Shown piece after piece: positions 1-63,830 of a stretch of 63,830 bases of DNA (within the stretch, counting starts at the first letter, position 1; every line of letters starts with the position of its first letter). The translations under genes were made by a program, and so were the position numbers. The DNA comes from an uncultured Bacilli bacterium (GTDB taxonomy: Bacteria > Bacillota_I > Bacilli_A > RF39 > UBA660): assembly GCA_947631035.1 (NCBI GenBank), contig CANRJW010000003.1:1-63830 (forward strand), read 5' to 3'. The notes beneath the pieces are model-generated. The model had not been told where the DNA came from and made no database searches. It saw only the letters and a list, made by a program, of their open reading frames with translations.

Positions 1-15
1 AATAAAAACAACAAT

Positions 16-167
16 AGAGGAGGAAAGAAATGAAAAAAATGAAAAAAACCCTCCCAACCCAATTATCGGACAGTCTGCGGAAAGGTTTTAAGTCGAATAT
101 GTCTTGCTATTATAAGTGTTCTTTTCTTTCTTTCAAGGCTTTCGACAAAACTAGAAGAAACTTCTAA
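16..167 (+). other. Remnant or locked copy of the leader cassette found 5' of the three FGE-like paralogs (RBS, ATG, CCTCCCAACC element, no poly-G); encodes at most 45 aa
   Basis: agaggagg RBS at 16-23 and ATG at 30. The stretch ggaggaaagaaatgaaaaaaatgaaaaaaaccctcccaacc parallels ggaggaaagagaaatgaat...aagaacctcccaacc at 58312-58354. The position of the G-tract reads ctgcggaaaggt. The frame stops at 165-167. Confidence 0.4.
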
Positions 168-197
168 TTATTCGACAAAAAAGGATAAAAAAAAGAA

Positions 198-1058
198 CTA
201 TTTTGTTTGTTCTTTCTTTAACTTTTCAACTTGTTCGGTGGATAACTCGGTACAATCAGCAATATCTTCTATAGACATGCCTTTTTCCAACATCCTCTTA
301 GCAGTAGAAATCGCTTTATTATTTTCACCTTGAATAATTCCTTCGTCTACACCAGTTTCTTTGGCATCTTCTAATTGTTGACGATGCTTCTCTTCAATAT
401 CATAATACCCCGCAAACTCTGGATCTTTACTTAACTCTTCTACTGTTCTTATTACTGACATATATTCCTCATCCCCCTCATACTTTTCCTCTAATTGCTT
501 GATTGTTCTTTTTTCTTTTATGAAATTAGCAAACTTCTTTATTTCTTTACCTACATTATAGTTTTTATCAGAACAATTTTCAAGTATTACATGATAAGAA
601 ATATAATTGTTTACTTCTATGTGTCCCTTTTTATCTTGTATTTGAAAAATCAAGATAGGGTCACTTGTTTCATACTGATTAAAATTATCAAAATTAATCA
701 GTATAATAGAAGTATACTCTTTTTTGGATGTGGTAGTTTCCACAATACGACTCATAGCATACAAACTGTTTTTCTCAAAAACATGTTTTTGATATGCTTG
801 ATTCATTTCCACAATAATTTGCATGTGGTCAGTAATCTTAATGGTCATATCAGTGGATTGCTTCTTTTGTATTTCTTGCCTTTTGGCTATTTCTTCACCA
901 CCTATATAAGTGGCATGATACAAAAGATTTCTATCTATACCTGTGATTTCACTAATCAAACCTGCAACCATACTTCGGCTTTGTGGTTTAGTCATGAAAG
1001 CTTTGAACATCCAATCATTTTTCAAGTTGATTGTTTTTGGTTCTTCTTGAGTAAACAT
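198..1058 (-). CDS. Rpn-family recombination-promoting nuclease / PD-(D/E)XK putative transposase
   Basis: 286-aa ORF. N-terminal LKNDWMFKAFM and a D-x-TIKITD...IIVEMNQ core are typical of Rpn/YhgA-like proteins. C-terminal helical tail GMSIEDIADCTELSTEQVEKL. Confidence 0.65.
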   Translation of the reverse strand: MFTQEEPKTINLKNDWMFKAFMTKPQSRSMVAGLISEITGIDRNLLYHATYIGGEEIAKRQEIQKKQSTDMTIKITDHMQIIVEMNQAYQKHVFEKNSLYAMSRIVETTTSKKEYTSIILINFDNFNQYETSDPILIFQIQDKKGHIEVNNYISYHVILENCSDKNYNVGKEIKKFANFIKEKRTIKQLEEKYEGDEEYMSVIRTVEELSKDPEFAGYYDIEEKHRQQLEDAKETGVDEGIIQGENNKAISTAKRMLEKGMSIEDIADCTELSTEQVEKLKKEQTK

Positions 1059-1230
1059 TTTTCACCTCCATTCTTATAAAAAGAAGTATCTAAAAAATAC
1101 TTCCTCTACTTATATATATACAAGGCAAATTTGTGATTTCCTTTTTTTCAAGCCAATTTTTTTAAAAAAGTGCAAAAAAGTAGACACTTTTTTACACATC
1201 AAATTCAATTTGCTAAAAGGAAATATAATA

Positions 1231-1259
1231 TTGAATTTTACATTTCTCTATGATATAAT
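1231..1259 (+). promoter_or_regulatory. Sigma-A type promoter for the first island operon (TTGAAT-17-TATAAT with extended TG)
   Basis: TTGAAT at 1231-1236, 17-nt spacer, TGaTATAAT at 1251-1259, about 33 nt upstream of the ATG at 1292. A 9-bp inverted repeat aaattcaat/attgaattt (1201-1209 and 1230-1238) overlaps the -35. Confidence 0.55.
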
Positions 1260-1291
1260 CAATGCAGGTTTATTGAGATTGGGTGGATTAG

Positions 1292-2044
1292 ATGAAAACA
1301 AATTTGCGAAAGTTTTTATTACTAGCAATTATATTATTATCTCCTAATGTAGTACGAGCAGAAAGTTTATGCAGTTATAGTGAACAAGCAGAATTAAATA
1401 ATATAGTTGGACATGTAACAGCAAAATATGAAGCGGTAGATGTATATAATGGAAAAGCGGTAGATGTTGATCGTCAAGATGAAAATGGAAATGCTCCAGA
1501 AGTTGATTTTTATTTAAGAGGATTAAAAATAAGCATTTTGAACATAACTGAAGAAATATCAGTTAAAGTTACTTCAAAGAATGATGGAAAAGAGTATACA
1601 TTTGAATATAAAGATACGGACAATGGTGTAGCTGAAATTACAACGACGGATGTAGAAGAACTTAATACTTATACAATTGAAGTATTTGCGAATAAATATG
1701 CTTGTATTGGTGAAAGGTATCGAACTTTTGATTTAAAAACACCAATGTATAATTTTTATTCTCAACTGCAAGTTTGTGAAGAAAATCCAGGTTATTACTA
1801 TTGCCAAGAATTTATACCAACAAATAATATAAATGCGGAAGCATTTTATAAGAATATTGAAAACTATCAACAAGAAGAGGAAAGTCCTATTGAAGAACCT
1901 GAAAATAAAAATTTCCTTGACAAATTAAAAGAATTCTACGAAAATAACAAGTTGATAATTTATTCAGTGGGAATGGTTATTGTTGTAGCGGGGGTTGCTA
2001 CTACTGTGATTCTGATTAAAAAGAAAAGGAGTAGAGTATTATAA
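1292..2044 (+). CDS. Secreted protein with N-terminal signal peptide and C-terminal TM anchor (no LPXTG)
   Basis: Signal peptide MKTNLRKFLLLAIILLSPNVVRA|ES. C-terminal hydrophobic stretch LIIYSVGMVIVVAGVATTVILI followed by KKKRSR. The stop overlaps the next start (TAATG). Confidence 0.55.
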   Translation: MKTNLRKFLLLAIILLSPNVVRAESLCSYSEQAELNNIVGHVTAKYEAVDVYNGKAVDVDRQDENGNAPEVDFYLRGLKISILNITEEISVKVTSKNDGKEYTFEYKDTDNGVAEITTTDVEELNTYTIEVFANKYACIGERYRTFDLKTPMYNFYSQLQVCEENPGYYYCQEFIPTNNINAEAFYKNIENYQQEEESPIEEPENKNFLDKLKEFYENNKLIIYSVGMVIVVAGVATTVILIKKKRSRVL

Positions 2045-4869
2045 TGAAAAAGGGAAATAAGTTAAATATTATAGTAATTTTATTCATAAGTGCAATATTA
2101 TTATTGCCGTTTGGAACAAATGCAAGACAAATGAAAGCCTATTTTATAGGTCATTCTAGTTTACCAGGCTATCATCGCATAGATGTTAGCAATAATTATG
2201 AATCAATTGATGCTGTAGATCCTGAATTCCAAGGAGAGATGTGCGGTAATACATATAGTATTTATTGCGTTGACCCTGGAAAAGTCATGCATGGCGAATG
2301 GAATGCTGGCTCATTAACGTGCAGTGATACTAAACTGGATGACCGACGAAGAACAGCAATAATGGAAGTTTATAATGCATATTCTTCAAGTCATTGGAAA
2401 CTTCAAGAAGCTTTAAGAAGATTGGTCCGTGAATGGAATGGACAACAATCTGGAACTGATAGTAATTTATTACCAGAAGATACTACAATTCAAGGAATTC
2501 AAAATGCAGTACATGCAATATGGATTAATGCAGGATATGAAACAAAAAAGTGGGAAATTGATACAAAAGCAGATTCTTCTACAAAATCAAAAATTGAAAT
2601 GTCTCAAGTATCTCATCAAGGACAAAAATATGTTATTTCAGTTAAAACAAATCTAAACTTTAATGATATTAAGTTTACTTGTGGTAGTGATTGTCAAAGC
2701 GTTACACCTAATGCTGAAAGTAAAACGGTAACGGTTGTCTTAAAAGAAGGAAAATGTACGTTTAAATTAAATGCAAAATATGGAGAAGGTAGTACAAATA
2801 GTAAGGATTGTTCTGGTGAACGTCATAGTGCTTCACGTCCAGTGTTATGTACCGGCGGTGGTTCTGGATTACAAAATATGATTGTTATTACTGATTTAGT
2901 ATTAGATGGCAATACTCCAACAACGGCGAGTTTTACTCCTACAGATATAAGCGACGAGTGTGAAGGAGAACCTGAACCAGAACCAGAAAACAAATGTACA
3001 CAACATACTGAAGTACATGTAGATACATTTTGTGATGCTGATGGAGACAAATATGTTTCTATTACTGCGCCTACTGATGTTAAAAATTGTATTATAGAAA
3101 AAGAGGACGAAGCTGGTAATACTTATAAAATGAACGATGGACAATTAACGGATAATAAATATTGTGCTGTATACTGTAAAGAAGATTATATGATTGATTT
3201 ACCTGGTGCTAAATATACAACAAGTGGAAGATATTTTGAAGTAGAAAATGTTCCTGTTCATGCAGAAAGAACTTGTTATACAACAAATAGAGATGGAACA
3301 GCTGGAATTGATATTAAACAATTTGTTACAGATATTTTAGCAAAACAAACTGAATTAATTAATAAGAAAAATGATTATGAAATCGCTAAAAAAGAATTAG
3401 AATTATCAAAAAGTGCTACTGCAACTCCTACTAGTTGTTACTCTCAGGAGTATGAGAATGCTCCGCTTGTTGAACATAAGGGAACTATTTATTCAATCAG
3501 TGCAAGTTCAACAAACACAGGAAGTAGGATTACAAGCACTGATAATAAAACTGGAGAAGTTTATATTGCAACAGGACAAACTCTTCAAACATCTAGTCGC
3601 AAATGGGGTACTGACTTTACTAGACAGCCAAATAAAGATGGAGGCTATGATTGTGTTGAGGCTCCTAGTGATTGGGATTTCGAAGGGGAAGTTGCTCGAA
3701 CTAAAGGGGAATTTGAACGTGTAAAAGGTGAACTTGAAGAAATGATTAGCCAAATAGAAGATTGCTATAGTTGGATAAACGATATGTGTATGAGTGATGA
3801 CCAAATTGAATTCTGGTATAGAGAACAATACAATACAAGTATTAACTATAAAATAGTTAGTGGACCTGATTATTCTCCAAAAGATGTTGCTACTTATAAA
3901 AAAGGAGAAACAATTGATGATGAATATACTGCGAATGAATCTGCTTCTTTAAAAGATTATAAATATTTAGATTGTCCGGATGATGGAAATTGTACTAAAA
4001 CAAAAGAAGCTCATCAAATTTCAACATTATTGGAAGAATATTATTATCGTAAAATTAAAGTTACTGGTGATGCTGAATATGCAAATATACAAGAATTTGC
4101 TACAAATTATCCACATGGGACAATTGATACTGTAGCAGGTGTAGGCTCACTAAGACAAAATTATTCTTATCTAGGAGCTATATTCCCAGTAGCATTGAAT
4201 ACTTCAAAAGGTGTATATCAATGGAAACTTAATATTTCTAATTTAGGTCAATATAATGACGACCCAGCATGTAAAACTGGAAGATTGGATGAAGTTGTAC
4301 AATGGTGGGAAGAACAAAACGGTCAAAGTGTATCTCCAGATATTGAATATGTCTGTGTCTATGTAGTTGATTGTGATGATTGCGATTATGACTGCGTTGG
4401 AGATCACTGCTACATTCCTGATGAACCAGAACCAAAATGCCCTGACTGTGATATTTATTGTGTAAATTGTATCTTTGATGGAGAAAATACTTACTTCTAT
4501 AGAACAGTATCTGTTAATGAATTTAATCCTAATAACCGTACATTAGGTTATAACTGGACAAATGAAAAAGGTACTCAAGCTAGGGACGAAATTGAAACAA
4601 ATGCTGAAACAATCTATGAAAATGCTGAATATACTTATGTATTAGATGCCAATAGTATGAAGAAAATTCGTGATTATAATAAAGAAACTGGAACTTATGT
4701 AGCACAAGACTTAAATTATCATAGTGCTGGAGGATTCAATAATGCTTACGGAACAAGTTCATTCTTAGACGAAGGTGCCAAGAAAGGTTTCTTTAAAGAA
4801 GTAAAACGAAATAAAAATTGGGAACAATGGTCTAGTGTTGGTGAAAATATTGGACCAGCATGGAAATAG
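2044..4869 (+). CDS. Large (941 aa) secreted cysteine-rich protein, candidate adhesin or pilus-associated protein
   Basis: Signal peptide MKKGNKLNIIVILFISAILLLPFGTNA. EPEPEPEN linker. 9 Cys in 39 aa at nt 4354-4470 (CVYVVDCDDCDYDCVGDHCYIPDEPEPKCPDCDIYCVNC). Translationally coupled to the upstream gene. Confidence 0.5.
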   Translation: MKKGNKLNIIVILFISAILLLPFGTNARQMKAYFIGHSSLPGYHRIDVSNNYESIDAVDPEFQGEMCGNTYSIYCVDPGKVMHGEWNAGSLTCSDTKLDDRRRTAIMEVYNAYSSSHWKLQEALRRLVREWNGQQSGTDSNLLPEDTTIQGIQNAVHAIWINAGYETKKWEIDTKADSSTKSKIEMSQVSHQGQKYVISVKTNLNFNDIKFTCGSDCQSVTPNAESKTVTVVLKEGKCTFKLNAKYGEGSTNSKDCSGERHSASRPVLCTGGGSGLQNMIVITDLVLDGNTPTTASFTPTDISDECEGEPEPEPENKCTQHTEVHVDTFCDADGDKYVSITAPTDVKNCIIEKEDEAGNTYKMNDGQLTDNKYCAVYCKEDYMIDLPGAKYTTSGRYFEVENVPVHAERTCYTTNRDGTAGIDIKQFVTDILAKQTELINKKNDYEIAKKELELSKSATATPTSCYSQEYENAPLVEHKGTIYSISASSTNTGSRITSTDNKTGEVYIATGQTLQTSSRKWGTDFTRQPNKDGGYDCVEAPSDWDFEGEVARTKGEFERVKGELEEMISQIEDCYSWINDMCMSDDQIEFWYREQYNTSINYKIVSGPDYSPKDVATYKKGETIDDEYTANESASLKDYKYLDCPDDGNCTKTKEAHQISTLLEEYYYRKIKVTGDAEYANIQEFATNYPHGTIDTVAGVGSLRQNYSYLGAIFPVALNTSKGVYQWKLNISNLGQYNDDPACKTGRLDEVVQWWEEQNGQSVSPDIEYVCVYVVDCDDCDYDCVGDHCYIPDEPEPKCPDCDIYCVNCIFDGENTYFYRTVSVNEFNPNNRTLGYNWTNEKGTQARDEIETNAETIYENAEYTYVLDANSMKKIRDYNKETGTYVAQDLNYHSAGGFNNAYGTSSFLDEGAKKGFFKEVKRNKNWEQWSSVGENIGPAWK

Positions 4870-4886
4870 AAGAGGTGAGTTAGCTA

Positions 4887-5294
4887 GTGAAAGAAACATA
4901 TTGGGGTTATTGGTTGATATTGCTAGGTGTGTTTGTAATAGTCATTATGATGTTAATATCAAATGTAACAACACAAAATACCGAAGATTACTACTTAATT
5001 AAAGAAGTAACAGAAGCTGCGATGGTGGATGCTGTAAACTATGGATATTATCGTGAGTATGGAGAATTAAAAATAGATCGTGAAAAATTTATAGAATCCT
5101 TTTTAAGAAGATTTGCTGAAAACGTAAGTTTTAATACTTATGAAATATCTTTTTATGGTATTTATGAGGCACCACCTAAGGTAAGTGTCAAAGTAACCAG
5201 TAAGTCAAGAAGTTTTATGGTTGCTGGGGACTCAACTTCATTTGACATTGTAAATAGAGTTGACGCTGTTCTTGAACTTAGTGGACAAGAATAG
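4887..5294 (+). CDS. Small membrane-anchored pseudopilin-like protein (shares the MKE...G N-terminus with the pilin-like genes)
   Basis: GTG start preceded by agaggtga. N-terminus is MKETYWG followed by 20 hydrophobic residues, then a soluble domain. Confidence 0.4.
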   Translation: MKETYWGYWLILLGVFVIVIMMLISNVTTQNTEDYYLIKEVTEAAMVDAVNYGYYREYGELKIDREKFIESFLRRFAENVSFNTYEISFYGIYEAPPKVSVKVTSKSRSFMVAGDSTSFDIVNRVDAVLELSGQE

Positions 5295-5323
5295 GTTAAT
5301 AAAAGAATTAGGAGGAATTAAAA

Positions 5324-6190
5324 ATGGGAAATTTTATGACAACGGTTAAAAGATTTTTAGGAAACAAAAATACGGTAACAATACTAGGAGTTTTACTAGC
5401 CATATTGGTTTTATATATTGGTTATAACTATCGTGTAAAACAAGCAACTACTCCAGTTTCTGTACCATATGCAAAAGAAGAGTTATCTTCACGTACATTA
5501 ATTACAAGTGATATGATTGGCTATATGGAAGTATCAAGTAGCGTCGTTAATAATAGTCCAAATTTAATAACGAATGTGAATGAACTTGTAAACAACTATG
5601 TTTCATTTGGAGTAACAATTCCAGCAAATAGTATGTTTTATAAATCACAAATTATATCAAAAGAAGAACAACCGGATAGTGCTTTTGCTGATATTCCAGA
5701 TGGTTATACCATTTATAGTTTAGCGGTAGATTTAAACTCAACTTATGGTAACTCAATTTATCCTGGAAACTATATCGATTTATACTTTAGTGGTGTAGAT
5801 GATGATGGAAAAGTTATGTATGGTAAATTTATTGAAAGTATTGAAGTTTCTGCTGTTAAAGATAGTCAAGGAAACCATGTGTTTGAATCAACTGTAGAAA
5901 CACGTACTCCTGCTGTACTATTATTTGCTGTACCAGACGATATGTTTAAATTATTAAAAGAAGCAGAAAAAATTACCGGTTATTCTATTAAAATAGAACC
6001 AGTACCAAGAAATGCATCTTATAGTGCAAATCCTGGAGCTACATCTGTAAAAAGTGATTATATTAGAACATTTATTGAATCAAAGAGTGCGTCTATTCCT
6101 GAAAATATGACACCAACCGATACAACAAATAACGATAACACTACAGATAATACGGATAATACAACGAATACAACAACAAATAATCAATAA
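5324..6190 (+). CDS. CpaB/RcpC-like Flp pilus assembly protein (N-terminal TM, SAF-like region), Thr/Asn/Asp-rich tail
   Basis: Strong RBS aggagga. TM segment VTILGVLLAILVLYIGY. The VSVPYAKEELSSRTLITSDMI segment resembles the CpaB SAF region. It sits immediately upstream of the TadA-like ATPase. Confidence 0.5.
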   Translation: MGNFMTTVKRFLGNKNTVTILGVLLAILVLYIGYNYRVKQATTPVSVPYAKEELSSRTLITSDMIGYMEVSSSVVNNSPNLITNVNELVNNYVSFGVTIPANSMFYKSQIISKEEQPDSAFADIPDGYTIYSLAVDLNSTYGNSIYPGNYIDLYFSGVDDDGKVMYGKFIESIEVSAVKDSQGNHVFESTVETRTPAVLLFAVPDDMFKLLKEAEKITGYSIKIEPVPRNASYSANPGATSVKSDYIRTFIESKSASIPENMTPTDTTNNDNTTDNTDNTTNTTTNNQ

Positions 6191-6222
6191 AAAAAGAATA
6201 AAAAGAAAGAAGGTGTCTAGTT

Positions 6223-7407
6223 ATGAATGATGCAATTTTCTCTCAATTGGATTTTGGCCCTTTAGAAGAGTTTTTACGAATCGATGATGTCACCGATATT
6301 TCTTATAGTAATGGTGGACAAGTATGGCTAAAGACACTTTCAAAAGGTGTATTCCAAGTGGATAGGCCTGAGATTAATAATGCATTAATGGAAAAACTAG
6401 CATTTCAATGTTCAAATGTTATGGGAAAAACCTTTAATATGGCACATCCTTTCTTGGATGCTGAATCTCCAGAACTTCGTTTGAATTTCGTTCATGATTC
6501 GATTGCTACCAATGGAATAGCTTGTTTGATACGTAAAACACCTGCTAAAATACGTTTGAATAAAGAAAAATTAATTAATGAAAAATATGTTTCAGAAGAT
6601 TTATTAGATTTTTTACTACAATGTGTTCAAGGACATGCCAATATTATTGTTAGTGGAGAAACTGGTTCAGGTAAAACAGAACTGGTTAAATATTTGGCAA
6701 GTACCACAAAAGAAAATGAAAAATTGATTACCATCGAGGATACTTTGGAATTGCACTTAGATCGAATATTTCCCCATCGTGATATTGTCGCAATGAAAAC
6801 CAATAATATTGCTTCTTATACCGATGTTTTGGTAACTTGTATGAGACAAAACCCAATCTGGATATTGTTATCCGAAGTGCGTAGTGCTGAAGCGGTACTC
6901 GCTGTTCGTAACTCTATTTCATCTGGACACCATATTTTATCAACAATCCACTCCGATAAAGCTTCTTCTATACCGATGCGTATGTATAGTTTGCTTGAAA
7001 CCAATCAAGAAGTAGAACAATTTTTAGCAACCATCCATCGTTATGTACAAATTGGTGTCTATGTAAAAGGATATATGAGTAAGGAACTAGGAAGATTTCA
7101 ACGTGAGATTATGGAAATATGTGAGTTTTATGTGGACGAAGAAAATAAACCTCGAGTCAATACAATTTTTCAAAAGTCCATGGATGGTAAAATGACTTTG
7201 AATAATCCAACCCAACATTTAAAAGATTATTTATCCATCCAAGGTGTTATTCTTCCTGATAATATCTTTAGAACAGGAAGCGATACTACACCAAAGACTA
7301 CTACAACAAATATGGAAGCAAAACCTACAGCTACGGTTAATGTAAATACTAATCCATCTACAACACCAACACCTGTGAATCCAAAGCCAGCTGTAGATAC
7401 ACTATAG
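6223..7407 (+). CDS. tadA: TadA/CpaF (VirB11-superfamily) secretion ATPase
   Basis: Walker A VSGETGSGKTE, Walker B/Asp box LITIEDTLEL, His box GHHILSTIHS. 394 aa with a Thr/Pro-rich tail. Confidence 0.8.
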   Translation: MNDAIFSQLDFGPLEEFLRIDDVTDISYSNGGQVWLKTLSKGVFQVDRPEINNALMEKLAFQCSNVMGKTFNMAHPFLDAESPELRLNFVHDSIATNGIACLIRKTPAKIRLNKEKLINEKYVSEDLLDFLLQCVQGHANIIVSGETGSGKTELVKYLASTTKENEKLITIEDTLELHLDRIFPHRDIVAMKTNNIASYTDVLVTCMRQNPIWILLSEVRSAEAVLAVRNSISSGHHILSTIHSDKASSIPMRMYSLLETNQEVEQFLATIHRYVQIGVYVKGYMSKELGRFQREIMEICEFYVDEENKPRVNTIFQKSMDGKMTLNNPTQHLKDYLSIQGVILPDNIFRTGSDTTPKTTTTNMEAKPTATVNVNTNPSTTPTPVNPKPAVDTL

Positions 7408-7422
7408 AGAGGAGTAAAAGAT

Positions 7423-8316
7423 ATGGAGTTAATCATTTTATGGATTATTGGGATATACGTTGTATCCTATCGCCAAAATAATGGTGAAAATGTTTATCGT
7501 TTCTTTATTAGCCAAGTAAAAGACACTTATGAGAAATTTGCTCCTTATAGTTATAAAGAAGTAAGAGAAAAAGTAAAACATTTAGGACAAGATTTTACGG
7601 CGAAAGAATATGCCAGTCAAGTTGTAATGTTTGCTGGAGTAGCAGGAATTATATCCTATCTATATTTTTATAATATCGTAATTGCGGTTATCTATGCAGC
7701 AGTTGCTGTTGCCTTTATTCCGTACTTAGCTTACTTACGATATCAAAAAATCTATAGTGAATTTATCTTTGAACAAATTCAAATTTATACCACCAATGTT
7801 ATTATGGAATTTACGACAACACAAAGTTTTGTTAAATCTCTTGAAGGTGTAAGAGATTCTGGAATTCTCGAAGATCCTGTTTTACAAGACGTAAAAACAA
7901 TGATTGATATGTCTTATCAAAATGGAACGATTGACGAATCGATTGAATTCTTTAATGAAAAATATCCATTCTATATGGTAAAAAATATGAATCAATTGTT
8001 TTTACAAATTACTAAGGAAGGTGCTAAGGACTCTGGAGAAGCCTTAGAAAACATGAGTCAAGATATCGATGCTTTAGTAGAAGGCGTTTATCGTGACCAA
8101 GCCGATCGTAAAAACTTCCATAAACGTTTTATTACTTTTGGTCTTGCCTTATTCTTACTTGTTATGGCCATGCAATTTTTGCTGGGAACCGATAGTTATA
8201 TCGAACTCTTAGATATATGGTATGTAAAATTAATCTTACATGCAATTATTATCATTAATAGTTATTTCTTATTAAGTGGTGAGAAATACTATAATGCAGA
8301 TGTGGGGGTTGAATAA
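7423..8316 (+). CDS. TadB-like type II secretion system F-family membrane protein
   Basis: 297 aa and polytopic. A cytoplasmic T2SS-F-like helical domain lies between TM segments. It sits directly after the TadA-like ATPase. Confidence 0.55.
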   Translation: MELIILWIIGIYVVSYRQNNGENVYRFFISQVKDTYEKFAPYSYKEVREKVKHLGQDFTAKEYASQVVMFAGVAGIISYLYFYNIVIAVIYAAVAVAFIPYLAYLRYQKIYSEFIFEQIQIYTTNVIMEFTTTQSFVKSLEGVRDSGILEDPVLQDVKTMIDMSYQNGTIDESIEFFNEKYPFYMVKNMNQLFLQITKEGAKDSGEALENMSQDIDALVEGVYRDQADRKNFHKRFITFGLALFLLVMAMQFLLGTDSYIELLDIWYVKLILHAIIIINSYFLLSGEKYYNADVGVE

Positions 8317-8317
8317 C

Positions 8318-9106
8318 ATGTCGATAGAAATCTTAATTGTAGGTGTTATATTCCTGTTTGTAATGAATTATACCGGTAGAATTAGTGCGAATCGTTTTAT
8401 TGCGGATAACGAAGTCTACTTTCGAAAATTAAAAGAAGATGATTGGGACTTTTATGTACGTGCTAAATATGGAGATGGCGTAAATGGCGATATTCTTTTT
8501 AATAAAAGAATTCGTAATGGACTTATTACCATTGTTGTATTAGTATTTTGTTTTATATCAAAAATAAATTATATTACGATATTGTTCTGTTTTATTGGTG
8601 GTTATTTAGTATTTAAATTAGATTATTTTAATATTAAGAAATACTATAAAGCTCACTTACATGAAATTAATTCGATGCTACCACATTACTTAAAAAGTTT
8701 GGAAATCTTAATCCAACACTATACCGTACCAGTAGCAATAGGAAAATCGATTAATGATGCTCCAGCGATATTTAGAGAAGGATTACAAGAATTAATCAAT
8801 GAAATTAATGCTGGTAATGATAAGATTGATCCATATGTTAATTTTGCTAGACAATATCCTGTAAGAGATTCTATGCGTATGATGAGATTGTTATATCGTT
8901 TAAGTTTAGGTAGACAAGAACATAAACAAGAACAATTATTGGCATTCTCTAAAACGATTAGTAACTTACAACAAAAAGCTCGTGAAACAAGATATAAAGA
9001 ACGTCTAGAGAAAATGGAATCCAAAACCATGAGTATGTTAATTACCACTGGTTTAGGGGTTATGATTCTATTAATATTTGCTGTGTTAATGTTAATGGGT
9101 ATGTAA
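8318..9106 (+). CDS. TadC-like type II secretion system F-family membrane protein
   Basis: The segment LPHYLKSLEILIQHYTVPVAIGKSINDAPAIFREGLQELINEINAGND matches the T2SS-F domain pattern. The likely start is the ATG at 8318 (MSIEIL), just after the upstream stop; the ORF track begins at 8276. Confidence 0.55.
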   Translation: MSIEILIVGVIFLFVMNYTGRISANRFIADNEVYFRKLKEDDWDFYVRAKYGDGVNGDILFNKRIRNGLITIVVLVFCFISKINYITILFCFIGGYLVFKLDYFNIKKYYKAHLHEINSMLPHYLKSLEILIQHYTVPVAIGKSINDAPAIFREGLQELINEINAGNDKIDPYVNFARQYPVRDSMRMMRLLYRLSLGRQEHKQEQLLAFSKTISNLQQKARETRYKERLEKMESKTMSMLITTGLGVMILLIFAVLMLMGM

Positions 9107-9177
9107 AATAAATTTTAAAAGTTGATAATATGCGTAAAAAAGATTATAATAAAAGAAAGTAGAGGAGGAATAAATAT

Positions 9178-9420
9178 ATGAAAGAAGCCACAGGAGAATT
9201 AAATATGACCGTTGTAACTGTTGTTGCCATTGCAGCAGTAGCAGCATTCTTCTATGCCTTTGTATGGCCTAGTATTAAAACAAACATCTTAAATAGTACG
9301 AAGTGTTCTTCTACGACATCTTGTACTTGTACAGGAAAGACTTGTAAATGTACTTATATGGATGAAAATAACCAAACTCAAGAAATTACTTGTCCAAACA
9401 ATAACAATGCTGATAAGTAA
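9178..9420 (+). CDS. Small pilin-like protein 1 (short leader MKEATGE, one TM, Cys-rich C-terminus)
   Basis: 80 aa with RBS agaggagga. MKEATGELNMT is followed by a hydrophobic helix. The C-terminal 45 aa contain 6 Cys. Its position after tadBC matches the flp position in Tad loci. Confidence 0.5.
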   Translation: MKEATGELNMTVVTVVAIAAVAAFFYAFVWPSIKTNILNSTKCSSTTSCTCTGKTCKCTYMDENNQTQEITCPNNNNADK

Positions 9421-9445
9421 TAAAAAATAATAAGGAGAATTAAAG

Positions 9446-9685
9446 ATGAAAGAGGCCACAGGAGAACTAAATATGACGTTAGTTGTTGTTATAGCGGTAG
9501 GAATCCTATCGGTCTTTTTCTTTGCAATTTTATGGCCAAGTCTTAAAAATACTTTTATTGCAACCAATAAATGCAGTGATGCTGTTTGTGATAAAAGATC
9601 TTTAAATGATGGTTATGTAACATGTAAATACTATAAAAATGGTAAGCAAGAAGGGGCAGAGTTTAAGTGCCCTTGGAAAGGTTAA
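9446..9685 (+). CDS. Small pilin-like protein 2 (tandem paralog)
   Basis: 79 aa. The first 33 nt differ from gene 1 at only 3 synonymous positions. The C-terminal domain contains 4 Cys. Confidence 0.5.
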   Translation: MKEATGELNMTLVVVIAVGILSVFFFAILWPSLKNTFIATNKCSDAVCDKRSLNDGYVTCKYYKNGKQEGAEFKCPWKG

Positions 9686-9700
9686 TAGTCAGGTGATTGT

Positions 9701-10168
9701 ATGAGAGAAGCCATTGGTGGAACTTGGATATTTCAAATTGTTATCTTCTTTATATTACTTTTTACTGGTTATATGTGTTTATCTATTAACCATTCCAAGG
9801 CATTTAATGTAAAAAATGCCATTATAAAATCAATAGAAAGAGAAGAAGGTATTAATTTAAGTAATCCAGAAAATGATAAGAGTATCGAAAGAATCGTGGA
9901 ATATTTAAAAGAAACTTCTTATCGAACGACAGGAAATTGTCCTGAAGGTTTTACTGGATATAATCGTGATGGAAGAATTGATAGTCGTAATTCTGCTTTC
10001 TGTTTAAAAGAAGAATCTGTATCTATGAATTCTGAAATGCCCAATATGAATTATTATCGTGTGGTTGTTTTTTATCAACTTGATTTGCCAATCTTTAATG
10101 ATATATTTAGTTTTAGAGTTTCAGGAGATACAAAAGTAATTAGTCATTCTATAGGGGTGAATTTATGA
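9701..10168 (+). CDS. Pseudopilin-like (TadE/TadF-position) membrane-anchored protein
   Basis: N-terminus MREAIGG followed by a hydrophobic helix. CPEG motif. Paralogous to the next gene. Confidence 0.45.
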   Translation: MREAIGGTWIFQIVIFFILLFTGYMCLSINHSKAFNVKNAIIKSIEREEGINLSNPENDKSIERIVEYLKETSYRTTGNCPEGFTGYNRDGRIDSRNSAFCLKEESVSMNSEMPNMNYYRVVVFYQLDLPIFNDIFSFRVSGDTKVISHSIGVNL

Positions 10169-10656
10169 GAGAAGGAATTGGTGGTGTTTGGTTAACCCAA
10201 TTAATTATCTTATTCATTTTAATCTTTGTTGCTTTTTTAGCATTATCTTTAAATTATACAAAGGCCTTTAAAGTCAAGAATGAATTGTTAACAATCATAG
10301 AAAAAAGAGAAGGGTTAACTACTGGTGATGATGGAAGTATTGCCATAATCAATAATTATTTAAAAAGTAATGGTTATTTCGTAACACATGCTTGCCCTGA
10401 AGGAAGCTACGGAATAAGAGATTTAAATAATCAATCTGTAAATTTAGTAAGTAAAAATGATAGAACGCCTTATTATTATTGTGTGACGAAAATAAAGTCA
10501 CCGATGAGTAATAATAATGGTAATGTCTACTATAAAGTTAATATATTTTTCTATTTTAACTTACCAATTATAGGAGATGTGTTTAAATTTGATGTCAGTG
10601 GATCTACCGAAAATATTATAAGATCTGCCGATTCATTACACGCAGAGGAGGAATAA
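10165..10656 (+). CDS. Pseudopilin-like (TadE/TadF-position) membrane-anchored protein, paralog
   Basis: N-terminus MREGIGG followed by a hydrophobic helix. CPEG motif. ATGA overlap with the upstream gene. Confidence 0.45.
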   Translation: MREGIGGVWLTQLIILFILIFVAFLALSLNYTKAFKVKNELLTIIEKREGLTTGDDGSIAIINNYLKSNGYFVTHACPEGSYGIRDLNNQSVNLVSKNDRTPYYYCVTKIKSPMSNNNGNVYYKVNIFFYFNLPIIGDVFKFDVSGSTENIIRSADSLHAEEE

Positions 10657-10659
10657 AAA

Positions 10660-11652
10660 GTGAATGTTATAGTGTCAAATAAATATCAATCTTTACTAGC
10701 GACATTGGATATTGATGTTATTAAAAATATTAATGGGGAATTTGAAGTAGAAGATTTAGTGAATCAATTTACTAACTTTTATTATAATAAAATGATTCTA
10801 GATATTACAGCATTAAAAAATTATCAAGATATTACGACGTTACAAAATTTATCCGTCAGTATGGATGTCAGTAATATCATTCTTTTGTTAGATGATTCCG
10901 AAATCGTTAATTCTCCTAAATATTTGTCTGGTTTAATTTCAATGGGCATTTATAATTTTACGAGAAATGTAGATGCCATTAAGTTTTTAATTAATAATCC
11001 AAATACTTATAAAGATGTTGCTCAATATCACCAATTAAATAGTGTAACAGCAAGTACAGAAGAAGGCGGAGACTATAATAAATTAGGTTTACGAGTAATT
11101 GGAATTAAAAATGTTACCAATCATGCTGGTTCAACAACATTAACCTATTTGTTGAAAAAAGAACTTGCTAAAAAATATAATGTCATTGCCGTTGAAGTCG
11201 ACGAACATGATTTTATCTATTTGAATGATAAAACCCTTAGAAGTACCTCAAGTTTAGATTTACCATCCTTTATTGCTATGAATAGTGATGCAGAAGTTAT
11301 CTTAGTAGATTTGAATGATCGAGGAAGTATTAGTTCCTGTACAGAAGTTCTTTACTTAATAGAACCAGGTTTAATTAAATTAAATAAATTGATTCGTAAA
11401 GATAAAAGAACATTCGAAAAATTACGTGATAAAAAAATTATTTTAAATAGAAGTATTTTAAATCAAAGGGATGTTAAAGATTTTGAATATGAATCAAAAA
11501 GTAAAGTCTTCTTTAACATACCATATCTAGACGATAAGTTGGACAATCATAAGGTATTAGAAGAATTATTAGTGAAGTTAGGTTTTGTTCGTTTTGACGA
11601 ATCTACGGAAAGTGAAACAAAAACAAGTAAATTATTTAATATATTTAAATAA
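10660..11652 (+). CDS. TadZ/CpaE-like protein (receiver-like N-domain plus MinD/ParA-like domain with degenerate Walker A)
   Basis: 330 aa. The P-loop position reads GIKNVTNHAGSTTLT (nt 11101-11145), with no Lys. A hydrophobic strand ending in Asp (VILVDLND) follows. Its location in a Tad-like locus supports the call. Confidence 0.4.
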   Translation: MNVIVSNKYQSLLATLDIDVIKNINGEFEVEDLVNQFTNFYYNKMILDITALKNYQDITTLQNLSVSMDVSNIILLLDDSEIVNSPKYLSGLISMGIYNFTRNVDAIKFLINNPNTYKDVAQYHQLNSVTASTEEGGDYNKLGLRVIGIKNVTNHAGSTTLTYLLKKELAKKYNVIAVEVDEHDFIYLNDKTLRSTSSLDLPSFIAMNSDAEVILVDLNDRGSISSCTEVLYLIEPGLIKLNKLIRKDKRTFEKLRDKKIILNRSILNQRDVKDFEYESKSKVFFNIPYLDDKLDNHKVLEELLVKLGFVRFDESTESETKTSKLFNIFK

Positions 11653-11818
11653 AGTGTTAATGAACGTATTTCTAAAGTCAAGCACATTGATTTAAGAAGT
11701 GCGTTTTTCTTTAAGAAAAAAATAAGAATCTTTTTTAGTTAGTATAAAGACTTTAAGAAATGTTAATCAATAAAATGGTGTAAAATTGTCAAAATTGACG
11801 CATTTTACATTGTAAAAC

Positions 11819-11847
11819 TTGACATTAAGTCAAATAATCGCTAAAAT
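11819..11847 (+). promoter_or_regulatory. Consensus-like sigma-A promoter heading the T4SS module (TTGACA-17-TAAAAT)
   Basis: TTGACA at 11819-11824, 17-nt spacer, TAAAAT at 11842-11847, 32 nt upstream of the ATG at 11880. Preceded by repeats tgtaaaattgtca / tgtaaaacttgaca and the palindrome gtcaaaattgac. Confidence 0.6.
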
Positions 11848-11879
11848 TAAGTTAGTAAATGAGAAAGAGGTAAGAAATT

Positions 11880-12272
11880 ATGGATTTATTTTTAACAATG
11901 GCAGTAAATTTTTGTACACAAACTGCTAATATATGGCAAATCATAGGATATGTATTATTAGTTTTTAAAATTGTTATTCCTATTTTGTTAATTATATTTG
12001 GTGTAATGGATTTAGGAAAAGCAGTTATCGCAAGTAAAGATGATGAAATTAAAAAGGCTACAAAGTCTTTAGTTACAAGAGCAATAGCCGCTGTAGTAAT
12101 TTTCTTATTGCCAACAATTATTACATTTGTAATAGGTTTGGTTACGGATTTTAGAAAAAATACAGAAATATCAGATGACTATGACATTTGCAGAAGATGT
12201 ATAACGAATCCTGGTGACTGTACAGAGGCAGGAGATGCTTGGGAAGGTAAAGCCCCTAAAACAGAAGATTAA
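11880..12272 (+). CDS. VirB2/TrbC-like two-TM pilin-like conjugal transfer protein (paralog A)
   Basis: The module KIVIPILLIIFGVMDLGKAVIASKDDEIKKATKSLVTRAIAAVVIFLLPTIITFVIGLV is a hairpin of two TM helices with a charged loop. C-terminal CRRCITNPGDC. Followed by its own terminator. Confidence 0.55.
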   Translation: MDLFLTMAVNFCTQTANIWQIIGYVLLVFKIVIPILLIIFGVMDLGKAVIASKDDEIKKATKSLVTRAIAAVVIFLLPTIITFVIGLVTDFRKNTEISDDYDICRRCITNPGDCTEAGDAWEGKAPKTED

Positions 12273-12295
12273 AGCAATCTAAAAATTGCTTTTTT
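12271..12295 (+). terminator. Rho-independent terminator or attenuator after pilin-like gene A
   Basis: Stem aaagcaat/attgcttt (8 bp), 6-nt loop, T-run. Confidence 0.55.
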
Positions 12296-12334
12296 ATTTG
12301 TCTTATTGTATAATTTTAATATGGTGATTCTTAA

Positions 12335-13444
12335 ATGAAAGAAAAAGTGAAAAAGTTTTATGATAACAACAAACAAAAAGTGACTTTATTTGGAAGTCTT
12401 GCTTTTGTAATGATTCTTATTATTGTAGCAATTGCTGTTGCGGTAAAATTTGTGGGTATTAAAATCTCTTATGAAAAATTAGAAGATAAACTAGAAGAAG
12501 CAGCTGCTACTTATTTACAAGAAAATCCAAGTGAATATCCAACGAGTACCAATCCTACTGTTGTTATAAGTACAGATACGTTAATTCAAAATAAATACAT
12601 TAAAGAATTAGAAAAATATGTTAAGGATTCTTCTTGTACAGCAAATGTTTTAGTAGATTATATTGCAAACAACAATTATAAATATCAAGCTTATTTAACA
12701 TGCAAAGATTTTAAAACAGAAGATTTTATTGATGTCATAAAAAAGAATAACAAAATTTCTGAAACTAAAGATGGTTTATATGAAATGAATGGAGAACTAG
12801 TATTTAGAGGGCAAAATCCTAATAATTATGTAAGTTTTGCCGATCGTTTATGGAGAATTGTTAAAATAGATAAAAATGATGCTATAGAATTGATTGTTAC
12901 AACAGAAAAAGCAGATATTACAGAAGAGTGGGATGATCGCTATAATACTGAAAAAGAATCGACAAAGGGAATTAATAATTTCTTATTAAGTAGAGCTTAT
13001 ACAAATATTAAAAATTTTTATGAGAATAATTTTAAAAGTTATGAACCTTATTTAACGACATTTGATTTATGCGTAGGAAAAAGAGGGGAAGATAGCACTT
13101 CTAAAAATGGTAATTTAGAATGTAATGAAAAGATTGAAAGCCAATATATAGGTTTATTACCAGCGTATGATTATATGAATGCAAGCTTGGATGGACTATG
13201 CAGTACAACAATTAGTAAAGAATGCCAAAACTATAATTATTTAGCGGATAATAAATTTAAGTGGTGGACAATGACAGGAGATATAGCAACAACTTATGAT
13301 GTATTCTATGTATCTTATCGTGGAGTGTTGGAATCTTCATATGCAAATACTTCTGCTCAAAATCGTTTTGTTGTTGCTTTAAGGGATGATGTATTATTTG
13401 CAAGTGGAGATGGTACTTTAGAAAATCCATATACAATAAGATAA
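12335..13444 (+). CDS. Membrane-anchored extracellular protein of the T4SS module, unknown function
   Basis: 369 aa. N-terminal TM VTLFGSLAFVMILIIVAIAVAV. Extracellular domain with several Cys. Confidence 0.4.
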   Translation: MKEKVKKFYDNNKQKVTLFGSLAFVMILIIVAIAVAVKFVGIKISYEKLEDKLEEAAATYLQENPSEYPTSTNPTVVISTDTLIQNKYIKELEKYVKDSSCTANVLVDYIANNNYKYQAYLTCKDFKTEDFIDVIKKNNKISETKDGLYEMNGELVFRGQNPNNYVSFADRLWRIVKIDKNDAIELIVTTEKADITEEWDDRYNTEKESTKGINNFLLSRAYTNIKNFYENNFKSYEPYLTTFDLCVGKRGEDSTSKNGNLECNEKIESQYIGLLPAYDYMNASLDGLCSTTISKECQNYNYLADNKFKWWTMTGDIATTYDVFYVSYRGVLESSYANTSAQNRFVVALRDDVLFASGDGTLENPYTIR

Positions 13445-13448
13445 AAAG

Positions 13449-14633
13449 GTGAAGTCTATGAAAAAAAAAGAAATACTATATTTAGCACTTTTAATATTGA
13501 TTTTTCCAGCAATGGTAAAAGCCGCGAATACAACTTGTGAATATAAAGGTTCCTATTCGTATGAACAATATGGTGGGGTAAAAAGCGAAGATGTAACTAT
13601 TAACTGTACTTTTTATGATACTGGTGGATATAGTTGTTATGCTTCCACAAGTAAATCCCAACAAATTATATCGAATTGGAGCACAGCAGCGAGTGGATTT
13701 AAAGCTAAAGATTATTTTGAACAAAATAATACTTGTTTTCCTTATATGGTATTTTTGGATAAGGGTTCATTGTTTAATCGTTATGAAATATATGGTGCAG
13801 ATACTTATGAAACTGCTTCCTCAATTAGTATAGATTTAACTACGAAATCAACTGGGTATTTTTCAGGCATAATGTCCATTTCGAGTCCTGATGAAAGAGA
13901 TGCAGCTGAGGAAATGTATGAAAAGATCGATACTTATACTGCTTTCCTTCAAAAAATGAAAACAGATGAAGACCCTTGGGAATTAAATAAATGCTTAGAT
14001 AGTGAAGGACATTTGGATTCCAATTCTGTCATGTATGATGTTTGTAAAACAAGATTACAACAGTTTTATGAAGATATAAATACATGGCAATCCGAGATAA
14101 ATGAAGCGATAAATAGTGGATTAATAGATGCGAATAATAAAAGTGTTCAAGAATTTAATAAAGCAGTTCAAAACGCAAGGTCAAAAGTAAATGAAACAAC
14201 TGATAAAATTATTCAAGAACAACATGAAAAGGAAAATAACAATGAAAACAATAGCACTAATAAAAATGAGGAATATGAAACAGCAGATTTAAGTCAATTT
14301 TGCGAAGAAGTTAGAGTACAAAATTCTTTAAAATTTCTTGGATATTTATTAATGATTGTTAAAATAGTTGTTCCATTACTATTAATCATTTTTGGAGTTA
14401 TTGATTATGCAAAAGCTGTAGTTGCATCGGACGATAAAGCACTGAAAAGTTCTACATCTTCTTTTGTGACTAGAATTGCTGCAGGTGTGATTATTTTCTT
14501 ACTTCCAACAATTATTAATTTTGTATTTGGACTAGTTGCTGGAGCGAATACTGGTATGAAATACGCAAAGTGTCGAACTTGTATTTTTAATCCAAAAGAA
14601 TGTGGTACGATAAATCTTACTAGTAAAAGATGA
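13449..14633 (+). CDS. Secreted domain fused to a C-terminal VirB2/TrbC-like module (paralog B)
   Basis: Signal peptide ...IFPAMVKA|AN, then about 280 aa of soluble and coiled-coil region. This is followed by KIVVPLLLIIFGVIDYAKAVVASDDKALKSSTSSFVTRIAAGVIIFLLPTIINFVFGLV and CRTCIFNPKEC. Confidence 0.55.
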   Translation: MKSMKKKEILYLALLILIFPAMVKAANTTCEYKGSYSYEQYGGVKSEDVTINCTFYDTGGYSCYASTSKSQQIISNWSTAASGFKAKDYFEQNNTCFPYMVFLDKGSLFNRYEIYGADTYETASSISIDLTTKSTGYFSGIMSISSPDERDAAEEMYEKIDTYTAFLQKMKTDEDPWELNKCLDSEGHLDSNSVMYDVCKTRLQQFYEDINTWQSEINEAINSGLIDANNKSVQEFNKAVQNARSKVNETTDKIIQEQHEKENNNENNSTNKNEEYETADLSQFCEEVRVQNSLKFLGYLLMIVKIVVPLLLIIFGVIDYAKAVVASDDKALKSSTSSFVTRIAAGVIIFLLPTIINFVFGLVAGANTGMKYAKCRTCIFNPKECGTINLTSKR

Positions 14634-14676
14634 GAAATATTGATATAATGTTTAAAGAGAAAAAAGTAGGGATAGT

Positions 14677-15120
14677 ATGAAAAAAAGGAGTATATGGATT
14701 TTACTATTATTTTTAATGGTTTTGCCAATAAAAGTGCAAGCTAAAAGTTTAAATCTTGAAAATACAGTAATATCTGTTAGTATAAATCAAAATTATATGC
14801 TGCAAAAAATATATGAAATAAAAAAGTTTGCGGATGATGAAACGATTTCTGTCGAATGTAATGGTATTTTTGATGGAGAATTTGGAAAAATTTTAAAGGA
14901 AATTTTGGATTTAGTAAAATTTGTTGTTCCCGTTTTAATTATTGGACTATCTATAATTGATTACATGAAAGCGCTTGTTGCTCAAAAGCCAGAGGAAATA
15001 AAAAAGGCAACGCAGAGGTTGGTAAAAAGAATAATCATAGGTGTTTTAATATTTGTTTTACCAACAATATTAGAATTTGTTTTAGATTTAGCAAGTATTG
15101 GAATGTGTAAAGTAGGTTAA
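14677..15120 (+). CDS. VirB2/TrbC-like pilin-like protein with cleavable signal peptide (paralog C)
   Basis: Signal peptide MKKRSIWILLLFLMVLPIKVQA|KS. Module KFVVPVLIIGLSIIDYMKALVAQKPEEIKKATQRLVKRIIIGVLIFVLPTILEFVLDL. Confidence 0.55.
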   Translation: MKKRSIWILLLFLMVLPIKVQAKSLNLENTVISVSINQNYMLQKIYEIKKFADDETISVECNGIFDGEFGKILKEILDLVKFVVPVLIIGLSIIDYMKALVAQKPEEIKKATQRLVKRIIIGVLIFVLPTILEFVLDLASIGMCKVG

Positions 15121-15139
15121 TAGAAAGGAGAGAAGCATT

Positions 15140-17203
15140 ATGCTAACAATGGTATTTGTTTTAAATATTTTTAAGTATGGTTTAAGTGGTATACTTCTAT
15201 TTTTGGATGCCATTGTTTATTATGTAGCAGGGCTTTCTTTTTCTTTATTTGAATCTTTAGCTAGATTTCAATTTTCAGAGCAAATTGATTACCAAGGACT
15301 TGCTGAAAAGTTTTATGTTGTAATTGGAGTTGCAGCACTTTTTTTCGTAACTTATTCACTATTAAAATCAATAATTAATCCAGACGATTTAAATAAAAAT
15401 GTTGGAAAAATAGCGGGAAATTTAATTGTTTCTATCATATTGCTTGGAATAGTTCCATTAATTTTTTCTTATGCTTTTCAAATTCAAAATGCTATTTTAG
15501 ACGATAATATTATTGGAAATTTAGTTTTAGGAAATTATTCTACAAAAGAAGGAGCAGCTAATACATTAAGTAGTGAAGGAAATAAGGCAACTTTAAGTAT
15601 ATTAAAAGCCTTTTTAAGTCCTAAAGATGGAGCTGATAGTGCAGATACAACTGGAGAAGATAGCGATGGAAGTGAATATACGTGGTCTGAGTTTGAAGAA
15701 GAAGCTAATTCTGGAGATGCTGGTGCTTTTTTAAAGTTAACAGCGTTTGCTGAACCCGTTCACGATGGCGATTTTAGTTATTTACCTATAGTTAGTACAA
15801 TTTGTGGGGTATTCTTAATTTATGTTTTGATTTCTTTTTCACTGGATTTAGGGGTTCGTGTTATTAAACTTGCTTTCTATCAAATAATTGCTCCAATTCC
15901 TATTTTACTTCGCATTATCCCTGAAAAGAAATCTGTTTTTGATAATTGGGTAAAAGCTTGTATAGCTACATTTATGGAAGTTTTTATTCGCTTGTTTATT
16001 ATGTTTATCGTAGTTTATTTAGCAACGTTTATTTTAGACGAAACAAAAAATTTATTTTCTAGTAGTAGTTTAAATTTAATCGGAAAAGTTATTGTTGTTC
16101 TTGGTTTCTTTGCTTTTGCTAAACAAGCACCTAAATTACTTAGTGATGTTATGGGAATTGATTCTGGTAATATTAAACTTGGCATTGGTGGAAAACTTGC
16201 AGCTGGCGGAGCCTTTACTGCTGGAGCAATACTAGGGGGAGGTTTAACTGCCGGAGTTCGTAATTTGACACATGGAGTTCAAAATTTTCAAAATGCTCAA
16301 GGATTTGGAAATAAAGCCAAAGCTTTAGGTAGAACTATTGCGAGCACTCCCGCTGGTATTATAAGTGGTGGTGTTAGAAGTGGAGTAAATGGATGGTCAG
16401 CGAAAAATACGAAAGATATGCGAAACGCTGCATCCAAAGGCGCTACGGCTACAGTTAATAAAAGAAATGATAGAGAAACATTTCGAGCTAGTTATGGTAG
16501 TGGTCCAATTAATGCAATAAAGGGACGTGCATCTGAAACAGGAAGAAATATTTCCAATTGGGCAACTGGAGGTTCTTCTAACATTTTAAATAAAGTTTCT
16601 TGGGAGGAGCAATTTAAGAATCTTTATAACGATTATCAAGCTTTATATGAAAATCCTACTTATAATGCTATGGATGCTGAACTACAAAAGATAAAAGGTT
16701 TACAAGCTGCAGGAGTAACGACTTATGAAGGTCAAAATATTGGTAATGCTATAAAAAATTTGGAAGGGCAAATGTTAGAAAAACGTCTTGATGCCATAAG
16801 AGGTAATAAACAATCTGCAGCATATGCTATGTATAATATTGCTCAAATGGCGAGAAAAAGTCCTGATTTGGCTAAAAGTATTGGTATAGATGTTTCTATG
16901 GCAAAGGATTTAGTTTTAAGGGGTGGAGAAATACTAGATACTTCTACAGGTCAAAAAGTAACTGCTGATAAATTATATAGTATGATAGAGGGTTCATCAT
17001 TAAGTGGAATAACTTATGATTCTGCTTCCAAAGAGTATAAAGATTCTCTTGGAAATGTTGCTAATTTAGTTACAATAGCTAATAGTCAAGCAAAAGATGG
17101 TATGAAACATCAAAAGAAAAAGGCATCCGATGCTGCTAAAGCAGATAAAGTTTCTATAGCTTATAAAGAAGCTCAAAAAAGACAAGAGGAATCAAAAAAA
17201 TAA
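15140..17203 (+). CDS. VirB6/TrbL-like polytopic channel protein with long C-terminal soluble extension
   Basis: 687 aa. Multiple TM helices lie in the first ~370 aa. Gly/Ala-rich segment GGKLAAGGAFTAGAILGGGLTAG. It sits between the pilin-like genes and the VirB3/VirB4 genes. Confidence 0.5.
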   Translation: MLTMVFVLNIFKYGLSGILLFLDAIVYYVAGLSFSLFESLARFQFSEQIDYQGLAEKFYVVIGVAALFFVTYSLLKSIINPDDLNKNVGKIAGNLIVSIILLGIVPLIFSYAFQIQNAILDDNIIGNLVLGNYSTKEGAANTLSSEGNKATLSILKAFLSPKDGADSADTTGEDSDGSEYTWSEFEEEANSGDAGAFLKLTAFAEPVHDGDFSYLPIVSTICGVFLIYVLISFSLDLGVRVIKLAFYQIIAPIPILLRIIPEKKSVFDNWVKACIATFMEVFIRLFIMFIVVYLATFILDETKNLFSSSSLNLIGKVIVVLGFFAFAKQAPKLLSDVMGIDSGNIKLGIGGKLAAGGAFTAGAILGGGLTAGVRNLTHGVQNFQNAQGFGNKAKALGRTIASTPAGIISGGVRSGVNGWSAKNTKDMRNAASKGATATVNKRNDRETFRASYGSGPINAIKGRASETGRNISNWATGGSSNILNKVSWEEQFKNLYNDYQALYENPTYNAMDAELQKIKGLQAAGVTTYEGQNIGNAIKNLEGQMLEKRLDAIRGNKQSAAYAMYNIAQMARKSPDLAKSIGIDVSMAKDLVLRGGEILDTSTGQKVTADKLYSMIEGSSLSGITYDSASKEYKDSLGNVANLVTIANSQAKDGMKHQKKKASDAAKADKVSIAYKEAQKRQEESKK

Positions 17204-17228
17204 GTAAGTAAAAAGGGAGAGTATAGAT

Positions 17229-17540
17229 ATGAACAATAATTATTTGATACCAGCAAATTCAAAGAAATCAATGTTAATACTTGGATTTTTTACTCCAATT
17301 GATTTAATATTGTTTGGAGTAGGGTGTACAATTACTTTAGGTTTGCTCTTTATATTAAATGATAATATGGAAATGGGAACACTTCTTCTTGTATTAGCCC
17401 CGGCTTTAATCTCTGCATTCTTAGTTATGCCAGTTCCAAATTATCACAATGTACTCCAGTTATTAACAAACATCATTCTGTTTGCTTTGGGTAGAAAAAG
17501 ATTATATTGGAAAGGCTGGTGTATAAACGATGAAAAATAA
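17229..17540 (+). CDS. VirB3/PrgI-like small membrane protein
   Basis: 103 aa with two TM helices. It lies immediately upstream of, and overlaps, the VirB4 N-terminal ORF. Confidence 0.5.
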   Translation: MNNNYLIPANSKKSMLILGFFTPIDLILFGVGCTITLGLLFILNDNMEMGTLLLVLAPALISAFLVMPVPNYHNVLQLLTNIILFALGRKRLYWKGWCINDEK

Positions 17541-18087
17541 TAAAGTAGCAAGTAAATATACAGAAGATTGGGTACCAATTAAACAAATCATGAATGGAAT
17601 GATTCAACTAGATTCTGGTGAATATGTAACAGGAGTAAAAGTGGCTCCTAAAAATATATTTATTCTAGATCAAGATACGCAAAATAGAACAATCTATCAA
17701 TTAAGAAATTTTTATAATACAATGGATTTTGAATTTTGGTTAATTATCGCCGATCGTCCTGTAGATATCAATGTTCATTTATCACAATTACAAATTCTTT
17801 ATAATAATGCAAGTAGTAGTGCGATTCGTAAACTTATTATGCAAGATATTAACAAAGCCAATATGTTTATGAGTGCTGAATATAACGTGGTGGATACGGA
17901 ATACTTTATTCTATTTAAAGAAAAGAAATTAGATATCGTTCAAAAACGTATTCATAATATTATAGATAATATATCAAAATGTGGTCTTAATTCGACCCAA
18001 GTATCGAATAATGATTTAAGAATGCTTATTGATAATTTCTTTAATGGGGGCGGAGCAACAACATTAGGGACGGTGATGCCAGAATGA
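17530..18087 (+). CDS. VirB4-family N-terminal domain encoded as a separate ORF
   Basis: EDWVPIKQIMNGMIQLDSGEYVTGVKVAPKNIFILDQDTQ resembles the start of Gram-positive VirB4 proteins (Tn916 Orf16 / PrgJ type). The ORF ends in an ATGA overlap with the ATPase ORF. Confidence 0.5.
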   Translation: MKNNKVASKYTEDWVPIKQIMNGMIQLDSGEYVTGVKVAPKNIFILDQDTQNRTIYQLRNFYNTMDFEFWLIIADRPVDINVHLSQLQILYNNASSSAIRKLIMQDINKANMFMSAEYNVVDTEYFILFKEKKLDIVQKRIHNIIDNISKCGLNSTQVSNNDLRMLIDNFFNGGGATTLGTVMPE

Positions 18088-27457: not shown

Positions 27458-29641
27458 ATGTATATTGATGTACTACTAGAACTTAAAAACAAACAAATGG
27501 ATCAAACATATACATATCATGTTCCAAAATCTTTAGAAAAAGAAATAGAAGTAGGGAAAAGAGTAAAAGTTCCTTTTAATAAACGGGAATTAGAAGGATT
27601 TATTTTAAATTGTAAAAAGACTTATGAAGGGGATTTTGAAATACTAGATATTAAAAGTGTTGTGGATGAAGAAATTGTTTTAAATGAAGAATTGTTGCAA
27701 ATAGGGGAATTTATTAAAAATACGTATCTTTGTAGTTTATCAAGTGCTTATGCAACGATGCTTCCAAAAGCTCTAAAGGCTTCTTTAAAAACCAATATCA
27801 ATAAAAAATATCAAACCAATTTAGTTCTTAATCTTTCTTATAAAGAAGCCTTGTCTTTGTGTACAAGTGATAAACAAAAAGAAATTGTCGATTTAATTGA
27901 AGAGGCTACGCGTCTTGAAAAAAGGGAAGCCCAAGCAATTTCTTCTTCGAGTGTAAATACTTTACTGAAAAAGAAAATTATTTTAGAAGAACAAGAAGAA
28001 GTCTATCGTTATCAAAGTGTAAGTGTATTAGAAGACGAAAAAAAAGTTTTGAATGAAGAACAACAACTCGCAAAGAATCGAATTTTAAAAAGTTTAGATA
28101 AAAATGAACAATTTTTATTGTATGGGGTTACAGGAAGTGGTAAAACGGAAGTCTATATGCAAGTGATTGAAAGTGTTTTAAAAAAGAAAAAAACAGCGAT
28201 TGTGTTGGTTCCGGAAATTAGTTTAACTCCCCAATTTGTGACAAATTTTAAAGCTAGATTTCAAGATCGAGTGGCTCTTTTACATAGTGGTTTATCGGAT
28301 GGAGAACGATATGACGAATGGCGTAAAATTACCAAAGGAGAAGTTGACATTGTAATAGGTGCTCGTAGTGCTATTTTTGCCCCTTTAAAAAATTTGGGTA
28401 TTATTATTATTGATGAAGAACATTCAGAAACTTATAAACAAGAAAATAGTCCAAGGTATAATGCTATTGATGTGGCAGAATATCGTGCCAAATTAAATCA
28501 TATTCCTATTGTTTTAGGAAGTGCGACCCCAACACTTGAACGTATGGCAAAATCGACGAAAAATCTGTATACCAGATTAGAGTTAAAAACTAGAGTCAAT
28601 AAAGGAATGCTTCCCATTGTTACTATGGTGGATATGGGTTTAGAAGCAAAAAAGGGTAACTTTATTTTAAGTGAACGCTTAAAAACGGAAATTGAAAGTG
28701 CTGTAAGTCGTCATGAACAAGTGATTTTGCTTTTGAATCGTCGAGGTTATTCTACAACGATTACTTGTAGTCATTGTGGTTTTACGTATAAATGTCCGAA
28801 TTGTGATATTACTTTAACGTATCATAAAACGAAGAACAACTTAAGATGTCATTATTGTGGTTATACAATTCTAAAGAAAGATAAATGTCCAAAATGTCAA
28901 GTGCCTCTAGATTTTTATGGATATGGCACGGAAAAATTAGAAGATGATATTAAAAAAGAATTTCCGGATTTAAAAGTATTACGTATGGATGCGGATACAA
29001 CGAGAAAGAAAAATAGTTACGAGAATATCATTGATAAGTTTAAAAAACAAGAATATGATATTTTACTAGGAACGCAAATGATTAGTAAGGGACATGATTT
29101 TCCTAAAGTGAGTTTAGTAGGAATCATAAATGCTGATGCTTCTTTGAATATTCCTGATTTTCGAAGTGGAGAACGAACCTTTTCACTTTTATGCCAAGCA
29201 GCAGGTAGAGCAGGAAGGAAAGATACGATTGGCAGTGTCATTATGCAAACTTTTAATCCTGAAAACTTTATATTAAAATGTGTTGAAGAACAAAGTTATG
29301 AAAAGTTTTACAATTATGAAATGAAGATTCGTAAAAAATTAAAGTATCCTCCTTTTTACTATTTAGTAAGTATTAAAGTAGCGAGTCGCGATTATGATTT
29401 ATGTAGTAAAGAAGCTGTCAAGGTTCGGGACTATTTAAAGAATCATTTACAAGAAGAAACAATTATTTTAGGACCAACGACAGCAAGTGTGTTTAAAATG
29501 AATAATGTTTATCGTTTTGGCCTCATTATTAAATATCGCTTTGATGCGAAACTCATGGATACATTAAAAGAATTGGATAAAATGTTTGTTTTTAATCCAA
29601 AAGTGAATTTAGAAATTGATATGCATCCGACAAAAATTTAA
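27458..29641 (+). CDS. priA: Primosomal protein N' (replication restart helicase PriA)
   Basis: Walker A GVTGSGKTE and DEEH box. Cys4 zinc fingers CSHCGF..CPNCD...CHYCGY. The likely start is MYIDVLLEL at 27458. Confidence 0.9.
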   Translation: MYIDVLLELKNKQMDQTYTYHVPKSLEKEIEVGKRVKVPFNKRELEGFILNCKKTYEGDFEILDIKSVVDEEIVLNEELLQIGEFIKNTYLCSLSSAYATMLPKALKASLKTNINKKYQTNLVLNLSYKEALSLCTSDKQKEIVDLIEEATRLEKREAQAISSSSVNTLLKKKIILEEQEEVYRYQSVSVLEDEKKVLNEEQQLAKNRILKSLDKNEQFLLYGVTGSGKTEVYMQVIESVLKKKKTAIVLVPEISLTPQFVTNFKARFQDRVALLHSGLSDGERYDEWRKITKGEVDIVIGARSAIFAPLKNLGIIIIDEEHSETYKQENSPRYNAIDVAEYRAKLNHIPIVLGSATPTLERMAKSTKNLYTRLELKTRVNKGMLPIVTMVDMGLEAKKGNFILSERLKTEIESAVSRHEQVILLLNRRGYSTTITCSHCGFTYKCPNCDITLTYHKTKNNLRCHYCGYTILKKDKCPKCQVPLDFYGYGTEKLEDDIKKEFPDLKVLRMDADTTRKKNSYENIIDKFKKQEYDILLGTQMISKGHDFPKVSLVGIINADASLNIPDFRSGERTFSLLCQAAGRAGRKDTIGSVIMQTFNPENFILKCVEEQSYEKFYNYEMKIRKKLKYPPFYYLVSIKVASRDYDLCSKEAVKVRDYLKNHLQEETIILGPTTASVFKMNNVYRFGLIIKYRFDAKLMDTLKELDKMFVFNPKVNLEIDMHPTKI

Positions 29642-29684
29642 ATTTTTCTTTAAAAAAAGGTATAATAAATTTAGGTGATTAAGA

Positions 29685-30617
29685 ATGAAAAATGTAAGAG
29701 TCGTTTTTATGGGAACTCCCGATTTTGCCGTTCCGGTTTTACAAAAGTTAATGGAAAATACAAATGTTGTTTTAGTCGTTTCACAACCCGATAAAAGTGT
29801 GGGAAGAAAGCAAATACTTACGAAAACACCAGTGAAGATGGAAGCTGAAAAAAAGAATATCCCGGTTTTCCAACCAACAAAAATAAAAGAAGATTATGCC
29901 CCGATTTTAGAGGCAAAACCCGATATTATTATTACTTGTGCATATGGTCAAATTATTCCCAAAGTTTTACTTGATGCGCCAAAATATGGGTGTATTAATG
30001 TTCATGCTTCCTTACTTCCAAAATACCGTGGGGGTGCTCCAATCCATCACGCTTTAATAAATGGCGAAGAAAAAACGGGAATTACCATTATGTATATGGA
30101 TGAGGCGATGGACAGTGGTGATATTATACGTGAAGTTGAATACCCAATAAAAGAAAGTGACAATGTTGGAACTTTACATGATGCGTTATCGATTTTAGGG
30201 GCAAATACTCTTATCGAAACCTTACCAAGTATTTTCAATGGTACTAATGAACGAGTAAAACAAGAGGAAGACAAAGTAACATTTGCTTACAACATTAAAA
30301 GAGAAGACGAGCATCTCGATTTTCATAAAATAGGAGAACAGTTAAAAAATCAAGTGCGTGGTTTAAATCCATGGCCACTAGCAAATCTTTTATTTCAAGG
30401 TGAAGAAATGAAAGTTTTAGAAGTCCATTTTGTTAAAAAAGAAATAGAAGAAGTAGGAATTGTTCAAGAAGTAACCAAAGATACTTTGGGAATTACTTGT
30501 CAAGATGGGATTCTTTATTTAGATAAAATAAAACCATTTGGTAAAAAGGAAATGAATATTAAAGATTACTTAAATGGCATTGATAAAGAAAAAGTAATCG
30601 GAGAAAAAGTGGAATAA
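29685..30617 (+). CDS. fmt: Methionyl-tRNA formyltransferase
   Basis: VVFMGTPDFAVPVL and HASLLPKYRGGAPI motifs. 310 aa. Confidence 0.9.
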   Translation: MKNVRVVFMGTPDFAVPVLQKLMENTNVVLVVSQPDKSVGRKQILTKTPVKMEAEKKNIPVFQPTKIKEDYAPILEAKPDIIITCAYGQIIPKVLLDAPKYGCINVHASLLPKYRGGAPIHHALINGEEKTGITIMYMDEAMDSGDIIREVEYPIKESDNVGTLHDALSILGANTLIETLPSIFNGTNERVKQEEDKVTFAYNIKREDEHLDFHKIGEQLKNQVRGLNPWPLANLLFQGEEMKVLEVHFVKKEIEEVGIVQEVTKDTLGITCQDGILYLDKIKPFGKKEMNIKDYLNGIDKEKVIGEKVE

Positions 30618-30635
30618 TAGAAGAAGGGGAATAGA

Positions 30636-30842
30636 ATGACATCTTTAAATTTAAAGATTCGTGTTGATGCGAAGGATAAAAAGAATTTTGAAAAACAAAA
30701 ATTATCTTCTAAAATTGGAGCAAATACTTTAAAGAAAATCGTTTGTGAAAAATTAAAAGAAGCAGAATTAGAAATGAATAAAACGTCTAAAAGATATTCC
30801 AAAGGGGAAGTTTTAGAAAGTATAAATCATATTATAGATTAA
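30636..30842 (+). CDS. Small Lys-rich protein, possible ribbon-helix-helix (RelB/DinJ-like N-terminus)
   Basis: 68 aa. LNLKIRVDAKDKKNFEK resembles NLNIKVDSHLKKEAEE of the DinJ-like ORF at 37731. RBS gaagggga. Confidence 0.3.
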   Translation: MTSLNLKIRVDAKDKKNFEKQKLSSKIGANTLKKIVCEKLKEAELEMNKTSKRYSKGEVLESINHIID

Positions 30843-30860
30843 AATTTTAGAATAATTATG

Positions 30861-30890
30861 GTTAGAGTTTTTAATGACTCTAACTTTTTT
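30861..30890 (+). terminator. Rho-independent terminator
   Basis: Stem gttagagt/actctaac (8 bp), 8-nt loop, 6 T. Confidence 0.6.
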
Positions 30891-30964
30891 CTTCGAATCA
30901 ATTTTGCCAGTCCCTGTCTAGCGTTTTAGGGATAATTATGATACAATGGTAATGGTGAATTAGA

Positions 30965-31987
30965 TTGAATTCAATTTATGGATATACAAAAGAACAATTA
31001 GAAGACTATTTTTTAAGTAAAGGTGAAAAAAAATTTAAGGCTTTACAAGTTTTTGAATGGCTTTATGTTCATAAAAATAGTGATGTGGATTCATGGAGTA
31101 ATCTAAAAAAGGAGTTAAGAGAGGAAATCAAAAAAGATTTTTCTTTTGAAGTTCCTAAAATTATCAGAGAAGAAAGAGATACTTTAACGAGAAAATATTT
31201 ATTTGAACTTCAAGATGGCGAACATATCGAATCGGTCGTTATGTTCCATGATTATGGCATTAGTATTTGTGTATCTAGTCAAGTAGGGTGCAATATGGGG
31301 TGCGCTTTTTGTGAAAGTGGAAGAAGAAAAAAAGTAAGAAACTTGGAAGCCTACGAACTTGTTACGCAAATTTTAGAAATTGAAAACAATTTAAAGGAAC
31401 GTATATCAAGTGTGGTCATTATGGGAATAGGAGAACCTCTTGATAATTATGACAATGTTCTAAATTTTATTCGTATTATAAACGATGCCAAGGGTCTTGC
31501 GATAGGTATTCGTCATATAACACTTTCTACTAGTGGTTTGGTTCCTAAAATCTATCAATTAATGCAAGAAAAGATTCAAATTAATTTGGCAGTTTCTTTA
31601 CATGCTCCCAATGATGAAATCAGAAATAAAATTATGAAAGTAAACCAAGTGTATAATATTAGTCAACTCATGAGGGCAATCAAAGACTATATTGCAGTAA
31701 CGAGTAGACGAGTTACCATAGAATATGTTATGCTTAAAGAGATAAATGATAGTAAAAAGTGTGCTTTAGAACTGGCAAATCTTTTGCATGGGTTAAACAT
31801 ATATGTGAATTTAATTCCATATAATGAAACCAGTCACATAAACTTTAGTAAAAGTGATGCGAAAACCATTAAAGAATTTGCCAAAGTTTTAAAAGAGCAA
31901 GGAATTAATGTGACCATTCGTAAAGAATTTGGTGGCAAAATTTCTGCAGCTTGTGGACAACTTAGAAGTAAAGAGGTGGAAGAATGA
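30965..31987 (+). CDS. rlmN: 23S rRNA/tRNA m2A methyltransferase RlmN (radical SAM)
   Basis: Radical-SAM cluster motif CNMGCAFC and C-terminal ACGQL. TTG start. Confidence 0.85.
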   Translation: MNSIYGYTKEQLEDYFLSKGEKKFKALQVFEWLYVHKNSDVDSWSNLKKELREEIKKDFSFEVPKIIREERDTLTRKYLFELQDGEHIESVVMFHDYGISICVSSQVGCNMGCAFCESGRRKKVRNLEAYELVTQILEIENNLKERISSVVIMGIGEPLDNYDNVLNFIRIINDAKGLAIGIRHITLSTSGLVPKIYQLMQEKIQINLAVSLHAPNDEIRNKIMKVNQVYNISQLMRAIKDYIAVTSRRVTIEYVMLKEINDSKKCALELANLLHGLNIYVNLIPYNETSHINFSKSDAKTIKEFAKVLKEQGINVTIRKEFGGKISAACGQLRSKEVEE

Positions 31988-32733
31988 AAAGTTTTTATTT
32001 AACGGATGCGGGTCGCGTTCGTAGTCATAACGAAGATAGTGTAACCATTTTAAAAAATAATAACAATGAATACTTATTAATGGTTGCGGATGGAATGGGA
32101 GGACATCGGGCTGGAGAAGTGGCATCAAGTCTTGCTGTTACTCATTTTGGCAAACGTTTTAATAGCATGTCTTCGGTAGGTTCTAAATTAGATGCCGTAA
32201 ATTGGATGAATGATAATGCAAGTGAAGTCAATAATGAAATTATTTCGTATGCTAAAGAAAATCCTGAAGCAACAGGACTAGGAACTACTTTAGTCATGGC
32301 TTTATTAACTAAAGAGTATTTAATATTTGGTAATATTGGGGATTCAACTGGCTATGTTTTAAAAAATGGTCATTTGCATCAAGTAACAAAACCACATTCA
32401 CTTGTCAACCTTTTAGTTGAAACAGGACAATTAACCGAAGAAGAAGCAAAATACCATCCTAAGAAAAATGTGTTAATGAAAGCTTTAGGGGCTATGGAAA
32501 AAGTGGATTTGGATATCTTTGATGTCGATTTATCAAGTGAAGCCATTTTATTATGTAGTGATGGACTTACCAATATGTTAAGTAATGAGCAAATTGAAAA
32601 AGTATTAAATGATCAAGAACTTACCATTGAAGAAAAAGTCATTAAATTAATTCGTAAGTGTAATGTTCGTGGTGGAGAAGATAATGTTTCTATTGCTTAT
32701 TTACAAATTAAAGAAAGTGGTGAAGCAAAATGA
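31984..32733 (+). CDS. prpC: PP2C-family Ser/Thr phosphatase (Stp/PrpC)
   Basis: RSHNEDS, ADGMGGH and CSDGL motifs. ATGA overlap with rlmN. Confidence 0.85.
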   Translation: MKSFYLTDAGRVRSHNEDSVTILKNNNNEYLLMVADGMGGHRAGEVASSLAVTHFGKRFNSMSSVGSKLDAVNWMNDNASEVNNEIISYAKENPEATGLGTTLVMALLTKEYLIFGNIGDSTGYVLKNGHLHQVTKPHSLVNLLVETGQLTEEEAKYHPKKNVLMKALGAMEKVDLDIFDVDLSSEAILLCSDGLTNMLSNEQIEKVLNDQELTIEEKVIKLIRKCNVRGGEDNVSIAYLQIKESGEAK

Positions 32734-34466
32734 TTATGAAGGGGCAAAAGATTAGTGATCGCTATCAAATTATTAAAAGTATTGGAGAAGGTGGAATGGC
32801 GAATGTCTACCTTGCTTATGATACTATTTTAGATCGAAACGTTGCCATTAAAATTTTAAGAGGTGATTTAGCAACGGATGAAAAGTTTGTCCATCGCTTT
32901 CAAAGAGAAGCTCTATCTGCAAGTAGTTTGAACCATCCAAATATTGTGGAAGTCTATGATGTTGGAGAAGATAATGGCAATTACTACATCGTCATGGAAT
33001 ATATTGAAGGCAAACATCTAAAGGAACTTTTGAAAAAAAGAGGCAAATTAACTACCAGTGAAGTGGTAGATATCATGCTTCAAATTACTGATGGTATGAG
33101 TGTTGCGCATGACTCTTATATTATTCACCGTGATATTAAACCACAAAATATTATGATTTTGGAAAATGGCTTAGTAAAAATTACGGATTTTGGTATTGCG
33201 ATGGCAATGAATGCAACGCAACTAACTCAAACCAATTCGGTCATGGGAAGTGTGCATTATCTTCCCCCAGAACAAGCCAATGGCAAAGGTTCTACGTTAC
33301 AAAGCGATATTTATTCGATGGGAATTTTGATGTATGAACTTTTAACGGGAAAGCTTCCTTTTCGTGGAGATAATGCGGTGGAAATTGCTTTAAAACATTT
33401 ACGTGAGCCGATGCCGAACATTAAAGAGGAATTGCCAAGTCTTCCCAATAGCATTTCAAATATTATCCTAAAAGCTACAGCAAAAAATCCTAAAAATCGT
33501 TATAATGATGCTAGAGAAATGCATGAAGATATTAAAACTTGTATGAATGACGAAAGAATGAAAGAAGCAAAAATTGTCTTTAAATATCCAGAAAATAATT
33601 TTGATGATACCAAAGTTACAAAAATGTTAGAAACCAAAAAAGAAAGTGAGAGTGAAGATGCCATAGCAAAGCAAATAACCAAAAATGATTTAAAAAAGCA
33701 AAACAAATTATTACTCATTTTAGCTTCTATTTTTACGGGACTCGTAGTTATTATTACTTCATTTGTTGTTCTTGTTCCTATGATAACCAGTGAAAAAGTG
33801 GTGAATGTCCCTGATGTAACCAATAAAACGGTGCAAGAGGCGATTAAAATATTACAAGATGCTGGATTTAATGTTAGTGATGAACAATTAGAACAATCAA
33901 GTGACGAAATCGAAGAGGGTCGTATTATTAAGACGAGTCCTGAGGTGAATACGAAACGTACCTTAAGTACCATTATTACGCTTTACGTTTCTACTGGAGA
34001 TGCTAGAATTGCGATAGAAGATTATGTTGGTAAAAATTATCGTGAAGTAGAAGGGGCGTTAAAAGCTTTAGGTTTAAATGTGATCACCGAAGCCAAAGAT
34101 GTCGATGATATCGATGAGGTAGAAGAAGGAGAAATCATTGAACAATCTGTTAAAGCGGGAGAAAAACTATCGGTTGGGGATACCATTACTTTGTATTATC
34201 CAAATATTAGTAAATATCCGGATTTTACTGATGGAAGTTATAGTGTGGATGATATTCAAGATTTCTGTGATGACCATGAAGTAAAATTAATTGTTAAAGA
34301 AGTGGTGACTAGTGAATATGAAGATGGAGAAATTATTAGTCAAGATCGAGGAACAACCGCAACGATTCGTAAAGGGGCTACTTTAACGATTAGAGTAGCG
34401 AAAAACGATACAGGTTCCACAACACCAGAATGTGACGAACTTGCTAAAGAATTAGGACAATGTTAA
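32730..34466 (+). CDS. prkC: PASTA-domain Ser/Thr protein kinase (PrkC/PknB)
   Basis: Kinase motifs GEGGMANVY, HRDIKPQN, DFG. A TM segment and three PASTA-like repeats follow. Overlaps prpC. Confidence 0.9.
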   Translation: MIMKGQKISDRYQIIKSIGEGGMANVYLAYDTILDRNVAIKILRGDLATDEKFVHRFQREALSASSLNHPNIVEVYDVGEDNGNYYIVMEYIEGKHLKELLKKRGKLTTSEVVDIMLQITDGMSVAHDSYIIHRDIKPQNIMILENGLVKITDFGIAMAMNATQLTQTNSVMGSVHYLPPEQANGKGSTLQSDIYSMGILMYELLTGKLPFRGDNAVEIALKHLREPMPNIKEELPSLPNSISNIILKATAKNPKNRYNDAREMHEDIKTCMNDERMKEAKIVFKYPENNFDDTKVTKMLETKKESESEDAIAKQITKNDLKKQNKLLLILASIFTGLVVIITSFVVLVPMITSEKVVNVPDVTNKTVQEAIKILQDAGFNVSDEQLEQSSDEIEEGRIIKTSPEVNTKRTLSTIITLYVSTGDARIAIEDYVGKNYREVEGALKALGLNVITEAKDVDDIDEVEEGEIIEQSVKAGEKLSVGDTITLYYPNISKYPDFTDGSYSVDDIQDFCDDHEVKLIVKEVVTSEYEDGEIISQDRGTTATIRKGATLTIRVAKNDTGSTTPECDELAKELGQC

Positions 34467-34469
34467 TTT

Positions 34470-35297
34470 ATGCCAGGTAGAATTGTTAAAATAATTAGTA
34501 ATTTATATACGGTAGAAACAACAGATGGGTTATATGATTGCCAAGCACGAGGAAAATTTCGTAATGAAAAAATTATCCCGTTAGTGGGAGACGATTGTCT
34601 TATTGATGAAAAAAATCATTATATTTTAGAAATTTTACCAAGAAAAAATGAATTAAAAAGACCATCGATTGCCAATATTGATGTTGCTTTAGTAATCATG
34701 AGTGTAAAAGAACCAGATTTATCTTTGAATTTATTGGATAAAATGATTAGTTTTATTAGCATTCAAAAAGTAGCGCCGATTCTTATTTTTACCAAGATGG
34801 ATTTATTATTGAAAGAAGAAAAGAAAGAAATTAAAAAGATAATCAAATATTATCAAAAGATTGGTTATTCGGTTTTTCAAAATACAGAGTACAAAAAAAT
34901 AATGAAACAAATAAAAAATAAGGTTGTAGTTGTAACAGGACAAACTGGAGCAGGGAAAAGTACCTTTATCAATAAAATGAATCCTCATTTAGATTTAAAA
35001 ACCGATGAAATTTCGAAAAGTTTGGGAAGAGGGAAACATACAACTCGCCATGTGGAATTATTTAAAATAAAAAATTTTTATATTGCGGACACCCCTGGTT
35101 TTTCCAGTCTTGATTTTATAGACATTTCCAAAGAACAAATTCGCAATAGTTTTATTGAATTTCAAAATTATTCTTGTCCGTTTAAAGATTGTATGCATGT
35201 GAAAGAAAAAAATTGTGCCATTAAAAAATCGGTGGAAGATGGAAAAATTTTGAGTTCCCGTTATGAAAATTATCTGGATTTTTTAAAGAATAAATAG
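34470..35297 (+). CDS. rsgA: Ribosome small-subunit biogenesis GTPase RsgA
   Basis: Circularly permuted GTPase: TKMDL, GQTGAGKST, DTPGF. Zinc knuckle CPFKDCMHVKEKNC. Confidence 0.85.
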   Translation: MPGRIVKIISNLYTVETTDGLYDCQARGKFRNEKIIPLVGDDCLIDEKNHYILEILPRKNELKRPSIANIDVALVIMSVKEPDLSLNLLDKMISFISIQKVAPILIFTKMDLLLKEEKKEIKKIIKYYQKIGYSVFQNTEYKKIMKQIKNKVVVVTGQTGAGKSTFINKMNPHLDLKTDEISKSLGRGKHTTRHVELFKIKNFYIADTPGFSSLDFIDISKEQIRNSFIEFQNYSCPFKDCMHVKEKNCAIKKSVEDGKILSSRYENYLDFLKNK

Positions 35298-35307
35298 GAG
35301 GATTTTT

Positions 35308-35946
35308 ATGCAAATATCCGTATCTTTTTTAAGTAGTGCTTATCCTTTTGATAAGACCATCGAAAAAATAAATGACTCAATGGCCAATTTTATTCATGTG
35401 GATGTTATGGATGGAGTATTCGTAAATCATGTAACTCCTTTTACGAAGGAAATGCTCACTCTTTTAAAAAATAGTCCAAAGCCAAAAGAAGTTCATTTAA
35501 TGACTTTACATTTAAAAAAATATATTGATTTATTTGCAAACCTAAATCCTGAGTGTATTATTTATGAATTTGAAGCCACGGAAAAACATGAAAAAGTCAT
35601 TGAGTACATTCGAAATAAAAAAAGTAAAGTGGGAATTGCTATAGGTCCCTTAACCGATTTAAAAAGATTGCTTCCTTATTTAAAAAAGATTGATTTGGTT
35701 TTAGTCATGGGGGTTATTCCCGGAAGTGGAGGACAGTCCTTTTTAAAAGAAACCATTGGCAGAATCGAAGAATTACAAAAAATAAAAAAAGAACAAAAGC
35801 TTTCCTTTTTAATAAGTGTGGATGGTGGGATTAACGAGCAAACGATAAAAGATATTCGTGATAAAGGACTAAATCGGGCAGTTTCCGGTTCTTATATTTG
35901 CAAAAGTGTTTCTTTTGACGAACAAATAAAAAAATTACAGTATTAG
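35308..35946 (+). CDS. rpe: Ribulose-phosphate 3-epimerase (divergent)
   Basis: ISVSFLS...FIHVDVMDG.FV pattern. 212 aa. It follows rsgA as in the Bacillus ylo cluster. Confidence 0.65.
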   Translation: MQISVSFLSSAYPFDKTIEKINDSMANFIHVDVMDGVFVNHVTPFTKEMLTLLKNSPKPKEVHLMTLHLKKYIDLFANLNPECIIYEFEATEKHEKVIEYIRNKKSKVGIAIGPLTDLKRLLPYLKKIDLVLVMGVIPGSGGQSFLKETIGRIEELQKIKKEQKLSFLISVDGGINEQTIKDIRDKGLNRAVSGSYICKSVSFDEQIKKLQY

Positions 35947-35987
35947 AAAAATGAAAGTTTTCTTTATTTCGTGGTATACTAAAAGAA

Positions 35988-36572
35988 GTGATGGATATGA
36001 TGAACTTTATTGATACTTGGATAAATGATTTTTTATTGAATATTGGAATTTATGGTCCACTTGTAGGGTGCTTTTGCATCTTAATTGAATCCATTGTTCC
36101 CATACTTCCTTTATTTGTGTTTATTACCATTAATTTTTTAGTTTTTGGTTCTTTTTTTGGTTTTTGCATTTCTTGGGTTTTTACTGTCCTCGGTTGCTTG
36201 CTTTCTTTCTTTTTATTTCGTAAGAAAATAAGAAATTGGTTGGAAAATAAAATGAAAGAGAATAAAAAATTTCAAAAAGTCATGGCTTTTATTGAAAAAG
36301 TAAAATTTGAACAACTAACCGCGATTATTGCAGTTCCTTTTACACCAGCCTTTATGGTTAACATTGCTTCTGGTATTTCCAATATGCCAACGAAAAAATT
36401 TTTCTGGGCTTTATTCATTGGAAAAATATTCTTAGTTTTGTTTTGGGGATTTGTTGGAACGAGTTTGGTTCAAAGTTTAACTCATCCTATGGCTTTAGTA
36501 AAAGTTGTTCTTCTGGTTTTACTAGCATTTATCATAAGTAAAATCATAAATAAAAAATTTGCATTGGATTAG
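35988..36572 (+). CDS. TVP38/TMEM64 (DedA-related) family membrane protein
   Basis: Polytopic, 194 aa. YGPLVGCFCILIESIVPILP is typical of SNARE-associated / TVP38 proteins. Confidence 0.55.
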   Translation: MMDMMNFIDTWINDFLLNIGIYGPLVGCFCILIESIVPILPLFVFITINFLVFGSFFGFCISWVFTVLGCLLSFFLFRKKIRNWLENKMKENKKFQKVMAFIEKVKFEQLTAIIAVPFTPAFMVNIASGISNMPTKKFFWALFIGKIFLVLFWGFVGTSLVQSLTHPMALVKVVLLVLLAFIISKIINKKFALD

Positions 36573-36583
36573 TGAGGTATTTT

Positions 36584-37660
36584 ATGGAGTATGTTATTTT
36601 AGGTTTATTAATCTTTGTTATTTTGTTGTTGGTTATTCTTTTAGTGAAAGGTCATGATAATAGTGATATCACCGAAAAGTTAGGAAGATTTGAAACCAAT
36701 ATCACCAAAGAAATTGGGGAATTTAAGTTGGGATTTACGAATGACTTGCGTAAGGATTTTGATACTTTTAATGAACAGATTCAAAAAAGAATTGATTATT
36801 TAAATGAACGTGTCAATGAAAGATTAGAGGAAAATTTTCAAAAATCCAATAAGACGTTTACAAATATTTTAGAACGCTTAACAAAAATTGATGAAGCACA
36901 AAAGAAAATAGATGGTTTGTCCACGGAAATTGTTTCTTTACAAAGTGTTTTGACTGATAAAAAAACACGTGGTATTTTTGGAGAAGTTAACTTAAACTAT
37001 ATTTTATCAAGTGTTTTTGGGGAAAATGCCACCGGAATTTATGAAGTGCAACATAAATTAAGCAATGGTTATATCGCCGATGCTATTCTTTATGCACCAA
37101 ATCCTTTAGGAACCATTTGTATCGATTCTAAATTTCCTTTAGAAAATTATCAAAGAATGACAGATAAAACTCGTACTAAAGAAGAAAGAGAACTCGCTGA
37201 AAAACAATTTAAAAAAGATGTTCACAATCATATTGAAGCCATTAGTTCTAAATACATTGTTCCTGGAGAAACGGCCCAAGAAGCAATTCTTTTCTTACCA
37301 GCAGAAGCCATTTTTGCTGAAATTAATGCTTATCATTCTGATTTAATAAAGGAAGCTTATAATAAAAAGGTGTGGATTACGAGTCCAACGACTTTAATGA
37401 GTACCTTAACAACAATTAGTATGATTTTAAAAAATATTGAAAGGGATAAATATGCTAAAGTGATTCATGAGGAATTAAATAAATTGAGTCATGAGTTTGC
37501 TTTGTATAAAGAACGTTGGGATAAATTATCTAGAAGTATTGATACGGTAACCAAAGATGTAAAAGATATTAATATCACCACAGAAAAAATTACCAAACGA
37601 TTTAATTCTATTAATAATGTAAATGTAGAGGAACTAGAAAATAAAGAAGATAGAACATAA
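36584..37660 (+). CDS. rmuC: DNA recombination protein RmuC
   Basis: N-terminal TM and coiled coil. YIADAILYAPNPLGTICIDSKFPLENY nuclease-like core. ATG at 36584 after gtgagg; the ORF track begins at 36572. Confidence 0.75.
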   Translation: MEYVILGLLIFVILLLVILLVKGHDNSDITEKLGRFETNITKEIGEFKLGFTNDLRKDFDTFNEQIQKRIDYLNERVNERLEENFQKSNKTFTNILERLTKIDEAQKKIDGLSTEIVSLQSVLTDKKTRGIFGEVNLNYILSSVFGENATGIYEVQHKLSNGYIADAILYAPNPLGTICIDSKFPLENYQRMTDKTRTKEERELAEKQFKKDVHNHIEAISSKYIVPGETAQEAILFLPAEAIFAEINAYHSDLIKEAYNKKVWITSPTTLMSTLTTISMILKNIERDKYAKVIHEELNKLSHEFALYKERWDKLSRSIDTVTKDVKDINITTEKITKRFNSINNVNVEELENKEDRT

Positions 37661-37730
37661 ACTTGTCATTAAATTTATTGATGTTAAAGAAATATCGTTG
37701 TATGATAATAAATGAAATAAGGGGGTAAAT

Positions 37731-38006
37731 ATGGCGTTTAGAAATTTAAACATTAAAGTTGATAGCCACTTAAAAAAAGAGGCAGAAGAATTATTTAAAA
37801 GACTGGGCCTTAATATGACTAGTGCTATTAATGTTTTTTTAACTCAAAGCGTTAAAGAACAAGCTATTCCATTTGAGATTAGCGATAAAAAAAATAGTAA
37901 AAAATTATTAAAATCATTAAAAGAAGCCGAAAAAATGTCACAACATCCTGAAAAATATAAATGGTATACTGATACAAAAACATTATTTGAAAATTTGGAT
38001 AAATAG
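37731..38006 (+). CDS. RelB/DinJ-family antitoxin-like protein, no adjacent toxin gene
   Basis: NLNIKVDSHLKKEAEELFKRLGLNMTSAINVFLTQSVKEQAIPFEI matches the DinJ/RelB RHH domain. Confidence 0.65.
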   Translation: MAFRNLNIKVDSHLKKEAEELFKRLGLNMTSAINVFLTQSVKEQAIPFEISDKKNSKKLLKSLKEAEKMSQHPEKYKWYTDTKTLFENLDK

Positions 38007-38032
38007 TGGATTATAAAGTCCGGTATAAAAAG

Positions 38033-38055
38033 GAGAAAAAGAATTCTCTTTTTTT
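38033..38055 (+). terminator. Weak rho-independent terminator
   Basis: Stem gagaa/ttctc (5 bp), 6-nt loop, 7 T. Confidence 0.35.
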
Positions 38056-38061
38056 GATGTC

Positions 38062-38090
38062 TTGTCAAAAGACGAAAAAAAGAGTAGAAT
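38062..38090 (+). promoter_or_regulatory. Conserved cassette promoter (TTGTCA-17-TAGAAT), paralog 1
   Basis: The same hexamers and 17-nt spacing occur at 53849-53877 and 58270-58298. RBS GGAGGAG at 38104-38110 and ATG at 38119. Confidence 0.6.
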
Positions 38091-38128
38091 AAAAGTAAGA
38101 TATGGAGGAGAAAGACAAATGAAAAAAT

Positions 38129-40252
38129 TTGGAAAGAACCTCCCAACCGAGCGAAATAGTCGTCTGGGGGGGGGGTTATTATTTAGATAATAATAGAAAG
38201 GAACCAAGACGACGAATCAAAATAATGCTAGTAGGAATTATAGCAGGATTATTAATTTTAGTAGGAACAAGTTATGCGTGGTGGACATCAACCGCAACGC
38301 AACAAGGGATTAATGAAGTGCAAAGTAGTTGTATTAAAGTAGCCATACAAAATGAAACAGGAGATATAAAACTACCAAATGCATATCCATTAACAGATAA
38401 ACAAGCAGAAGATTTAACACCCTATCAATTTACAATAACCAATACTTGTAAAACAATAGTAGATTATACAGTGAAATTAGAAAAGCTAATGGAAATTAAT
38501 GGACAAGAAGATAAATTATTAAATAGTAAGTATATAGCGGTAGAGTTTAATGGAGGACAAAAAGAACTACTATCAAACTATCCAATAGGAAACATAACTT
38601 ATGATGGAGAAGATTATATCTCAAAAGAAGCAAGAGAATTAATAAAAGGAACCTTAAACGGAACATTAGAAGGAGAAAACACGAAAACCTATACACTAAA
38701 ACTATGGATGGACGAAAGTGTTACCGCTACTGACGATTCAATGAATAAAAGTTTTATTAGTAAAATAGTAGTAGATGGAAGTTTAAATGAATTAGCGGTT
38801 TATAATGAACCAAAATTACATGGAGCAGACCCAGTATTAGGGAATGAAGGAAGTAAAGAAGAAGTAGCCATGCTATCAACACTAGCAGAAGCAGACCCAA
38901 CAACAAGTGATAAACTAATACCAGTTATAATAGATAATGAAGGAAAAGTAACAAGAGCAGATTTATCCCATGAATGGTATAACTATGAAGAGAAGAGATG
39001 GGCGAATGCAGTTATACTTGTTGATGGAGTAGAAGAACCAGACGTAGGAGCAGAAATAAAAGAAAGTGATATTGAAAGTTATTTTGTATGGATACCAAAG
39101 TATAAATATAAAATATTCGATATGGGAGATTATACTCAAGTATTACAAAATGGAAGTGAACTACCAGATAAAGGACCAAATACAGCAATCGAGATAATCT
39201 TTGGGGATACTGATACAACCAATACAGGAACAACAAATGGAGAGAGCGAATGTGAAAGTCCAAATGAAAGTGGACAAGACGGACAATGTGCTGTTGGCAA
39301 GTGGATGACCCATCCAGCATTTCTAGCTTTCGGAGGAAATGGATTATGGGTTGGTAAATTTGAAACTGGATATGAAGGAGCAACGAGTACAAATGATGCT
39401 CAAAGTGAAGAAAAAACTAATATAGAAGGTCCTGACAAGGTAATCATAAAACCAAATGTGTTTGCTTGGAGAAATATAAGTATAGGAAATGCTTTCAAAA
39501 CATCCCTTGCTTATCAAAGAAAATTAGATTCCCACTTAATGAAGAATACAGAATGGGGAGCAGTTGCTTATCTTACTCAAAGTATTTATGGAAGATGTGC
39601 TGATTCAAATACATGTGAAGAAGTAAGAATCAATAATAATTCTAGTTTTTTAACCGGTTATGTAGCAAAAATATCCCCTACAAATGGATTTACTAATACG
39701 AGTGAATCTTGTACCTTATATCCAGAAGCTTGCAACGAAAGTGGAACTTCAGATAAAGGAAAAGACGGAGACGTAAATTATCAATACTTTAATACGGAGA
39801 GTGTCAAAGCAAGCACTACAAACAATTATAGCGGAATCTATGATATGAGTGGAGGCTCTTGGGAATATGTTGCTGGCTATATGAGTGGGAACGTTGGCCA
39901 AAGTGATTTAAAAGAAGAAACGGATTTAACTGAGAACAATGCCAAATATTATGATAAATATTTAAACACAAGTAATACACAATATAATATGAGAATACTA
40001 GGAGATGCTACAGGAGAGATGGGACCATTTGTAACTAGAATATATAGTCCAAAGAATAATAACCAAGCACAGACTCGAACGGTGAGCGGTTGGTTTTATG
40101 ACGATAGTTGGTTTATTTATAGTGAAAATCCTTGGTTTGTTCGTGGTGGGGATTGCTATGACGGGTTAGGGAGTGGTATTTTTACTTCGTTTCGTCTAAA
40201 TGGCGGTCTAGCCAAGTATACTTTCCGTATCGTTCTCGCTCCAGAAATATAA
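38129..40252 (+). CDS. Membrane-anchored surface protein with C-terminal FGE-sulfatase (SUMF1)-like domain, paralog 1; the RBS-served ATG at 38119 is out of frame at G10
   Basis: TM MLVGIIAGLLILVGTSYAWW. Motifs LMKNTEWGAVAYL, GIYDMSGGSWEYV, VRGGDCY, FRIVLAP resemble the Pfam FGE-sulfatase pattern (EaEWEyAAR, GLyDMsGNVWEW, RGGSW, GFR). The ORF-track TTG start at 38129 has no RBS. Confidence 0.6.
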   Translation: MERTSQPSEIVVWGGGYYLDNNRKEPRRRIKIMLVGIIAGLLILVGTSYAWWTSTATQQGINEVQSSCIKVAIQNETGDIKLPNAYPLTDKQAEDLTPYQFTITNTCKTIVDYTVKLEKLMEINGQEDKLLNSKYIAVEFNGGQKELLSNYPIGNITYDGEDYISKEARELIKGTLNGTLEGENTKTYTLKLWMDESVTATDDSMNKSFISKIVVDGSLNELAVYNEPKLHGADPVLGNEGSKEEVAMLSTLAEADPTTSDKLIPVIIDNEGKVTRADLSHEWYNYEEKRWANAVILVDGVEEPDVGAEIKESDIESYFVWIPKYKYKIFDMGDYTQVLQNGSELPDKGPNTAIEIIFGDTDTTNTGTTNGESECESPNESGQDGQCAVGKWMTHPAFLAFGGNGLWVGKFETGYEGATSTNDAQSEEKTNIEGPDKVIIKPNVFAWRNISIGNAFKTSLAYQRKLDSHLMKNTEWGAVAYLTQSIYGRCADSNTCEEVRINNNSSFLTGYVAKISPTNGFTNTSESCTLYPEACNESGTSDKGKDGDVNYQYFNTESVKASTTNNYSGIYDMSGGSWEYVAGYMSGNVGQSDLKEETDLTENNAKYYDKYLNTSNTQYNMRILGDATGEMGPFVTRIYSPKNNNQAQTRTVSGWFYDDSWFIYSENPWFVRGGDCYDGLGSGIFTSFRLNGGLAKYTFRIVLAPEI
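38166..38175 (+). repeat. G10 homopolymer inside the 5' coding leader (candidate phase-variation tract), paralog 1
   Basis: cgtctGGGGGGGGGGttatt. The ATG-38119 frame stops at 38188-38190 with G10. G9 or G12 would fuse it to the 707-aa ORF. Confidence 0.8.
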
Positions 40253-40271
40253 AGAAGGTAAAAATATACTA

Positions 40272-40303
40272 AAAAAAGGATGGCTTTTTCACAATCCTTT
40301 TTT
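40272..40303. terminator. Bidirectional terminator between paralog 1 and uppP
   Basis: aaaaaggat...atccttttt stem flanked by an A-run and a T-run. Confidence 0.5.
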
Positions 40304-41113
40304 CTATCTAAAATAAATAAATATAAAGAGTGCTAAACATAAACAATAAATTGAAAATTTCCATAGCTTTCCTTTTTTCACAATTGAACTTAACCATTGG
40401 TAAGAAAAATAGGTTACCAAACAAGCGGCAATCATGCCAAGAAAGTAAGGCATAAATAAACTACTACTAGCGGGAGTTTTGATAAAATCAAGTATTCCTA
40501 ACCCCATAGAAGCAACACTAACGGGAAAATATAACATAAAAGTATATTTAAGAGCCGTTTCTCTTTTTAATTTACAAAGTAAGCATCCAACTAATACAAT
40601 TCCACTACGACTAATACCTGGCATTAAAGCAACCATTTGTAATAGACCAATTAGAATAGCATCTTTATAAGTGATATCTTTATCCTCTTTGTTTCCATTG
40701 CTATTTTTAACTAGGAATAAAAATAGAGCGGTAAGTAAAAAGGCTATTCCCAATAATTTGAGAGAGAGAAGAGATTCTAGTTTTTCTTTAAACAGAACAC
40801 CCATAATTCCTACTGGGATACTTCCTACTAAAATAAGCAAGCAGTATTTAAAGTCCTTTTGAACAGAAGGCCTTTTTTTCTTACAAAATAAATAAGTGAA
40901 GAATGATTTTATGAGTTTAATAATATCTGGCAAAAAAATAAACAGAATGGCTAAAAAAGAACCAAAATTGACAAAGATTTCAAAATTTAAGTCATTCATT
41001 ATTTCGGTATTAAAAAGATTTTTAAATAAAAATAAATGTCCACTTGAAGAAATCGGTAGGGGTTCAGTAAATCCTTGTAAAATTCCTAACAAAATATAAA
41101 TAACGTATTTCAT
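40304..41113 (-). CDS. uppP: Undecaprenyl-diphosphate phosphatase (BacA/UppP)
   Basis: LGILQGFTEPLPISSSGHL and PGISRSG motifs. Polytopic, 269 aa. Confidence 0.85.
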   Translation of the reverse strand: MKYVIYILLGILQGFTEPLPISSSGHLFLFKNLFNTEIMNDLNFEIFVNFGSFLAILFIFLPDIIKLIKSFFTYLFCKKKRPSVQKDFKYCLLILVGSIPVGIMGVLFKEKLESLLSLKLLGIAFLLTALFLFLVKNSNGNKEDKDITYKDAILIGLLQMVALMPGISRSGIVLVGCLLCKLKRETALKYTFMLYFPVSVASMGLGILDFIKTPASSSLFMPYFLGMIAACLVTYFSYQWLSSIVKKGKLWKFSIYCLCLALFIFIYFR

Positions 41114-41179
41114 ACAATCACCTTACTTAATTATATAATAAAAATAGAATTTAAGAAATAAAATGTTCTAGGAGGGAAA

Positions 41180-41416
41180 ATGCATATTTTGAGAATTCTA
41201 TTTGGCATATTTTTTATGAGTGTTGGTCTTTTCTTTATTCTTTTGTATACAAATCTTTTTTCTATCGGGTATAGTTTTACCCTTTTTGTTCACTTTATTA
41301 GTAGAAGAATCGAATGCTTACTCTTTTTAATTGGTGTCATTCTTTTAGTAAGTGGAATAGGAGGAAATTGTAAAAATGTATTACGATTACGACGTTCTTT
41401 TAAACTTTGGAAGTGA
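41180..41416 (+). CDS. Small membrane protein (two or three TM helices)
   Basis: 78 aa, hydrophobic, RBS aggaggga. Confidence 0.4.
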   Translation: MHILRILFGIFFMSVGLFFILLYTNLFSIGYSFTLFVHFISRRIECLLFLIGVILLVSGIGGNCKNVLRLRRSFKLWK

Positions 41417-42014
41417 AGAAGAAATCTATCCGTTTTATGAATGGGAAAAGAAAGATTCTTTAGAATTTGTTAAAAAGATTCCTTTATTTCGTGTAACCTC
41501 AGAAACACTTTTGGACCACTTAGAATACCAAATTGAGCACTCTAAAGAGACAATCGAGTTAATACAAAATAAAACGATTGTCAAATCTTCCAATAGTTCT
41601 TTAGAAAATGCCATGATTATTTGTGACAATAAAAATGCTTTAGCTTTAGAGTTGGATACAAGTGGCAAAGTAATAAGTCGTAGTAAACTTTTACTAAGTG
41701 ACGAAGAAAATTTATTAGAAATGCTCTATACTATGAAAGAAACAGATTTTCATTATAAAAAAGGGAAGAAGTATCAAAATAGAGGAGAATTACGCCAGAT
41801 AGAAAAAATAAAAAAACTCATAGAGTGTGAATTAACTACGCTTTATGAGTCGAAAAACTTTAGTAAATTAAAATATCTTTATTATGAATGGTTTAACAAA
41901 AGAAGTACGAGTCCCTTAAAAATGTATAAAGAAATGCAAGAAGAATTGACAAAGGATTATAACGAAAATACTCAAAAAATATACAATTTTATCAAAATGA
42001 GTTATAACAAATAA
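41376..42014 (+). CDS. Hypothetical protein
   Basis: 212-aa ORF. RBS ggagga lies inside the upstream ORF. No motif recognised. Confidence 0.4.
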   Translation: MYYDYDVLLNFGSEEEIYPFYEWEKKDSLEFVKKIPLFRVTSETLLDHLEYQIEHSKETIELIQNKTIVKSSNSSLENAMIICDNKNALALELDTSGKVISRSKLLLSDEENLLEMLYTMKETDFHYKKGKKYQNRGELRQIEKIKKLIECELTTLYESKNFSKLKYLYYEWFNKRSTSPLKMYKEMQEELTKDYNENTQKIYNFIKMSYNK

Positions 42015-42995
42015 TTAACGACCTAATCCAACTTTTTTTAAGACATTTTCGTATTTTTCTTTGGCAAGTTGATTTACGATTTTAGCACCCTTATCTAAAA
42101 CTTCGTCTACGAGATGGGAAGCCATAATTTCGTGATATTTTTGTTGGATTTCACTTAAAACGGTGATAACGACTTCTGCGACTTCTTTTTTTAAGTTTCC
42201 GTAATTGGTCCCTTCAAAGTGATGGACACTTTCTTCAATGGAAATGTTTTTTAAAGCCGAATAAATGGTGAGTAAATTGGAAATTCCCGGTTTGTTTTCG
42301 GGGTCGTATTTGATTTCGTTATCGCTATCGGTTACAGCGGACATTATTTTTTTGCGAATGACTTCTTCGGTATCCAATAAAAGAATGGTTCCTTTGGTAT
42401 CGCCATCTGATTTACTCATTTTTTTCGTGGGGTTTTGTAAATCCATGATTTTGGCCCCAATTTTAGGGATTAATGGATTTGGAATGGTAAAGGTTTCTCC
42501 AAAACGTTTATTAAAACGTTCAGCAAGATTTCGAGCAAGTTCCACATGTTGTTTTTGGTCAATACCAACGGGCACAAAATCGGCATCATATAGTAAAATA
42601 TCTGCGGTCATTAAAATAGGATAGGTAAATAAACCAACACTTACATTTTCATTTTTGCTTGCTTTATCTTTGTACTGCGTCATACGACTTGCTTCTCCCA
42701 TATAAGTCAAGCATTCAAAAATCCATGATAGATTGGCGTGGTAAAGATTTTCTGATTGTAAATAAATAATATTTTTTTCGGGGTCAATTCCACAGGCTAA
42801 ATAAAGAGCCACATTTTTGCGAATTCGTTCTTTTAAAATGGTAGGGTCTTGAGGAACGGTAATCGAATGCAAATCGGGGACAAAGATAAAAGATTCATAA
42901 TTGTTTTGATATTCGACACTTTGTTTAATCCCACCAATAAAACTACCGAGAGTCAATTCTCCACTTGGTTTTAAACCTGTTAATAATCGTTTCAT
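42015..42995 (-). CDS. trpS: Tryptophan--tRNA ligase
   Basis: N-terminal LTGLKPSGELTLGSFIGG (HIGH-region variant) and KMSKS. The ATG at 42995 follows aaggtg; the ORF-track GTG at 43004 lies within the RBS. Confidence 0.85.
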   Translation of the reverse strand: MKRLLTGLKPSGELTLGSFIGGIKQSVEYQNNYESFIFVPDLHSITVPQDPTILKERIRKNVALYLACGIDPEKNIIYLQSENLYHANLSWIFECLTYMGEASRMTQYKDKASKNENVSVGLFTYPILMTADILLYDADFVPVGIDQKQHVELARNLAERFNKRFGETFTIPNPLIPKIGAKIMDLQNPTKKMSKSDGDTKGTILLLDTEEVIRKKIMSAVTDSDNEIKYDPENKPGISNLLTIYSALKNISIEESVHHFEGTNYGNLKKEVAEVVITVLSEIQQKYHEIMASHLVDEVLDKGAKIVNQLAKEKYENVLKKVGLGR

Positions 42996-43078
42996 ACATA
43001 TCACCTTTTTTTATTTTAACACAAGAAGTATATTTTGGGTATATTTCGTTCAAAATAGGAATAAAGGAGAAACGAAAA

Positions 43079-43615
43079 ATGAAAAAAATCATGCTTTTTT
43101 TACTGACTTTAACAATAGTGGTTGGTTGTGCTTGTTCCATGCGAAAGGCAAGTGATGCTGTAAAGGAATACATTGGAAAATACAATAACGAAGACGAAGA
43201 AGTTTTAGTGGAATTAGAAAAATTGCTAGACGAAAACGATTTTTCCGAAGAGGAAAGAGAAAAATATAAAGAAGTCATGCTAAAACAATATAAAGATTTA
43301 AGTTATAAAATTGTATCAGAATCTTATAATGGAGAAGAAGCAACTGTAACGACTAAAATTACAGTTTACGATTTATATCAGGTGCAACAAGAAGCTGAAG
43401 AATACAAAAACAATCATCAAGACGAATTTTTAGATGAAAATAACAATTATGATAAAGATAAATTTTTAAAGTATAAATTAGAACAAATGCGTAAGAATAC
43501 GAAAACAATTGAATACACCATCGATTTTAAAGTCATAAAGCAAAATGGAAAGTGGGAAGTTGAAAACGTTAGCACGGAAGACTTAGAAAAAATTCATGGT
43601 ATTTATCATTATTAG
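43079..43615 (+). CDS. Lipoprotein, unknown function
   Basis: MKKIMLFLLTLTIVVGC with lipobox VVGC. RBS aaaggaga. The ORF-track start at 42965 overlaps trpS. Confidence 0.6.
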   Translation: MKKIMLFLLTLTIVVGCACSMRKASDAVKEYIGKYNNEDEEVLVELEKLLDENDFSEEEREKYKEVMLKQYKDLSYKIVSESYNGEEATVTTKITVYDLYQVQQEAEEYKNNHQDEFLDENNNYDKDKFLKYKLEQMRKNTKTIEYTIDFKVIKQNGKWEVENVSTEDLEKIHGIYHY

Positions 43616-43633
43616 GACTTCGGTCCTTTTTTT
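43614..43633 (+). terminator. Rho-independent terminator
   Basis: aggac-ttcg-gtcct stem-loop with a T-run. Confidence 0.6.
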
Positions 43634-43809
43634 AATTCCTTTTTCTTATAGGAAAGTTCTAAAAAAATAGTTGAGATTATTAATATTGCAGATAAATTTA
43701 GAATGTATCCTATTGACAATCTTAACAAAAGCAATAATTTATTTGCTGTTTTACTTTTGTTCTGTTAAACTATAAGTAACTAGCAAATGCTATTAAAAAG
43801 GAGTTTAAA

Positions 43810-45315
43810 ATGAAGTTAAAAGAAGAATTTATTCATTATTCAAAAGAAATAGTTTATGACATGTATATGCGTATTGTTTATGATTACAAATTTTATGATT
43901 CAATTACGAGAGGAAAAATGTTAGAAGAAATTGTAAAAGAATATGCTCAAGAACATTTTTTATATGCTATTTGTACGCAAAAAGAATTAGAATTTTTACA
44001 GGAAGTTCAAAAACATCAATTGCAAAAAAAAGACTTACAAAAATATGCTTGGGAAATAAGAGAATTAAATAATAAAGGCATTTTTAGTAATACGACTTTT
44101 ACTATATTTGAGGAATTCCAAGAAATCGTTAAAAAAGAATTAAAGTTTTACGAAGGAAGAAAAATACAAAAACAAAATATGGATAAACTTATTACGTTCA
44201 TAATCAGTATTGTAAAAATTAATGGGGAAATGCTTACCAAAGCTTTGGGCTCTATATTGGAAAGTATGTGGTCTATACCCTATAATGATTTTAATAGTTT
44301 ATTAGGAAATCCTCTCATTCATTTTTATTGTGATTTTTCTTCTAAATACATAGAAAGTTTTGAAAGGGAAGAAGAAACGATTTATTATCGAGAGTATTGG
44401 AATTTATTAGACGATTTGGATGATGCTCGTCAAAAATTTGGGATTGCTGGGACAAATCCTTTTGATATTCGAGATTATTATGATATTTTCTATTATGGTT
44501 TTCCTATACGAAATGAAAAAGTAAAATTGATGTATGATACAATTCGTAAACGTCCTATAAGTGCATTTCTTTTTAGAACGATTGATGAAGCAAGGGTTTT
44601 GAATTATCGAGAAGTCTTATCTTTCATTTTTGAAGGAAAGGACTTAAAAATTATAAACGAGGCTTTAGATGAAATGCCCTGTTCAGCTATGAATGGTTTT
44701 ACCCCTAAAGACTATAAAAAGGAAATGTATAAATCGATAGATTTACATAAGCAACTCGTGATTATTCCTCAACATAATGCCCATCTTTGTAAAGATGCTG
44801 CTGATTTATACTATAAGCTTTATTTTGGGGTACTGGATTATACCAACAAAAAGTACCATTTGTGTCCTGAAATTGTCAGAATTTATAAACAAGAGGGATT
44901 GGATGTAAATAAATTAATGAAAGTCGATGACTATCTATGGGAACACAAAAATATTATTGATGATTTTGTTATAGAAAATCCTTATAATTTTACTAACGAA
45001 GAACTAGAAATAATAAAAGGATTTAAAAGTGCTGTTACAAGTGACCATTTCCTTTTGATGGGATTTGAAAGGGAGTATACCGAAATTTTATCTGAAGATG
45101 GAAAACTTTATATGGTAAAAGGCGTACGGGCTGATATCGATAAAATTATATCACCTACGGAAATTCCTAAAATGATTAAAACAACTTTATTGATGTTTCA
45201 AGGTAAATTGATTTTTAATAGTTTTTTTTCTTATGTCGGTATTCAAGCTGGAAATGAAATTATCGAATATGCTTTAGAGAATGCTAAAAAAGCAATCAAA
45301 TATTATCATTTATAA
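43810..45315 (+). CDS. Hypothetical protein (501 aa)
   Basis: Long ORF with RBS aaaggag. No motif recognised. Confidence 0.4.
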   Translation: MKLKEEFIHYSKEIVYDMYMRIVYDYKFYDSITRGKMLEEIVKEYAQEHFLYAICTQKELEFLQEVQKHQLQKKDLQKYAWEIRELNNKGIFSNTTFTIFEEFQEIVKKELKFYEGRKIQKQNMDKLITFIISIVKINGEMLTKALGSILESMWSIPYNDFNSLLGNPLIHFYCDFSSKYIESFEREEETIYYREYWNLLDDLDDARQKFGIAGTNPFDIRDYYDIFYYGFPIRNEKVKLMYDTIRKRPISAFLFRTIDEARVLNYREVLSFIFEGKDLKIINEALDEMPCSAMNGFTPKDYKKEMYKSIDLHKQLVIIPQHNAHLCKDAADLYYKLYFGVLDYTNKKYHLCPEIVRIYKQEGLDVNKLMKVDDYLWEHKNIIDDFVIENPYNFTNEELEIIKGFKSAVTSDHFLLMGFEREYTEILSEDGKLYMVKGVRADIDKIISPTEIPKMIKTTLLMFQGKLIFNSFFSYVGIQAGNEIIEYALENAKKAIKYYHL

Positions 45316-45355
45316 AAAGGAAAAATTTTGATTTCATTTTTCCTTTATTTTTTTT
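45316..45355 (+). terminator. Rho-independent terminator
   Basis: 11-bp stem aaaggaaaaat/atttttccttt followed by a T-run. Confidence 0.6.
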
Positions 45356-45414
45356 GATAAAAAAAATCAAAAAGTATGTTAAAATAACAACTTACGGGAA
45401 AGAAGGGATAAAAA

Positions 45415-45756
45415 ATGGATACGCTTTTATATCAAAAAGCTTTAGAAGGACAAGAATTGTTACTCGAACAAAATAGATCTTCTATTATAGGAACTTGGAT
45501 TTTAAACGGACAAAAAATGGGTTTTGTACATCTAGACGATTTTTCTTTGGATGCTTATCCACTTATTAAAAGTGACTTGGCTTTGGAAAAAAAGTTAATC
45601 TTAGGATTTTCTAAAGAAAAACAATTGTACTATGCTGTGATGCTAAATGAAAATTATTCTTTTTTAGAAGCAACAACTGGTCATACGATCGTAGAATTAT
45701 TATCCAAATTGGATACGGCTTTGATTTACAAAAATGAAGCAAAAAAGGGAAGATAA
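45415..45756 (+). CDS. Hypothetical protein (113 aa)
   Basis: ORF with RBS gaagggat. No motif recognised. Confidence 0.35.
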   Translation: MDTLLYQKALEGQELLLEQNRSSIIGTWILNGQKMGFVHLDDFSLDAYPLIKSDLALEKKLILGFSKEKQLYYAVMLNENYSFLEATTGHTIVELLSKLDTALIYKNEAKKGR

Positions 45757-45841
45757 ATTCTAAAAAAACAATTGCTTTTCTTCTTTCTTTATATTATAAT
45801 TCTAAATATAATTAATCTTTTAGATAAGAGGGAATGATTTT

Positions 45842-46432
45842 TTGGAACATTATTTTACAAATAACGAATCATTAAAAAGTGAATTTAGAACAATTGATTA
45901 TCGCTATAAAGAGAAGGCATTTTCTTTTATAAGTGATAATGGAGTTTTTTCCAAAAATAAAATTGATTATGGTAGTAAACTTTTAGTGGAGACTTTTTTA
46001 GAGGAGCATGAGGAGGTTTCTTCTGTTCTAGATGTGGGCTGCGGCTATGGGTTTATCGGTATTGTTCTAGCCAAAGTTTTACAAATCGAAACATCTTTAC
46101 TAGATGTCAATCGAAGGGCCATTCATTTGGCAAAGAAAAATGGTAAAGAGAATGATGTTGCGATTAAGGTCTTGGAAAGTAATCTATACGAAAATGTTTC
46201 GGGATTTTATGATGTTATCATTACCAATCCTCCGATACGGGCCGGTAAAGAAGTGGTTTTAAAGATTTTATTAGGGGCTAAAGACCATTTGACAAAAAAG
46301 GGGACTTTGTGGTTTGTGGTTCGTAAAGACCAAGGGGCAAAAAGTATTGAAAAAATATTAAAAGAAACCTATGAAATAGAAATAATGAAAAAAGATAAAG
46401 GTTTTTTCGTTTTTAAAGCAAAAAAGAATTGA
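45842..46432 (+). CDS. Class I SAM-dependent methyltransferase (RsmC/YbxB-like rRNA methyltransferase)
   Basis: VLDVGCGYG SAM motif and ITNPPIRAGK catalytic motif. It sits directly upstream of rpoB, as ybxB does in Bacillus. TTG start. Confidence 0.7.
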   Translation: MEHYFTNNESLKSEFRTIDYRYKEKAFSFISDNGVFSKNKIDYGSKLLVETFLEEHEEVSSVLDVGCGYGFIGIVLAKVLQIETSLLDVNRRAIHLAKKNGKENDVAIKVLESNLYENVSGFYDVIITNPPIRAGKEVVLKILLGAKDHLTKKGTLWFVVRKDQGAKSIEKILKETYEIEIMKKDKGFFVFKAKKN

Positions 46433-46529
46433 CACCACTTGTAAAGACTGATAAAATTATAAATTGGTGACGTGTTAATTTTTTGATAAATTAGGTTATT
46501 TGAAAAAAAATTTTAGATGGGGTGAAATC

Positions 46530-49500
46530 GTGGCTTATAAAGTTAAAAAATTCGGTGACTACGCCGAAAGAAGAAGTTTTTCAAAATCAAAAAACACTAT
46601 GGAACTTTCGGATTTATTGGAAATCCAAAAAAAATCGTATCAATGGTTCTTAGAGGAAGGTATTAAGGAGACATTCGAAGAATTATTCCCAGTAGAGAGT
46701 TTTACGGGTAATGTGACCATCGACTTTGGTGACTATTCTTTTGATACGCCTAGATATTCTGTAAAAGAATCTAAGGAAAGAATGGTTAACTATGCTGCAC
46801 CATTAAAGGTTCAAGCAAGAGTATTTATCCATGAAACAGGAGAAGTAAAGGAACAAGAAATCTTCTTAGGAGATATGCCTTTGATGACCGATGCTGGAAC
46901 ATTTATTATTAATGGAGCAGAACGTGTTATTGTTTCGCAATTAGTAAGAAGTCCTAGTATCTATTTTAAACGTGAAATCGATAAAAATGGACGTCGTATT
47001 ATTTCTGGAGAAGTCATTCCAAATCGTGGTACATGGTTAGAGTATGAACTTGATGCTCGTGATATCATGTATGTAAGAATTGATCGTACAAGAAAAGTAC
47101 CTGTTACGACATTTTTAAGAGCACTAGGGTTATCTAGTGATGAGGATATTAGAAGTGTCTTTGGTGAAAATGCTTATCTAGAAAATACCATCTTAAAAGA
47201 TAGCACCAAAAATACCGATGAAGCTTTAATTGAAATCTATGAAAAATTACGTCCAGGGGAACCCGCTACTTTGGATTCTGCAAAGAACCAATTGGTAACG
47301 AGATTCTTTGATCATTTCCGTTATGACCTTGCTAAAGTAGGACGTTATAAATTTAATAAAAAATTAAATGTTGCAGATCGACTTTTAAATGCAACTCTTG
47401 CTATGGATATTAAAGATGGTAAAGAAGTTGTTGCTAAAAAAGGAACGGTTGTTACTAAAGATTTATTAGAAAAAATAAAACCAATTTTAAAAAATGGTTT
47501 TGGCGTCAAAGAAGTTACGATTAATGAAGAATTAGATGAATATAATAAAGTTCAAGAAATTTTAGTTTACGATAAGCAAAACCCTGAAAAAGTGGTTAAG
47601 ATTATTGGTAATGACCAAACGATTGATATCAAAAGACTTACCATTTCTGATATCTATGCTTCTATTTCTTACTACTTAAACTTACATGATGGTTTTGGTA
47701 ATGATGATGAAATTGACCATTTAGGAAATCGCCGTGTTCGTCAAGTAGGAGAATTAATTCAAAATCAATTTAAAACCGGAATGTCTAGAATGGAAAGAGT
47801 TATTCGTGAGAGAATGACCACTCAAGAATTAGATTCCGTTACCCCAAAATCTTTAATTAATATTCGTCCGGTTACGGCGATATTAAAAGAATTCTTTGGT
47901 TCTTCTCAATTATCTAAATTCATGGACCAAATTAACCCAATTGCTGAATTAACCGATAAAAGACGTTTATCTAGTTTAGGGCCAGGTGGATTATCAAGAG
48001 ATCGTGCTGGAATGGATGTTCGTGATGTTAATGCAAGCCACTACGGAAGAATTTGTCCAATTGAGTCTCCAGAAGGACAAAACATTGGTCTTATTACTTC
48101 TTTAGCTGGATATGCCAAAATTAATGAATATGGATTTATTACCACCCCTTATAGAAGAGTTGTAAATGGCGTTGTCCAAATGGATGATGTAGTTTATATG
48201 ACGGCGGATGAAGAAGCAGACTTCTATATTTCACAAGCTACTGTTAAATTAGACGATGACAATCGTATTGTTGAAGATGAAGTATTAGTTCGTATTAATG
48301 GCGATAACGTTATGTGTAAACGTGAAGATGTTAACTTTGTCGATGTTGCGCCAAGTCAATTGGTTGCCATTACAACAAGTTGTATTCCATTCTTGGATTA
48401 CGATGATGCGAATCGTACGCTTATGGGTGCAAACATGCAACGTCAAGCTGTTCCACTATTAACTTGTGATTCTCCAATTGTTGGAACAGGTGTTGAACAC
48501 GTAGCAGCAAAATATTCTGGAAGTACTGTTGTATCTAAAACCGATGGTGTTGTAGAATATGCGGATGCTTTAAAAATAGTCATTAAAAATGCCAAAAGTT
48601 CTGAAACTTACTACTTAGCAAACTTTGAAAGAACCAATGCCTCAAGTAGTTTAAATCACCGTCCTTTAGTTAAAAAAGGTGATAAAGTGCATGTGGGACA
48701 AGTTATTGCTGATGGACCAAGTACTCAAAATGGTGAACTTGCTCTAGGTAAAAATATGACCGTTGCTTTCATGACCTATAATGGTTATAACTACGAGGAT
48801 GCGGTAATATTAAATGAAAGATTAGTAAAAGATGATGTGTATACATCTCTACATATTGAACGTTATGAAATTCAATGCCGTGATACAAAGCTAGGACCTG
48901 AAGAAATTACGAGAGATATTCCAAATGTTGGAGAAGATGCTCGTAAAAACTTAGATGCTGAAGGTATCGTAAGAATCGGTACTGAAGTAAAAGAAGGGGA
49001 CATCTTAGTTGGTAAAGTTACACCAAAAGGTGTTCAAGAATTAACGAGTGAAGAAAAATTGTTACATGCCATTTTTGGTGAAAAGACGCGTGAAGTTCGT
49101 GATACTTCTTTACGTGTCGAACATGGTGCTGATGGTATTGTTCATGATGTAAAAGTTTATACAAAAGAAAACAGTGACGATATGCCTGCTGGTGTATTTA
49201 AAATTATTCGTGTTTATATTATTCAAAAACGTAAAATTCAAGTTGGAGATAAAATGAGTGGACGTCATGGTAACAAAGGTGTTATCTCTCTAGTCTTACC
49301 AGAAGAAGATATGCCATACTTACCAGATGGTACGCCAGTTGATATTATGTTAAATCCACTTGGTGTTCCATCTCGTATGAACATTGGACAAATCCTAGAA
49401 GTACACTTAGGAATGGCTGGTAAAAAGTTAGGTGTTAAATATGCAACTCCAGTATTTGATGGAGCAAACCTAGACGATATTCATGAAGAAATGAGAGCTG

Positions 49501-50171
49501 CCGGAATGGACGAAGACGGAAAAGTCGAGCTAATTAACGGACGTACTGGAGAACCATTTGAACATCGTATCAATGTTGGTGTTATGTACATGGTAAAACT
49601 ACACCACATGGTTGATGATAAATTACATGCGCGTGCTACTGGACCTTATTCACTTGTTACGCAACAACCACTTGGTGGTAAAGCCCAATTTGGTGGACAA
49701 AGATTTGGTGAAATGGAAGTTTGGGCATTATATGCTTATGGTGCTGCTCATGTCTTACAAGAAATCTTAACGATTAAATCCGACGATGTTATTGGTCGTG
49801 TTAAGGTATACGAAGCCTTAGTAAAAGGTAAAACGGTAAATCAAGCCGGTGTACCAGAAAGCTTTAGAGTATTGATTAAAGAATTCCAAGCTCTAGGCTT
49901 AGATATTCAAATTCTTGATCAAGAAGATCATTTACTTGATTTAAAAGAAATTGAAAAAGACGAAGAACAAGAAGATACGATTCGTATCGACGAAATCGAT
50001 TTAAACGATAAAGAAGTTGTTGAAGAAGAAACAAGTGAAGAAGAAACGGCTAGTGATTATCAAGAAGAAGATATGGATAGCGAAGATGAATTTGAAGAAA
50101 ACGATTTAGACGATTTAGAATTCCCAGATAATTTGGATGAAGAAGATTTGGAAGGTGGTGATATCCTATGA
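46530..50171 (+). CDS. rpoB: DNA-directed RNA polymerase subunit beta
   Basis: Unmistakable RpoB sequence, e.g. [11 protein letters not shown] and [10 protein letters not shown]. The likely GTG start at 46530 follows ggggtga; the ORF track begins at TTG 46500. Confidence 0.95.
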
Positions 50172-53100
50172 TAGAAGTAAATAATTTTAAAGGAATAAAA
50201 ATAGGTATCGCAAGCCCCGAAAAAATTCGCGAATGGTCTTATGGAGAAGTTAAAAAACCCGAAACCATTAACTATCGTACCTTAAAACCAGAACGTGATG
50301 GATTATTCTGTGAAAAAATCTTTGGACCAACGAAAGACTATGAATGTAGTTGTGGTAAATACAAAAGATTAAGATACAAAAATGTGGTCTGTGATCGTTG
50401 TGGTGTTGAAGTAACAAAGTCTAAAGTACGTCGTGAACGTATGGGACATATTGAACTTGCTAGTCCATGCTCTCATATTTGGTTCTTTAAAGGGGTTCCT
50501 TCTAAGATGGGCCTAGTTCTTGACATGTCTCCAAGAGATTTGGAAGAAGTTTTATACTTCGTAAGTTATGTTGTTCTAGACCCAGGAAGTGCTCCTCTTG
50601 CCAAAAAGCAAACTCTATCTGACAAAGAATATCGTGCTTATTATGAAAAATATGGTAATTCTTTTAAAGTCGGAATGGGAGCAGAAGCCATCCAAACTTT
50701 ACTTAAAGAAGTGGATATCGATAAAGAAGTTGAAAATTTAAGAAAAGAATTGGAGGATGCTACTGGGCAAAAACGTGTTCGTTTAGTAAAACGTTTAGAT
50801 TGCTTAGTTGCTTTCCAAGAATCGAATAATAAACCAGAATGGATGATTTTAACCGTTCTACCAGTTATTCCACCAGAACTTCGTCCAATGATTCAACTAG
50901 ATGGAGGAAGATTTGCTACGAGTGACTTAAACGATTTATATCGTCGTATCATTAACCGTAACAATCGTTTAAAGAAATTACTAGAACTCGGAGCACCAAC
51001 GATTATTGTCCAAAACGAAAAACGTATGCTTCAAGAAGCTGTTGATAGTCTATTTGATAATGGACGTCGTGGAAGAAGTGTTACGGCGGCTGGAAATCGT
51101 CCTTTAAAGAGTTTAGCAAGTATGCTAAAAGGAAAACAAGGTCGTTTCCGTCAAAACTTACTTGGTAAACGTGTTGACTATTCTGGACGTAGTGTTATCG
51201 TTGTTGGACCAAACTTAAAAATGTATCAATGTGGTATTCCAAAAGAAATGGCTCTAGAGTTATTTAAACCACATGTTATTCATGGTTTAGTTGAAAGAGG
51301 ACTTGCCCATAACATTAAGGGCGCTAAAAAGTTAATTGAGTCTCGAGATGATTCTGTATGGGATGTTGTAGAAGATGTCATAACGGAACATCCAGTTATG
51401 CTTAACCGTGCTCCAACTCTACATAGACTTGGTATTCAAGCATTTGAACCAAAACTAGTTGGTGGTAAAGCCATTCGTTTACACCCACTTGTATGTACGG
51501 CATTTAACGCAGACTTCGATGGAGACCAAATGGCTGTTCACGTGCCTTTAAGTGAAGAAGCGAAAGCCGAAGCTAGAATTTTAATGTTAGGTGCTAATAA
51601 CATCTTAAACCCTAAAGATGGTAAACCAATTGTTACCCCATCACAAGATATGGTACTTGGTAACTGCTATCTAACGATTGAAAAAGCCGGAGAAGAAAAT
51701 GAAGCTAAGGCTTACAAAAATGAAAACGAAGTCTTAATGGCTTATGAAAGAAAAGAAATTACACTACATACAAGAATTGTAGTTCCTGTAAATTCCTTCA
51801 AACATAAACTATTTACAGATGATCAAAAAGATAAATACTTAGTAACCACTTGTGGTAAGATTATATTTAATGAAATTCTACCCGATTCTTTCCCTTATAT
51901 TAATGAACCAACCAAAGCCAATATCGAGGGAATTACGCCAAGTAAATACTTCTTACCAATGGGTACTAATTTAAAAGAAGAAATTGCAAAAATGGAACTT
52001 GTCCAACCATTTGTTAAAAAGACTTTACAAAATATTATTGCTCAAGTCTTCAAAAGATATAAAACAACGGAAACTTCTATTATGCTTGATAAATTAAAAG
52101 ACTTAGGATTTAAGTATTCTACTGTTGCTGGTATTACGGTTTCAGCTGCTGATATTAAATTAAGTGAAAAGAAAAATGAAATTATCGCAGAAGGTAGAGA
52201 AATTGTTGATAAAATTAATAAACAATTTAAACGTGGTTTAATTACGGAAGAAGAACGTTACAACAATGTTATTGAAACATGGAATAACCAAAGTGATAAG
52301 ATTAAAGCGGAATTACAAGAAATGTCTAAAGATGATTTTGATAATCCATTATTCATGATGATGAACTCAGGTGCTCGTGGATCTATTTCAAACTTCGTTC
52401 AACTTTCTGGTATGCGTGGATTAATGGCGAAACCAGATGGTTCTACCGTTGAAATCCCAATCACTTCAAACTTCATGGAAGGACTTAATGTATCTGAATT
52501 CTTCTTATCAAGCCATGGTTCTCGTAAAGGTTCTGCCGATACAGCTCTTCGTACAGCAGACTCTGGATACTTAACAAGACGTTTAGTTGATGTTGTTCAA
52601 GATATCATTGTTCGTGAATACGATTGTGGATCTATTAATGGCGTAGAAGTTTACGATTTAGTAAATGATAAAGATGGATCTGTTATTGAACCACTTTCTG
52701 AACGTATTCTAGGTCGTTTCACTACTCAAAAGATTATTAATCCAGAAACGAAAGAATTAATCCTTGATAAGGGTGAAATGATTACCGAAAACGTTGTTGC
52801 TAAAATCGAAAAAGCTGGAATTAAAAAGGTTGAAATTAGAAGCATTTTGACATGTAAATGTGAAAATGGTGTTTGCCAAAAATGTTATGGTAGCAACTTA
52901 GCAACGGGTAACTTAGTTGAAACGGGTGAAGCGGTTGGTATTATGGCTGCTCAATCTATTGGTGAACCTGGTACCCAACTTACCATGCGTACTTTCCACT
53001 CTGGTGGTGTTGCCCATGGTGGAGATGCCGATATTACGCAAGGTCTTCCAAGAGTTGAAGAACTATTTGAAGCAAGAGTACCAAAAGGAAAAGCTACGAT

Positions 53101-53809
53101 TGCTGAGGTTAGTGGTAAAGTAGAATCTATTGAAGAACAAAATGGTAAATACAAGATTGTAATTGCCAATGATGTTGAAGTAAGAGATCATATTACGAAC
53201 TACAACATGAAAGTTCGTGTTAATGTTGGCGATATGGTTCAAGCCGGAGATAAATTAACGGAAGGTGCGATTAGCCCTAAAGAATTACTTGCTGTAACTG
53301 ACCCAATTACGGCTCAAGAATACATCTTAAAAGAAATTCAAATGGTTTATAAATTACAAGGTGTTGATATTTCCGATAAACACATCGAAATTATCGTATC
53401 TCGTATGATTAATAAAGTTCGTATCGTTGATGCTGGAGATACTGACTTCGTAGAAGGTTTAACCGTATCAATGAGAGAATTTACGAATGGAAATAAACCA
53501 GTTATCTTAAGAGGTGGAGTTCCTGCTAAAGGTCGTCCAATTATGCTTGGTATTACAAAATCTTCACTAGAAACTGATTCTTTCTTGTCTGCTGCATCTT
53601 TCCAAGAAACAACAAGAGTCCTAACCGATGCTGCGATTCGTGGAAAAATCGATTACTTAAGAGGATTAAAAGAGAATGTCTTAATTGGTAAATTAATTCC
53701 TGCTGGAACAGGAGCAAAACAATATAGTGATATTGAACTTTTACTTCAAAAAGAATTTATGGATGATGATGCCAGTGAATTCTTTGAAGAAAAATTAATG
53801 GATGATTAA
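50168..53809 (+). CDS. rpoC: DNA-directed RNA polymerase subunit beta'
   Basis: Zinc motif CSCGKY..C..CGV and catalytic [13 protein letters not shown] overlap with rpoB. Confidence 0.95.
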
Positions 53810-53812
53810 TAG

Positions 53813-53842
53813 GAAATAGTGTAAAAGCTATTTTCTTTTTTT
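53813..53842 (+). terminator. Probable terminator after rpoC
   Basis: aaatag/ctattt stem followed by a T-run. Confidence 0.4.
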
Positions 53843-53848
53843 GTTGTC

Positions 53849-53877
53849 TTGTCAAAACTTCAAAAAAAGAGTAGAAT
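53849..53877 (+). promoter_or_regulatory. Conserved cassette promoter (TTGTCA-17-TAGAAT), paralog 2
   Basis: Identical hexamers and spacing to the other two copies. RBS GGAGGAG at 53891-53897 and ATG at 53906. Confidence 0.6.
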
Positions 53878-53952
53878 TAGATTAAGATATGGAGGAGAAA
53901 AACAAATGAAAGAATTTGAGAAGAACCTCCCAACCAGTGAAAATAGTCGTCT

Positions 53953-53962
53953 GGGGGGGGGG
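53953..53962 (+). repeat. G10 homopolymer in the 5' leader, paralog 2
   Basis: cgtctGGGGGGGGGGtatatt. The ATG-53906 frame stops at 53972-53974. Confidence 0.8.
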
Positions 53963-54097
53963 TATATTAAATAATAATAAGAATCCAGAGGACTTAAAGC
54001 GATTTAATAAACATAAAAAACAAAAACAAATATCATTGGAAGTATAATAGCAATCGTATTAATAATTGGAGGTATAAGTCTATACCGAAGTTTTGCT

Positions 54098-55525
54098 ATG
54101 TATGAAGAAAAGAAAACTTTTGATGTTTTAAAAGGAACTATACCTGACTTTAGACCTATCTATAAAGAAAAACTACTTAATGGAACAGATCCAGTATTAA
54201 AAGAAAATTTAATACCAGTAGAAATAAACGAAAGTAATGGAGAAGTAACAAAAGCAGATATAAGAGAAACCTGGTATAAATATGAAGAACATAAATGGGC
54301 GAATGCAGTAATACTAAAGGAAGGTGCAACAGAACTAGAAGTAGGAGCAGAAATACAAGAAAGTGATATTGAAAGTTATTTTGTATGGATACCGAAATAT
54401 AAATATAAAATATTTGATATGGAAAAATATACAACATCAGGAGTAGTAAAAGATAAATCCCAAAAAGCGATTGAAATAAAGTTTGGCACAGACAATACAA
54501 CAGATGACGGGGAAATAGATGGAGAATCAACATGCAAAACGCCTATGATAAACGAAGTACAAGGAGCATCAGGAAGTGACGGAAAATGTCAAAAAGATTA
54601 TTGGATGACGCATCCTGCATTTCTAGCATTTGACGCAACAGGTTTTTGGGTTGGCAAGTTTGAAACCGGATATGCAGGAGCAAATAGTGTAACAGATGCT
54701 CAAGCGCATAATAATGCAACTGAAGCAAATAAAATTGTTATTAAGCCCAATCAATATAGTTGGAGAAATATAAGTTTAGGAAATGCATTCAGAACTTCAT
54801 TGAACTATGAAACAAATTTACAAAGTCACTTAATGAAGAATACCGAGTGGGGAGCGGTTGCTTATTTAACACATAGTATTTATGGAAAGTGTGAAAGCAG
54901 TGACAACTGTACAGAAATAATGATAAATAATAGTCAAAATTGTATTACTGGGATGTCAGCTAAAAATAAACCTACAACTGGCTATCCAGCATACAAAGAT
55001 TATAAAACATCTACTCCAAAAACAAATAATGATATTTCATGGACGTATACAGATAAAAATAGTGTATTAGCTAGTACTAGTGGAAACTATAGTGGTATTT
55101 ATGATATGAGTGGTGGAGTGTGGGAAGAAACAGCTAGTTTTATGTATCAAAGTGGTAACTCTAACATCAATTATAGTAAAAGTGGAATGAATGATAACGA
55201 TTTAACGGATAAAAAATATTATGATGTGTATAATTATAGTGTTTTAATTACAGAGTATAACAAACGTATATTAGGCGATGCTACTGGGGAATTAGGGCCA
55301 TTTGGTGTAGTTATCAAGGGTCAAGATATTATGAGTTCCATGTTTGCTGATTATGCCAATTTTTTATCTAATAATTCTTATTTGTCTGGGGCATGTTTTA
55401 CTCGAGGTGGTGATTCTGTTAATGGTACAGATGCCGGTGTATTTGCTTTTGATGAATATCCTGGAGTTAATGGCGATTTGGTTGGCTTTCGTGTTGTGCT
55501 AGCTCCGACGGAAGAAAAATCATGA
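54098..55525 (+). CDS. FGE-sulfatase-like surface protein paralog 2; 5' end disrupted twice (G10 plus a 1-nt deletion), possibly a pseudogene or silent copy
   Basis: The long ORF starts at an internal Met lacking an RBS. The TM-coding segment IIGSIIAIVLIIGGISLY (54032-54085) is in this frame but is cut off from the leader. Shared motifs: LMKNTEWGAVAYL, GIYDMSGGVWEE, TRGGDS, FRVVLAP. Confidence 0.55.
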   Translation: MYEEKKTFDVLKGTIPDFRPIYKEKLLNGTDPVLKENLIPVEINESNGEVTKADIRETWYKYEEHKWANAVILKEGATELEVGAEIQESDIESYFVWIPKYKYKIFDMEKYTTSGVVKDKSQKAIEIKFGTDNTTDDGEIDGESTCKTPMINEVQGASGSDGKCQKDYWMTHPAFLAFDATGFWVGKFETGYAGANSVTDAQAHNNATEANKIVIKPNQYSWRNISLGNAFRTSLNYETNLQSHLMKNTEWGAVAYLTHSIYGKCESSDNCTEIMINNSQNCITGMSAKNKPTTGYPAYKDYKTSTPKTNNDISWTYTDKNSVLASTSGNYSGIYDMSGGVWEETASFMYQSGNSNINYSKSGMNDNDLTDKKYYDVYNYSVLITEYNKRILGDATGELGPFGVVIKGQDIMSSMFADYANFLSNNSYLSGACFTRGGDSVNGTDAGVFAFDEYPGVNGDLVGFRVVLAPTEEKS

Positions 55526-55620
55526 AATCGAGGAAGCGAATTGTTCAAAAAGAAATCAGCTAAAGAATTGAGGTGACATAATAATATTTGTGAGTATGAA
55601 ATAAAATTGAGAAAAAATAA

Positions 55621-55649
55621 TTGCACCGAAAAAAAGTTTGCATTATAAT
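55621..55649 (+). promoter_or_regulatory. Promoter TTGCAC-17-TATAAT placed to give a leaderless or near-leaderless recX mRNA
   Basis: The -10 ends at 55649 and the ATG is at 55656, only 6 nt away. No convincing SD. Confidence 0.4.
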
Positions 55650-55655
55650 GGAACT

Positions 55656-56447
55656 ATGAAAATAAAAAGTTATAAAAAATTAAAAAACAATACGTATAAA
55701 ATTACTTTTTTTGATAATGAATCTTCTTTATCTTTGTATGATGATATCATTTTAAAGTATGATCTTTTATTAAAAAAGGAAATCACAGATAAAGAATTAG
55801 AAGAGATTGAAAGAGAAAACAATAAACTTGCTTGTTTTTATGTTGCTTTAAAATATATCAGTTTTAAAAATCGTTCTAAAGAAGAAATTAGAAAGTATTT
55901 AAAGCAACAAAAATACAATGAAAAAGAAATTGAACAAGCGATTCAATCATTGGAGAGGCAAAAGTTAATTAATGACCACGAATACTTAAAAATGTATATT
56001 CACGACCAATTTTTATTAACTAAAAATGGCCCTAAAAAAATAGAGTATAAATTAATTCAACTTGGTTTTAAAGAAGAGGAAATAAAAGAGGAATTAAATA
56101 CCATTTCAAAAGACGAATGGAAAAAAAGACTTCAAGAAGTAATCACTAAAAAAATTAAAACCTATAAAAAAGAAAGTTCAGCCAAAATAAAAGAAAAGAT
56201 TCTTTATACTTTTTTAAATGAAGGCTACCAAAAAGAAGATATTGTAGAGATTTTAGAAACTCATGAACTTCCTAATAATCTCACTGCTTTAAAAAAGGAA
56301 GCCGAAAAGCTTTATCAAAAATATTGTCGTAAATATGAAGATTCTTCTTTGTGGTACCAAATAAAAGGTAGACTTTTAAATAAAGGATTTACTTCTTTAG
56401 AAATCGATAATGTATTAGAAGGCATAAAAAAATCATCCGAACGATGA
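55656..56447 (+). CDS. recX: RecX-like regulatory protein
   Basis: Repeated three-helix RecX-type modules (RSKEEIRKYLKQQKYNEKEIEQAIQSLERQKLINDHEY). About 263 aa, as in Firmicutes RecX. Confidence 0.6.
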   Translation: MKIKSYKKLKNNTYKITFFDNESSLSLYDDIILKYDLLLKKEITDKELEEIERENNKLACFYVALKYISFKNRSKEEIRKYLKQQKYNEKEIEQAIQSLERQKLINDHEYLKMYIHDQFLLTKNGPKKIEYKLIQLGFKEEEIKEELNTISKDEWKKRLQEVITKKIKTYKKESSAKIKEKILYTFLNEGYQKEDIVEILETHELPNNLTALKKEAEKLYQKYCRKYEDSSLWYQIKGRLLNKGFTSLEIDNVLEGIKKSSER

Positions 56448-56459
56448 TTCTTTTTTTGA

Positions 56460-57476
56460 CTAATCAGCAGTAGTTGATTGTTGAGCTTGTGCTAAAGCAT
56501 TTTGAATATATCGAGCATATTGACTTTGTAATTCACTATCAGCAATTTCCATACCATATTCTTTACGTAGTTCTTGTAAGGCTTTAATTGTAATAGATGC
56601 ATCAGTACTTAATAACTCTTCAGATAATGTTGTACGAATGGAATCTTGAACATCTTCATAACTTGCTTTTTCTTTAGAAGCTTCTCTATAGATTACATGA
56701 TAACCAAGTTCTGTTGTAATCACTTCTGTTGAGAATTCACCATCTTTTAATTTGAAGGCATTTTCAACGATTTCGTCATAAGAACTTGATAAAGTGCCAT
56801 TATTGATGTAACCAAGAGAACCACCATCTTCTTTTGTTGAAGTATCTTCTGAATATTCTTTAGCAAGAGAAGTAAATGTTTCTTTAACATTATCGCTTTC
56901 TTTTAATTTAGCAATAATAGTATTGATTTTTTCTTTTGCTTCATTTTCAGCATTGGTTTTTTCTTCATCAGTAGCATCATCACTGACATTTTTCGTTACT
57001 AAGATATGATTTACTAAAACATCACCATAAATATTATCTTCATAATATTTTTTCATATCTTTTTCACTTACTTGAGTTTTAGCATAATCTTCCATCCATA
57101 AGTTTTGTAAATAACCAACATAAGTGTAATTACGATATCCTTCTATTGTTTGATAAGATGTATAAGTTTGAATAGCATTTAATAAATCATCTCCATAATT
57201 TTCTTCTAGAGCTTTCATTGTAGAATCAGCATATTCATTAGCACTTTCTAAATTATCCTTATACTTATCTTCTAGTATTTGTTTGTCAATAAGACTAATT
57301 AATGATTCTAATCCAAAATTATTTTTTAAATCATTATATAAATCATTGGCACTTATTCCATTTCCATTACTAAATGATACAATGGCTTCTTGTCCATTAC
57401 TTAATGTAGGAATTGTTTTACCACAACCACATACCATAAAAGTACATAAGCCAAGAACTACTAATTTTTTCTTCAT
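56460..57476 (-). CDS. prsA: Foldase PrsA (parvulin-type peptidyl-prolyl isomerase lipoprotein)
   Basis: MKKKLVVLGLCTFMVCGC lipobox. Parvulin segment NHILV...GGSLGYI...GYHVIY. RBS aggagga before the ATG at 57476. Confidence 0.8.
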   Translation of the reverse strand: MKKKLVVLGLCTFMVCGCGKTIPTLSNGQEAIVSFSNGNGISANDLYNDLKNNFGLESLISLIDKQILEDKYKDNLESANEYADSTMKALEENYGDDLLNAIQTYTSYQTIEGYRNYTYVGYLQNLWMEDYAKTQVSEKDMKKYYEDNIYGDVLVNHILVTKNVSDDATDEEKTNAENEAKEKINTIIAKLKESDNVKETFTSLAKEYSEDTSTKEDGGSLGYINNGTLSSSYDEIVENAFKLKDGEFSTEVITTELGYHVIYREASKEKASYEDVQDSIRTTLSEELLSTDASITIKALQELRKEYGMEIADSELQSQYARYIQNALAQAQQSTTAD

Positions 57477-57600
57477 AAAAATCCTCCTAAACATTTTTTA
57501 TTATAGCGAATTATTTAGAAAAAAACAAGAAGAACACTCACCATCTTCTAAATTTGCCATACAATATTATTGAAAAGACAAATAAAGGAGGAATGAAATT

Positions 57601-57699
57601 ATGAATAATTGTTGTGGAAATGGAAACAATGGACTTGGTCCAGCCATCATACTTGTATTATTTATCCTACTTATCATCATTGTAGGGGCTTTCATTTAG
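57601..57699 (+). CDS. YjcZ-like small hydrophobic peptide (32 aa), absent from the ORF track
   Basis: RBS aaaggagga. MNNCCGNGNNGLGPAIILVLFILLIIIVGAFI has a Gly/Asn-rich head plus the LVLFILLIIIVGA tail typical of YjcZ-family sporulation peptides. Confidence 0.5.
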   Translation: MNNCCGNGNNGLGPAIILVLFILLIIIVGAFI

Positions 57700-57729
57700 T
57701 CTTTAAAATATAAGGAGGTGTTCAAGTAA

Positions 57730-57855
57730 ATGAACTCTTGTTGTAAACCTCAAGGAAATTCTTGCAATAATAATCAAGGAATAAATAGTGCTTTTATAGT
57801 GATTATTTTATTTATATTATTGGCAATTATTTTTAGTGGTTTCTATGCATTTTAA
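57730..57855 (+). CDS. YjcZ-like small hydrophobic peptide (41 aa), tandem paralog
   Basis: RBS aaggaggtg. MNSCCKPQGNSCNNNQGINSAFIVIILFILLAIIFSGFYAF. Confidence 0.5.
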   Translation: MNSCCKPQGNSCNNNQGINSAFIVIILFILLAIIFSGFYAF

Positions 57856-58269
57856 AAGGGAGGAACAACCTTCTTTTTTCATGGTTTAATGAAAAAACTT
57901 GTTATTTATAAAAAAATAAATTATAATCAAAATGTAAGTGTTACCAAAAAAGGTAACGCCTACTATATGTAAGCGTTATATCAAAAGAGGAAACTCTAAT
58001 GATATATCGTTTTTTTTACACTAATTGTAGTATAACTATAATTAGCATAATTATAATAACGAGTAAAACAACAACAAGTAATTGAAGTGCATATTCGTCA
58101 TAACTACTCACTCCTTTTTGCCCTTTCAAAAACCAAAACGGTCCCTTAGTAAGGAAGAAAGAAAATGGATAGTAAACGCTCTTTTTGGGTAACGGTGAGT
58201 TATTATAGAGGAAACATAATATATTTCAATAGATTCGACAAAAGATGTCAAAACTTTCTTTAAAGGAGA

Positions 58270-58298
58270 TTGTCAAAATTGGAAAAAGAGTGTAGAAT
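58270..58298 (+). promoter_or_regulatory. Conserved cassette promoter (TTGTCA-17-TAGAAT), paralog 3
   Basis: Same hexamers and spacing as the other copies. RBS GGAGGA at 58312-58317 and ATG at 58325. Confidence 0.6.
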
Positions 58299-58355
58299 TA
58301 GATTAAGATATGGAGGAAAGAGAAATGAATAGTTTCAAAAAGAACCTCCCAACCA

Positions 58356-63830: not shown

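What the first reader, a model, noticed from the sequence alone, without database searches (positions are those of the whole stretch)
38062..38190. Paralog 1: a G10 tract in the coding leader separates the RBS-served ATG from a 707-aa ORF (candidate phase-variable switch, currently OFF)
TTGTCA-17-TAGAAT, GGAGGAG and the ATG at 38119 encode MKKFGKNLPTERNSRLGGG. With 10 G (38166-38175) this frame ends at the TAA at 38188-38190. The long ORF lies in the +1 frame, and loss of one G (G9) or gain of two (G12) fuses them to give MKKFGKNLPTERNSRLGGGYYLDNNRKEP...TM. The TTG at 38129 used by the ORF track is 18 nt from the RBS and is unlikely to initiate. A G10 run in such an AT-rich genome is very improbable by chance, and it recurs at the same position in two paralogs. 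This is the classic signature of slipped-strand contingency loci.
Basis: seen in the sequence. Interest (0 to 1): 0.75.

Follow-up and report, generated by a model that had tools for sequence, protein, structure and literature searches.

The report
Poly-G frame switch on surface-protein genes
Three related surface-protein genes in this gut Clostridia-like genome each carry a run of ten G's just after the start codon that puts the gene out of frame, so they look like slippage-driven on/off (phase-variable) genes, a known kind of switch that is little documented in this group of bacteria.

Summary
G10 lies at 38166-38175. The RBS-served ATG at 38119 stops at TAA 38188. The 707-codon ORF is in the +1 frame, and G9 or G12 fuses the two. 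The window (31% GC) has no other G run longer than 5 except two more G10 tracts, at 53953 and 58372. Each sits in the same roughly 115-nt module (promoter, SD, ATG, leader, tract) in front of a paralog.

Comparative data support a real, length-variable switch. The orthologous site in another sample has G11. Homologs elsewhere read in frame through the same leader and Gly3 (G9-like, one G12-like). Others are +1, some have interrupted in-frame tracts, and many paralogs lack the module. The product is a signal-anchored, beta-rich protein with an FGE/C-type-lectin-like C-terminal domain.

There are caveats. At least 10 distinct loci in this clade are all G10 and OFF, with one G11. Replicate samples rarely differ. 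The standard leader also folds into a conserved hairpin (-21 to -23.5 kcal/mol) that pairs CCUCCC with the tract and is written in rare codons. RNA-level slippage or frameshifting therefore cannot be excluded. Paralog 2 has a second frameshift and cannot be rescued by the tract alone.

Verdict: a new member of a known kind (contingency locus). Confidence about 0.65.

The parts
38062..38090 (+). Sigma-70-type promoter of paralog 1 (TTGTCA, 17-nt spacer, TAGAAT)
   Evidence: 10 of 12 matches. The same hexamers and spacing occur at 53849-53877 and 58270-58298.
38104..38110 (+). Shine-Dalgarno sequence GGAGGAG, 8 nt before the ATG
   Evidence: Conserved in all standard leaders.
38119..38190 (+). 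Leader reading frame as it stands at G10 (23 codons plus TAA). In the ON state it would form the N-terminal cytoplasmic tail.
   Evidence: Differences between copies preserve frame 0: a 3-nt indel in L001 and a synonymous GAG/GAA change in L004.
38138..38176 (+). Predicted leader hairpin. CCUCCC (38139-38144) pairs with the last six G's, CC pairs with the first two G's, and there is an inner stem.
   Evidence: dG -23.5 kcal/mol, z -3.9. The same fold appears in 6 leader variants. Both arms are invariant across the 9 leader sequences aligned. The arms use rare codons: CTC is 1.7% and CTG 1.4% of Leu codons.
38166..38175 (+). G10 homopolymer, the frame switch of paralog 1
38129..40252 (+). Main ORF of paralog 1 (+1 frame, 707 codons open). 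It encodes a signal-anchor helix (from 38228), beta-sandwich domains and a C-terminal FGE/C-type-lectin-like domain.
53849..53974 (+). Paralog 2 module: promoter (53849-53877), ATG 53906, G10 53953-53962, frame-0 stop 53972-53974
54017..55525 (+). Paralog 2 body. A second 1-nt deletion near 54031 puts the body back in the ATG frame but leaves the stretch from the tract to the deletion in +1. This is probably a pseudogene or a two-hit locus.
58270..58393 (+). Paralog 3 module: promoter (58270-58298), ATG 58325, G10 58372-58381, frame-0 stop 58391-58393
58356..59999 (+). Paralog 3 main ORF (+1 frame). G9 gives a 557-aa fusion.

Best explanation
The G10 tract is a hypermutable simple-sequence repeat placed 47 nt into the translated leader of a multigene family of surface proteins. 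Transcription and initiation at the SD-served ATG are presumably constitutive. Whether the ribosome reaches the 550-710-codon body depends on the tract length in the DNA. G9 (or G12) is ON. G10 and G11 are OFF and give a 22-24-aa peptide. Slipped-strand mispairing during replication changes the length by one G, so each paralog switches independently and stochastically, with G10 (OFF) as the modal state in this clade.

Shown here: the tract, the frames, the shared 5' module, between-assembly length and frame variation, and the predicted surface-protein nature of the product.

Inferred: that switching is frequent and reversible within a population, and that DNA slippage rather than RNA-level slippage is the main route to expression.
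For: - The tract is non-random and unique to these three genes.
- Frame arithmetic: G9 and G12 give full-length proteins, other lengths give 21-24 aa.
- A discrete 5' module is 81-88% identical between paralogs, while its flanks are 52-58% identical.
- Orthologous site: G10 in the window and L025, G11 in L024.
- In-frame homologs through the same leader and Gly3: P0022, P0050, P0178, P0255, P0256, P0257, P0259, P0263, P0276, plus P0260 with Gly4 (G12-like). There are +1-state homologs and interrupted in-frame tracts (LGRG, LGEG, LGG).
- Paralogs in the same genomes have ordinary MKK/MKLEKF N-termini and no module (P0006, P0154, P0151 in L034).
- G10 is in frame in L032/L033.
- The downstream ORFs are intact in all loci except paralog 2.
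- Product: TM helix, beta domains, and a best fold match to the DGR variable protein TaqVP (E 7e-8). FGE-sulfatase is sub-threshold in 18 of 65 members.
- Precedent for a sharply modal tract length set by mutational bias: C. jejuni, with a modal length of 9 and a shift from insertions at G8 to deletions at G11 (PMC3401435).
Against: - At DNA level, at least 10 distinct loci with the standard leader in this clade are all G10, with one G11 and no G9.
- Where loci were recovered from two or more samples, the tract length was the same, with a single exception, and that exception comes from an assembly at about 4x coverage.
- No read-level heterogeneity could be examined.
- A relative encodes a full MutS (L021), so mismatch repair is probably present.
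- The invariant hairpin, written in rare codons, suggests an additional RNA-level function that plain phase variation does not need.
Confidence: 0.65

Rival explanations
1. Programmed RNA-level recoding. G10 out of frame is the selected, stable genotype. A fraction of full-length protein is made either because RNA polymerase drops one G on the C10 template, helped by the nascent hairpin that abuts and invades the tract, or because ribosomes shift +1 on the GGG GGG GGG run of rare codons.
For: - G10 with the body in +1 recurs at the DNA-level loci with the standard leader (10 or more). It also occurs with two other leader types: the inferred NERSV type in P0173 and P0223, and the MAKIVH type in L036.
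- The loss of one nucleotide needed here is what a stem-loop placed 5' of a slippery motif produces in Roseiflexus IS630. Runs of 9 identical bases slip efficiently in vivo (PMC5009743).
- The hairpin is conserved and stable.
- GGG is only 8% of Gly codons.
Against: - Many relatives read in frame through the tract, and L032 has G10 in frame.
- L036 keeps G10/+1 without any hairpin.
- The hairpin's 3' arm is the tract itself, not a stem preceding it as in IS630.
- The 0-frame stop is 4 codons downstream, not at the shift site.
- Efficient bacterial RNAP slippage is documented for A/T runs. I found no G-run data.
- A G10 tract would mutate at the DNA level in any case.
Confidence: 0.15
2. Initiation in the +1 frame (TTG 38129, GTG 58356 and similar), so that G10 is already ON and the upstream ATG only encodes a short overlapping uORF.
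For: The +1 frame is open across the tract. Gene callers produced MKIVVWGGG or MGGG N-termini for several homologs. P0071 (MEGVLFKSKK) starts at the equivalent ATG without a tract.
Against: None of these starts is preceded by an SD. The spacing from the only SD is 18-22 nt. The +1-frame start codon is not conserved: there is none near the tract in L017, L019, L034 or L001.
Confidence: 0.07
3. Homopolymer miscall in the assembly. The true tract would be a fixed G9 and the genes simply intact.
For: The assemblies are low-coverage metagenomes (about 4x for several contigs). All three tracts are off by the same single base.
Against: The same G10 is found in independent assemblies from at least three projects. 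A systematic +1 overcall would break L032/L033, where G10 is in frame. G11 and G9-type states are also recorded.
Confidence: 0.05
4. Decaying pseudogene family: the frameshifts are simply inactivating mutations.
For: Paralog 2 carries a second frameshift. In relatives, an integrative element separates the leader from the ORF.
Against: ORFs of 550-710 codons stay open after the tract in every other locus. The disruption is always at the pure G tract. The tract is kept uninterrupted across paralogs that have diverged to about 45% protein identity.
Confidence: 0.05

Closest known systems
Campylobacter jejuni poly-G/C contingency genes
   Same: An AT-rich genome (about 30% GC) in which G runs of 8-11 are confined to a set of surface-related genes. 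Intragenic tracts toggle the reading frame, and tract length is sharply modal (PMC3401435).
   Different: Here the organism is a Gram-positive-type spore-forming gut Clostridia MAG with mutS present in a relative. The tract sits in a portable 5' module shared by a paralog family rather than at unrelated positions in unrelated genes. The modal length is 10, and nearly all copies are OFF.
Neisseria opa genes (CTCTT repeats in the signal-peptide coding region)
   Same: A multigene family of surface proteins. The repeat lies in the leader-coding region. Control is translational on a transcribed gene, most copies are OFF at any time, and the 5' ends are conserved among paralogs. (Comparison from general knowledge.)
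   Different: The repeat there is a pentamer rather than a homopolymer, and the proteins are unrelated (outer-membrane beta-barrels rather than a signal-anchored FGE/CLec-fold protein).
Roseiflexus IS630 stem-loop-dependent transcriptional slippage; Thermus thermophilus dnaX T9 slippage
   Same: A gene kept out of frame, a slippery run, and a nascent-RNA stem-loop next to it. Loss of one nucleotide restores the frame (PMC5009743).
   Different: In IS630 the stem precedes a T5C5 motif. Here the 3' arm of the stem is the G tract. Slippage was not shown here, and in-frame relatives exist.
FGE-sulfatase / C-type-lectin-fold variable proteins of diversity-generating retroelements (TaqVP, PDB 5vf4)
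   Same: Best structural match for the C-terminal domain (Foldseek E 7e-8). The GIYDMSGG.WE and RGG...GFR motifs are typical of the FGE fold.
   Different: The Pfam score is below threshold. No retroelement was looked for or seen near the genes. Diversity here would come from paralogs and on/off switching, not from mutagenic retrohoming.

Membership tests
SSR-mediated translational phase-variable (contingency) locus | Uninterrupted simple-sequence repeat of mutable length (7 or more) inside the translated region | tested here: met
   G10 at 38166-38175, 47 nt after the SD-served ATG. Expected number by chance is 0.00.
SSR-mediated translational phase-variable (contingency) locus | A repeat-number change of one unit toggles between full-length and truncated product | tested here: met
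   G9 and G12 give 710/711 aa. G10 and G11 give 22-23 aa. The same holds for paralog 3, but not for paralog 2.
SSR-mediated translational phase-variable (contingency) locus | Tract length and frame differ between strains or related genomes | tested here: met
   G10 vs G11 at the orthologous site (low coverage). In-frame, +1 and G12-like homologs exist. However, at least 10 loci in this clade are uniformly G10.
SSR-mediated translational phase-variable (contingency) locus | Length heterogeneity within one population, with high-frequency reversible switching | not testable with these tools
   No reads or cultures are available. Contigs often break at the module, but the repeated leader explains that.
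SSR-mediated translational phase-variable (contingency) locus | The product acts at the cell surface or in host/phage interaction | tested here: met
   By prediction only: N-terminal TM helix, beta-sandwich domains and a CLec/FGE-like domain. pLDDT 87.6.
Programmed transcriptional slippage | Out-of-frame arrangement conserved across orthologs and paralogs | tested here: inconclusive
   G10/+1 at 19 loci or proteins with three leader types. At least 10 relatives are in frame, and L032 has G10 in frame.
Programmed transcriptional slippage | Stimulatory nascent-RNA structure adjacent to the slippery run | tested here: inconclusive
   A stable conserved hairpin is present in the standard leader. 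Both arms are invariant, so there is no covariation to test. The hairpin is absent from L036, which is also G10/+1.
Programmed transcriptional slippage | mRNA population heterogeneous in run length relative to DNA | not testable with these tools
   No transcript data are available.
prfB-type +1 ribosomal frameshift | Shift codon followed immediately by a 0-frame stop or hungry codon, with an SD-like element about 3 nt upstream | tested here: not met
   The 0-frame stop is 4 codons after the tract, and the codons in between differ among paralogs. Only the G run itself is SD-like.
FGE-sulfatase (PF03781) domain protein | Pfam gathering score reached | tested here: not met
   14.9 bits against a cutoff of 23.3 for P0001. 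18 of 65 members hit at E<=1, with a best E of 6.9e-5. Fold-level similarity to TaqVP supports a distant relationship.

The most novel reading that the evidence does not exclude
The out-of-frame G10 is the maintained genotype. The conserved leader hairpin has the tract itself as its 3' arm. It would drive RNA polymerase (or the ribosome, on rare GGG codons) to lose one G at a set frequency. That would give a two-tier switch: constant low-level RNA-level expression from OFF alleles, on top of DNA-level phase variation. This would be the first hairpin-assisted poly-G transcriptional realignment controlling a cellular surface-protein family.
Probability: 0.15. Interest if true: 0.8.

Novelty: new member of a known kind. 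Interest (0 to 1): 0.5.

Why it matters
In the papers searched here, phase variation in Clostridia appeared only as invertible DNA switches. My searches found no description of homopolymer contingency loci in this group. Here a whole family of predicted ligand-binding surface proteins, with at least 10 copies across assemblies of related uncultured gut bacteria, carries a portable promoter-leader-G10 cassette. If the tracts do switch, these bacteria generate combinatorial surface diversity much as Campylobacter and Neisseria do. That bears on immune (IgA) evasion, phage resistance and strain tracking in metagenomes. There is also a practical point. Gene callers truncate or mis-start these genes (MLVGII..., MKIVVWGGG..., MGGG...), so the family is systematically mis-annotated. 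The uniform G10 and the leader hairpin offer a clean test case for separating DNA-level from RNA-level slippage.

Tried and rejected
- Exact-pattern scans for AAATAGTCGTCTGGGGGG in genome contigs and metagenome contigs gave mostly chance hits in GC-rich genomes. Only L001 and L004 were relevant.
- A profile search with a 10-sequence leader alignment found nothing at E<=10.
- Look-ups of NCBI-only proteins (P0022, P0004) were not on record, so no ON-state standard leader could be inspected as DNA.
- An RpoB-based look-up showed that the nearest relative lacks paralog 2 downstream of rpoC, so no orthologous comparison was possible there.
- Rfam had no family in the window. There are no tRNAs. 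The leader shows no terminator-like site, so an attenuator reading has no support. CCTCCC is not enriched in the window as a whole.
- The PDB sequence profile search gave no hit.
- Cluster look-ups gave no organism names, and accession searches in the literature gave nothing.
- Literature searches found no description of this family or of poly-G switches in Clostridia.
- +1-frame internal initiation was considered and set aside as a general mechanism, because the start codons are not conserved and lack an SD.
Full report
**Observation**

The sequence is as described.
- TTGTCA (38062), a 17-nt spacer and TAGAAT (38085-38090) score 10 of 12 as a sigma-70-type promoter.
- GGAGGAG (38104-38110) lies 8 nt before the ATG at 38119.
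- The G run covers 38166-38175 (ten G's).
- The ATG frame ends at TAA 38188-38190 after MKKFGKNLPTERNSRLGGGLLFR.
- The 707-codon ORF (38129-40252) is in the +1 frame.

Editing the tract in silico gives 710 aa at G9 and 711 aa at G12. At G7, G8, G10, G11 and G13 it gives 21-24 aa.

The window is 31% GC. Its G runs have lengths 1-5 and then exactly three runs of 10, and it has no C run above 5. Shuffles predict zero G10 runs.

The other two tracts are at 53953-53962 and 58372-58381. They sit at the same position in the same leader in front of two paralogs. These are the only three family members in the window.

**Anatomy of the module**

The three copies share a discrete block of about 115 nt. 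It runs from the -35 box to the last G and is 81-88% identical between paralogs. DNA 200 nt further upstream, and the gene bodies, align at only 52-58%. The exception is paralogs 2 and 3, which also share the next 150 nt.

Within the leader, AACCTCCCAACC and AATAGTCGTCTG-G(n) are invariant across the 9 leader sequences aligned (eight distinct leaders plus the G11 allele of the L1 site). These come from this window and from related contigs. Only five nucleotides between these two blocks vary, plus one position just 5' of CCTCCC (AAC/AGC in L034). The changes keep frame 0: a 3-nt indel in L001 and a synonymous GAG/GAA change in L004.

The invariant parts are written in codons this genome avoids. 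CTC is 1.7% and CTG 1.4% of Leu codons, ACC is 16% of Thr, AAC is 19% of Asn, and GGG is 8% of Gly. The constraint is therefore on the nucleotides, not the peptide.

All standard leaders fold into the same hairpin. CCUCCC pairs with the last six G's. CC pairs with the first two G's. Two G's face AA in an internal loop. A short inner stem differs in sequence between copies but still pairs. dG is -21 to -23.5 kcal/mol for 42-45 nt, and z is -3.0 to -4.3. A G9 version folds the same way (-20.8 kcal/mol). Because both arms are invariant, no covariation test is possible. The structure is a conserved prediction, not a demonstrated one.

**The protein**

The family is large: more than 3800 and more than 5700 hits in two searches. 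It is unnamed, has no Pfam family at threshold, and comes almost entirely from metagenome assemblies.

An AlphaFold model of the window protein (pLDDT 87.6, pTM 0.84) shows three parts: an N-terminal helix (the MLVGIIAGLLILVG signal anchor), beta-sandwich domains, and a large C-terminal domain. The best PDB match for that domain is the variable protein TaqVP of a diversity-generating retroelement (E 7e-8). FGE-sulfatase hits 18 of 65 members below threshold.

The product is best read as a signal-anchored or secreted binding protein with an FGE/C-type-lectin-like fold.

The window is ordinary chromosome. It contains rpoB, rpoC, recX, transketolase, rmuC and relB. Related contigs carry sporulation genes (CotZ, CotE, a STAS protein next to a sigma-70-family factor gene) and are labelled uncultured Clostridia.

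**Comparative evidence on the tract**

DNA could be recovered for many related loci.

*Standard leader, G10, body in +1:*
- window L1, L2 and L3
- L001 (another species)
- L014
- L016
- L017
- L018/L019
- L024:5667
- L025 (orthologous to L1)
- L034:9498 = L035:6582
- L034:12690 = L035:9774

*Other lengths and leader types:*
- The RelB-flanked site orthologous to L1 has G11 in a different sample (L024:4436). There the downstream cassette is also a different, shorter paralog.
- A shorter leader (L036, ATGGCAAAAATAGTACATG-G10) is again +1 relative to its SD-served ATG and has no hairpin.
- A more distant species has a fourth leader (ATGAAGAAAGTAAAAAAGACAAAG-G10) next to recX. There G10 is in frame in at least two samples (L032/L033).

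*States inferred from called proteins:*
- In frame through the leader and Gly3 (G9-like): P0022, P0050, P0178, P0255, P0256, P0257, P0259, P0263, P0276.
- Gly4 (G12-like): P0260.
- +1 reads (…VVWGGG, …QWGGG, …IWGGG, …LWGGG, G10-like): P0004, P0008, P0015, P0152, P0173, P0223, P0270, P0298.
- MGGG starts like L036: P0038, P0067, P0301, P0311, P0312, P0321.
- Interrupted or short in-frame tracts: LGG in P0258, LGRG in P0262, LGEG in P0284.

Most family members, including some in the same genomes (for example P0151 in L034), have a plain MKK… or MKLEKF… N-terminus with no module.

These protein-level counts are biased. G8 and G11 states cannot be seen, because a TAG precedes the tract in that frame. 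Cluster representatives also favour long (ON) forms.

**Interpretation**

The data fit a contingency locus:
- a pure, improbable repeat in the translated leader;
- frames that toggle with one unit;
- a mixture of in-frame, out-of-frame and locked (interrupted) versions across relatives;
- a length difference at an orthologous site;
- a surface protein as the product;
- a paralog family whose members can each be switched.

An in-frame G10 (L032) coexists with out-of-frame G10 tracts elsewhere. This rules out a uniform one-base assembly artefact. A sharply modal tract length is known from C. jejuni, where it is attributed to a shift from insertions to deletions as tracts lengthen (PMC3401435). 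G10 as the common state is therefore not in itself anomalous.

I take this as the best explanation, at about 0.65.

**What does not fit neatly**

- Within the clade that includes the window, every one of at least 10 distinct loci is OFF. All but one are exactly G10.
- Loci recovered from two or more samples were identical in tract length, with one exception.
- A relative encodes MutS.
- The leader hairpin is conserved at the nucleotide level, and plain phase variation does not require it.

Loss of one G from the RNA would restore the frame. A nascent stem-loop next to a slippery motif produces exactly such a deletion in Roseiflexus IS630, and runs of nine identical bases slip efficiently in bacteria (PMC5009743). 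Three rare GGG codons in a run are also an obvious ribosomal +1 site.

Several points count against this reading as the main mechanism:
- many relatives are in frame;
- L036 is G10/+1 without a hairpin;
- the hairpin geometry differs from IS630, because the tract is the 3' arm;
- the 0-frame stop is four codons away.

I give RNA-level recoding about 0.15. It could also coexist with DNA slippage.

Internal initiation in the +1 frame (TTG 38129, GTG 58356) is unlikely. There is no SD, the spacing is 18-22 nt, and the start codons are not conserved.

Pseudogenisation is unlikely for L1 and L3 because their bodies are intact. It probably does apply to paralog 2, which has a further 1-nt deletion near 54031.

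**Comparison with known systems**

The switch works like the C. jejuni poly-G genes and, in architecture, like the Neisseria opa genes: a repeat in the leader-coding region of a surface-protein family with conserved 5' ends. It meets the sequence-level criteria of a contingency locus. The population-level criterion (heterogeneity, reversibility) could not be tested. It is not a prfB-type frameshift site.

The literature searches found no description of this family or of homopolymer switches in Clostridia. It is a new member of a known kind. A small chance remains that the hairpin makes it a new variant.

**Verdict**

Interest is moderate (0.5). The decisive data are read-level tract lengths and a gDNA-versus-cDNA comparison.

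Noticed in passing
window 54017-54040 (paralog 2): Paralog 2 has a second 1-nt deletion near 54031 (CAAAT-ATCATTGG against CAAATAATAATAGG in paralog 3). Correcting the tract to G9 therefore gives only a 46-aa product. The gene body is in the ATG frame, but the stretch from the tract to the deletion is in +1. This is probably a pseudogene or a sequencing error.
   Followed up: partly
L015:1652-3699 and L004:2375-2440; protein P0269: In relatives, an element with a large serine recombinase sits exactly at the G tract. L004 has promoter, leader and G7 followed by AGATTTCAGTATATACCCAAAA. L015 has ...TTTTGGGTATATCCTTTATTCT followed by G9 and the ORF, with no leader. The two element ends are imperfect inverted repeats (17 of 22), like attL/attR. 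P0002 (MGISFILGGG) and P0269 (MGITFALGGG) are read-throughs of such junctions. The tract may therefore serve as an integration site that disconnects the gene from its promoter.
   Followed up: partly
L024:4276-5706 compared with window 38006-40252: In another sample, the same RelB-flanked site carries a different, shorter paralog (L3-like N-terminus, about 367 codons open). It is followed directly by a second module with G10. Cassettes appear to be exchanged or inserted at the conserved 5' module.
   Followed up: no
L018, L025, L034, L024, L026-L028 contig ends: Metagenome contigs repeatedly start or stop within about 30 nt of the tract. The multicopy leader repeat explains this, but tract-length bubbles would produce the same effect. 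The family is also mis-started by gene callers (MLVGII..., MKIVVWGGG..., MGGG...).
   Followed up: partly
window 37731-38006; L018:2442-3023; L015:8751-9035; L021:12339-12939; L016:6562-6753; L034:4492-4725: RelB-type antitoxin genes (one with ParE) and small XRE-family HTH genes lie next to several family loci in different genomes, often divergently just upstream. A possible regulatory or mobility link was not examined.
   Followed up: no
L001:1473 (- strand): A separate G9 tract in the same MAG contig, in an unrelated context (…ATGAATCC-G9-TACAAACAC…). It may be another switch.
   Followed up: no
window 38807-40240, 54149-55504, 58788-59990: The C-terminal domain resembles the FGE/C-type-lectin fold of variable proteins from diversity-generating retroelements (TaqVP). 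I did not check for a reverse transcriptase or template repeat in the window.
   Followed up: no
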